A program made the position numbers and the translations under genes. Under the pieces are notes generated by a model. That model was not told the origin of the DNA and did no database searches. It saw nothing but the letters and a program-made list of their open reading frames with translations. DNA of 63,632 bases, counting the filler, from Sluysia triapertura (taxonomy: Eukaryota): the NCBI GenBank assembly GCA_046118255.1. It is 5 parts of 5 records of this genome, joined end to end, with 100 filler letters (N's around TTAATTAATTAA, not from the genome) between each part and the next. Parts side by side here need not be neighbours in the genome. Positions count along the whole stretch, not along the records: positions 51,369 to 63,632 come from JBJNIA010124523.1; 4 more parts are not named here. One strand, given 5' to 3'. Numbering within the stretch: the stretch's first letter is position 1; every line of letters starts with the position of its first letter. Below are positions 1 through 63,632 of the stretch, piece by piece.

Positions 1-231
1 TTAAATTTAACTGCGTATACATTATTTACATTTGATTTAACTATGTATAACTATGTAATTTGATAATTTGACTTTGACTACGTACGTAACTTTACAGTAT
101 TAAAAATAATGATCACTTTTTAAATTGTGATGATTGTTATTATTGATAGGCCATTCATTCAATGATGACATCAGTTGTTGTATTCTGTGCTTATGATTTG
201 TTAAATGAGAAATCGAAGAGAAGTTATCCGT

Positions 232-333
232 GAATTCACTTGTATTGTGTACATACCGGCAGTTACTGCCATACTTTATACATTTTCCATCTTGAGTCAA
301 TGCATGTAGACACAAACTGGACTTGATGTATCC
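232..333 (-). pseudogene. Isolated CCCH zinc-finger coding fragment
   Basis: Translates as YIKSSLCLHALTQDGKCIKYGSNCRYVHNTSEF (C-x9-C-x6-C-x3-H with a YK-like lead-in), typical of TTP/ZFP36-type fingers. No gene structure could be traced. Confidence 0.4.
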
Positions 334-799
334 CGTACAAGTCTGATCGGATTAATTGCGTTATAGTAGTATCAAATTGAACGTTATTCTCTTTTATAGA
401 CCATTCTTGCATTCTTTCTGGTCCTCCTAATAATTTTATAGATTCCAATCGATACATTTGCAATCGATTATGTTGAATTCGCTTTTTGATTTCGCACATT
501 ATGAAATTTACTTGTAAAAATTTCAAAGTCGCTTTTGTGTAAGTTTTATCAAATAAATAACACAATAAATAATTCATTATTACTGAACTTAAGTCGTTCG
601 TGAATACTTTGCAATTTGTTTTCATTATAAACACTTAATCTTAGTAAAGTAGCATTTTGAGCATCATATTTTTGAAAGTTTTCATAAAACTCACGAGATC
701 GTTTTTCTTATTTTTAAATTTATTTTCAAATAACACAATATAAACACATAAATTTACTTCAAACTTTAGGTTAAATATATATAACATGCATGTCCATCT

Positions 800-1190
800 T
801 TAATAACTTTACTTACTTCTGCCAAAATATGTTCACTACTAATATTTTTAGAACATCGGCATTTTGTTTGACATCAGATGAAATTTCTTCAACATGTAAA
901 TCGGATTGTTCCAAAGTTGTTTCAAAATATCTACAATACGTTAAATACTTAAATAATCTTCTTGGATTCGATTAACAATGTTTCCAACAAAGTGAATAAT
1001 ATTATTTTCTAAATCTTTAGTACCACCAAATTGGTCATACATAAAATCATCTTCATCTAAAACTAAAGAGTTAATCGTTAAATCACATCTTTCGACATCT
1101 ATTTTCCTATTTTTTGTAACTTGAACTTGTGCTCTGTGGCCATCAAATTAGCATCAAATCGTAGAGTAGTTATTTCAACATTTCCTTTGA
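800..1190 (-). pseudogene. TRNT1: CCA tRNA nucleotidyltransferase pseudogene (frameshifts and stops)
   Basis: Across frameshifts it reads EITTLRFD / DGHRAQVQVTKNRKIDVERCDLTINSLVLDEDDFMYDQFGGTKDLEK* / IHFVGNIVNRIQEDYLSI* / NISSEHILAEV. These match the class II CCA enzyme motifs EITTLR, RRDLTINS, FVG..RIQEDYLR and ISGERI. ORF 263-634 may be the decayed C-terminus. Confidence 0.85.
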
Positions 1191-1452
1191 TATTAATTCC
1201 AACATTTATTGATTCTGTGAGAGCTTCTAATCTAACTTCGATATCTTCATTATTATTAATTGCCATTTGACGATCTAGATTTAATCCGGGGAATATTTTA
1301 GTATTTTTATGAAACATCGCAAATGATTATTAATACTGCTTAAGTGATTACTAAGTTTTATTAAGTTTTATTATTTTGAAAAGCCAAAATTGACAATTAG
1401 GTATCTGTTTTACAAATAATGATAAACTACTAGATATTTTGATGATGAATTT

Positions 1453-1555
1453 TCATTGGCTGTTCAATCAGAGTGATAAAAATAATGAACAGAGGTACTC
1501 TGGTTGGACATCCAATAATAGCACTAATTATTTTTTCACATTGACAGGCCAATGA
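1453..1555. repeat. Imperfect inverted repeat (old MITE-like element or paired CCAAT boxes)
   Basis: TCATTGGCTGTTCAAT...GTGATAAAAATAAT pairs with ATTATTTTTTCACATTGACAGGCCAATGA. Confidence 0.4.
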
Positions 1556-2230
1556 TGACATCACTTTACATGGAAACCAACAGTGTCACCATTGATAATG
1601 GTAATTACTGGTTAATAAAATTAATGAGTTAATAAAATGGTCACCAAAAATAAAATAATAATAATAATAATAATGTCATTATTGTTATTATTGAAAATTT
1701 AATTCACATAAACCCTTTGAAAATTTACACAAACTTTCTTATATTTCTTTTATATTTCTAAACATATTTAAAATCTTAATAGCTTTAAGTATAATTATTT
1801 TTCTGTGATGTTAAGGATTGATTGTTAAAGAATTATAAATTTGGGATGTTTGAATTGATTTGAAGGTGTCTATTCGTTAATTTAGGATGCGTATGTGATT
1901 GAAATGTTATGGAATTAAGAATATAATGTTTTGGATGAATTTTTAAATGTAAATTGATAGTTTTGAATAAAGTAAAGTTTGGATGTTATAAGATTGTGAT
2001 TTGAAAATGTATTGAATAGAGAGTGGTTTAGTGATGTGAAGAAGGTAAATTATAGCTTAGGTTTTGGCACATTCTAAAAAGGTAATTTTTCGATATTGAA
2101 AAATATGATTTGGTTATGTTGTTAATGAGTTTTTAAAATGTACATTGTAGATTTAGAAAGTGGATGTGGTTTTGTTGTATTCAAAATAAAAATTTTTAAA
2201 TAAAATTTGTTAAAAGTCATATGTTGGCCA

Positions 2231-2527
2231 CCACAACAACAATGACCTATTCATGCTTCAACTTTATTTAAATATGAAACTGATTCAGATAGTAAAACGA
2301 CAACGATTAATTTCTGCGATTCAGCTGGTCAAGAACTTTTTCAAAGTATGCATACCTCGTGTTATCATCATGTACATACATCGTATTATTCTCAAACATA
2401 TACGTGTTCTTTGGCGTTTCATCGTATGCGAAAAATTTCTTACAAAATTCCGGATAATCGGTACAACGAATTGAGACAACATCGTTCAGATATACCTTGT
2501 ATTCGTATAGTTAATAAAGTCGACGTG
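2231..2527 (+). pseudogene. RABL2: Rab-like 2 GTPase pseudogene fragment
   Basis: PQQQ*PIHASTLFKYETDSDSKTTTINFCDSAGQELFQSMHTSCYHHVHTSYYSQTYTC...YNELRQHRSDIPCIRIVNKVD matches RABL2 (PQQLSTYALTLYK...DFWDTAGQERFQSMHASYY...ELREFRPEIPCIVVANKID). It has an in-frame TGA, a local duplication and no visible P-loop. Confidence 0.85.
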
Positions 2528-4461
2528 TATAAGTAAGTTTACTCTTCTAAATAATCTTGTTTCTGAATATGTTTTACCTTACCACAAACAAAACTGCTCT
2601 AACCTAATTCTGTTCAAAATAAAAATTCATGAATATTATTCGAAAATTGTTATCTCGATGTTAATAAATTATCAAATTTATGAAGATGTTAACTTCAAGC
2701 ACATCATATATAAAATCCAGCAGTGATAATGAATAACAGTGTCTTAATCAAGATACTAATAAAATCTTTCTAATTGAATTTATCTTTAATTATGTTTTTA
2801 AAAGACTTCGTTTTAGTTTGAAGAAAACTTATGCCTGAAAAAATTTATCTGCGCAATACATACGATTACCAAAGAATACGATTAAAGATAATGAAGCCAA
2901 ACGAGTTAACCTACTATGAAATATATTACGGTTAATTTAATACTATCAATTCAAGTATGCAGAAATGTTTGGCACAATGTCTATCCCAAGTAGACAAATT
3001 CGGGACGTGTATCAAGTTTCGTGCATCTTGCCACTATTGTCATAATGTTTTGGAGATGAGCTACGATAGTGTAAGGAACGCTTGAATGGTCTGCTTACGT
3101 CTTTACAAAACAACAGGATCAATCGTAACCTACAAATCAGCAAAATTAAAACTCAAAATAGCGTATATTACAGGTATGTTAATGAACCAGGATTTAAAGT
3201 AATTTTAAATCTTTATGATAAACTGACATTTGAATTTTGTTCTTTTTATTTAAGGAGGCCGAAATTGACAAGAATCATAGTATACCTAAGATGTTATGAC
3301 GCATTCAATATGATAAGCAAATTAACAATTTTTAACCATTTCTTAAATTGTATAATTAGACCATTTAATAATAAATATATGTGTTGTTATTCTGTAAACT
3401 ATTAGTAAAACAAAATAAATTAGAATTTTTAAAATTAAGTTCAATTACATCAATAAATATCTCAAAGAAATTTCATAACTTAATTTATCTTAATTTTAAC
3501 AACAAACCATGTAAAATAAAATCAAAGGTACTATTTCACCTAAATATTATACAAAATATTCATTAATAATAATAAATTTATTCATTAAAGAATAATAAAT
3601 TTATCTTTAAGTTAATAAATTACGTTATTAATACAATAACAACATACTAATGATATTAAATTTTAATTTAATGATATTGAGTAAATAAGGGAATTGTTTA
3701 CTCTTATCTTTAGATAATTAAAAAGATAATACAATTGGAGACAGTCAGAAATTGTTGTCGAAATTCAATCAATAAAATTGGTCGGATTATCACCGACTAA
3801 AAAGAATAAACATTTTCAGTTTCCGTCTTGTCCAATTTCCTATTTTCAATTTCCTAAATGAGGGTAAAACTACTATATAAGTAGTCATATTTTTGCAGAA
3901 AATTAGAAACAAAATAACAAGAGAAAATCAATAAAGAAACCGAAAACTTTTCAGCTTTAGAGACACTGCTTCAATTCATTTGTGTATAACGGTGAAATTC
4001 AAGTTTATTCTTTATCAATCAAGTAAAATAAATATTTAAGGGGTTATAAAGAAAGGAGTAGTAATCTGTTTTTATTCATTATATTTTAGTTAAAACATGT
4101 GTCACCTCTGGTAGTAATTTGTTAATATTTGTATAATTTTAAAACTGATATTAAAATTATATATTGAAGGCATTTTGTTAAAAAAAATTTATTAGTTTTA
4201 TTTATATAGTAGAAGTCTATTATTATAAGAGTTTTCATTGTATAATTGTGATATTTTAAAGAAAATATAGAGATTCCGAATGTGCTTTAATTAGATAAAA
4301 GTATCAAAGACAAAACAATTCTATCATATCTTTTACTAGGTGTACAGAACTTTCGCTTGAAATTAGTATTTCGTGAACATTAGTATTAAATATGGCAACA
4401 TTGTAGTTATAAATTATTATATACTTAATGAATGAAAATGATAAAATATTTGATGTATGTG

Positions 4462-4565
4462 TACAATATTGTAAGAAAAGTGTGAGTTAGAATAAATTAA
4501 AATTAAAATTAACGTGAGTTCACCAACGTACTGGACTTACCAGCGAGGACCAGCCGTTGGATTTT
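4462..4565 (+). repeat. Dispersed repeat, copy 1 (copy 2 inverted at about 57305-57400)
   Basis: Core GTGAGTTCACCAACGTACTGGACTTACC...CCGTTGGATTTT and flanking GTAAGAAAAG are shared with the reverse complement of 57305-57400. Confidence 0.75.
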
Positions 4566-5874
4566 AATGTAAGAAAAGATGCTTGACTTTAGACTATAGA
4601 GATTTTTACCTAACACCTTAATTCTGGAGGTAAATGTTTTAGAAATTTAATTATATATTGGAAATTTAATTATATGTCGAACTCAATAAATTTAAATGAT
4701 AATGGTGCGTGGATTCCGTTGTCAAGTTCATCAACCATCCGGCAGCGTATACGATAAGAGGGATTGCAATTTCCAGTTCTCCGCAACCAAACCATCAAAT
4801 TACTTCAAAAACACTTCCAGAGCTCGAACATTAATTTATTAATTGAATTTCTAAGTTTGTTTCATATAGATTGAAAACTCAACTTGAGTTAAAATATTTA
4901 CGTAAAATTCCTAATTTTCGGTTGTTCATTAAGATCAATCATAAAATCATTTTAAAATCTAAAATCATCTTTTACTTGGCCCTTAAGGTCAATTACAAAA
5001 ATACTTATCAATAAGTAGAGTCTTCGGACTAGACCTTTATTATAAATCATTTATTATTTAAAAAATTTAATTATTGGTGTTTTGTATCTTTATAAATTAA
5101 CAATTACCTTATTTTGATTCGTTGCATTTAATAAATTTGTAATATAATAAAATTTGGATATTTTTGAGTTTTAATTTATTATTATTTTAACGTTTGGATT
5201 GTGACATAAGTCAATTTTACTTTTTTATATTGTAGAAAGTTTAAAATAAGATAAATTTTTGTTAGTGTAAACTCTGTAACTTAATAAATAATTGAAGTTT
5301 TATAAAAATAAAAAAGTAATACGTTTTTATACGAATGTTGTCAATCTTGTTCTTACATTAACCGAAATATTATATATTCCAGCTTTGGTCGTGATTATTT
5401 TTAAGCTATTTAGTATCAGTTGACATAAACGACGATTTTGTCTACTATTGTTTAAGTTAAGACAAAGAGTATTTTTTTAACGACTAATTTTAATAATTGT
5501 TTTCACGTAATTTTACAGGCACGCCATTAGTAAGTCGTATACTGTAAACGGACTCGAAATAATAATTTATTTTGCTGCGAGTTAAGTGTTCTTTTATTAA
5601 GAAAACATCCAGCATTTTTATTCACGACAATTTCAGAATGACATCCGATTGTATATTAGTTTACTGCTAATTAGCTAATCGTATCATTGTTCAAACTATT
5701 TAGCTAATCATTATTATATTCTACACGAATAGGTTTATTTTAATTTGAAAAAGGCCAAAAGTGAAATTATAATTCTACGTTAAAAATTAATTTCTTAGGT
5801 AGTAAAGGAGAAAAACATAATCTAAATAAACGATACGAAAAATATTATTCGGAGTGGAGTGATTCATCAATTTT

Positions 5875-5995
5875 ATGCCACTTAGTTATTATCGAAAGAT
5901 GATAAATAAATTCAAAGATGCATGCCTCTATTCAGCGTTAAAAACCGCTATTTACGGGACCCATTCTCTAGGTGATCCAGATTTTCAGATGAACG
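5875..5995 (+). pseudogene. Possible gamma-glutamyltranspeptidase fragment
   Basis: LYSALKTAIYGTHSLGDPDF resembles the GGT large-subunit motif EA(F/L)K.A...R..LGDP.F. Only this one motif was seen. Confidence 0.3.
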
Positions 5996-6084
5996 ATTCA
6001 GTTGAGCATCTATTCAATTTTTGCAGTTCTCATTGTAGCGATTTTAAAAGTAAAAACTCTCATTTTGTGTCGAATATGTAAATA

Positions 6085-6272
6085 CAGTGAACGCTCTATA
6101 TAATCAACTTAATTTTTGAATATAGATTGTTGACTTAGGTTTATACTTTTAGGAAAAAACTCATGACAATGTCTAATAAATTTAAAAATAGTAGAATAAT
6201 TGTTGTTATAATTCACTATTTAATGATTATAAAAATTGGTTCACAGGAGTTGCTTATATAGAGCGTTCACTG
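6085..6272. mobile_element. pogo/Tc1-mariner MITE (188 bp)
   Basis: TIRs CAGTGAACGCTCTATATAATCAACT / AGTTGCTTATATAGAGCGTTCACTG (1 mismatch), flanked by TA on both sides. Confidence 0.9.
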
Positions 6273-8075
6273 TAGTATATTTTGTAAGTATTTTATTATC
6301 AAGATGAATAATCAATCTTTGGACTGCACTGTTACTGGAGAAAAATTGATGTGAGATAATGAATGAAACGTTACCATTTGACATCCAATGTCAGCAATTA
6401 CAACGCGAACATCAGAAAATGTTAAAATTTGGCAACGTTGATAAGTAAAAAGTGTAATTTTGCTTTATTCCAATATAAGTTATTTTCAGTTTGGGACAGA
6501 ATTTAATTGGGAAAATCCCAAATGTAGTCTAGATATTGCTTCATCAGATTAACATTTAGTTCAATGCAACACTTCGTAGAGGACATAATTTGATACAAAG
6601 ATGGCGTATGCCAAAAATTTCGGCCACATATCGAGTGTTACAATTGATTATTTAATTGACTAAATATAATTGGAATTTATAAATGCATATTTTTATATTT
6701 TTAAAACTTTATATTTTAAATCATTTTTCCTAAAGACTTATTTTTCAAGTTAATATTTTATTAATTCAATGACTGAGTGGAAACTAATAATTCTTAATAT
6801 GAAAAATGTAACTTTTAGAAATCTTTATTAAATTTCTATTAAAAAAACGTTTAATCAAAGATGTTCGGACAGAATTTAATATAAATTTAATATTCTTTTT
6901 ACAGTTGCAAATATTTTCTTATGCTTGTATATTTATAATGACCATATAAATTAAAACAATTTTTGCTTAACTATCATAATTGTAAAAAAGGAAATAAAAT
7001 ATTAAAATAAANNNNNNNNNNNNNNNNNNNNNNNNNNNNNNNNNNNNNNNNNNNNNNNNNNNNNNNNNNNNNNNNNNNNNNNNNNNNNNNNNNNNNNNNN
7101 NNNNNNNNNNNNNNNNNNNNNNNNNNNNNNNNNNNNNNNNATTTAAAAATGAAATTGCATAGTTAATAAGTAAATGTAATATAATTTGTTATTAATCCAT
7201 GTATTGAAAATTATGATTTTGATAAAGATATTTCACCAGTCTTTCATATAGATTTATTATTTTTTACAGCATCAAATTTAAGATTACATAGTTTATTTGA
7301 AAATATGAACGAAGAAAATAAATTTCATTTATGATTGTCAGAACTTTTAGTGATAATTTTTGTTTTATTACACAAATGATGTATTATGTGTAATGTATTA
7401 ATATCCAAGATTAAGTAAACAATAAAGTTTAAATGAAGTAATTAAATATTTTTAATATAAAAACCATTATATTTATTATACATTTTCAATGACCCACAAG
7501 TTCTAATTAAATGTAAAGTAAAAACACGACAATTAGTAATAGTTCTGATTTGTAATCACAAAATAAATACCGTAAAACCATTTCAGTAAATAAAACAATT
7601 CTAAATTTTTATTAGATTTTACATGTTTTCTAGTTGTATCATATGTTAATCTATTAAACCACATATTTAAATATTAAGATGTTTTTTGTGACTAGTAGAA
7701 AACATTTCCTATCAGTGCAATTTTTTATTTTAACTTCACGGCTTTCTCGTGTTTACGCTTCAAGAAATAATTTCAGTAAAATGTGTTAATTATTTATCGA
7801 ATATGAATTTTATAATTAGCTAAGATTAAATGCACATTTTTATAAGTGTCATGAGTCTAATTTTCAGAAACATCAATTTAATCAAGTATTATTAGTAAAG
7901 TGATTAATATTGCTTGAAGAATTAAATTTTGAAAAAGTTTTTGGCTTATTTGTAGCTTCATATTTATTTGTTATTATAGTAGTTATTATTTGTTATTATC
8001 CTATAATTAATAGGTTAGGTCCTTATTATTTTACTATTATGATTATGATTATGATTATTAAATATTTTAATTTAG

Positions 8076-9194
8076 TAAAATCTGCTGTAATAGCATCTAC
8101 GTCCTTATCTCCAAGTAATACTTCAACTCCTGTTGTATCTCAAATTTCCAAGTCGTCTCAAATACTTGAATCGTCCAAATTTTCCACACCAAATCCAACA
8201 ATCGTTGAAAATACTCAAATAGGCTTTAATCATAATCATGTCTCACATTCTCTTCATTTTACTCAAGCTCATTTTCATCAGCGACTTAATAACTTCCATG
8301 TGCAACCTATTACACAATCAGCTATACCAACTGCTAATATTATTAATAATGTACAATATTTTCCTATTGATGCTACTGCTAATACAAATCAAAACAGTTC
8401 AAATATAAATACTAATACTACTACCACTACTTCCACTACTAATATTAATATTAATAATAATAGCAATAATACCAATAATCAAATTAGTAGTGATTTAAAG
8501 AAAATTTTGGATGGTATTTTAACATCACATACAAATTTATCGAAACACCAATTACAATTTCTGAAACAGTATAATTTCAAAATTAGTAACTCTGGTTTTG
8601 AAGTTGTTACTAAATGTAATCAGCCTGTTAGTTTTTATATCGCTTTTATTTTTAATATTTGAATTTAGAAAATGATAATTTATTATGTTAAGTTTTCGCA
8701 AAATTTAATGTCAAAAAATGATTTCAATTTCAAGCAAGCAGTTATGTTAAATTTTATAAATTTTTAGCAAAGTACTCAAAAAGTATGAATATTTGTAAAA
8801 CAAAAAAATATATTTGTAATTTGTTTTTTGAATAAATGTGTTTTCGATCACCTTTTTCCTAAAAAATCATACATCAATACATCTAATCTTACAGCGGTTC
8901 CAGAATTTTTTTACTTAAGCAATGTCAAAGTGTTGATTTCATTTAATGAAATTTGTTTTTAGAGTTAGGAACATTGCTTACTTTATTTCGACAATTAAAT
9001 CCCTACTTTTTATTTTAAAAACAGTGTAATTATTATTATTACTTTATTATTATTATTATACAAATACAAACTTAATTTAATTTTCAGGCTATTAAGGCGA
9101 CTGAAGAATTCACTTCTACTGAAGTTATAATGGAATACAATGGAAGTGTAATGTTGTTTGATGAAATAGCTAATGAATATGATTATCGTAAAGA
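8076..9194 (+). CDS. SET-domain protein, KMT2E(MLL5)/SETD5-like; partial (exons 8076-8626 and 9088-9194)
   Basis: An S/T/N-rich exon ending CCT|gttagt joins in phase 0 to tttcag|AIKATEEFTSTEVIMEYNGSVMLFDEIANEYDYRK|gtgagt. This resembles the SET-N motif (A..D....IIEY.G..ML). Other exons were not found and gaps lie on both sides. Confidence 0.6.
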
Positions 9195-11092
9195 GTGAGT
9201 TTAAATTATAATTTATACTAGTTGTTATTTAACTTATAATGTACAGCTGATCTATTTAGAGAGATTATTTTCTTAAAATCATTAGTGACTGCGTGGTTAT
9301 ATTCAAATTCTTAGTTTTTCAACTTGATATGTAAAACGGATATGAAAATAGTATAAATTTTATGGTTTATAATTTATAATTGATCTTTGGAAAACTTAGT
9401 TTAATTCTGAGTGTTTTCTTATGTAAATTTATGTATGTACTGACGTATTTTATATAGACTTAGGTTGATTATCAACAATTCAATTTTTCAATGTAAACTT
9501 CATAAAATGGCTCAAATTTTTAATTCTATATATCCTCACTTCGTCGACAATAGTCTAATTCCTTCAGTAATGTAGACTTATTAATAGTAGTGTAAATTAT
9601 TTTAATAGTTGTCTTATGTAAACAACCTCTTATCTTTTCGCTTTATAAATAATCCTTATGTTCTAGTTTTATGTGAAGGCGTAAGTTCGGATACACGTTC
9701 TGATGACAGGGAATGGAAACGCAGGTGAAACTTTTAATCAATGAAAGTAAAAAAGAAATACTCAAGTTCAAATAACTATTATCATTAACTATGATGATTT
9801 CTCACTTCAACTTAAATTTTATTTTACGAACGTTATCTTTTAATTGTAATTTTGATTATTTTTCCTTCGGGGCTCTACACGCACTCAATACTAATTCAAT
9901 AAGAATGAGAATAAAACTCAGTAATATTTATTTAAAATAACAATAATTTTATTAAATAATTATGTGCAAAATAATTAACCACAACGATTCCAGATTAGTT
10001 AATTTATCAGTAAATATATATTCATAAAAGAAAAATTAAATATATGATTTTTTTCAAATTTATATAAGTAAATATTATAAAATTAAATTGCATTATTCAG
10101 GCAAGAAAAAATATTTAGTAAAATTTACCTTTGAAATCTAGAAGTGTTTGTTCTTCAATTCTCTAGTTTTTTAGATTCTTCGAGATATTATCCAATTGTT
10201 GAAATTAATTTCGGAATTAGAATCTCCTTTAAAAAATTTCTCCTTTTTGTATTTACTCCTTTTGTTGTGTGTTTATGATTTTTTAAACAGTATATTACTG
10301 TTTCTTTTTATTTTATAGAATTTAATTTAGTCTCAATAACAGTAATAAGAATAATAATTATATATACCAAGTTCACTAAAATAATTGTGATAGTAGGTAA
10401 TGATATTAATAGTAATAATACTTTTCACACGATGATAAAACTGATAATAATTACACTAGTAATAAGTAGTACTATTTTCGGATAATAAAACTAATAAGCA
10501 ATAATTTTTCATAAATAATAGGTAATAATACTAAATTTTTTTGTAACTAATAATAAAGTAGTAATATTTTCGGATAATAAAACTAATAGTAAGTGTTCGG
10601 TTTTTCTACTGCCTGAACAATTATAAAAAATTTTATGTTTATACTTTGGGTTCGCCTACGTCAATCGATTTACCTAAAATGGACGAGTGCGTAGGATTTT
10701 AAAGCTTTGTCACGTGAAAAATACTAATGCAAAGATACTACGACTTTTATAATATTTGATTTGATCTTACGTGTAAATCTTTAACTTATGAAGAATCTTT
10801 TTATATCACTCTACTTAAAATTCTTTTTATATATTAACGTTTCTCCTTTAATTTAAATTCTACCCTTTTAATTGATCGATCTCAAAAAACGCTTTTAATA
10901 ATAATAAGCAATCAACTAATTCTAAATCAAAATTCTTTAAATATTGTTTTCTTATTTAATGTTTCTCCTTCAATTTAAATTCTTAAATCAAAAAATTCTT
11001 GAAATCCTTTCTTCTTCTTATCTTTTGAAAAAACAACTTTATTAAGAANNNNNNNNNNNNNNNNNNNNNNNNNNNNNNNNNNNNNNNNNNNN

Positions 11093-11104
11093 TTAATTAA
11101 TTAA
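11093..11104. other. Assembly linker TTAATTAATTAA inside an N-gap (also at 22634-22645, 35117-35128, 51313-51324)
   Basis: The same six-frame-stop 12-mer sits within N-runs four times; the first is 44N+12+44N = 100 bp. Confidence 0.95.
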
Positions 11105-11148
11105 NNNNNNNNNNNNNNNNNNNNNNNNNNNNNNNNNNNNNNNNNNNN

Positions 11149-11216
<68 letters not shown>
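11149..11216. repeat. (AAT/ATT)n microsatellite; others at about 23551-23602, 27479-27537, 32417-32477, 47559-47607, 53383-53432, 54924-54987, 55253-55306, 55496-55565
   Basis: Directly visible trinucleotide runs. Confidence 0.95.
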
Positions 11217-11217
<1 letters not shown>

Positions 11218-11364
11218 ATATAATTAAAATAAAAATGTCACAATTACAAAGATATACAAAACTAATTCTGCATTTATTGATAACTAATAATAGTTTAATA
11301 TATTCATTTGTGACTTAAATATTCCTTAATTTTATGCAATTTTAATCTTTTATGCTATCTAAAC

Positions 11365-11402
11365 AAATAAAATTTCGAGTTACTTTGGTAACACCTTGTA
11401 TA
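11365..11402. mobile_element. Possible solo Tc1/mariner terminus
   Basis: Reverse complement TA-CAAGGTGTTACCAAAGTAACTCG resembles TA-CAGGGTG-type TIR starts. No partner end was seen. Confidence 0.3.
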
Positions 11403-11482
11403 AGGCTTGTACTTTTGAGTTTGATAGCCTTAATTTATGTGATCCACTTATAAAACGAAAATTTTATTAAAAAAACACTAAC

Positions 11483-11543
11483 AACTGTTGCAGATCGACT
11501 TATTCCTTTTTGGCAATGAACTAAGCAAGTACCGTTATTTGGA
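11483..11543 (-). CDS. SSH: SSH exon 10, catalytic loop
   Basis: tttcag|T PNNGTCLVHCQKGISRSATV|gttagt, containing the HCx5R motif. Confidence 0.9.
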
Positions 11544-14500
11544 CTGAAATAATAAAATAACAATAATTTTTATTATATCCAACTTTCATAGCTTAAATAT
11601 GTAAAACATTTTTGTTTAAAAACTGATTTACCCTAAGTAGACAAAAACAGCGCAAGGCCCTTATAATTTTTGTGCTGGAATCTTTACAATGTGATTTTTA
11701 CATGATGAATTCCAGAGCTTGGTTCTAAAAGTATAAAAATGTGATCTGAGATCAGACATTGAAATGAATCAAATGTGAATGTAATGCGATTTTAATGTTA
11801 GTATGTTAAAAAAATATGCGTACGCACATACATCTTGATTCACATAGTTTAATACTAAAATCATATATATTTATATTTTATATGGATTATATTTATATTG
11901 TTATATTTTTAATACATCTATAATAAACAAAAAACTGTAATAATTTATTAAAATACCCAACAAAAACTATAAACTGACCATAAAGACAATTTCTTTTGCC
12001 TTCCTAAGATCAAGTAATGTCACAAATTTTAAAAATTCAATGGTAAACTGTAAATTTCTTGGCAATTTATGCACTAGTGTCGATTGTTTTGATACACGTT
12101 TTTGGTACATATTAAATTTATATTAAATATTAAATTTATTTAAATGTTTGTTCAGTGCAATCATATAATTTAGCTCCACATTTGACCGAACTTACTAAAA
12201 CTGGTTAGTTAAATGAATAATTTATTTTTTCCTTTAGAAAACATATATTTCACATGAACGTAATTTTTAATAAAGTATTTATTAAATGATCAATTTCTTT
12301 GTCGATTCGATTTTCTAGCATGTTATTACTTGATGTCGTAATGTCGTAGCGTATGATTCCTTATTCATGTCTTTCTTTTTAAATTCAACTGTGTTTGAAA
12401 TATTAGAATTACATATTGGTATAAGAAACAAATTCAAAATTATTTATATTTTTATCAGTGTCAGTATTGATAAATTTAGATTTTCTATCAAACATAAATA
12501 TATATGCAAAATTAATTACAATGGATATAAAGCTTGCAACTCTAAATTGAAAAAGATGTCTAGACTGATACAAGCTATTGATTATTTAGTAAAAGGCAAT
12601 CAAAACAGTTTGTGCATTAATTACAACATTAAACATTGGTTATTTTTGAAAATTCAAATGTAGAATTATGGATTATAAATATCGGAAGTTATAATTAAAA
12701 TAAGATTGTACGGAATCATCAGTCACGTTCAAACTTCATGCGATAAAGTGTCAAATAAAACTTGGTAACTTTTGAACGTTTGAACCTAATATTTCTCCTG
12801 CTTCACGGTATTTGTGATAAATCCCATTATGTGTACATACAATTAATAGTGGTATTAGTTTCATAATGCACTAAAACGGTTGAGAAAAACTTATATCTAA
12901 TTTATTATTTGTTTATTGAATATTGTATATTTGTACATAAATTCTAAATTTTACCATTTTTATAAATACACAAAATGTGCAGTTCGGTGCATTAGAAATG
13001 ATAACAATTGATGATAATCCTGTTGAATTAGTTTGTTTTTTAGATGTCATGAATTCATTTCACATTTTCATAATATTGGATCAACTGGATAAATTGGATA
13101 ATTCAATGAACGGAGATTGGTATATCAAGTAATTAAAAAATTATCAAGACTGATAAAAGTTCGCCGAAAAATATTCAATATTTTGAAAAAAAATGGACTT
13201 ATTCGACTTATTTAGTGATAATAAATCGAGTGCAAACTTTGGATATTGTAGAATCCACTGTATTGGAAAATCATTTTAATCAGTCTTTGGTCAAAAATGC
13301 ATTTGAATTACTATTCAAAATGATCGGCAATACAATATCCGTAATGAAATTTTGACCAAAAGGAATAATTAATGCTTTATTTTTATTCTTTTTTAGAAAT
13401 ATTTTGCGGTTCAAAAAAGTATTTATATCATAAAATCATGTGATATAGTATCACAAGAAAAATTGTACCAGGATGAAAGAATAAAATTACATCGTGCAAA
13501 ATAAAATGACAGTGTGATAACTGAACACTTTCATAACTCTGTTAAATTCACATTTTTATCGTTTTAATCTTTTAACACATCTTCTATGAACCTAAACATT
13601 CATCAGTTTGAGTAAATCCAGTAAATAATTTAACAATAAAAAATAGTGCACATTTTGTCATCTGTTCTAAAATTAAAATTGACTTAAGAACGAATTTTGT
13701 AAATATTTATCTTTTCTTTCACTCGAATACACAAAACTTTTTAAACTTTTAAGTAATTTAATGTAACAGAAATAACTTAATAATTTAAATAAATTAAATA
13801 ATTTAATATAACTTATCCTATAACCAGGTGTTAAATTCATTTAATTAAAAATTAAAATCACTACTACTATATTCATATTATTAGTTCTTTACAAAAAGAA
13901 TATTTTTTGTGTTTGTTGTATTTTGATTTTAAAATTAATGTTTTTTGCCATAAAAATGTTATCAAACAATAGTAAAATTGGTCTTTACAAGTCTGTGAAT
14001 GTTCGGTCACTAACTATTTCTTTAATTTATACTAATAATAGTCAGTTCGGTATGTCAGACACCTCCTCAGTTTCTTTGTATTCCTTGTCATACTCTAAAA
14101 ATTATGAAACTTTTGTAAATTATTGTGAGAATAAATCAGCTGAAATTGACGAAAACAAAAAATTGAACCAGAATGCATAATTAATTTAGATTAGTATGCT
14201 CTAAATGCTACCATTTTCAATTCTGGAAACAGAAAAAGTTCAGGATAAAAAAGGAATTCATCTGCATCAACAAAAATTATTGTTGCTAGAAAACATTCAG
14301 AGTCGATTTCACGTATTAGGTTACGCTTAAGTAGCGAAACTAACAGTTAATCAAGTAATACTATTAAGTGTAAAATACATGATATGTGTTCTGAAATTTT
14401 AGATTTGTGTTTGCTAAAACTCGAAGTAGAAATATCAACATTTTATTGTACTATAACTGTCTCATAGCAGTAATGGGCGACACAAATAATATCCTAAGTG

Positions 14501-17500
14501 ATTATAAATATAGGATTTTATTCTGCATAAATGTTAAGAGATATTTTAGTTAATTACTGATGAAATATCAAATCTTTCTAAAAACTTGGCAATACCGTCT
14601 AAAATTGAAATTTATCTATTAAAATGTTCTAATTTAATTTGTGATTGTTCAAAGAACTTAAGTAATGCTTCAACTAACCCTGTGGAGCTTAAAGTACAAC
14701 TTTTTCGAATCTCCTTCGTTAGTTTATTTTTTATAATTTGTGTATCTTCAATAGATGTGCTTAAAGTCTTGTTTGATTTTGGATTATTTGGATTATCATA
14801 CAAAGGAAATTTTATCCTTTATATCGTGACAATGTATTTATACAGTATATTTGTAAATGTTTTTAGTGTAAATAAAATGAATAACAATTTAAAATCAATA
14901 AATAAACTGCATTAATAGATTGAAATTCAAATATTAAGTTTTAATTTAACTTATCAATTGTTGATTCTGATAATAGTTTGTTTTGAAGTTAAGCAATGCA
15001 TAATTGATTTTTTAAATGTATAGAAAATTTAGCAAATGTAACTATCAATCATAATCAAAACTATTATTAATAACGCAAATGGATAAAATTAATTTAATTT
15101 ATTTTAACTTATTAAGAGATCGTGATCATTTTAATGAAAATACATTGACACACATAAAATGACTGCAATCTTAGTCATAAAATTAGGCAGATAGTGCCAA
15201 TCATATTTAGAGATTATGACATGTATCATATTTGTAAATATTCTTTACAATGGAAGTTGCATTTCGTCTCAACTTTTAAGATGTCCAAATAACTATAAAA
15301 ATGGCAAGATGATTTAGTCATTCTATGTCATAAACACAATCACCTAGTAAGTTCGAACAAAAATTAACACATGAAACCACACTAAATTGTTCAGCAGGTT
15401 AGTGTGCATTATATTTCATTGGCTTTGATCTCAGAAATCCAGCACAAATAGGTTACAACCTTATGTATTCGCATTATAACCACATTTCTTTTGTTCTTAT
15501 TAGCTTAGATTTCACAATACAAAAATACAAAATGCACGAAATACAAAAAATAAAGAGGTCTTGAGGGTTTTGGCTGTTTTGCCTTGCGCTGGAATACTTA
15601 TATTATTTTACTTCTCTACAAATTATTTTCCTTTAAATTAATTTCATATCTATAAAAAATAACTCTAATTAATCATTAAATTCACCTTGATTTAGCTTCA
15701 TTAATAAATTTGTGGCACTTATCAAAGTATTTCTGCAACTCAGTCTCGTCTTTATCAAGAACTTCGATATTTCTATATTTAAATTTGTCGCGAAAAAAAT
15801 TTTCCGTTTCTTGGGTAACATTGATAATATGAGTTACCTGAGATAAAACAATATCGAATTAAAATAAGGAATTGAAATATTTGTAAGCAAAGCTTACAAA
15901 GCCTAAAATATTTTAAAGTTATATTACCTTTTTCAATATTCGAAATTACATAATGTTGTGTTCCATTATTTCTGATGTTTTTAATTATGGTCAAAGTTTC
16001 ATTATTTAAAGATGTTTGAAGAAACAATCAGTATTTTTATCGAATATATTCTTACACAAGACAAAATATTTCCAAGAAACATTTAGCGAATGGAAGCTTG
16101 AAAATTGCGATTTCGAATTATTGGTTAATGGAAAAAAGATAAGTTGGTAATTTTAGCGGTTTTAAAGAAAAGTATTGTTTTTCTACCTTGAATCTGTTAC
16201 ATATTGGACACATATTAACATTTTTGAGATCTTTTAATTCGTATAAGTCAAGTAATTCATGTTAATTTAAATCTTAATCTCTTTGAGGCATTCTTAAATT
16301 TAGGTTTATCATTTATTATCATAATTTTTTGTTTATGCCTAAAAATTCTATTAGCACATATTTCAACTTGAAATCGTATCAGATCACATCATAAATGCAT
16401 GATCATTATATTACACTTCAACTATTACGTTATATATTTTTGAGACATTTAAACACAATAAATGTAATTATAATTGTAAAATAATATACTTTGTTTTGAA
16501 TTAATTCGTCGTAATTGGAGGCATTAAATGTGGAACCTAAGTAAAGGTGTGGAAGAATTTGAGAAGCACTATCCATTTGACCACAAATAATCATTAATTC
16601 GTCAGCTATGAAAGTATGATAGCTTGTGACATCGAATGAAATTAGTAACTGTAATTTTTCTCGTACCTAAAAACACATTAATTTGTCATGTATTTTATAA
16701 TGTATTTTTTAAACCACAAATTTTTGAATGTTTTTACTACAGAAATAACAAACAAACAATTTTGTATTGTTTTATATTAACGAAAGATAGTTTATTTATT
16801 ATAGTAGCCATAAGACTCTTGTTTAAAAACTAAATACATTTTAAAATGTGTCTGTAACATTAGCAACATCTGAACCTTCACATAAGACTTCATCTTCATT
16901 GTCATCTATGTTGTTTGAAATTCATGTTCCCTTTAGTGATATTTTCCCAAGCACGAAGGATGAATTCACATATCTATTTAATTCATGTAGGCGCCATCGG
17001 CTAAATGGTAATCGTCATAATTCTTGTCTTTTTGATTCGGTGCATTTACTAACAGTGTATGAAACGCAGGTTGATTTTTGTGCGTCCTAAAAACCCATAT
17101 ATTAAAAACAGATTAAAAGCTATTCAAATAAGTTGAATATGTTTTAATTGGTTAATTTTAAAAACGTAATTGTTAACATGACTAAGTTACTTTTTTAATT
17201 TTAAATATACTTTTATACAAGCTCTCAAAATAGAACATTATCAGAATAAGATTTCTACTTGGTTAGAGTAAGTAAAAATAATGCTTTGGATGTAAAATCA
17301 TATCGAATCTGGAAATTTTAATTTCTTTATCAATTTTATTCATGAAACCACAAACGTGTTTCAAGATTTTTGGAATGATAGAAAAAAAGCATAATTTAAT
17401 ACTTAGCATCCAAAGACATTTCAAGCATTGTTTCTTGTTTCTAATGTTTCTTAACAAAAATGAATATTTAATTCAATGAGAATTGTCTAATTTTGTATTG

Positions 17501-20500
17501 CTTCCTCAAAGAAACTTTTATATCTAAAATTATTGTAGATCTAGGTATTAAAACTGGTTGTTATATTTAATATTTACTTTGAATTTAGAAATAGATCAAA
17601 TCTAGATGATTAGAAAAGTAGAACCCAATAAAAGATATACATAAAATCAAATACATAGGTATCATTGTAGATATTGAGTAAATTAAAAAATTTTAAAAAC
17701 AATAAATTTACTAAGGCTTCTGTCCGGATACTCGTGGAAGCAATTGGTAGAAATATACCTACCTTCGAATTTCTTCATCATTTCCTTCTAGTGTTTCAAA
17801 AAATAAACAAAACATGAAAATATTCAACATAGATATTTAAAAATTGTAAAGTTGAATTCAACAATGTCTTGGGTCTGCAAAAAACTACCTCCCGTTTGTG
17901 AATTAAATGAACCAATAAAACTAACCAAATTATAAAATAAGTTTATCTAAAGACCATATTTGAAATAAAGAATTTAATGATGCTAGCCTAAAAAGCAGAA
18001 ACGATTTTAGTTTAAATTGTGATCAACATTCATAAGATACTATTTTTTTAATAAAGGCATAAAAATACTAGTAAGAATTTATGGTTTGAATAGTCAATTT
18101 TTTATTAAGTAAATATTTCCTTCAACTACAACGCAAGAATGAATAATATAGGTGTACCAAAATCGTGTATGTAGATCAATATATCAGAATTACGCAAGGG
18201 ATTAGATAAATAATCCCTTTCATTACAAGATTATCTGAAAAATAAAATTTTTTAAAGTCCATTTAAAATTACAAAGAATCCGAACAAAATCAAATTAAAA
18301 AAAATTAATATAATGTTTGGAGAAAAAACATTGCCTAATTGTATGCTTTTTAGAGTTCTTTATTTTCGACGCAAATATTCGTTTCACTGCTTCTTGATGT
18401 TGATGAAAGTGATACATGTCTCATCGATGACGATAAGTTCTAAAACATTTCAAAAACAAAAGTGAAATCAACTCATTTAAAGTCTAGCATTAAATCTTGA
18501 TGCAATGTTTGGTATCGACGAAAAAACTTTAATAAATTCATGACTTGATTAATTACTGCAAAAAGTGTTTCTTGAGATTACATAGTTGAAGATTTTTTTC
18601 AAGACACTTAGATACATATAAAATTTTCTAATTATTTCTTAATTAAGTTATGACTAAATTAAATATGACTAACTGCTAAAACTGTAACATTTTCTATATC
18701 TACATCCTGCATAATTTCGCGAAGTATTCGTCTAATTTCATCTTTCTCTTCGTTTCTGGAAATATTATTTAATAGTATTAATTTGTATTAAAATATGCAA
18801 TACACAAAAATAAAATCGAATATGAATTTTAGAGCGCTCTATCAACTTAGAATAAGTAATCAAAAAAGAACAACATTCTGAAATTTTGTCTTATTTTTAA
18901 ATACTTAATCTTCCAATGATATATAAAATAAAGAATTATCATATTTAGATTTCACTATAAATAAATTATACTAAAGTAATAATTACACCTATCCCCCGAT
19001 TTACACGGTAGATACGTTCCTGAGAAAAACGTTAAAAAAACTTATTTGGAAAACCGTGTAAAACGAGTACCGTGTAAATCGGGGGATAGGTGTATTTACT
19101 TTTGGCATTTATTGGAACTTACAAATTGTATCATAATTGTATGTTGTGTAAGCAATTTAGTTCAGTTAACTTATTTTTGAAAAATAATTTTTTTAAACAT
19201 CTTCAACAAGTTTTTGTAATATAAATCAGAAGCATAAAAATTTACTTATTTTAATTTATATCTTATTTTTATTTATATTTCAGTAATTTTTCCAAACGAA
19301 ACACAATACAATATGAACATAGTGGAATTATTTTTCGTAGGGTCACTATTTTATCAAGCTGAACAGATTGATGAATTAGTGCATAAAAATATCAGTGTTA
19401 ACATTTAACTTTTTATCATCTCATATCAAAGTTTTAAAATAATTTTAACTAATAAATTTTAAAAAATTTTAAAAAATAAATAAGATAGAGACATCTAATT
19501 TAAAAAATTTATCAAGTTTGAAGTTTATAATAAGATGAACCAATTTATTTCGCCTTTTATTTAATTCAGTTGTTTATAATAAATACTGTTGAAAATTTGT
19601 AAATGTGTTTATAAATATATGTAAAATTCTTAGCAAATATTTATTATTATTATATTAAATTAAATATTTAAAATATAATTTTAATAATGGAACTGGAATT
19701 GAACAATTAAATAAAATTTTATAATTAGTAGAAATATAAAAGAAATTAAATTAAATAAAAATTTATTTATTTTAAATATTGTTTAATTATTTCAATTATT
19801 GTATATTGGAAGACATCTTTAAGTAAATTAAGTATAAAGAGGTAAGTTTTAGCATGAAATATTTCAAGAAATTTTTTTTTCGATTTCCAGGAAATTTAAT
19901 TAAAAGTTCCAGAAGAAAATTTTTATTATTTCAGTTCCATGAGTAACAAGTAATTTTTATTTTAATAATGTTTTATAGTTTCACTTTAAAAAAGGAAATT
20001 CAAAATACACGTAAACTATTTCTATTCTGATGCAACACCTTAATACGGGTTGCGAAAACTCATCATAAAATACTTGAGAACTGCCAACTAAGATTGAGTA
20101 ATTAATTAAAATTATTATTGTTATTATAATTTTGTTACTCTCTGTACGAAATAATTTTGTTAATATACTTTAGGAATCTTAAGTGTTTTTTTATTAATTC
20201 ATTTTGTAAAGCAAGACCTTAATTCGGGTTGCGAAATTTACATTTATTTTGAGAAAGCAAAACCTTAATACGGGTTGAGTAATTATAAAATATAAAATTT
20301 TCAGTTAAACAACACCTATTAAAGGGTTGTATTATAAATTGATTTAAGTACTTCAATGAACAGACATAGTAAGTCTTAAGTTAGTTAAGATAAGTTATAA
20401 AATCCTAATAATACGTCTCCAATTAGTGGTATAAATCGTATATATTAGGCGAACCGACTTCTCAGACAATTCGCAATAAGTTAAAGTTTTAAAAGGAAAC

Positions 20501-21759
20501 ATTTACAATGTCTATAAGTCGATCTTATGAGCGTTAAGATTTTTAACCATATATTTATACATCTAAATGAATATTAATTTTCATTACTCACTTTGTATTC
20601 CCATGAATCATTTCACTAACGCCCGATGTGGGAGCTAAATTGGAATTATATTTTGCGTCTGTATGAATCATTTTATTCCATTCCGCTATTTGTGCTCGAG
20701 ACGAGTTGATTTGAGACTGATAGTAACCTATCCACATATGATTCAAACCGCCACTAAATGAATTGTTACGACTAGCTACCGAACAAGCTTTATTAAGTGA
20801 CTGAACCGTAGCCCACAGACTATGTACTGAAGTAGGCTTAAAATATTTGTTACCATCTGATGAATGTATTTGGAAACCACTATAGTTATAAATATTATTA
20901 TAAATAGGATTGTTTAAAAAATAATTCTATAAAAATAAATTATTCAACATTAAAAAAGTACATTTAATTTTACAAATTCAAAGTTCAAATTAAACACATT
21001 ATATATCGTATTGATTTATATTTAAAAATTACAAAAAATAATGGGAAATTTCAAAATACATTACACAATTTTTAAAATTATAACTGAAAATAAAACATGT
21101 ATCAAAAGTAAAAGCTTTTTACTACATACGCATCACAATTACAAATTAATAACTAAAATTTGGTATTATAAATTTAAAATTCATTCTAACCCATCTCCAT
21201 CTAATTTTACTGTTACATCTTGATACACAGGAATAACCATTCCTATAGTTACTTGAAAGTTTGTAACATCAACGCCTATTATTGCATATTCATCATTATC
21301 TGTTTCACCTTGTGTTGAAATTAAACACAAATAACGATAGCTAAATATTTCAAAATTCGCTTTTTCTAAATTTACAATCTAAATTCGTACTAATCAAATT
21401 ATTTAAAAACCAACTAAATTAAGCCTATCTTTCTTCCGTAACAATTCAATCGTTTTCTTTAAACAAACTTGTAAATAATCTATTTCAAAATTAAAACAAA
21501 TATTTTAAATTACTTGACTCAACGATCACACTCGAACGCCTTCTACCATAATAATTTTGTAAAACTACAGCATCTTTATAAGCAAAAAAGTCTTCATTTT
21601 GACTATTTCATGTAAATTTAACAATTAAAATACCTTTGATTAGTGTTGGATTCTGGGGCACTTGCAGAAGAATCAATAGACTACAAAAATAAATTTCATA
21701 AAATAAGCTCTAACTTCAGGTGGAGGTGAGGGAGAACGTTGAATAGTAACGAGAGACAT
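11483..21759 (-). CDS. SSH: Protein phosphatase Slingshot homolog (SSH-N, DEK-C and DSP domains), 3'-partial. Exons: 21715-21759, 21634-21680, 21514-21602, 21415-21479, 21191-21378, 20592-20879, 18674-18755, 16490-16666, 15686-15837, 11483-11543
   Basis: All joins are GT-AG and in phase. The product reads MSLVTIQRSPSP...TIGMVIPVYQDVTVKLDGDGGF...FKPTSVHSLWATVQSLNKAC...IRRILREIMQDVDIENVT...ICGQMDSASQILPHLYLGSTFNASN...VTHIINVTQETENFF...CLVHCQKGISRSATV, matching SSH family motifs in order. Confidence 0.95.
15686..15837 (-). CDS. SSH: SSH exon 9 (DSP domain)
   Basis: VTHIINVTQETENFFRDKFKYRNIEVLDKDETELQKYFDKCHKFINEAKS, with canonical splice sites. Confidence 0.92.
16490..16666 (-). CDS. SSH: SSH exon 8 (DEK-C/DSP junction)
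   Basis: VREKLQLLISFDVTSYHTFIADELMIICGQMDSASQILPHLYLGSTFNASNYDELIQNK. Confidence 0.92.
16850..17087 (-). mobile_element. Decayed pogo-family transposase C-terminus inside an SSH intron
   Basis: Fragments LLVNAPNQKDK, ICEFILRAWENI and ISNNIDDNEDEVL resemble pogo/DDE_1 motifs (VN.PFK, W...AW..I, GISN.LDG.EDD). Confidence 0.55.
18674..18755 (-). CDS. SSH: SSH exon 7 (DEK-C domain)
   Basis: NEEKDEIRRILREIMQDVDIENVTVLA. Confidence 0.9.
18986..19092. mobile_element. Tc1/pogo-type MITE (107 bp)
   Basis: Perfect 25-bp TIRs CACCTATCCCCCGATTTACACGGTA with TA flanks and an internal partial copy (ACCGTGTAAA). Confidence 0.92.
20033..20329. repeat. Four spaced copies of a ~20-bp hairpin motif CAA(C/G/A)ACCTTAATACGGGTTG
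   Basis: Copies at about 20033, 20212, 20258 and 20310, separated by unrelated AT-rich spacers. Confidence 0.75.
20592..20879 (-). CDS. SSH: SSH exon 6 (SSH-N domain)
   Basis: GFQIHSSDGNKYFKPTSVHSLWATVQSLNKACSVASRNNSFSGGLNHMWIGYYQSQINSSRAQIAEWNKM. Confidence 0.95.
21191..21759 (-). CDS. SSH: SSH exons 1-5, separated by introns of 34, 31, 34 and 36 nt
   Basis: MSLVTIQRSPSPPPE|SIDSSASAPESNTNQ|SQNEDFFAYKDAVVL...|YLQVCLKKTIELLRKKDRLNL|IVNLEK...KLDGDG. Confidence 0.92.
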
Positions 21760-22520
21760 TATAAACGTTAAATTAAATAAGAATCGCAAATATATTTAAA
21801 TATATTTGAGCCAATTTAAATTAATATTTACATATTAAAACAATTTTTACACGGAAATTTAATATTTTTTAATTTATATAATAATTTATTGCTACAAAGG
21901 ACCAATTTAAAAGATTTTACTGTTTTTTAACATTCTGAGATTGTTTTTGACTGTAGTTAACAAGTATATATTTGCATTTTACTTAATAATGTATTATTCA
22001 TTTAAACAATTTTTGCATTATATAATAATTTAATTTTTCAAATAAATAAAACTTACGGCAAAATACTTTTAACATTATATATATGATGCGTGAAAAATTT
22101 TGTAATTGAAAATTCATAATTAGTATTAGTTCACGTCAAAATTATAAATAATGGTGAAAATATGTAACACGGTAAAAATTTTACTTTTAGCGGTTGGCAC
22201 ATTTTACTAATAAGAAAATGCTTTATATAAATTCAGTACATTGTTAAAATTTTAAAATAATTTTAAAATTCGTAAATTCTTAATTAACATAATTTATATT
22301 AATTTTATACTGAATATATCCTCAAATTATCATATTTTATGAATTTATATGAAACGACGGAGGTCAAATAAGCAATATGTCAATTGGTATAACAATATTT
22401 TGAATGAAAATAGAATTAGTCTTGTCATATAAAAAGGTTGCAGGAGAGAAATTTAGAAATAACATTTGATAAAATCCACAATTTGACCGCATGGAATATT
22501 TAATGAAAAGTGGTTTATAT

Positions 22521-22589
22521 CAGGGCTTCTTAAACTTTTTTATATAGCGACCCCCTTCAAGCTTAGGAAATTTTAAACGACCCCCTCCT
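22521..22589. mobile_element. hAT (Charlie-like) element end truncated by a gap
   Basis: CAGGGCTTCTTAAACTTT followed by repeated CGACCCCC subterminal motifs. Confidence 0.6.
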
Positions 22590-23548
22590 NNNNNNNNNNN
22601 NNNNNNNNNNNNNNNNNNNNNNNNNNNNNNNNNTTAATTAATTAANNNNNNNNNNNNNNNNNNNNNNNNNNNNNNNNNNNNNNNNNNNNATTATTATTGT
22701 TATTATTATTATTATTATACAATACCCAACCTTTTTCTACTGTGACTGTTTCTTTTTGCTTTTGATAGAAATTTTTGGATTTTGTTATATTATGATTAGT
22801 ATTCGATTTAATATATAAATATGTAAATTTATTATGATGTTTTGCTGGTTTTTCTCGTCTGATAGTTACTACGTAATTTGGCATCATAGTTTGTTTAATT
22901 CCGTTATCTTTTTGATAATCAGTATACTTGAGTGAATTAAAGTCTAAATTAAATAAAAAATTGTTATGATGCATTTGTTAAATATTTTTTATATTTAAGT
23001 AAATCTTGTTTTACAAAATTATTTATTTAAATTGCACTAAAAATTATTATCTATAGAATTTCCTTGACGACCTTTGAATTGACGAACTTATATTTTCATG
23101 AAAATGAATCATTTCCTTACGTTTTTGAAGTAATAATAATAATAATATATTAATAATAGTAATAGTTTAATAATGTAGTTAATGATAATAGTAAAAATAA
23201 TAATTAGAAATAATAATAATAATAAAACCAAAATTTTAAATTATAATTTATCTCGGACTTGTATTTACAATGAATATTTACCACAAATCGCCAAATAATA
23301 ATTATCAGAAGCTGGACTTCGAATAACATATTAACGGTTAAATCGAAGTATAAAGTATTTCTAATGTTCAAAATCCAATGATAAAAAATTCCAAATGTAA
23401 TATTTCCAATTCCAAAAATGTTTTCAACTAGGACCCATAATTTCAAGTTGACTCATAAATAAGCAAAATCTTCCTTATTTAGAAACAAACTTTTTTCAGT
23501 TTCATAATTAATTTTTCTCTATAGTTAATTTCACCGTTATATGGTCAA

Positions 23549-23605
<57 letters not shown>

Positions 23606-25788
23606 ATTATTTTATTACCATTTCTATCAATAGATAGTAGTTGAAAAAATAACTGAGTTCGCTTATAGTAGATGACTGAAATTTAATATAATACGAATTA
23701 ATTATATTAAATTATCAATTTACTTCGAGTATTTAAACTTTTCGGATATGCGGGAGTATGTTCACTTGATTTTTATGAAATTATCTTTAACTTGTTTAAA
23801 TTGTTGTTTATTTAAGAGTTTTAATTGCTTAAGGTCTTCTTACTTATCTATAGTTATAGTTAACTTTTATTCTATTTTTACACAAAAAATAAATCAATTT
23901 GAATAACGTTTATTATCAAAATATCCCTAATAAACAACTTTGTACGATAGTACAGAATATACCAATTAATTAATAAAATAATATGTTAAATATACAAATG
24001 ATTGCAATAGTCCGCGATATAGAAGCAATGAAAATGTAAAGAGAATTAAAAATCACAAATATAAAACCGATACTTAGTGTATTATATTTTAACTTGCTTA
24101 TTTTAGACTGAAATTTAGAAATAATTTGCTCTAATGCTTAAAGCACTTTAAAATCATCCTTTTAACTTTAATAACAAGTGACTTTAATATTTTCGCACAT
24201 ATAATTATCAAAAATGAATTTAGAATAACTTCTCACATTTATATTCTCTTTAATAAAAAAGGCATAAACACATTTGTATATAACATTGTCAAAAACAATT
24301 TTAAAACCTTTAATGTCTACTTGGGATTTTATTTTTCATCAGTCAATCTACCTTAGGATCTACATTTATCATAGACTCTATGTGAAACCTTTCATCCTCA
24401 ATACAGGTAGTATAACTACAATACACCCTAATCTTGGCCAGGAGACAAATGTGTAACTTTGGTAAAGCAATACTATTACTTCTTGTTGAATCGGTTCGAA
24501 ACAAACCACAAACCGCACAGTAACGGCAAAAAGCATATAAAATGGCAACAATATTATCTTAGAAATGTTTTAAATCAAATTCAATTTCTACATATATAGA
24601 CAACACTTTTTGTTAGGATTCAGCTATAGATTCAATGCAGTAGACACCCTAACTTTGATCTTCAATTAGTTTAACATGGAGTAATTTATCTCTAGAACAA
24701 GAATGTAATTATTATACTAAAAAAACATAATACGACCTTCAAGCTTTCGTAACATCTGCTGGATCTCCATTTTTCTTATTCTACTAATTATTTTATATAT
24801 TACATATATTAGATTGATATATAATATATTTTATATATTAGAATGAAGCAATAATTCACAATCACTATTCAATTCCACATTATTTTGTATGTCAGAGGTA
24901 AAAAGGAATTTTTTACCTACATAGTGCATGTGAGTTACATGATTTAGTGCCTTTTCTTTAAATAGCCTTTCGATACTACTTGTTTCTTATGAAAAGTTCG
25001 TTCGATTTTCCTTAATTCGAATTCACGAATACTAACATTCATATTTATGAAATAGTTAAATGATAATAAATTCTCGAAATGATAAATAGAAATATCAAAA
25101 AAACTAGTTTAATAAATTTAATACATTCTTTTAAGCGATTCATTTCTTTAATTTTGGCTGCGATTATTTTAGTGATCGTCTTTCTTTAATTTTTATAATC
25201 TCGGTTGTTACTAAAACAAAATATTCTAAAGATTTTAATTATAAAAAAATCAATTATAGATTTTAAAATGTAAACTCCTATTTCTTAAAGCAAAATAATA
25301 CCAGGATTTGAAGATGTATTACCAAAAAGAAAACAAATATAAAAATGGTTTTAGAATAAATAACAAATTATCAAAAATAATAAAAAAAGTTTATTATTAC
25401 TAGAATTACTTCTAGTATATTTAATGATTTTATGTTTAGCCTAAACTAAACTTGTAATTCGAAATTTTTTTGTATTTCCTAACGTAAAAATATCTTATCA
25501 AGAAATTTTAAAATTAGCCACGAATAAAAATGAATTCGACCAAATATCGACGGAACCAAATTAGCGAATATCAGCTGGAATGAACACCAAAACTCGTTTA
25601 TTCCACCAAAAACAATAGATTAATTACAAATTAATTTGATTGTCTAATAATACATCATTTAACCAACAAAAGCGATTGAATAATTACTGATTATCAATTA
25701 ATTCCTTGTAAAATTCAATCGTCGAGTATTTTAATTGTGACTAAAACTTCAACAGTGATTAAATATTTATTTTGAGTAATATTACCAG

Positions 25789-25896
25789 AAGAAATTAGGT
25801 AAATTAATCATTACTAATTATTTATATTATTCATTTCAGGTTCATATGAGGTTATTTAATTTATTATTATTATTATTACTATATTTTCAGATAACA
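25789..25896 (+). CDS. Candidate micro-exons (25789-25798, 25840-25850, 25891-) of an unknown gene
   Basis: cag|AAGAAATTAG|gtaaat..41 nt with TACTAAT..tttcag|GTTCATATGAG|gttatt..40 nt..tttcag|ATAACA; spliced this reads KKLGSYEIT. Confidence 0.35.
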
Positions 25897-27477
25897 GTTT
25901 TATAACAATTTAATGGTCTAATAACAAATGTGATTTAACGTCTATTTCTGATATAATAAATTTATTGCTAATGGTTTGAGCAACCACAAGATAATCAAAT
26001 AAATATACAAGAGATAATTCGTATTTTATAGTATTACTCTCGATTAATATTGATGATTATATATTTTAAAAAAGATTTAATGCGTAGCTTAAGGCTACTA
26101 TCAAAAATGTATAAAAGGTTTAATATATTCTACCCTTGCTTTAGAAAGGAAAACTTTTTAACAATAAACTTATGGTTTAATCACAAAATTAGAGATAACA
26201 TCGATCCCACAAGTCTGTTTGGCAAGTCGAATGTTGAGTGTAGAGATGTAACAACTAATCCCGAGTTACTCAATTTATGATCGAATGGTACAGTCGATTT
26301 ATTTCTGTTAACTCCACATCGATTTTCAAACTGATAATTCAAATATGATTTATTCAAATTAAAATTGAATAGTGTTTTCTTTACCTCAAGTCAAAACCTT
26401 AGTCGCAGTTTACTGTTGTCGTTTTAGTGAATAAAGGCGTGAATATTACGTTTATATACAAATTTTTTATTTTAGAAGATGAACATTGCGCCCATAATTT
26501 ATTTATTTTATAAGAAATATGGGCCTACGTCCTAAATATATGCCCTGAAATGATGAATTAGTTAACTTGATATTATTATTATTTAATTTACTAATTTTAT
26601 TATTGTTATAATTATTATCATAATTAATATTATTATTATTATTATTAATTTAATTATTCATTTAAATAATTTGTTTAGAAGTGTCCTACATTAAAAAGAT
26701 GTTTCTGAATAAAAACTTTGTAAGATATTAAAGTAAATTAAATATAAATCATTGAAACTGTAAAAAACCAAAAATGGAATCGAATAATGGAAATATAGTT
26801 TTGTATAGATTATGATTCTAAAGCTCAGATGTTATGTAATTCAAGATCATTTATGTTCAAATCCATATTATGTCTTACAGCATATATTGGATAAAATGTG
26901 CGACATAATCAGTAATGGATATCTCTATCTTTCATCAGTGATTGTAAAAATAATTTTCATCAACGACTTACTTAGTAAAATTAATAAAAGTACAAAACCA
27001 TATGATAAAAAAGTAATATTCACTCAATCCAGAATTGGCAATTATTTAATTAGGGAAAATAAGCAACCATATTAATATTAAAGCTAGAGAGAGATATTTT
27101 GTTCCAAATTTCATAATTAAAAAATGAATTGAAAAAAACAGAAATATATAAATTAAGGAATAAAAACAAAATATAAACTACATGGAATTTTTTAAACCCG
27201 ATTATCAAAGAAAAGTTTGCCGGAGAAAAATATGTTTTAAAACACATAAATGTGCAAAATATATTTACATGTCTACTTCAAAAATTTAGTGTGCCAAGAA
27301 ATCATGTACTTTCTATTAAAAAATATAAGGCCTAATTTGTGTATAACTTTCAACGATTTTATTATAATTATAATAATAATAATTATTATTATTGTTGTAA
27401 TTATTATTAAATATGATAAATTATGATGGGAATTGAAAACAGACAAGATTTTATCAACAGATTTTTGTAGTTTTCTG

Positions 27478-27538
<61 letters not shown>

Positions 27539-30500
27539 TTTTTTACAATAATCGGAATAATACTATTATTTCTTTTTTTTACTTTTAACATTTTGTTATT
27601 GGTTGTTTCTAGTTGAAATATTAAATTAATATTTTTAAATTATTTTATTAAAATTAATGTTTAAAATATAATGTTTCTAAAATATAATGTTATTAATTTC
27701 ATCGCTTTTGTTATTTTTTATTTAAAAACATCTAACCATCAATGTTATAGGTAGTTTTATTGCTTGATCTGTCTTCTCTTTGACGTTTGACAAATGTTTT
27801 ACTGTTATTTTCTAAAAATAATATAAACATATTTTAATATTTAATATGATATAATTAATGCGCTTAAAAAAATATTTTTAATTCTATTTTTGATTAATTA
27901 TTGTTGATCAGCATAGAAAGCCGGTGAAGCTAATGATGTAGTCATTGCAGTTGAACAGCGACAGCACATGAATGTATCGGGATAGTCGCGGAAGGGATTA
28001 ATTATAAAAAATGTATGTTAAATGTCTTTATCTATCAACGATTATTTTTTATTTTAATTAGTAGAAACTTAAATTAAATTTAAAGTGTAAATTATGTTTT
28101 AAGTATATTTTAAAATGTCTAAAATATTTAAAGTAATCTAAAATATAAATTAAAATTTAAAAAATTAAATTAGAACTTACTCTTTTAGTCAATATCCTTA
28201 AAGAAATATTCTGATACGTCTAAGAAAATAAACCAAAATAAATCAACATGAAGATACTTCAAAGATTTATCAATAAACAGCAAAGAACGTCTTGAAAAAA
28301 TAAGGAAACATACGAAAATAATCAAAAAAAACGATACGGATTAAACAAGAACAAAGAACAGGTGGTGTTAATAAAATGGTAATGAAAAAAAGGAATACTA
28401 ACTGTGGTGAACTCAAAACCAAAGCATATTTCTCGTAAATAAAATCTTAAACAAACTTCAACACAATTTAACACAAAATAATAACATACATAAAACTGAA
28501 ACAATCTTCACACGATATAGCAACACAAATTCAACATATCTTCACAGTAACAGTCATAATAATGTTAACAATATGTATTTCAACAAATCCACACAGATAT
28601 AAACTTAAATTTAATATTATTACTAAATTGCTATTGTTGTGTCATTGTTATTAATATTAATATTATATTATTGTTACCGTATTATTGCTACTTAGTGTTA
28701 TTATTGTTATTATCTTCCTAACCTTCTATTTTTCCCACTATCAAAATTACATTTAGTTTACATTATTTAGTTTATATTATTGCCTATTACATCGCTAAAT
28801 AGGCAATATCAGTGTCGTAGTATATAGTCGCTTTTATTCTAAAATAGAGTTTAAAATTAGAAATTATCTTTCTATTGATTTTAAAACTTATAAATTTATG
28901 CATTGATTTCACATTATTCATTAATCGTCATTATCATGATTACCTGAAGATAAATTCGACAATATTTCAAATGATTTGCTCATTTCTTTATATCCGACGC
29001 ATTGACAATCAAATGTTAATAAATTGAAACTTTAAAACTTTCCTCCACATCAAGAAAGGATAGATTCTGCTGTAGTATCAAGATATCTTTATAACGATTT
29101 ATTCAACTATCAATGAAAGTCCATCTCATTTTAATTATGGAACAATAGAATATAGCACTTATTATGTACTGAAGTAACTTATTCAGCTATGAATGTGTAC
29201 AAACTGCGATGATTTAATGTTAAACATTTATTATTATCATTACATTATTATAATCATTATTATTATCTTTATAACTCAACTAAAAAATAAAATGTATGTA
29301 AAAAAATTAAAAAATATGCTTAATGATAAACTGCTATGTTACCACCAGTACCTTATGCTAAATTACGACCAATAAATAAAAAACAGTAATTATACAAAAT
29401 AATTTGAAGTAGCGTACAAATATTGATGAAATTATAACAGATTCAGATAAGTTTGTTTTTCTACAACTTACAATAATTAGTATCAATTTTAAACGCTATT
29501 CATTGGAAGATTTTCGTTTTGAACCATTTCTACCATTTACACCTGATTTAATATCAATTACAATTGATATATTATAAGCCGTCACACTCAACAATAATGA
29601 TGATTGTGTAAAATTGCGCAACGAAGCGTATATATTATGCGTGAATTCACTAGTTATAATATTATAATTTTATTGTTAAAAATCCTACAGTAAAACATTA
29701 AATTTACGCAAAATATCTAATGTTGAATAATTAGAGACTATTAAATGTATTATTGTACAAACATCACGTACTGAAATAGATTCAACTACGTATTTTAATA
29801 ATTTCGGAAATATCTCTTATTCAAGGTGCTAAAAAGTAGCTATTGCGAAATTATATGATTCACGTTTAATTAATTTTGAAGAAACTGTTTATTTATTTAA
29901 AAGTGAATGTTGTGATATTCTGCGAGCAGCTTCAACGGAAGCCATTTTAGAACAATTAGAAAAACATCAATATATCTTTGTTAGATTTATGTTCAATTCG
30001 TTTATATTTATCTTTTATGGGTTCAGTAACCCTTAAATTCCATATTAATAGTTTTTCCAGGCCTAAATCTGGCTTCAAATCTCTTAAATGCAAAAGAAAT
30101 TAAAATTAAAATTAAGAAAAATTAAAACGAAAGAACCAACACAGCCTCCTTTAAACTAACATAGGCTAACTCAAGGGGAATGTAAATAAATAAGTTGTAC
30201 GGCTAAAGTTATATTACAATATAGAAGTTGACCACGTAATAACAAAAATGCATATGTATATAATTAACTATGTATATAATTAACTATGAAATGAAATTCG
30301 TTGCATAATAAAATTAACTATAGGATGGAATTAGCTGTAAAAAAGATACTATACAGTAAAATTACTAAATTAAATGGCCATATTTTATCAACTAGAAAAA
30401 CATATATTTAATTATCTACATTTAATATGTATCATTAAAAATGAACTAAATGTAAGAAAATATAAGTAACCCAATTATAATACACATGTTTAATTGAAAT

Positions 30501-31449
30501 AGAGAATTTGACAGAAAGTGAAGATGAAAATAATGGTCTATGTAAAAAAAACTTTCTTTGGATAGAAATAAACAGTTTACAACAATTTATTACTTTTCTA
30601 ATTTTTTAATACGCAAATAGCCTATTATGTATGGGTTTTTAATTACTTGAATACAAGTATTACAAGCCACCATTTACACAATCTAATACGTTAAAAGGTA
30701 TTGAGATTAATGAAGTTATTCTGAATCTTCCTAATGCTCACAATCGGCTATGAGTACAAAATTTATGATATTATTGAAATTAATTGTAAATGATCCTAAT
30801 AGTTGCGTCACATGCTGAATAAGTACAGTGTCTAAATTTGATATTAAAATAATCTAAGAATTAAAATAAAATTGGAATTAAACTTAAATATGAAACAGTC
30901 ATTTAATAAAATAAAAATTCAATTTCTCAGTGAAATTTCATATAGCCTGTATTATGATGTACATTTAGAAAATTGTGCACTCCATCTCTACTAATTTTAT
31001 CGTAACTTGGATTGATTTGAAACTTTCGTAAAGTAAAATTTATTTGATAAAACCACATTTAACTAGAGTTAATTAATATGAAAATTTTAAAAATACACTC
31101 TCACTCAGTTAGAATGCTTATAGCCTAAATAAAAGTTAATGTTCATAATCATTAAGTAATTGTTAGTAAAAATGTAACATTTTCGATAATTGCCAATTTT
31201 TATCCGTTGATATTTTAAATATAATAAATTCATAAGTTGTATTACAAAGGGCATACCAATACTTTTTAATTCTATAAAAACATTACATTATTAATATTGT
31301 TTAATAATAGAGTAAATGCACGGTTCTGTCGGAATGTATAATAAATCTTTTCAATTTATTGCATAAGGTTACGTCTACAGTGTTAAAATGTTAAAACGTG
31401 AACATAATGTAAAATTAATAATCATTAATATAAATATTAGTTCAATAGG

Positions 31450-31931
31450 TAGGGTTACCATTTTTTATCGCCAAACCGGGACGGTCAAATTTTTTTCAAC
31501 ACCCCTCCCCCCTCCCCAAAAAAAATATTTTGCGTTTTTCATTGTACATATATAATTAATTAATCAAATAACACTTATTAACTTAAAATCACAAAAAATG
31601 AGAAGTCATAAAAAATAATAAAAATCACAAAAAATTACAAAAATCACAAAAAAGTGGAGGTAGGAACTAAAAGCGTCATAGCTGGGTTTAATCGGATTAA
31701 CAGATTTGGACTATGTCACCCTGACTTTGTAATTATAACTGTACAGGTATGCTTCGGGGACGATCCAATTCTGTTAACCTGCATTAAACACAGCTTTGAC
31801 GCTCATAGTTCTGACCTCCAATGATAAAAAAACACAAAAAAATTATATAAATATATAAAAACCGGGACATTTTTAACAACCGGCCGGGACGCCGGGACAA
31901 GTTCTTAAAACCGGGACGGTTGGAAACCCTA
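31450..31931. mobile_element. Non-autonomous hAT-like DNA transposon
   Basis: TIRs TAGGGTTACCA / TGGAAACCCTA, with CCGGGAC subterminal repeats (1 left, 4 right). No clear 8-bp TSD. Confidence 0.75.
31655..31820. mobile_element. Fold-back element nested in the hAT-like element
   Basis: Arms of about 55 bp: TGGAGGTAGGAACTAAAAGCGTCATAGCTG...TTAACAGATTTGGA and TCCAATTCTGTTAA...CAGCTTTGACGCTCATAGTTCTGACCTCCA. Confidence 0.75.
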
Positions 31932-32415
31932 TAAATTAACCTTTCATGAAGATGTTAGTTTAAATATTAATCATATGAACTTTAATCACAACTGTTATTT
32001 ATCTTTTCAACAACTTAATAAACTAAGAAAATATAGGTGCTTAATCACAAACCCCTATAAACTTGACTATGTTTACTTATATTTGACTTATTTTTGTTGA
32101 AAGTATTCATAAATACTATCTATCTTTGAACAAAGAGTATTGTTGAAAGCAAATGCAATATCCGTGTAAGTAATTAAATAGATATAAAATGTGGTTAAAG
32201 TAAAATCTTGTTGCTTAAAAGTTTATTAATTATTTACGCGGGAATATTGATATAAATACATTTCTTATATAAACTCTATTTTCTAAATTTTAGATTAGAA
32301 GAAAGCGATATTGAAATTGAAATTACAGTTATATAATTGTTACACTATAATCTCTAACAGCAAAGACGAGTTTAAAGAATTCATGATATCATGTAAATCA
32401 ACCACGTTAAAATTT

Positions 32416-32482
<67 letters not shown>

Positions 32483-34984
32483 AATAATAGTCAAACCTGT
32501 GAATTTCAAAGTATTGAAAATCCCCTTTAATTAAATCATGGAATTTCGTTTGAGAGGTAGTTTTATTATCATCAGCTTCAAAATTGGAATTCAAAATAAA
32601 TTGTGCAAAACAAGATTGATTAGACAAGAATGTCTCGTAATTACCAGACTGGAATTAGATATAATAAAAACAAAATGCGTGATATTATCTATATAAATAT
32701 AAAAGTTAATTTAATATATATCATGGTACTCGGTGACAGCAAGTACGGTAAAAAAATTGGCATATGTTGAGAATAATAAATTATAGTAGATATTAACATT
32801 TTTGAAGAGCTAATAATATATCATCAAATAATAATCAAAAATGTAATTTTTTGAAAATAAATCAGCAATAAAAAATTTACTTTCAATCGAGCTAAAAGGA
32901 AATTATAGGGTTTTGCTTTCTATGTTGTTAATTAAGAAACGTTACTCAGCTTAGAAGTGTTAGATGGTGTCCTTAACCTTAGTTTAACAATTGTGTGGTC
33001 CTAATAAAATTTACAAAAAATACAAACTAGAAATATTAAACAAAAAATGAATTACTATAAAAAGCCTAAAAATGAAATATTGAAAATTTTTTGTTAAGTA
33101 TGACAAAAAACGAAATACAGTTTTTATATTTATCACTTATGCAGATAATACATTACGGTTAATTATTTAGCCAATAAATTTAGACTAAATAATTTATCTA
33201 GAAAAAAGAAAATAAAGGAAAAAAATAAAAAGAAACACACAATGGAACTTAACACATTTAACAAAGAGAGAAGTTTGTGAATAAGACTAAAAGCGTTAAA
33301 ACTGAAATAGAAGCAAAAGGATTTTTCATTAAATTGGAAATGATAAAATGAATACAGCAGACACTAAATGTAATATAAAAGAAAATTTACTGTTACGGTA
33401 ACATTGTCCTATAAATTTTGTCACAATAATAATATAATTATTATACAAATAATAATTCATAATTTTAAAGTAGGATTATTAAATATGTAGTTACTAACAT
33501 TGCATTTAATTAAAGAATAAACATGACACTTAGAGGGTTTTAGAAATACAATTAACAGCAAATTAATAATTTTCATTAGAAAACCTAAGGAATTATTATT
33601 TTTATCAATGAATAAATTTAAAATCTTTCAACAACAAATTTATAAACTTAAAATCTTTAATAAAATAAAATTTACATTTATGCCGACAGAAAATATATTA
33701 AATTTTAGATAAATTTTTGGGTTTCTAAATCACGAAAATAAAAACACACGAAGCGTTTATTAAAGAGCTTGCATAAAGATTTATTCAAATATTTAATCAA
33801 ATCCTTCATATGTACTGTTAGGTACGCACATTAAATCGAATAAGCAACTGTAACAAGTACCCAAGAACACTCATCATCTTGCTCAATATGCAACTTCATC
33901 TGAAAGTATCAAATAAGTTAGATACATGTTCTGGTTCTACGGAGAGATATTTCTTTTTGAATGAATTCAGAGTATCATCAACTAGTGCATAATCATTGTC
34001 TAATTAACATTGAACTTCTTTTACTAAAGATTTAACAACACAAGCCTTAGCCTAAAACTGCCATATTGTTTTCCATGAACGATATAAATTTAAATTCACT
34101 AAATAAGCGTATATTAAAATAACTATCATCTGTACTTTCAATTATTTATTAATAAAATCAATTATTTATTATTAAAATTGGTGTAAAAGGAAAGTAAGAT
34201 GGTGAAAAATTGAATGTGAATTTAATATTTATCATTGTACTTTTGAAAGGTGTAAGAAGGTTTTGAATTATCACAATAATAACAAGGCTCAAAAGTATAA
34301 TAATAATAATAATAAATTACAATATTATTAATAATAATGTAAACATTAATAATGCATACAATCTAATATTGTTACATTATAATACAATATAATATTATTA
34401 CAACTATATATTGAATATAATAATGCATACTGCATACAAACTAATTTTTAACTACAGTTATAATATACTACTCAATAATTTAACCGCAGCTGACATTATA
34501 CAAACTATTAAGTCGGATATTACTAGTTAATAATTTAATCATAGTTGATATACCATGCAAAATGACAATACAATTAAGAGGAATGTGATTTTAATATAGA
34601 AAATGTAAAAAGAGATAAAAGTAAAAATTTATGGAATAAAATTGAAAGATATATAAAAGATAAATTTGCTATAAATCCCAGGGTATTTCAATTCAAATCT
34701 AGAAACTTTGAAGAATAATTTTTAAAGAAAATTTTCTGAAGAAATTTATAGCAAGATTAACATTTTTATAAAGATCCGAACAAAAGTGATAAGTTGAATT
34801 TACTAATCTATTTCGGACGAGTCGCTGAGTAGATTGATAATTTATTAAATAAATATGACAATATGGTTGGACCTCATATTGTAGTAAGTATATCAAAAAA
34901 TAAATTTTTCGTTCGTAAACCGTAATTGAATTTTGATATATTATAAAATAAAAATCAATTAAATGTGTTTCCTCTTAGTATATA

Positions 34985-35072
34985 CATTTGAATCAGCTTA
35001 ATCGGACCAGCCGCTTATTTGGACCACTTTTAAAAGTCCCGAATCCAATCCAATATATTATTAGATAAAAGT
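34985..35072. mobile_element. pogo/Tigger-like terminus running into a gap
   Basis: TA-CATTTGAATCAGCTTAATCGGACCAGCCGCTTATTTGGACCAC, with the internal GCTTA..GGACCA repetition typical of pogo ends. Confidence 0.5.
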
Positions 35073-35172
35073 NNNNNNNNNNNNNNNNNNNNNNNNNNNN
35101 NNNNNNNNNNNNNNNNTTAATTAATTAANNNNNNNNNNNNNNNNNNNNNNNNNNNNNNNNNNNNNNNNNNNN

Positions 35173-35270
35173 ATCGAAAACTAATACGACCAAATCGAAA
35201 ACTAATACGACCAAATCGAAAACTAATACGACCAAATCGAAAACTAATACGACCAAATCGAAAACTAATA
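35173..35270. repeat. 21-bp minisatellite (ATCGAAAACTAATACGACCAA), about 4.7 copies, at a gap edge
   Basis: Identical tandem units. Confidence 0.95.
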
Positions 35271-36890
35271 TTAAAATAGAAAATCCTCGCAGCTTGACTT
35301 TGTCTAAAAAACTCTGAGCTCTTGTCGTGCTTAAAAAACTTGTGTTGTTTCGTGTTTATGTTAGAGCTTTTATACTCTTTTGATTTTACTAATATAACCT
35401 ATTAAATAATATAATATCCGATAAATAATTATTTGTATACTTCCTTTTAATCATAAATAAACATAAAATAATATAAATAAATTCCATAATTTTCAGATGA
35501 ATATTCATAATTAAGGATTTCCGTGAAAAATTAAAATATAAATAAATAAAGATTTTTAAATAAATAAAGATTCTAATTTCCGTTTTTTAGACTAATAAAT
35601 GTTTTGTAAACTTTGATTTTTTAATTAAATTAAATTTTATTAATTTTAAAATTAAGATTATTATTATTATTTACAGAATAAAATTATTATTATTTAATAA
35701 TATCTTTACATTATTATTTACAGAAGTATCATAAATTATTTTTACATTATTATTTACAGAAGTATCATAAATTATTTTATTTACAAAAGGAATAAAAAAA
35801 AATAGACTTCTGATGAGTTTATTACTTAACTTCAACAATTATGATTAATAGTTAAAATTTATTTATAGGTTCAAATGTAATCCAGTGATTAATATCTCTA
35901 GGAAGACACGGTTACAGGTAGATGTCAAAATGCTGCGTAAAGAGTGTCTTTATATAAATGCTCGTTATTCTAAAAATCACTTGTTTTAAAGAAGAAAATT
36001 TTAATAATCTTTGCTTTGCAAAGGATTACTTTGAAACATTTCTTAATTTAGTTTTGTGCGGTAATTAAATATGTTTTCTAAATTTTATACAAAATTTTAA
36101 CTACAATAATAAAAAAATTAATATACTTTTATACTAATAATAAAATATTGACTCTGAAGCCCTAATAACTTTAGATTAATAATATTTTTTAAGTCAGGAT
36201 TAATTCTTAACTTTACATGTTGCTTTAAGTTTAAGTCTGACTTTAAAACTTAACTATAAACTTACGATTTCGTAGACATAATATGGATAATATTGGTGAT
36301 GAATCTTTTCTATTGTAGTCCCAATTAATACCTAAAAATCTATTTCAATAATTCTATATGAATTTTCACCAAAGTACCAATGCATATGAATTTACACAAA
36401 TCGATTCCAATGACTAAAGATCCAAATAAAATTTGCAAATGTGCGAGCACAATAATTGTAGTTGATAGCGATTTAGAGGTTGGTAATGTATTTTAAAATT
36501 ATTTATGAAATTATTAAAGAGTAATTCATAATTTTGAAACAACTTCTTATTATATTAGATATCTTTAAAATATTTACACGTGAGAAAATATTAAAATAAT
36601 GTTTAATACATAATAAAGAAAGCACCAATGAATTTAATAAATATTTGTTCAAAAACACACAATTTGGATGACCGTAAATGTTTATTAATGCTTGAACATG
36701 TTACAATCCATACTCTGAGAGTTTCTTTTAAAGATAGAATAACAATAAAATTATAATCGTGATAAACTAATAATAATAATAATTGTAATGTATAATAATT
36801 TACTTAAAAAAGGTTTTTCGAGATATACTATAAGATTGTCGAGTAAACGAGAGAATTCATTGATCCACATACTTGCCATACACTTATCTG

Positions 36891-37337
36891 TTACCAAAGT
36901 AGCTGGTGAATTAAAATTGCATCCGGTAGGATTAAAAATTCTTTGGATATCATCAGTTGATAGTTAAAAATTATGTAGACATTAACATTAAACTCAAGAT
37001 TAAATAAAATCTTATTATAAAGAGCATGAGAATTTAGAAATTGGTGAATAATAACATCAATTAGGTAAGTTGGTACCTCTTTTATTAATTTGAAAATCAC
37101 CAATATAACAATTTCATCATTAAGATTATGTTTGATTTGAGATATGATATTCTTAAGCGTTAAAATGGAATAAGTAAACGAACCTAAGAAAACGATATCA
37201 ATAATACAAGGTTCAAACGTTGTTAGGAATTTTAATTCATTTGGTATCATATTCATTGGTCGGTTAACTTGATCATATGAATTAATCTGTAAAAGATTCA
37301 TGATCTTATAATTCTTATCAATTATAATAAAATTCAT
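36891..37337 (-). other. 148-codon ORF of unknown status (exon or pseudogene fragment)
   Basis: Long for such AT-rich DNA. No recognisable domain and no splice model. Confidence 0.25.
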
Positions 37338-40300
37338 TAGTTTGATTGATTAATTTCTAAACAAAAAATAGATCAAATAATAGAGGATGATGATCAACTA
37401 AAGATGTTTTTATCATAAGAATTCAGTACTAACAACTTTAAATGAATTAAGTAATTCGTCTTTTAGTATAAAATTCTCAATAAACGTTTTCTAAATTAAC
37501 TTTGATTATGATTGAACAGTAACTTAATCACCTTAATTGAGGAGTGCACTTTTTAGCTAAAAAATATACCTGTGTCTAAAATATTGTGAGTATAACTAAA
37601 TTAATTGAAATTAATGTCATTGGATGGCCATTAAAGAGTGGTTAGGAGTAGTAGTATCCACGCAATATAATTAAAAGTTAAATAATCAACCGGCGATACT
37701 GACAATAAATGTAATTATAGCTTCAAAANNNNNNNNNNNNNNNNNNNNNNNNNNNNNNNNNNNNNNNNNNNNNNNNNNNNNNNNNNNNNNNNNNNNNNNN
37801 NNNNNNNNNNNNNNNNNNNNNNNNNNNNNNNNNNNNNNNNNNNNNNNNNNNNNNNNNNNNNNNNNNNNNNNNNATACATGTCTTCTTTTCTTTATGTCTT
37901 TAAAAAAATATTTCTTTATATTCTTAAAAAAACAAAACTTGGTTCTATTTATGATTCTTGAATGAAAAAAAGAAAATGTAAAAGGAATTTATGAAAGAAT
38001 ATCTAAAGAAGGTAACAACGTAGTTAAAGGTTTTAAAAGAAATTCCATTTAAATTGCTATGATATTTGAATATGAATTACACATTTAATGATTTTTAATG
38101 CAATAAAGCTGAAGTGTTACAAAAATGATTGTTAGAGGAAAAATACATGTGATGAAATAAAAAAATATAAAAAGAAATTAACGAAATTGGAGATGTTAAA
38201 AGAAATTCCATTTAGATTATTGTCTGAGATCAGTAACACCACTGAGATGATAAATACCGATATAATTAAGTAACGAAGATCATAAACTAAATTTAGTTTA
38301 GTTAATGCAGAAAAAGTCTTGGATTCAAGAAAAGAGAAAGGCTCTTGTTTAACTACTCAAACAAGAAATTGTAAAGTCATCAGACATTGGCAATTTTTTG
38401 ACACAAAAAGTACGTATTTTTGTCAAAATTAAATTTTATGCATATTAATTTAAGAATTAAACTTTATGTATATGTGATTTTTAAATTAATTACAATACTA
38501 ATTATAAAATGAAAATGGAAAAGTTAATTTCTAAACTAATGAAAATATTAAATTCGTAACGTATTAGTTGTTTTTTAATGGAAATAGCAAATTATAAAAT
38601 AAAAGTATAATTTGGTTAATTGTTTGTAATTAATTTTTAATGTATTTTCTTTTAGGTTAATGAATTTTTTATTTTTAAAATTTTTAATTGATTAATGGAG
38701 GTTCACATTAAACAAATTCAACATAGAAAATTGGAACGAATTCTAATATATTCTGGGTTGTTTGACAATTTTCCACCAGTTGTTACTATTATTGATTTGG
38801 TATTCAAAGTCACTTCTTGATTAATTCGATTATTATTATCATTTCGTATTCACCGATTGCTTCTCGGTTGATTCGGCTATTACGATCATTCAGTGTTCAA
38901 CGAAATCTAAATCGGTCAATTTGGCTTTTAATAATATTGGATCTGTTTGACAATTTTAATTTACAATGCTTTACTGATTAAATTGATTGAGATTACAATT
39001 TAAGAGGAAACAACAATCGATGATGACGTAGTTTATTTTTCTTTGTATCAAAATTCGTATGTTTTTGTTCTGTAAAGTATAAATTACACTTAAATTTTAT
39101 AAAATTTGATGCTGGCTTAAGCTCGTGATAAAATCACTCTTAAAATATTAAAAGTTAGTGTTAGATTTAAATCTATTGTTATGAATTTTCTTTATATTAA
39201 TTTTTTAATATTATTATTTTGTAATAACTATTCATTTTTGAATTAAAGAATTTTGTTCGTATTGTAGAAAATGTTTTTTTCATTTTCATTTAATAGCATT
39301 ACTAAACTTTAATTTTAATAAAATTATAATTCACGATTGTCATTATCATTTTGATCGTTACCACTATTGACACTAGAAATTCGATAACAAGCTCAAAGGT
39401 TATTGAAACTCAATGTAAAAGTTCACGTTGTAATTAAAAAGTCCTTTAAAGTTTATATCAAAATTTCTAACATCACGAAACAAAAAGAAAATAAAGACAA
39501 ACACAATAATTACAAGCATTATTTTTCAACATCCATTTTGAATTTACCATCTGTAAAATAATATTTAGCATCTAACACTTTTGGATCATTTTAACCACCT
39601 CTGGTTTCGTTTTGGCATCCTGATCATAGAAATCATACGATAAAAAGTATGATTTCTAAGTATTACAATTATTAAAATCATAATATTTATAAAAAAATGA
39701 ATTTATATTTTACATGTTAAAATTTTTTCATCTGTGGAAGTAATCAAAATATTTTTGATTTAACATTTTTATTTTCTTTAATGTTAAAAGGAAATTTTAA
39801 AATATGTTTGAAAAGTAAAGACATCAATAGAACAAAAACTTTTTTAGGTAATATTGAAAAATTTCAGAATCAGATTGTGTGGCCTTTTTACTTGTTTGGT
39901 TTAATTAATGCTGAAGTAGACGTAAGGGTTATAGCTTATAGTGTAAAAATAAAAGATTGTTGAGGAATTAAGATAAAACATTACAACGAATTGTGATAAT
40001 GAAATAAGTGTATAAAATATTTAAAACCAAATAAATGAAAGAAAGAAACCTTTATAAGACTTGTTAAAATATAAAAGTACATTTATTAATTAATTTAATA
40101 ATTTGGTGAAAAATATCTGAACATGATAAAGTAACATTAAAATTAGTGTGTAATGTTGAATTTTATTAGTATTCCTAATGTTGAAATGTTACGAAACATG
40201 TCGACGCAAATAACGTTAATTAGTTATTTTAATTAGTTTTTTATAATCTAAAATTAAATTTATTTATGTTGTAATACCTAAGTATAATTAAAGTATATAT

Positions 40301-40565
40301 TAAATTGATGCTCACGAAAATAACAACTTGGACATGTCATTGAGATCGACGTGAGATATATGGATGACGCATAATGTATTGTATAGAAAAACTTCATTAA
40401 GAAAATAAATTTAATATGACTAGTTTTATGTTCATTTTAAGATGGTGAATTATTTTAAGAGTAAACATTACATTAATAATGTTATTAAATTTTGATTTGA
40501 TTATAATAATTCGTCACACATCCCATTATCTTTAGGTAATTGCGGAAGCAAATTTGAAATTGACG

Positions 40566-40664
40566 GAAATTGCTGTCAATTTAATACTGAAATTGCTGTC
40601 AATTTAATACTGAAATTGCTGTCAATTTAATACTGAAATTGCTGTCAATTTAATACTGAAATTG
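40566..40664. repeat. 23-bp minisatellite (GAAATTGCTGTCAATTTAATACT), about 4.3 copies
   Basis: Identical tandem units. Confidence 0.95.
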
Positions 40665-41042
40665 GTCTGCAACAAACTGTTTGGCTGCGTTTACTAAAGT
40701 TATCAATGATCATTTTGAAATAGGTTTTTCTGTAGAGATAACAACTCTTCGATATTCGATGTAAAAGCTGCGATTTAATACGGTGATATCTTCGCGATAT
40801 TAGTTGCATGATAAGACAATGAGTAAGGTTATAATTGTCGAATTATTGATCGGAACATACAGTGACGATTGAATAATGCGAATGATACGAATTAACAGAA
40901 AAATAATATCAGAAATAATTTATACACGACTTTTGTTTATATTTTTATTTAAAACTTTTAATATGATCCAGTTTAATCACTTTTATGTGATTTAGTTAAA
41001 TACTAAATACTTCATAATTTCACATTTAAAATAAAATTATAT

Positions 41043-41501
41043 ATACCAACTATTAAATTAATACCTAATGATAAAGAAACATTTGAAATTGATAACCATT
41101 AAAAATATAATTGATGATTTAAGAATGAGAGAAGTAAATGACGAAGAACCTGTTCTTTTTCTAAATATAAATGCTGCCATTTTGAGGAAAGTTTTATAGT
41201 GGTGTATTTAACATGAAGATCATCAAACACCACTAGAATATGATAAAAACAATGAAGGTAGAGTCGATGATATTCCTAGTTGGGATTTTTCTTATAGTTT
41301 AAGAAAAAAATGTTTGAATTGATTATGGTAGCTAATTATCTTGATATTAAAGGACTACTAGATATTTGTTGTGAGTTGACTCCAACTATGATTAAAGGTA
41401 AAGCTACGGAAGAAATTAATGGAATATTTAATATCAAATCGGATTTTACACTGCAAGAAGAAGAGGTTCGTAAAGAAAATGAACGGTATGAAGAGAAATA
41501 A
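41043..41501 (+). pseudogene. SKP1: SKP1 pseudogene, intronless and near full length
   Basis: IPTIKLIPNDKETFEID / TIKNIIDDL...EEPVLFLNINAAILRKVL*WCI*HED...DDIPSWDF / [20 protein letters not shown]...[34 protein letters not shown]. The start codon is lost, with two stops and frameshifts. Confidence 0.93.
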
Positions 41502-42568
41502 TTATTTCTATTGCGCTTGTGTATAATTAATAAAAACGAATACCAAGTCTTTTAATAAAAATTTCCCCCAATAATTATTCAGTAATGTTGCGTCTTTGAA
41601 AATTATTAATTACGCTTAATCAATATCAAAATCAAAATCTCAATAACTTAAGTGCTCACTATATTAAGTATAAATTATCAGTGATTTTCTTACTTTGATA
41701 ATAATAATTATTCATCTCAAAATTAAATTTTTGAAAATCAAATCAATAAACAATACAATAATTTACAAAAATCAAATACCAATTATTATTATTATAAATC
41801 TCCACTAAAAAATACTAAAAATGACTAAAATGACGAGATTAACAATAAATTTTATAATAGTTTAAAGGATGTATCAACATATCCAAAGAAACCAGAGGTG
41901 ACGCAACACTAAGGAAAATAGTAATTATTATTTACGATTATTTCTTAATAATAAACAAACATAAATTTCACAAAAGCAAAAGTTTTTTTTACTAAAATCC
42001 CCAAAAATAATATTATTTTTAATTATAAAATTAAGTCAAAGATTACTTAAAGTATGGATCTTCTCATTTGCATTATTAATTGTTGTAAAGTGAAATTTTT
42101 AAGTATTCCTTTATATATTTTGTCATCATCCAATCATTCCCAAATTTTGATTAAACATTCTCTCACACAAATCGCTGCAACGTTCTTTAAGATATAATCC
42201 GATAGTAATAACTTTGACATTTACATGGCACAGACTGTCAAACTTTATTAGATACAAAACATAAAAAATTGATTTACGATTATCTATTATTTTCCTTTAC
42301 TCTACTCGATCTACTTTTACTTAGATTAATTCTTACATTAAAATAACATTCATTATTATTGTTAACATAAATAAAAATAAGGAATTTAATTTTAGTTTCG
42401 GTTTTCACACGCAATTTTCTTATGGAAAATGTTTAAGCTTATTATCCCCAAACAAACCACTCTATCGGATTTCAAACTTACTTCTAGATTCTCCTCTTTA
42501 ACAACAATTATGTCGTATTCAATTCATTATATTTGCATCAAACTAAGTATAAAAAATTCAACATAGCA

Positions 42569-44010
42569 TAATTAAGAATTAATTAAAATTTGACTTTCCT
42601 CAATATTAAGGCTTTCCTTGCATGAAATCGGTTAAACCATTCCTTCATCGAAAGGTCTTTTCAAAACAAATATATACACAATTTCAAATTTAACATAGCA
42701 TTCCGCATTCAAAAGTTATTCACAAAAACGTACTTTTTCTTAATTAAGTTAATTAAGATTTTTAATTAATTAATCTATTTTTAGACTTAATCTTATTCTA
42801 CGTTTAAAGGTTTTATTAAGGTCCTAAAGTTATTTGATAGTTTATAAGGCATCAGGAGGCTTTAGATGTTTTCATCTTCACCTCTCTTATTTCTTTTTCT
42901 ACTTCTTCATTTTAATTATTACTATATTAGATTTATTCTTAATACCAATAACAACGATTTTATTTCTCAACTACTTTAAAGATTTTATACACTTTATGAG
43001 GTTACTTAAGGATCTCAAATGCTTATCGATATTCCAAGAATACTTAAAGGTTGCTAAGGTCTTAAATGATCTAAAGGTTCTAAAGTTCAAAAGGTGCCTT
43101 AATGCTTATAAAGGTTTTTCATGTCAATCTCAAGCTCCCACAAGGTCTCGAACCTTTATATAGGTCTTTGGAACCTTAAGATATTGTTTAGCTGTTAATA
43201 TCATTATAAATGTTTCTTTTTCATGATTCTTTTTTCAACAATGTTTATAATACTTCATCTATCCCTTCTCATCAATTATTCCTTCATTTGTAATTCTATA
43301 TGTCTTTTACTCGTTTCCCCATCCAAAGTTGAACAATCCCAACACTTACACAAATCATCAAAACCTCTTTTAAAGATTAAACCGTCTAAAATGAATTTAC
43401 CATTTACATGGTACATGTTTAAGGTTATCATTCCCAAACAAACCATTTCACAAGCACTTCAACCTCATTTTCGGATTCTTATATTTCATAACAATCACTC
43501 CATACCCAATTAATCATATCTTCATCATTCTAAATATGAAAATTTCGGCACTTTTAATTAAACATTAATTAAAATTCGACTTTATTCAATATAGAGGTTT
43601 GCCTCGCATGAATTCGGTCAAACCTTATCTTCATCGGAAGATCTCTTTACAGTTTTAACATAGCATTCCTCTTTCAAAAGTTATTCACTTAAGCGTAATA
43701 TTTCTTAACTAAGTTAATTAAGATTTTAATTAATTAATTATTTATTTTAACTTATTTTATTTTACGTTTAAAGGTTTTATTATGATTATAAAGGTACTCA
43801 GGAAGCTCTAGATGTTTTCACCTTCACCACACTGATTACTTTTTCTACTTTTTCATTTTAATTATTAATGTATCAAATTTATCTTTAATATTATTAACTA
43901 TGATTTTAATTCTTAAACTTTTTAAAGGTTCCAAACATTTTACAATATTACTCGAAGGTCTCAAAAGTTTATTAAGGTCTCAATACCGCACAAAGGTCTT
44001 TGGGACTCCA
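42569..44010. repeat. Diverged ~1-kb tandem duplication (about 42569-43190 versus 43555-44010)
   Basis: Colinear shared blocks: GCATGAA.TCGGT.AAACC, TTAACATAGCATTCC..TTCAAAAGTTATTCAC, TACGTTTAAAGGTTTTATTA, AGATGTTTTCA.CTTCACC, AGGTCTTTGG.AC. Confidence 0.85.
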
Positions 44011-44229
44011 AGGTGTTCTTCGGTATAAAAATGATTACAACATTTTACAGTTCATAATTTTTTGCTTTAGGAATATTTAATTCTGTTTATATTATCTTAG
44101 TTAAGGTATTTTATATCATTTTTTCTTACCTTGTAACCTTTTATCTATACAGTAACTGGACAATCCCAACAAAAGGATATACAAGAGCAATTTCTAGAAA
44201 TAATTACGATTTATGAGACTCCGTAAGAG

Positions 44230-44542
44230 GAAACAAAGTAATCAGCGAAAAACCATAAAGGATTCCGATTTGTAATCCAAAAGAAATGCAGACTAAAGAG
44301 AAACCATGAAGAAAGCTGGAATGATAAGACCAAGATTTCCACATTCTCATCTCAAGTATTTTTTGTTAAAAATGAAAATGGAATTATTGGATTTTTGCAT
44401 GGACTTTCTAGAACTAAAGAAAATAACAAGAAAAGATGTCTTTTCATTGCCAATGGTAGATGAAATGTTAGACAAACTAGGGATTGCTACATATTTTACT
44501 ACCATTGATTTGCAAGGCGGTTATTGGCATATAGAAATTTAA
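44230..44542 (+). mobile_element. Ty3/gypsy reverse transcriptase relic (N-terminal part)
   Basis: AGMIRP / FSSQVFFVKNENG / FCMDFLELKKITRKDVFSLPMVDEMLDKLGIATYFTTIDLQGGYWHIEI. Frameshifted and truncated before YxDD. Confidence 0.9.
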
Positions 44543-45376
44543 TTTACTTTATTTCGAAAAGTATTAGTGAAATACTTGAAAGGTCATAATAAATTTAACA
44601 AAAATGTAACATAAAAATATAGACTATATTGAGTTATAAATTTAAATTTGCAAGCATAAAGATCCTCTAATTAATACAAGGTAAGAATTACTAAAATAAT
44701 ACATATTTAAAATTTCACATTAAACACAATTATTTTAGTTACAGGAACGCCCACTCTAATCGGACCCTGGTCACTTTTATTTTTTACAGGTTTAAGAAAA
44801 CCATATTAAAATAACCAAATCTCTACCAGATATATATATAATTTTTAAATTAATATTCGGAAATGTATTTATTAGTAATTTGATGTTTATAAAATTATAT
44901 CACAGTATTTTGTGTGTAAAAGTGGAAATATCAGAATTATTTTTCAATTAAACATAATACAATATATTTTAATACAATTACACGTTTTAAAAAATTTAAT
45001 AACTTAAAAAATTTCATTATGTTTTGTTTTATTATTGCATCAGTGTTAAATTTAATTTATATTGATTTTGCATTATTGTTAAATTTATAAAAATAAATAG
45101 TATTTATATAACTAACTCATTTATTTTGAATTTTAATATTTCAAAATTATCTCATTAACAATTTTTAAAAATTATTTTTAAGTATAAGAGTTTAATGAAT
45201 ACTAATCGAGTTATTTGACGCTTTGTAATTTGTTATTTATTAAATTATTAATTAAGTTTTTAATGTTCACTGTTATTAATTTTTTATATAAATTAAATAA
45301 TTAACCTACTTTTGCAAAATTAATTTTGTTTAAAAAGTTGTTTAAGATTTGGAAATTAACTTTGTCGTAATTTTAG

Positions 45377-47557
45377 ATGTTCAAGATGCTCAATGAATGT
45401 CGTAAAACTAAATCAAGTTCTTGTAATATATGTTCAGAAATAATTCCAGAATCATATTCATATCCTGATATATGCAAGGATTATTTTCATTACAAGTGTT
45501 TGCGATCATATGTCGATAATAAATTAGAAAAAAATGAACCCATAAAGTGCCCAGTTTGTGAAAAATACTTTGGTCGCATAGCAAGTCAACATAAGAATTT
45601 TGATAGTCCTATATATCAAAATGTAATTTTAACTGGTGAAGAAAATCAATGTTTTATATGTTTTACAAAACTTAAGACACCTGTTGCTTGTTCAGATAGT
45701 TGCAGTCATGTGTATTGTTATGAATGTTACAAAAAATGGTGCACGTGTAAACATGAATGTCCAATGGATAGGCTTCCTGTTAAAATATTATTATTGAGTG
45801 ACTTTCCTGGTAGTCACATTATACGACGAGTAGAACCACCTCCTGTAGAACAAGATATAAATGGAGACGGTGATAATGATGAGTTAAATAACACTTTATG
45901 TGAGGTGTGTAATTTAGGAAACAACGATCATTTACTTTTGTTGTGCGATATATGTAATAAAGGTTACCACATATATTGTTTAAGAAATCCTTTGGACGAA
46001 ATTCCAGAAGGTGATTGGTTTTGTCCTGAATGCAGAAATTCATCTGACGATGATAATGCATCCGTTTATGAACGTAGATTATATAGAGGACTAAATTCTG
46101 TTGTGTCACGTTATGAGAATAGAGTAGGTTATTTGTATAGTTTGTATAAGTTTCTTTTTAGAACTTTGGTCAACGTAGAAGTGGCCGAATTATAGCTAGA
46201 AACAATACTACTAGGAATGATTTTACTATAAATACGAGGTTTGTGAGTGTATTTTGTCATTGTGGAAAGAAATTTTTTATTTTCATTTATTTGTAATCTT
46301 GTGAAGTTGAAAATTTCTCATTTATCTGTATTGTTTATATTAACACTTAAAACGCTGGTACATTTGCCAGAAACCTTATTTAAAGTGCCTTAATATTTGC
46401 AGTTTTGTAGAAGTGTACAAGTTATATTTACTATGTTGACATGATATTTATAAAAGATTTAAGTAGCAATTTTTAGGTAAAATAATTTTTTAAATCTGCA
46501 CATTAGGCCTTTTAGATTTCATTCTTCTGTAAACATTTATTTTTATGAAAAAAGTCGACGAAGTCATGAATTTTTTTTACAATTTTATGCTCTATTCTTT
46601 AAAATCTTGCATGAAAATATTGACATTACGTTTTGATATACTTTCATTTTACTTAGTAACAAACCAATATGAAAAGTCAACCACTAATCAACATCTTTTT
46701 TGAAATGAATAACATATAATTGTACTGATGGATTTCTGCTAAAGTATTTAAAGAAAATGTGATTGAAGACTTAAAGGGCTTATTCACCGGGGTTAAGATC
46801 AATATTCAATTTACAGAAAATACAAAAGTCACTCAATGACTTATACGTTATACAGATATGATGTATATGCTCAATTATTAATCAATCAGAATTACAATTT
46901 TATTGTAGATTTCTAATTATTTTATTCTCATTTCAAATTGAGGTTGAAAAATACTCTATTCCGCTGTAAATTGTAGCTCAAAAACTTTGTGTTATTTTAA
47001 GTGATTTTAGTTATATTACACTGATATTTTACTTCATTTTAAATTGAACTGTAAAACGCCGTATATTGGAAGGATGAATGAAAGAAAACAATTAATAAAT
47101 CCGTAACTTTTATTTACACTAATAGTAATATCAAAATGGAACTGCAATTAGTAGGTGTAAGATGAATAATTATTTTAAATATTTAGAGGTTTCATTTCTT
47201 TAAATACGTTAGGTCAACTCCTTTTTTAAATGGAGTTGAAAAAATTTAAGATTTTACCTAGATTTTATTCATCATTAAAAGGTAATAAACTTGATTAAAA
47301 TAATCGAACTAACAATAATTGACAAAATCAACGTTTGATGTTTAAATTGTGAAAGCAATTTATACTTTTTCCTACATTACAAATTGATTCTTCATTTGTT
47401 AATTTTATTTTCTGAATTAAAAGGTGATTCGTATTAAGTCTTTAAATTTTTTATTTTTGTGTTTTAATCATAAAAAGGTAGTTAATTTTATTTTCTCATT
47501 AAAACTTTATATTGAAGTTCTTAAATTTTCAACAAACTTGATCATAAAGTTTTTCAA

Positions 47558-47609
<52 letters not shown>

Positions 47610-50397
47610 TTATAACATTTTTGTTGTCAATTATCGTGTGTTCGTAATAAATGTTTTAATAAAATATCGTAAATCGTTTGATAATAAATGACTGATGGTA
47701 TTTGACATGACAGTACTAATTTTTTTCAGATTTAGTAATACTTTAAATGCACTGAAAATATGTAAACTGAAATTAATTAAGCCTTTCTGAAATTAGAAAA
47801 AGCCTATAAAATTTCGATCCAAAGGATGAGACCTGTGATAATTTAATGAAAGGTCATGGTTATGTAGATGTTTACGTAGAAGTGTATTTGAATGAAAAAA
47901 GAAAAGCGAAGTCATGCTAGAAGTTGATGTTTTTCCTAAACTGAACCATATTTATATAAGTAATGGCTAGAATTCACCGGCAAACAAAAATGTTTCCTTT
48001 TGGAAAATTAGCATACAAATGATGTTCGAATCAAAAGTTTTCAATCTTATAGACAATTGTAAATTATATGTTTACTGAACAAACAAATTTATTTGCTGCT
48101 CAAGAAAATAAAAATATTTTCATTCAAACTGAAGTCTGAAACACATTTCTATATTAAATAAATATTTTGACGAACTACTAATAAATAACGACATTTTGTA
48201 TTATAAAAATAATCAAATTTTTATTAACTTTAATTTATAGAAAATTCTTTCATCTCAACAACTAGTTTAGTGAAATTTGTTAAAATTGGTTCTAATTGTC
48301 TTTGTGAATGTTAAAACCAATTACCTGGATATCAACATGTTTGCAAACTAGTAAAGAGAAGAAACTGTTTATATACTACATGAGTACGTGCCAAATTATA
48401 CCATGTATCCAATATGTGTATTCATGATTGTCAGTGCGTTCAGTAGTATGATAGTTATATGATAGCAATTATACTTATATGAAGTATCATTAAATAAAAA
48501 ATTAACAAATACATTATAAATGTAATTTTTTCGATCCATTATTTTAAATGTGCTTCGGTAAGCTAAGTTGTATATTCGTTTATGGATTTTCAATCTATGT
48601 TGTGGTAGAGCTCTTATTAAAATTATTATTATAATCTACAATAGTAGCAAATGATTTAGTTTTTATGGGTTATTCTCACGTAAAGAGTATTGTAACATTT
48701 TCTGATTTAATTTATTTGAATTTTTACTTTTCAGAAGACGAAGAAATCGATTGATTGAGGATGACGATGATGAAAATGATAATCAAGTAACTGAAAATGG
48801 TGTATCTGAACGTGTTGCTCCAAGGTTTAATATTTTTTGTTTAAATAAAAAATATACGTTAAAACATGAAAATCGTGTATAATTTTAATGCCTTATAACA
48901 TGACATTAAAAAAACAAGCAAATATATAACTTTTCTATATGCTTGAACTAGTCTTATATACAAAATTTTTTTAGAATACAGAATTAAATGTGCTTTTTAA
49001 AAACGTACACTTGATTAAGTTTCTTTGAGTTTGATTTCTTTACATTTTTTGGAAACAGTATAGAATCCTACATAAATATTGTCTAATATTCATGCTTTAA
49101 ATAAATAATTTTATATTTAACGGAATCAACGATATCTAAATTAATCTTTTTCATATTTTTTAGTACTAGTACCAGACGGAATTTACTTAGTGATTCAGAC
49201 GAATCTAATACAATAATTACTACTAATTCCACAAATAACATTGAATCAGATAATAGTGAAACATCTAAAAGCAGAGAATTAAGGAATGAAAATTTACATA
49301 TAGCAACACCGTCTTCAACATCTGTAAGAGGTAGAGGAGTTACTTCTAGTTATCAACGCACTAGAAGCAGTGGCAGAATTAAACGAAGAAATATTCGTTC
49401 TTTAAATTCTAGAACAAGGCGTCGAAAAGAAACCTACAGGCAAGAATCGCAAAGCAGCGAGTTGGAATCTGAAACTGATGATTTCGGTGCTATTATGATG
49501 AAATCAACAGATGAAGATTATGAGATTGATGATGACGATGATGAAGAATGCGATGATGATTTCGTTGAAAGTGAAAGTGATCATGACAGACATAAAAATA
49601 AACGAAGTGTAGTATCATCAAGAACCAACTATAGGCGTTTAAAAAATAAAGATTCTAAAAAAAGAAAGCGCATCTCTCGAAGTTTAACTCGTAGACAGTC
49701 ATCTGAGCGATCATCTCATCGATTTAGAAAACGTCCACGTTTAATGACAGATGATGAAGCTGGAGATAGTAACAGTAACAGCGACTCTAATAACAATCAC
49801 ATTATACCATCTACATCCAGTGCTGGTAGTGATGGGGTGTTGTTTTCAGAAACAATTACTACCTCCAAGACAGAATCTTGTCCAATAGAGCGAAATCGTC
49901 ACATTTCAGGTTCAACAGAATCATCAAACTGTTCAACAATTCCTTGTCGAAATTTATCACCAAATATCAACAAAACACAATATAGTTTCAGAGAACCATC
50001 GTCTTCAATAACCCAAACTACACATGTTAGCGACGAAACAGAATCTAAAGATGACTCTACTGCAACACAAAACAGTGTCCTAAATGATGATGATGATGTT
50101 GATTGGCATCCTGGTTTAGATGAAACAATAGTACCAAATTATTCCAAACGATCTCGAAAACAAAAGAAAAACATTAGCGTTCGAAGAAGTAGTAGAAAAA
50201 GGAAAAACCATTCAGTTTATTTCAATTTAAGACCTAGAAAAAAAACAAGATTTCCATCAAGTCAAGAAAAACCTATTTTTGCTAGATTAATGCCAACATT
50301 ATACAATCAGTTGAATATTAATGGACGTGGTATAGATGCACCTTATTTTGCAGATTCGTCGAATTCTTCACCTACTGAAGACAATTCCAAAAAGTAA
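45377..50397 (+). CDS. PHRF1: PHD and RING finger protein, PHRF1-like. Exons: 45377 to about 46123-46149, 48735-48824, 49164 to about 50393-50397
   Basis: A RING ending in CPMDR (the CPxDR signature of PHRF1/SCAF11) is followed by PHD CEVC..DHLLLLCDICNKGYHIYCLRNPLDEIPEGDWFCPEC, then R/S/acidic low-complexity exons joined in phase 2. The exon 1 donor is uncertain and 5'/3' completeness is unknown. Confidence 0.8.
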
Positions 50398-51935
50398 TTT
50401 TTGAGTTTATGATTAATATAAATGTACTTGATTGTTTTAATAGTATTATAAATTGTGTTGCGATAATGTTATACATCAACATAATTACTAGTTTTTAATG
50501 TTGGTTTATTATACTATACAATAATTAGTCAATTAATTGTACAAAAAAATACAAAATTAAAGTAAAAATGGCCAAAGGAATTATCTGAACTAAATATTAG
50601 AAAAAGAATAATTCTAATTTTAATTGAAAATGAGTAACATGCAAGTAAATGAAAATAATCGTACTTCTAAGCGCAACTTAGTTTGATGCGACAAAAGCCC
50701 AATATTTAAGTTATACCATTTAATCAATGACATGTAAGAATGAAAAATATTTGTATTCATGTTTATTGCATTTTAAAATAATTAAAAATAAAAATATTTT
50801 TAAAACTTTAGAAATTGATGTATTTGTAGTCAGTAGCACAGGAAAATTTCCTGTTTTTAAATTTAATATTTCTTAACATTTATAATTATACTTGTGGTAA
50901 TCTAACACTGCAATGATTATTAAAAAATTAATTTATTTTGTACGAATTTATAAAAACTGCAAAGTGCGCTGGAAACTCAACATTGCCTACTTAAACCATT
51001 TTTATGAAAAATCCTACTGTCTATGGGACGATTTTTTATTCATAAAAATTTTTATAAATGTTAAATATTTCGTCTATTTTGCCGATTAATTTAAATGTTA
51101 GATATATCTAATTTAATTCACTTTTTTTCACCTTTTTAATGTTATTAATAATTATAATGAGTTCTACGTAATATTTTTATCATTTATAAATTTTGTCTTA
51201 TTATTGCCGTAATCATCGATATTATTATTATTATTAAAAATAATTTCGTACAAAATAAACAATTATAANNNNNNNNNNNNNNNNNNNNNNNNNNNNNNNN
51301 NNNNNNNNNNNNTTAATTAATTAANNNNNNNNNNNNNNNNNNNNNNNNNNNNNNNNNNNNNNNNNNNNATGAAAAGTGCAATATATAACTTAGTATAATT
51401 TACTTTGAATATCATCCAATCATATTGCAGTCTTACATTCTATTATTTGGAAATAGATTTATTAATGTAATATAAAATTGATTTATTAGCTAATTATATT
51501 TATCATGTTTATAAACTACATTTTAAATTATTTTAACTGTAACAAAAACAAAATAATGACTCAAGAAATTTTATAGTGTTGCAAAATAAAACCTAATTTT
51601 TCTATAAATACTCAAAATTAAGTCTTTTCGAAATAAGGAAACACTTTGTGGTAGCTCACACCATAACTGACAATTTCAATATCGACAAGAACACAAAAAA
51701 GCTCAACTTCTTATCTCATACTTATAATACCTCGTGGTACAGTTAAGTATTAATTTATATAAAATCCGTGGTATTCTAAGTACTACCAGCACTCTACATT
51801 CAATTCATACTTTTCAAAATCTCCAATTAAATTCGAATAATCGCAGTCTTAACTCCACACTTGACAAAAGTAAAATGTTTAAAGTTAAATAAATTAAATT
51901 ACACAAACGAAGATCTAGTATTCTAAATTGCTTAA

Positions 51936-52012
51936 TACACAACTTATACACAACTTATACACAACTTATACACAACTTATACACAACTTATACACAACTT
52001 ATACACAACTTA
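51936..52012. repeat. 11-bp tandem repeat (TACACAACTTA) x7
   Basis: Perfect tandem units. Confidence 0.95.
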
Positions 52013-53380
52013 ATCTTTAATCTTTCTATGCAAAAATTACATTAAATAAAAATATAACAATAACTTTAAAATAATAATGATGATAGTAATAGTAATAATA
52101 AAAGCATTCAGTTAAACTTATAAATCGCTTTAATAATGTTTAACATTAAAGAGCTCGGAATAGCAAACTTTTACGTGATTTAATTATCATTTAGCATTAA
52201 TTATAGTAAGCGATATCAACTTTCTATTTAGCATAATATTTTCATTTCATCAATAAACTTTGAAAATGAATCAATATCTTCCAATAGTATGTAGCAAATC
52301 TCTAATTTCTGCCATTAGTGATAAATTAGATTTAATACTAAATCGGATATAAAGCGTTCCAGAAATAATCAAAAAATTCCATAATGATGATGACTTAAGC
52401 ACTTATATAAACCCTGTTTATAATTTAGTATTTTACGTAAAATACAATGAAAATTATGTATCCGTATATGAATTATAGTAAATTTAACAATGAGTTAGAA
52501 ACCTCTTTAAGGACATTCTTAGTTGTTAATAGAGTTAATGCGATTCAATATTTGAGTGGTTGTGGATTCGGCACCATTAGAATTTCAGTTTGTGATAGTT
52601 TGTGTAATAGTCATACGCAATTGTAGATTGTGAATATTGGCTGGAAATCAACAAATGTAGGAAGATCCAGATTTGCTTCTTAGTTCTATGGTATAAGAAG
52701 ATTTTGTCTGTGTCGTCTATCACTATTTCTAATCATCTTTCTGATACATATGCCAAAGACACTACTGATTTAGAAAATTTAAATACAATGACATGGCATG
52801 TTAATACATACTGTACATTTTATATTTATCGAAGTTCAATTTTACATTTAATTTGCATATTATAAATTCTAATATCTCTTATTATTTTTTCTTTCATTAA
52901 ACAGTAGATCTTGTCCTAATTAATGCGCAGTATAAATTTCAGTGCCTAATAAAATTTTATCATGAAATTTAAGTAAATAAAATAAAATAAAATAAGGTTA
53001 AAAGAAATTCTTGACTGCTGTACAAATTGGACATTGAGATTTCTCAGTTGTCAAATGACAATGCAGTCATAAAAATTGATAATATTGCAATAATACTCAT
53101 TTTTAATTTTTACAAAAGAAATAAAATAAAATAATGTTAAAAATTACTGAGATTATAATGTTGTATCAATTTAAAAATGAGATTACATATAGTTAATATA
53201 AATTCAAAGTTTAGTAACAAATAACAATCAAATTTAAATTGAAAATGTATAAATAATCATTTCAAAGTGAGATTTAATAAAGATAAAATGAAATTAAAAT
53301 TTTAATGAAAATAAGCAAGATTAAAAATATAAGGTATTAATATTGACAATTTCATAATCGAGAAATTAATAATAATAACT

Positions 53381-53431
<51 letters not shown>

Positions 53432-54922
53432 TAATTTATAATAATAATAATTTATAATAACTGCAAATAATTATTTAAATATCGAAATTATTATGCATTA
53501 ATGATTATTTATAGTAATAATACTGCTTTAGATTGATACATTAATTTAATACTATTTCGTTATATGATAGTAATAATACTAGTTTGAATTGTATTGATTA
53601 AATATTCTAATATTATTGTTATATGTCTACGATTAATTGAATTGACCATTAAAATACTATTGTAATTCTTACTATAATAAAAAACTATATATAAACGAGT
53701 AACAAGTCAACAATTCTCACACTCACACAAGGAAAAAGAATTTCAAGTTTGAGTTACAAAATAAATTCTTTGAACTGATAGTTATTGAAACTCAAAATTG
53801 TCGATATTTATCAAGTTGCCTATATCTAATTTTCAATTAACTGATACCTGATTGTTAAAAGAACTATATCATCGGAACCATTGATTTACTTTTGTATAAT
53901 TCCGAGTGTTTTTGTGAGGTAGTTTTTATTAGCTAGTAGTTTCGTTAACTAGTTTTTATTCTGCGAAAGGAAGGTGTTGAAAATAGAGCATAGGATTAGA
54001 ATTATATAAATATTATAAAGTCAAATTGAAATTAAAGAAATCCTTTTAAAGATTCTTAGAAAGTATATGGAAGAGTTTAAAATTTTCTTTTTTATAAAGC
54101 GAATCGAAATATTTAGTTTAGTAAAAATTAAGTTTTTTGTTGAATCATATTAGAGAACATACAGGAATTTAGATAACTAAACTTTAAACTGAGACGAGTA
54201 TTCCAGATAAGGTAAACATAATAGATAAAGTATATATTTTAAATGCAGAATAGAGGAAATTTGCATTAATAAAAGATTGTACCTTAGATAAATTTTAGTA
54301 ATATAACGTGAAAATATTATTAAAGAAGTTTAGATTGTTAGAGTTCATTCAAGCACACTCAAATTTTATAAAGAATTAACATCTATAATTAATTTTTACA
54401 ATATAATATGTATAACAATATTGGAAAAATATCATTCGATTGGTAACTGTTTAGGTAAATAGATAATCTAAGTCCTATTCATAACAAAAGCTCGTCCAGT
54501 TTTCATTTTTAATCAAGTTGTCAATTACTATTTCAACTTATTCCAAATATGTCGTGATAAGTATATATGCTCTTACTACAATGTTCACATTATGATTCCT
54601 AATAATTATTTCTTTCTCATTATTTATGACACACATAAGCTAGACTTTCATATGTTTGATCAAACCTACTCGGCTTAATTATAATTCATTTAACATAGTA
54701 AATTCAACATTCGAATACCACTGTCATACGAATTTTTATTTTTTAATTTTTAATTTTGCATGATCCACGGAACACTCTCGATGTCGCATTTCATTACATC
54801 AGTAAACATCTTAATATTCTTTTAATTTTCGGATATATTAATAATAATAATTTTTTTTAATTTTCAGAGCTTTTTATTATTAGTTCAAATTTGTAGATAT
54901 TAAAAAAATAATTTAATTTTTA

Positions 54923-54985
<63 letters not shown>

Positions 54986-55251
54986 TTACTATTATCTGGA
55001 TTTGACCTCGAGTTTTTATTAGGCAAAATATTCGATGCTTGATAATTATTTGCAATTGCATTATCGAGACTTATTTGAGCATCTGAAATAAATATAAATG
55101 TTACATAGGGTTTTATTTAGTTTTTTAGTTTGGATATTTGTTTTATTTTGTTATTGGAATTTTCCATTATAATAATGTAATTTTTATTACAAAATTATTA
55201 GGATTAATTACGAAATATGTCATTACGATTTAATAATTTGTACAAAATACA

Positions 55252-55306
<55 letters not shown>

Positions 55307-55495
55307 CGATCATGCAGAGTTTATGTTTCAAAAATATACAACCATCTACCAGATAATGTTAAATTACTGAAAGATTATGAGAAATTTAAAAAACAAATTT
55401 TATCTTTTTCAGAAATATTGCATTGAATAATATATTTAAGAGCTTTTGAAAACTTATTTTGAAGTAGTTATTGACGCAATGTAAGTTAGTGCATA

Positions 55496-55569
<74 letters not shown>

Positions 55570-55589
55570 ATAATTTACTACAATATAAC

Positions 55590-55761
55590 CTTCCAGAAAT
55601 TGAAGCAGCTAATGTATACATATTTTGTCCATAATAATAAAAAGAAAGCATTCCTCGAGCAAAAAGATCACCTCGATAAGAAGCGCTTCGCAGACATAGT
55701 AAAGCAGATTCCATATCAACGGGTCTACCAATACCAAAAAAATGTATCACACCCAAAGTAG
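55590..55761 (-). CDS. LRP2BP: LRP2-binding protein (Sel1-like repeat) exon
   Basis: tag|(A)TLGVIHFFGIGRPVDMESALLCLRSASYRGDLFARGMLSFYYYGQNMYTLAASISGR|gt resembles LRP2BP [44 protein letters not shown]. Neighbouring exons were not found. Confidence 0.75.
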
Positions 55762-56668
55762 CTATTTAATATAATAATAATCATAATATAATTATGTGGT
55801 ATCCGTGAAAAATACTTTATAAGGAATTTTCACGGCAATGAAAAATATATAATTAAAATATCCTAAAAATTAATCATAATCATAAGAATAGATTTTAGTT
55901 CCTAAATTTTTGTTAATTTCTTTGTTATATAATTGAAATGTCGAAAAAGAATGTAAAATTTTATTTGCACTTGCATCTCATAGATCAGAGATAAAGGCTG
56001 TTTATATTAAGTTTAAAGTTATTTAATATTAGTTAATGTATTGTGGACATTTCAACAACTGGAAGTTCAGAAGTTCTTGATTATAGAGAAAACCAAAATA
56101 ATTTTAAGAACTAAAAGTAAAGTTTATAACTGCCTAAAGTTTATAACTGCTTAAGTCATTAATAAAAAATAAGTTTAAAGGTATTTTAAATTTCATGTAA
56201 GTATCACAAGTCATTTCAATACAAATTAATTTAATAATTAATTAAATCCATACAAATATTATAACAAATATTATGACTACTAACATTGTTAACTAACTTT
56301 GACTATTGTTATTGTTTAATTTATAAATAATGTATTGTTATGACTAACAAATTTAAACTAAGTTATTTTTAAATTAGTATAATCAATAATATAATCGTTA
56401 TAATAAATAATAATTGTTATTTGTAAAACTTGTAACAATTTTATTGGAATTAATATATAGAATTTTAAAGTAAGATTATTATTTTAATTAATTTAATTTT
56501 AATTTACTTTAATTTTAATTTTTTTATTTTATGAGTCTCTAATTTGTCGCATCATCACTATTAATTTTTACTTTGTTTTATTTTATTATTTTTATTTAAT
56601 ATTTGAATGACCTCAAGGTCACTTCATTGAATATAAATAGTAAAGATACTTTGACAATACTCACACAA

Positions 56669-56780
56669 TTTTAAACACTACTTTGACACAATTCTTCAGA
56701 CGCTTTTATATTTTTAATTACCTACTTTTAAACACTACTTTAACACAATTCTTCAGACGCTTTTATATTTTTAATTACCT
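56669..56780. repeat. 57-bp direct tandem duplication
   Basis: TTTTAAACACTACTTT(G/A)ACACAATTCTTCAGACGCTTTTATATTTTTAATTACCT occurs twice. Confidence 0.9.
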
Positions 56781-57100
56781 GTGTTAATTTGACAAGCCGA
56801 AGATTGCAAGGAATTCTTCCGGAGCTATACATATTGCATCTATTCTTAGTTAGTTTTTTATTTATAAGTTGTTAGCAGTATTTCAAACTGCATCTCTAAA
56901 ATAGACTTAAAATCTATCTTTTCATGATAGCTGATTAAAATCTTAATTTAAAAATTATTAATTTTAAAAGATTATTCATTATAATAATCTTAGCCAAATT
57001 TCATATTTATTTATTATAAATATTCGTTGTATATTTTTACATTTTTTAATAAACATTGAGAAAGTTATTTTAATATGTTATTTCAAAATTACATAAAGAA

Positions 57101-57200
57101 AAGGTTCAGTGTAAGAACTTAATTAAAATATTCATAGTATTATTAAAGGTTCGGTTTAAGAACCTCAGTAAAATCATTTTTGGTTCAGAGTAAGAACCAC
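57101..57200. repeat. Three spaced hairpin motifs GGTTC-N4-TAAGAAC(C)
   Basis: AAGGTTCAGTGTAAGAACTT, AGGTTCGGTTTAAGAACCT and TGGTTCAGAGTAAGAACCA. Confidence 0.7.
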
Positions 57201-57304
57201 ATTAAAAATTAGTAAAAATCTTTAAAAATAAAAGCTTCTATTTTGAATATACTAAAGCTTGAGAAATTTTTAAGTGCCTCCAGTTACTTTAATTAAATTT
57301 GCAC

Positions 57305-57400
57305 ACAAAATCCAACGGTTAGGCCTAACAGGTAAGTCCAATACGTTGGTGAACTCACTTTAATTTTAACTTATTCTGCAAAACTTTTCTTACAGTATTA
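57305..57400 (-). repeat. Dispersed repeat, copy 2 (see 4462-4565)
   Basis: AAATCCAACGG...GGTAAGTCCAATACGTTGGTGAACTCAC is the reverse complement of the 4.5-kb copy. Confidence 0.75.
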
Positions 57401-58368
57401 ATAATGTATTAATGTTTTATGTGCGAGTTAAGTATATTTTAGGCATGAATATATGTATAAATTCATATATGTATAAAGGTAGTAACAAAATTATCGTGAA
57501 ACAGCACATTTAGTTTTGTTAACATGCGTATTTTTTCTTTTAAGAAATTAGGAAAGTTATTTTTGATAGAATAGTGATGTCTAAGTTTCTGAAGAATAAA
57601 TGATGAAAGTGTCATCCAAGTACATTAAATGTGGGTTAACTGAGGGACATTTAGTATTATTGAAATTATTTTCAATGTTGCAGTTATAATTGTTGGTAAT
57701 GTTTATTGTACTACAAATTATGTTAGATTTAATAGATATTACTATAAATTTTGGTATTTTATGCTATAAAGATTCCTTTTTGATTAATTGGATTAGTTGA
57801 ATGATTATTCATTGTTGGAAGGGGTTTAATTTTATATCGTGAAAATTCGTTAAAAGTAGAGATAACAATGAATAAATCAATTTATTACAAAAATTAAGTA
57901 ACAAAAATTTTAAAATTCATAATATTGAAATGTTTATAGCACTTTGGGAAGAACTATTATGGACTTAATGTCCTTAATGAAATACGATTTAAGGTCGATA
58001 AAAAATCACAACCCAACGAATATGATAAGCCTTTTTAAAAACCATAATAGAATCTAACAAAAATAAAATTCGGAACAAGAATTAATGTTAATTCTCGACT
58101 TGAATCTAAAACAGTATTATTCTAGATAATGAAGCATTAGAGAATCTTTAAAATATCTTCTACTTTAATTACTTTTACAGCTCTTATTAAAATTTTTTCT
58201 ACTAGCACGATATTATTAATATACTTACTACATTTAAATCTTTTACCAAACTTATTGTTTTTAGTAAATAATTAGAATTTACTAATAAATAATTAGTATT
58301 GAGTAAATAGTATTTACCGTTTTTGTAATTCGATCAAAATATTTTTACATCTATTCATTTTAATCTAG

Positions 58369-61300
58369 GCTGCAGGTGCAAGTCAAGGTTATGGGGTTTG
58401 GTTTAAATTTTTTATTCAAATTTCAACAATCTAGTTTTTTTGGATATTCATTTGATTTTGATTTTCATACATATTATATATGTAGTCTTTTATACATTAA
58501 TTAGTATTGGTAAATATATGGAATTGATATCACATAAATAATTCGAAAATGATTATTATCATTAAAATTTAAAATTGACTGTTTATAAAGTAAATTCTAA
58601 CCAGAGTTATTACTTTGGTAGGATAAAATATTGAATTGAATTTTATTCTGTAGACCTACTTTAGACTTTAGAATACCATAATATAATGAATAAAAATGTA
58701 AAGAAAATATATTTCACTAGTTTTACATTTTACTCTATTAAAAATTTTATTAATAGGAAGCAGAATCTTTCAACAATTGTGTCGAGAAATTATAATTCTT
58801 TAAACTTTTATTTTTTCTATATATTTTTTTCAAAACATTAGTGAAATTTTAATGCTTAATTTCGAACTTATCGCTTTCATAAATAATTAAAATAAATTCA
58901 TAAATTAAGATTATAAATTTTCTTTCAGGTGCCTTCAGCTAAGGTTAGTTTATTTTGTATTTAATTTAATACTATTTAAATTTAAAATTTATTTTCTACG
59001 TTTGGTTCTAATTTTGGATAAAAACATTTAAAAATTATTAAATAACCATTAACAATAATATAAATACAAAATCAGGAATTAACCATAATTTTCCATTGAA
59101 CATTTTGTTATTGAAGTTGAATATATTGTATATGATTTTATTTCCTAATTTCTTATTGTAAGAGTTTAAATTGTGTGCATGTATTGTGCAATCTGTTATG
59201 TTATAACTTTTTTAATTAGATTTTTAAAATTCGGAGTTAGATTTATTTTATGTTGAATATTTGCTGTTAATTCCGAGAGCGACAGTATAACTTATAAAAA
59301 CGATTAAACTATATCAACATTAAAGTGATATGGAAAACCATTTCAGAGTCAAATTTACATAAATAATTTTCCTAACTGGAATTTAGCACATTTACGTAAA
59401 TTGTTTTAATGTCTAATTTACTCAATATTTTAATTAAAATACTGTTTAGTAATAAATTTAGGTTTCGACTTATTTTAATAACGGATATTCTAAATTTATT
59501 ATACCTGGTGGACTTACTGTAGTATACATTAATTTTAGTCCAAATATTTTGTGTAAAAAATTCAACTTTAAAGGGCAGAAAAATGAAACATGAATACTAA
59601 GATAAAAATAATATCTAACGCTTTTATGATAGATGTTTTTTATATTTTCCTTTAATTAATCATGGATAATCCACTAAAATAGCAAAATACTCACTAAATA
59701 ATATTGTTAGACTTCGTAAAATGGATTGACCTGGATTCGAACCGGGGACCTCTCGCTGCGCTATTATAACAATTATAGTCCATTATATCAAATGACACTG
59801 TAGGCCTGTATCCCAATAAAATTGAATCTAATAGCAACATCTCTCTTGGCTTCTTTATGTTTACATATTTTATCACTAAAATATAATTTCTAATTGAAGT
59901 AAATTATTGAAATATTGGAATTTGTTGAAATTACGGATAATTTGATATTGTTTGGTCCAGGTAAACCGCAACTTGATTGAAATACAATGAATGTCGTTTG
60001 GAATTGATATTGAATTATGCGATATTGATTGTGATGGTTGATAAGTACTATTACATTTATCATCATTATTGCAATAGAAATTCATGGCTTTTGCACATAT
60101 TAATTAAAAACGTAATGACTTGTTGGAATGAAATTAATGTCTAGAACGTTAACTCGAATTACTCATAACATTGAAATGGTGTAGGTGGAAGATTGGCACA
60201 ATAGCAATAAAAACAGTCAATTCTGCATGTTTATTCATAAAGAAACTTGCATAAATATTGAATGCGTTTTGTCTATGGAAGATTAACAACTGATGTAACT
60301 GTTTGACAGAACCAAACTTATTTTGTCTGAACTAAAATTATTATAGACTGGAAAATTGATACAAATTTAAGTATATTTTAACCCTGTATGATATAAAGGA
60401 ATAACTTAATAAATATTAACTTACGATTTATCTTTTTTAAGAAATAGGGATAATTTGCGTTGCTTTTTATATTAAATTTTATGATTGTTACATCCAAGAA
60501 TATCTCATCATAAAAATTAATTCCGAAAATAAAAGGAAATGGGCAATAAATCCAAAATTGTAATTAAAAATAATTTTATAAAATAAAAATATAAATATTT
60601 CAATAATTAGTTTTCAAAAATGTAAGTAAAAATTATTTAAATAATTTAATTATTTAATAATTACTTTAGTAAATTATTTAAATAATTTAGTTTACAATAT
60701 TTTTATAAATTAATTTTAAATTACTTTACTTTAATTTACTTAAGCCATGATAAACTTTATTTAGGTCGTATTAGACCCCGACATATTTTTAATGCATGGC
60801 CTGGGNNNNNNNNNNNNNNNNNNNNNNNNNNNNNNNNNNNNNNNNNNNNNNNNNNNNNNNNNNNNNNNNNNNNNNNNNNNNNNNNNNNNNNNNNNNNNNN
60901 NNNNNNNNNNNNNNNNNNNNNNNNNNNNNNNNNNNNNNNNNNNNNNNNNNNNNNNNNNNNNNNNNNNNNNNNNNNNNNNNTTAGTATTATTATTAATATT
61001 AATATTAGTATTAGTTATTGATGGTTGTTGTGATGATGTTGAGTATGATTTTATCTGGTATTTATCAGCTGCAAATTTGAGATAGCAATTCTGATAGAAA
61101 AATATACGTGCTATTACTAGCCAGTCTTAAATCACTTGAGTGACAAGTTACACTTGCACTTCTTTTTCAAGTTTACTATATAAGCATTGTAAACCAATTG
61201 GCATTTGTTGATAATTCTTGGTTAAGCAGCTATAGTAAACTTACATTTCGTTTATATTGGCATTTTTCTATCGATTCGTTCATTTCGCATTCTGTTTTAG

Positions 61301-63028
61301 TTTGAATTGCTTTGTACCTAATAGATTTAATGAAGTATTTTTAACTTTCCGATTTAACTTGTTTGATATTATAACAAAATATTTTGAATCCATTTTACGA
61401 GTAAGACCTCTAGATTAAATTGTTGCTGTCTCGTTAGTAACAATACAATATCTGAGTACAAGATTACATTGTAACACATAAATACCTTCTGCAAATAATG
61501 TACAAATTATAACATTAACAAAGCCTTTTTTTAAAAATTCATTCCACATGTGACAACAAATGAATTAAATGACTGTGAAAATTATGTATTATTTGTAGTT
61601 CAACATTAATATTTCAATTACCAATTGCCAAATGAAGTCAATTTTTTATATTATCGTAATTTCTTTATTTCTTCTTTTATTTCTTTAGTTTCTGTATTAT
61701 CAAAGTTATCTTCATTTAAATGTTGGACACCTTCTAAATTTTCTATCCAATAAAATAACGCCATCCATTAATTTGTTATTTTGATTTAGCATTACTCGTA
61801 GTATTTCCAATCAGCAGTTTCATTTTTTTGTATTTTAAGCATTACAAAACTGTTTACAAAGAACTTTATTTAAAAGTTGACAATAAAATTTCAATGTGAA
61901 GAAGTTGTAATATATTATGTGCTGTAAATTGGGAATTTTAGAGATAAAAATTTATATAAACTGTTTCTTTAATTAAAGTTTTTGTAATGAGTTGGACCAC
62001 CACATTTTCATATTTTACTATAGCATAATATAAATACTGGTAATATTTATTTTCAGACAATATCGGTTAATTATTATTTAATTCAAATTATTTGTTCTTG
62101 TACAAATAATAAATAGTCGTGGTGAAATTAATTGTATAATTGTAATTTTAGACACAGCCATCTAAGGTAAATTTATGTTACAAAACCATTTATAATTGTC
62201 TAAGAAATTTGAAATAGGATCTGAATGAGTTTTCATAAGCATGCAATAATTTCTTTATATTTCTTAACTCATCCTCATTAAATAATTATTAATCAGATAA
62301 TTTACAGTGATTGACTATTGGCTTTTGTGCCATTCGAATCGTTAATGACATTCATTCTGAATGCACAATGTTGAATTATGTTTCTAACAATGGTTTGCTC
62401 TATTCTTTTCCTTTGCACAATTAATATTTGAAAGTAGTCAAAACAATTAGATAATTAATTTGTACAAAGTTTTCTACATATGGGATAATAATTTTTTTTG
62501 AAAATGTTGTATTTTATGTTATTTGTGTTAAAATTCTAAATTGTTCAACGTTGATTTACATTGGAAGCAACTGTTACTTGACGATAACTTATTTTTGCAG
62601 TATAATTTTTAATTTTCTTCTTTTAATTTTATTACTTTATAGGTTTTTTAATTTTACATTTAAGAGAAATATAATAAAATGAATGAATAATAATCTAAGG
62701 GAAATATACTTAATTACTTTTACAATTTGCTCTATTTAATACACATCCGTCTTGTTTTAAGAAAATAAAATTCTTTAAAGCAATTTTAAATTTCCTATAA
62801 ATATTTATGTCAAAATTTTAGTGAAATTTTAATGCTATAATTTTGGTACATAATAAAAATTTGATAAAAGCATTACATAAAATTCATTGTTTTATACATA
62901 ATATTGATTATAATATTTAATAATTACTTAAACTTCAGGCAGAATCACTTTTTGTTATTCAATCAAAATATTTTTATGTTGTCTTTTTTATTTTATTCTA
63001 GGCTGCAGGTGCAAGCCAAGGTTATGAG
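58369..63028 (+). CDS. Candidate micro-exon gene: 58369-58395 (AAGASQGYG), 58929-58943 (VPSAK), 62057-62065 (TIS), 62152-62166 (TQPSK), 62939-62953 (AESLF), 63002-63028 (AAGASQGYE)
   Basis: GC-richer islets, each bounded by (T-rich)YAG and GT, each a multiple of 3 and stop-free in phase 0. Two 27-nt copies are 25/27 identical while their flanks diverge. Confidence 0.5.
59722..59763 (-). pseudogene. 3' half of a tRNA (T-arm/B box); tRNA pseudogene or SINE head
   Basis: GCGAGAGGTCCCCGGTTCGAATCCAGGTCAATCCA followed by TTTT. No D-arm or A box upstream. Confidence 0.65.
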
Positions 63029-63632
63029 GTTACGTTTACTATTTTTTATTCAAATTTCATACAATCTGTTTTAATATTATCCTGATATTCGTTTATTTTA
63101 AACTTTATTTTCATAAATATTATAAATATGTTTATTTTATTGGTAAATATATTATTTAAGTAATTAATATCTGTGGTAGCTCAATTTTCATAAATACATT
63201 TCTAATTCAAACAAATAAAAACTGAATTAGCTGAATTAGCTGCCAAATCGTATTTTAGTGGAGCAAATTTATAATTTTGTTAATATGTATTTCGATTTTT
63301 AATTAGCAAGTAAATTTTATGCAATGTTGCTTAAAGTTTTTTTACTAGTTTATAAAGTGCATCAAATTGGCTGAAAATTTAGAATGCATGGAAAGGTTTA
63401 GAACTCATTTAAACAATTTAATAAAATTTTGATTTTCAATTAATTTATAGTGTTAATTCTGATCAAATCCAAATAAGTGCTACAAAAAATCAATACAACC
63501 TCTTAAAAAAATTTTCTGATAATTTAAAAGTTGTAATCGGTTATTGCAAGCCATTGTGATGTCGTATTAAAAATTCTAAAGTTAAATATATTTTGGATTT
63601 AGTCCTATTAACTTAAAATGTACTTTGTTTCA

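What the first reader, a model, noticed from the sequence alone, without database searches (positions are those of the whole stretch)
58369..63028. Candidate micro-exon gene built from symmetric 9-27 nt exons with a duplicated module
Seen: six islets on + with canonical splice flanks: ctag|GCTGCAGGTGCAAGTCAAGGTTATGGG|gt, ttcag|GTGCCTTCAGCTAAG|gttagt, ttcag|ACAATATCG|gttaat, ttag|ACACAGCCATCTAAG|gtaaat, ttcag|GCAGAATCACTTTTT|gttatt and ctag|GCTGCAGGTGCAAGCCAAGGTTATGAG|gt. All lengths are multiples of 3. The two 27-mers differ by one synonymous and one G/E change, while their homologous 44/48-nt upstream introns are more diverged, as expected under coding constraint. Known: strings of symmetric micro-exons define the schistosome micro-exon genes (MEGs), which diversify secreted proteins by exon skipping. 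Inference: this may be an independent MEG-like, modularly spliced gene in another small-intron animal, invisible to ORF callers.
Basis: partly seen in the sequence, partly recalled or inferred. Interest (0 to 1): 0.8.

Follow-up and report, generated by a model that had tools for sequence, protein, structure and literature searches.

The report
Unproven micro-exon candidates in local duplication
Six short splice-flanked islets really exist in this very AT-rich DNA and two of them lie in a genuine local duplication, but nothing shows they are spliced, and an ordinary intronic duplication plus chance explains them at least as well as a flatworm-type micro-exon gene.

Summary
The two 27-mers differ by one synonymous and one Gly/Glu change. 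They are the GC-rich centre of a larger duplication: block C (58312-58508 / 62941-63156) and block L (58636-58901 / 62622-62887, weakly 58034-58299). Three islets (63002, 58929, 58369) and a donor at 57331 are the best splice-like micro-exon candidates on either strand of the 12-kb piece (P about 0.003-0.02 against a Markov null). The other three are no better than the roughly 50 chance islets per strand. Islet 5 lies inside the duplicated flank, and its counterpart in copy A is 14 nt.

Evidence for coding constraint is weak. Flank windows are as conserved as the 27-mer (26/27), five of six donors have T at +3, and I found no start or signal-peptide exon.

The islets lie antisense and 5' of an LRP2BP exon whose best match is a tapeworm protein. 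Tapeworms and flukes already have known micro-exon genes.

Odds: non-coding duplication plus chance about 0.5; real micro-exon gene about 0.3.

The parts
58369..58395 (+). 27-mer, copy A (GC 0.56): candidate micro-exon, centre of duplicated block C
   Evidence: Splice score 6.8 (acceptor 3.9, donor 2.9; donor GTTTGG is weak).
63002..63028 (+). 27-mer, copy B, 25/27 identical to copy A
   Evidence: Splice score 9.5 (acceptor 7.4, donor 2.1; donor GTTACG is weak).
58929..58943 (+). 15-nt islet GTGCCTTCAGCTAAG, the best single micro-exon candidate (tttcag| ... AAG|gttagt)
   Evidence: Score 8.7. It lies 28 nt after block L of unit U2 and has no counterpart in U1 or U3.
62152..62166 (+). 15-nt islet ACACAGCCATCTAAG: good donor (AAG|gtaaat), poor pyrimidine tract
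   Evidence: Acceptor -2.8, donor 3.6. In-register similarity to islet 58929 with flanks is marginal, z 3.6.
62057..62065 (+). 9-nt islet ACAATATCG: at chance level
   Evidence: GC 0.33; acceptor 1.2, donor -1.3. 51 such islets lie on this strand.
62939..62953 (+). 15-nt islet GCAGAATCACTTTTT: inside the duplicated flank of copy B, very poor donor
   Evidence: Donor -7.5. It aligns to the 14-nt stretch 58311-58324 in copy A.
58312..58508 (+). Block C, copy A: duplicated segment that carries the 27-mer
   Evidence: (U1-U3 z 17; flanks without the 27-mer z 5.2 and 7.1).
62941..63156 (+). Block C, copy B
   Evidence: Same as for block C, copy A.
58636..58901 (+). Block L in unit U2 (AT-rich 'leader')
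   Evidence: 67% identical over 288 columns to 62622-62887, z 17. No 27-mer homologue follows it (z about 0).
62622..62887 (+). Block L in unit U3, directly upstream of block C copy B
58034..58299 (+). Weak, older copy of block L in unit U1
   Evidence: 62% identical to 58667-58914, z 3.8.
57284..57331 (+). Possible exon end with a consensus donor (AACAG|GTAAGT) on the same strand; contains no ATG
   Evidence: Donor 9.8 bits; sequence.
60806..60980 (.). Assembly gap between the two halves of the finding; continuity untested
55586..55760 (-). Context: exon of an LRP2-binding-protein (Sel1-repeat) gene. The finding lies on its 5' side, on the antisense strand.
   Evidence: Pfam Sel1 E 0.0055. 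52% identical to Hymenolepis diminuta LRP2BP aa 219-272. Intron at the same place, aa 218/219.

Best explanation
The most likely reading is a small, diverged, low-copy local duplication of non-coding AT-rich DNA. It lies antisense within, or just 5' of, a long-intron LRP2BP gene. Two blocks are duplicated: L (about 265 nt) and C (about 200 nt). They are arranged as three partial units in the same orientation within 5.1 kb. The GC-rich 27-mer is the least decayed part of block C, and its AG and GT flanks were simply copied along with it. The other islets are AG...GT coincidences of the kind this sequence yields about 50 times per strand per 12 kb, and one of them (58929) happens to look very good. 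Shown: the duplication, its extent, and the chance frequency of such islets. Inferred: that nothing is spliced.
For: Block homology is highly significant and extends well beyond the 27-mer, with z 17 for U1-U3 and for U2-U3 and z 5-7 for the flanks alone. Flank windows are as conserved as the 27-mer, at 26/27. Unit U2 has block L but no 27-mer.

Islet 5 is part of the duplicated flank, and its paralogue is 14 nt.

The piece holds 51 (+) and 41 (-) open 3n islets with AG/GT flanks. A Markov null gives 0.475 candidates per strand at score 6.8 or more and 0.125 at 8.7 or more, so each good islet on its own is within chance.

The 27-mer donors are weak and differ between the copies at +4 and +5, and five of six donors have T at +3. 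The one donor tied to a homology-supported exon reads GTAATA and the best donor in the piece reads GTAAGT.

No ATG or signal-peptide exon with a usable donor lies upstream on +. Only one LRP2BP exon is detectable in 12 kb, so the region is most simply a long intron or 5' flank.
Against: The three top-scoring micro-exon candidates of the whole piece, plus the best donor, all lie on the + strand within 5.7 kb. P(3 or more) is 0.003-0.018 under the Markov null, and the best minus-strand score is 5.4.

The 27-mer is 56% GC in 19-20% GC flanks. Both copies lack indels and keep length, frame and both splice dinucleotides. With gap columns counted, the 27-mer is better conserved than its flanks (p 0.012-0.022).

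Islets 58929 and 62152 align in register with their flanks (z 3.6).

No further copies of L or C occur in the piece, so nothing points to a high-copy transposon.
Confidence: 0.5

Rival explanations
1. This is a real micro-exon gene on the + strand, of the flatworm MEG kind. At least the two 27-nt exons and the 15-nt exon at 58929, and perhaps 62152, would be spliced in phase. The gene would have grown by tandem duplication of exon-plus-intron modules (L - 15 nt - short intron - 27 nt). It would encode a low-complexity peptide (AAGASQGYG / VPSAK / TQPSK ...). Its first and last exons would lie outside the piece, or a trans-spliced leader would supply the start.
For: The best splice-like micro-exon candidates of the piece cluster on one strand. 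The duplicated 27-mer keeps length, frame and AG/GT, with one synonymous and one replacement change and better conservation than its flanks overall. The exon sizes (15 and 27 nt) and intron sizes (44-3113 nt) fit published MEG architecture: 6-81 bp exons, mostly 15 bp, with introns of 0.1-5 kb. The neighbouring LRP2BP exon is closest to a tapeworm protein, and MEGs are catalogued in S. mansoni (109), E. multilocularis (35) and H. microstoma (52).
Against: There is no transcript evidence. No signal-peptide or start exon was found, and no terminal exon. Only 3-4 credible micro-exons exist, against the operational minimum of at least 7 exons with a run of at least 4 micro-exons. The 27-mer donors are weak and unconserved, and T at +3 is over-represented. 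The paralogue of islet 5 is frame-shifted, and flank windows are as conserved as the 27-mer. The H. diminuta neighbour of LRP2BP carries none of these motifs. There is also a look-elsewhere effect, because this region was picked by eye from many.
Confidence: 0.3
2. The conserved GC-rich 27-mer with its flanks is a functional or selfish non-coding element. It could be a piece of a low-copy mobile element, a regulatory site in the LRP2BP intron or 5' region, or an exon of a non-coding transcript. On this reading conservation is real but has nothing to do with a reading frame.
For: Conservation extends about 50 nt on both sides of the 27-mer at 85-95%. Blocks L and C occur in different combinations (L+C, L alone, weak L+C), as fragments of repeat families do. 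Frames 0 and +1 are both open, so the frame carries no information.
Against: No Rfam family matches. No terminal inverted repeats or further copies occur in the piece. The 27-mer is absent from the three collections that could be scanned, although none of those holds this kind of genome.
Confidence: 0.15
3. The units are diverged copies of a spliced-leader RNA gene repeat. Flatworm leaders end in ATG before a GT donor and sit in tandem units of about 0.6 kb (from my own knowledge, not tested here).
For: The U1-to-U2 spacing is about 633 nt. The 27-mer ends ...GGTTATG(G/A)G followed by GT.
Against: The ATG is not directly followed by GT. No Sm-site-like AATTTTGG follows in either copy. The copies are 66-85% identical rather than homogenised. 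No Rfam hit.
Confidence: 0.02

Closest known systems
Micro-exon genes (MEGs) of parasitic flatworms (Schistosoma mansoni, Echinococcus multilocularis, Hymenolepis microstoma)
   Same: The candidate exons are 9-27 nt and divisible by three, with 15 nt the commonest size, as in MEGs. The introns run from tens of nt to about 3 kb. There is internal duplication of exon-plus-intron modules. The candidates would be invisible to ORF callers.
   Different: No signal-peptide first exon, no last exon and no transcript were found. Only 3-4 credible micro-exons are present. The donors are atypical. The organism is unidentified and far more AT-rich (22% GC) than the H. diminuta locus (37%). There is no sequence relation to any known MEG, and none could be tested.
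Ordinary low-copy segmental or tandem duplication inside long AT-rich introns
   Same: The units are diverged (66-85%), share one orientation, are partial, and lie within about 5 kb. Indels are concentrated in AT-rich stretches. There is no ORF, and the position is antisense within or beside a long-intron gene.
   Different: The best-conserved, GC-rich core is exactly bracketed by a pyrimidine tract-AG and by GT, and is a multiple of three in both copies. A second strong splice-like 15-mer follows block L in U2.
Exon-intron module duplication in repetitive structural protein genes (for example the spider Flag silk gene; from my own knowledge)
   Same: Repeated modules in which intron sequence is co-duplicated with the exon. 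The encoded peptide would be low-complexity, rich in Gly, Ala, Ser, Gln and Tyr.
   Different: Those exons are hundreds of nt long and the modules are homogenised. Here the candidate exons are 15-27 nt and the modules are diverged.

Membership tests
Micro-exon gene (operational definition of Olson et al. 2020, PMC7653826) | Exons shorter than 70 nt and divisible by three | tested here: inconclusive
   All six islets meet the size rule. That they are exons at all is unverified, and three of them score at chance level.
Micro-exon gene (operational definition of Olson et al. 2020, PMC7653826) | [quoted passage not shown] | tested here: not met
   At most six candidates, of which 3-4 are credible, and no flanking normal exons were found. 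The piece ends at 63632 and holds a gap, so more exons could lie outside it.
Micro-exon gene (schistosome MEG description, bioRxiv 10.1101/2023.06.21.545858) | First exon encodes a signal peptide; the product is secreted | tested here: not met
   No ATG-initiated hydrophobic ORF with a usable donor lies upstream on the + strand. The only signal-like mini-ORF (61632, 18 aa) ends in a stop, has no donor that scored, and lies between islets 2 and 3.
Micro-exon gene | Spliced transcripts joining the micro-exons, with isoforms made by exon skipping | not testable with these tools
Micro-exon gene | Host lineage in which MEGs are known (Platyhelminthes, Neodermata) | tested here: inconclusive
   The neighbouring LRP2BP exon is 52% identical to H. 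diminuta, 41% to Fasciola hepatica and about 40% to vertebrates, over 54-59 residues. The intron position is shared with H. diminuta. No closer relative exists in the protein or metagenome collections.
   Flank stretches are as conserved as the 27-mer. However, only 2-3 local copies exist in the 12-kb piece and there are no terminal repeats. The genome-wide copy number cannot be obtained here (searches scanned unrelated collections).
Flatworm spliced-leader RNA gene repeat | Leader ending in ATG directly before a GT donor, followed by an Sm-binding site; homogenised tandem units | tested here: not met
   The sequence shows neither feature, the units are 66-85% identical, and there is no Rfam hit.

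The most novel reading that the evidence does not exclude
The islets are real, in-phase micro-exons of a MEG-type gene in an unsampled, extremely AT-rich (22% GC) animal that is probably a flatworm. The gene would be nested antisense in or beside LRP2BP and caught in the act of growing by duplication of exon-intron modules, with individual modules keeping different exons alive (27-mer in U1 and U3, 15-mer in U2).
Probability: 0.3. Interest if true: 0.5.

Novelty: already known. Interest (0 to 1): 0.3.

Why it matters
If the islets are real exons, this would add a micro-exon gene from a lineage with essentially no public data: one DNA run, and no close protein relatives. It would also give a clear picture of how such genes grow by module duplication. 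That would be useful but incremental, because micro-exon genes are already catalogued by the dozen in flukes and tapeworms.

If the islets are not exons, the case is a practical caution. In 22%-GC DNA about 50 open, 3n-long AG...GT islets occur per strand per 12 kb. Any locally duplicated GC-rich core can therefore look like a conserved micro-exon, and a claim of this kind needs transcript evidence.

Tried and rejected
- **Reads.** No letters of 60562-60598 were sent to any search tool afterwards. Local scripts either masked or skipped them or only read the window file as a whole for pattern counts.
- **Other genetic codes.** No long ORFs appear beyond what AT-richness alone produces.
- **RNA genes.** No tRNA and no Rfam family.
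- **Collection scans.** The metagenome scan for relatives of the LRP2BP exon found none. The 27-mer is absent from the metagenome, bacterial/archaeal and viral collections.
- **Word search with the 100-aa ORF.** No candidate.
- **Synteny.** In H. diminuta the gene upstream of and divergent from LRP2BP (139 aa, no Pfam) begins with a lysine-rich ORF. It has no AAGAS, GASQGY, VPSAK or TQPSK motif in any frame.
- **A fourth unit near 57275 (GTGCCTCCAGTTAC).** It matches islet 2 at 11 of 15 positions by my count, so it is not among matches with at most 3 mismatches, and its flanks do not align. Rejected.
- **An inverted copy at 53169-53768.** This is a compositional alignment through a microsatellite. 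Rejected.
- **Terminal inverted repeats around 57300 and 59540 (shared GTAAGTCCA).** Not significant, z -0.9. Rejected.
- **Further copies of L or C elsewhere in the piece.** None.
- **The bacterial promoter/terminator scan** is irrelevant to this eukaryotic DNA.
- **Not attempted.** The exon peptides are 3-9 residues, below every protein tool's minimum, so they were not searched singly. The joined model was not searched, by rule. Structure prediction, fold search and complex prediction were not used because there is no protein to fold.
Full report
**What is there.** The piece (51369-63632) is eukaryotic DNA of 16-28% GC. It has long (AAT)n and (ATT)n runs, no tRNA and no Rfam family. The only convincing coding stretch lies at about 55586-55760 on the minus strand.

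| Islet | Coordinates | Length |
|---|---|---|
| 1 | 58369-58395 | 27 nt |
| 2 | 58929-58943 | 15 nt |
| 3 | 62057-62065 | 9 nt |
| 4 | 62152-62166 | 15 nt |
| 5 | 62939-62953 | 15 nt |
| 6 | 63002-63028 | 27 nt |

The 27-mer occurs exactly twice, with none expected by chance. The two copies differ by AGT/AGC (synonymous) and GGG/GAG (Gly/Glu). Frames 0 and +1 are both open through all six islets, so openness carries little information.

**The gap and the reads.** The gap at 60806-60980 lies in the 3.1-kb interval between islets 2 and 3. No proposed exon touches it, and the "ORFs" that cross it are only runs of X.
- I tried to test continuity, and at the same time to look for reads, with the single read-laying run.
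- The look-up of sequencing runs had found one DNA run holding 85% of the words and no RNA run.
- Continuity across the gap and splicing are therefore both untested. Copy A and copy B sit on opposite sides of the gap, so "one gene, 4.6 kb apart" rests on the scaffold join.

**Anatomy of the duplication.** The two 27-mers are the centre of a larger homology. Block C (58312-58508 versus 62941-63156) aligns at about 72% overall and about 85% in its core.
- Against block-shuffled controls the U1-U3 alignment has z 17. The flanks alone, without the 27-mer, still give z 5.2 upstream and 7.1 downstream.
- A second block, L (58636-58901 versus 62622-62887), is 67% identical over 288 columns, z 17. It has a weaker, older copy at 58034-58299, z 3.8.
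- This gives three partial units in one orientation: U1 (weak L + C), U2 (L only, with nothing resembling the 27-mer after it, z about 0) and U3 (L + C).
- No other copy of L or C exists in the piece in either orientation.
- Islet 5 lies inside the upstream flank of block C in U3. Its counterpart in U1 (58311-58324) is also bounded by AG and GT but is 14 nt long, so the frame is not preserved.
- Islet 2 follows block L in U2 by 28 nt and has no homologue in U1 or U3. It aligns in register with islet 4 and its flanks only marginally, z 3.6.

**Is the 27-mer under coding constraint?** The evidence is weak.
- It is 25/27 identical against 72-73% for the rest of block C when gap columns are counted (Fisher one-sided p 0.012-0.022), and it carries no indel.
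- However, a 27-column window of pure flank about 12 nt downstream is 26/27 identical, the same as the best window over the 27-mer. By my count on the alignment, a 28-nt upstream stretch is 26/28.
- The presumed donors, GTTTGG and GTTACG, are weak and differ between the copies at +4 and +5.
- Across the whole model, five of six donors have T at +3.
- By contrast, homologues align through 55586, which puts the LRP2BP exon's donor downstream of that point, most plausibly at a GTAATA site. The best donor in the piece (57331) reads GTAAGT.

**Are the islets more than chance?**
- Islets of the form [CT]AG | 9-27 nt, 3n, open | GT occur 51 times on + and 41 times on - in the piece. With GC of at least 0.4 the counts are 8 (five independent) against 4.
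- I scored candidates with a generic splice log-odds model against the local background. The best on + are 63002 (9.5), the 57331 donor (9.2), 58929 (8.7) and 58369 (6.8). The best on - is 5.4.
- First-order Markov sequences give on average 0.475 candidates per strand at 6.8 or more and 0.125 at 8.7 or more. The probability of three or more is 0.018 and 0.003 respectively.
- The same-strand cluster is therefore nominally unusual, but each islet alone is within chance and the two 27-mers count as one event. The model was chosen after seeing the data, and the region was picked by eye from a very large scan.
- Islets 3, 4 and 5 score 1.2/-1.3, -2.8/3.6 and 3.3/-7.5 (acceptor/donor), which is unremarkable.

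**Context.**
- The minus-strand exon at about 55586-55760 is a Sel1 repeat (Pfam E 0.0055).
- In an exhaustive profile search, its single-stretch, ortholog-like matches that carry a name are LRP2-binding proteins. Hymenolepis diminuta is best at 52% (aa 219-272 of 374), then Fasciola hepatica at 41% and vertebrates and a cnidarian at 35-42%.
- The exon starts at the same intron position (aa 218/219) as in the H. diminuta gene.
- No other LRP2BP exon is detectable in the 12 kb. The flanking introns are therefore several kb long, and the finding, which lies on this exon's 5' side on the opposite strand, is most simply inside a long intron or the 5' flank.
- No close relative exists in the word-indexed protein collection or in metagenomes, so the organism is essentially unsampled. 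A flatworm affinity is a lead, not a result.
- In H. diminuta the gene lying divergent from LRP2BP (139 aa, no Pfam) shows none of the islet peptides.

**Looking for the rest of a gene.** No ATG-initiated hydrophobic ORF with a usable donor lies upstream on the + strand. The one signal-like mini-ORF (61632, 18 residues then a stop) is the kind of thing T-rich DNA yields on both strands, 5 on + and 7 on -. The possible exon end at 57331 contains no ATG.

**Comparison with what is known.**
- Micro-exon genes are not confined to schistosomes. Olson et al. 2020 report 109 in S. mansoni, 35 in E. multilocularis and 52 in H. microstoma. Their working definition is exons under 70 nt divisible by three, at least seven exons, at least half of them micro-exons, and a run of at least four (PMC7653826).
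- Schistosome MEGs have 10-20 exons of 6-81 bp, mostly 15 bp, introns of 0.1-5 kb, and a signal peptide (bioRxiv 10.1101/2023.06.21.545858).
- The candidate fits the exon and intron size ranges. Within the piece it fails the exon-number and signal-peptide criteria, and the transcript criterion cannot be tested.
- If it is real, it would be a new member of a known kind, not an independent invention in a "small-intron animal".

**Verdict.**
- About 0.5: an ordinary low-copy duplication of non-coding DNA whose GC-rich core happens to be splice-flanked, with further chance islets around it.
- About 0.3: a genuine micro-exon gene, with at least the 27-mers and the islet at 58929 spliced.
- About 0.15: a conserved non-coding or mobile element.
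- About 0.02: a spliced-leader-type repeat.

Interest is modest. The decisive experiment, cDNA from this species, is simple, and even a positive result would be incremental.

Noticed in passing
window 55586-55760 (-): Exon of an LRP2-binding-protein (Sel1-repeat) gene, 52% identical to Hymenolepis diminuta LRP2BP aa 219-272, with the same intron position at aa 218/219. It is the only exon of that gene detectable in the 12-kb piece. It is followed directly by an in-frame (AAT)23 run that is probably intronic.
   Followed up: yes
window 59723-59765 (-): A GC-rich fragment that looks like the 3' part of a tRNA (T-arm GGTTCGAATCC plus an acceptor-like tail), with no matching 5' half. Neither ARAGORN nor Rfam calls it. 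It may be a tRNA-derived SINE remnant or a pseudogene. It lies between islets 2 and 3 on the opposite strand.
   Followed up: partly
window 53367-53460, 54924-54985, 55253-55306, 55496-55565: Four perfect or near-perfect trinucleotide arrays (TAA/AAT/ATT, 18-31 copies) within 2.2 kb around the LRP2BP exon.
   Followed up: no
window 51935-52012 and 56669-56780: A perfect 11-nt tandem repeat (ATACACAACTT, 7 copies) and a 57-nt unit repeated twice at 98% identity. On the minus strand the latter is followed by an exon-like end with a good donor (ACACAG|GTAATT, near 56783).
   Followed up: no
window 61632-61688 (+): A mini-ORF, MKSIFYIIVISLFLLLFL then stop, that looks like a signal peptide but has no donor that scored in the scan. 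Comparable hydrophobic mini-ORFs occur 5 times on + and 7 times on -, so it is probably a by-product of T-rich DNA.
   Followed up: partly
Nothing was laid and the places were left out of all later searches.
   Followed up: no
L001 1543-4248 (-), Hymenolepis diminuta UYSG01000762.1: The gene divergent from LRP2BP in H. diminuta encodes 139 aa with no Pfam family. Its first ORF is lysine-rich rather than signal-like, and it shows no similarity to the islet peptides.
   Followed up: partly
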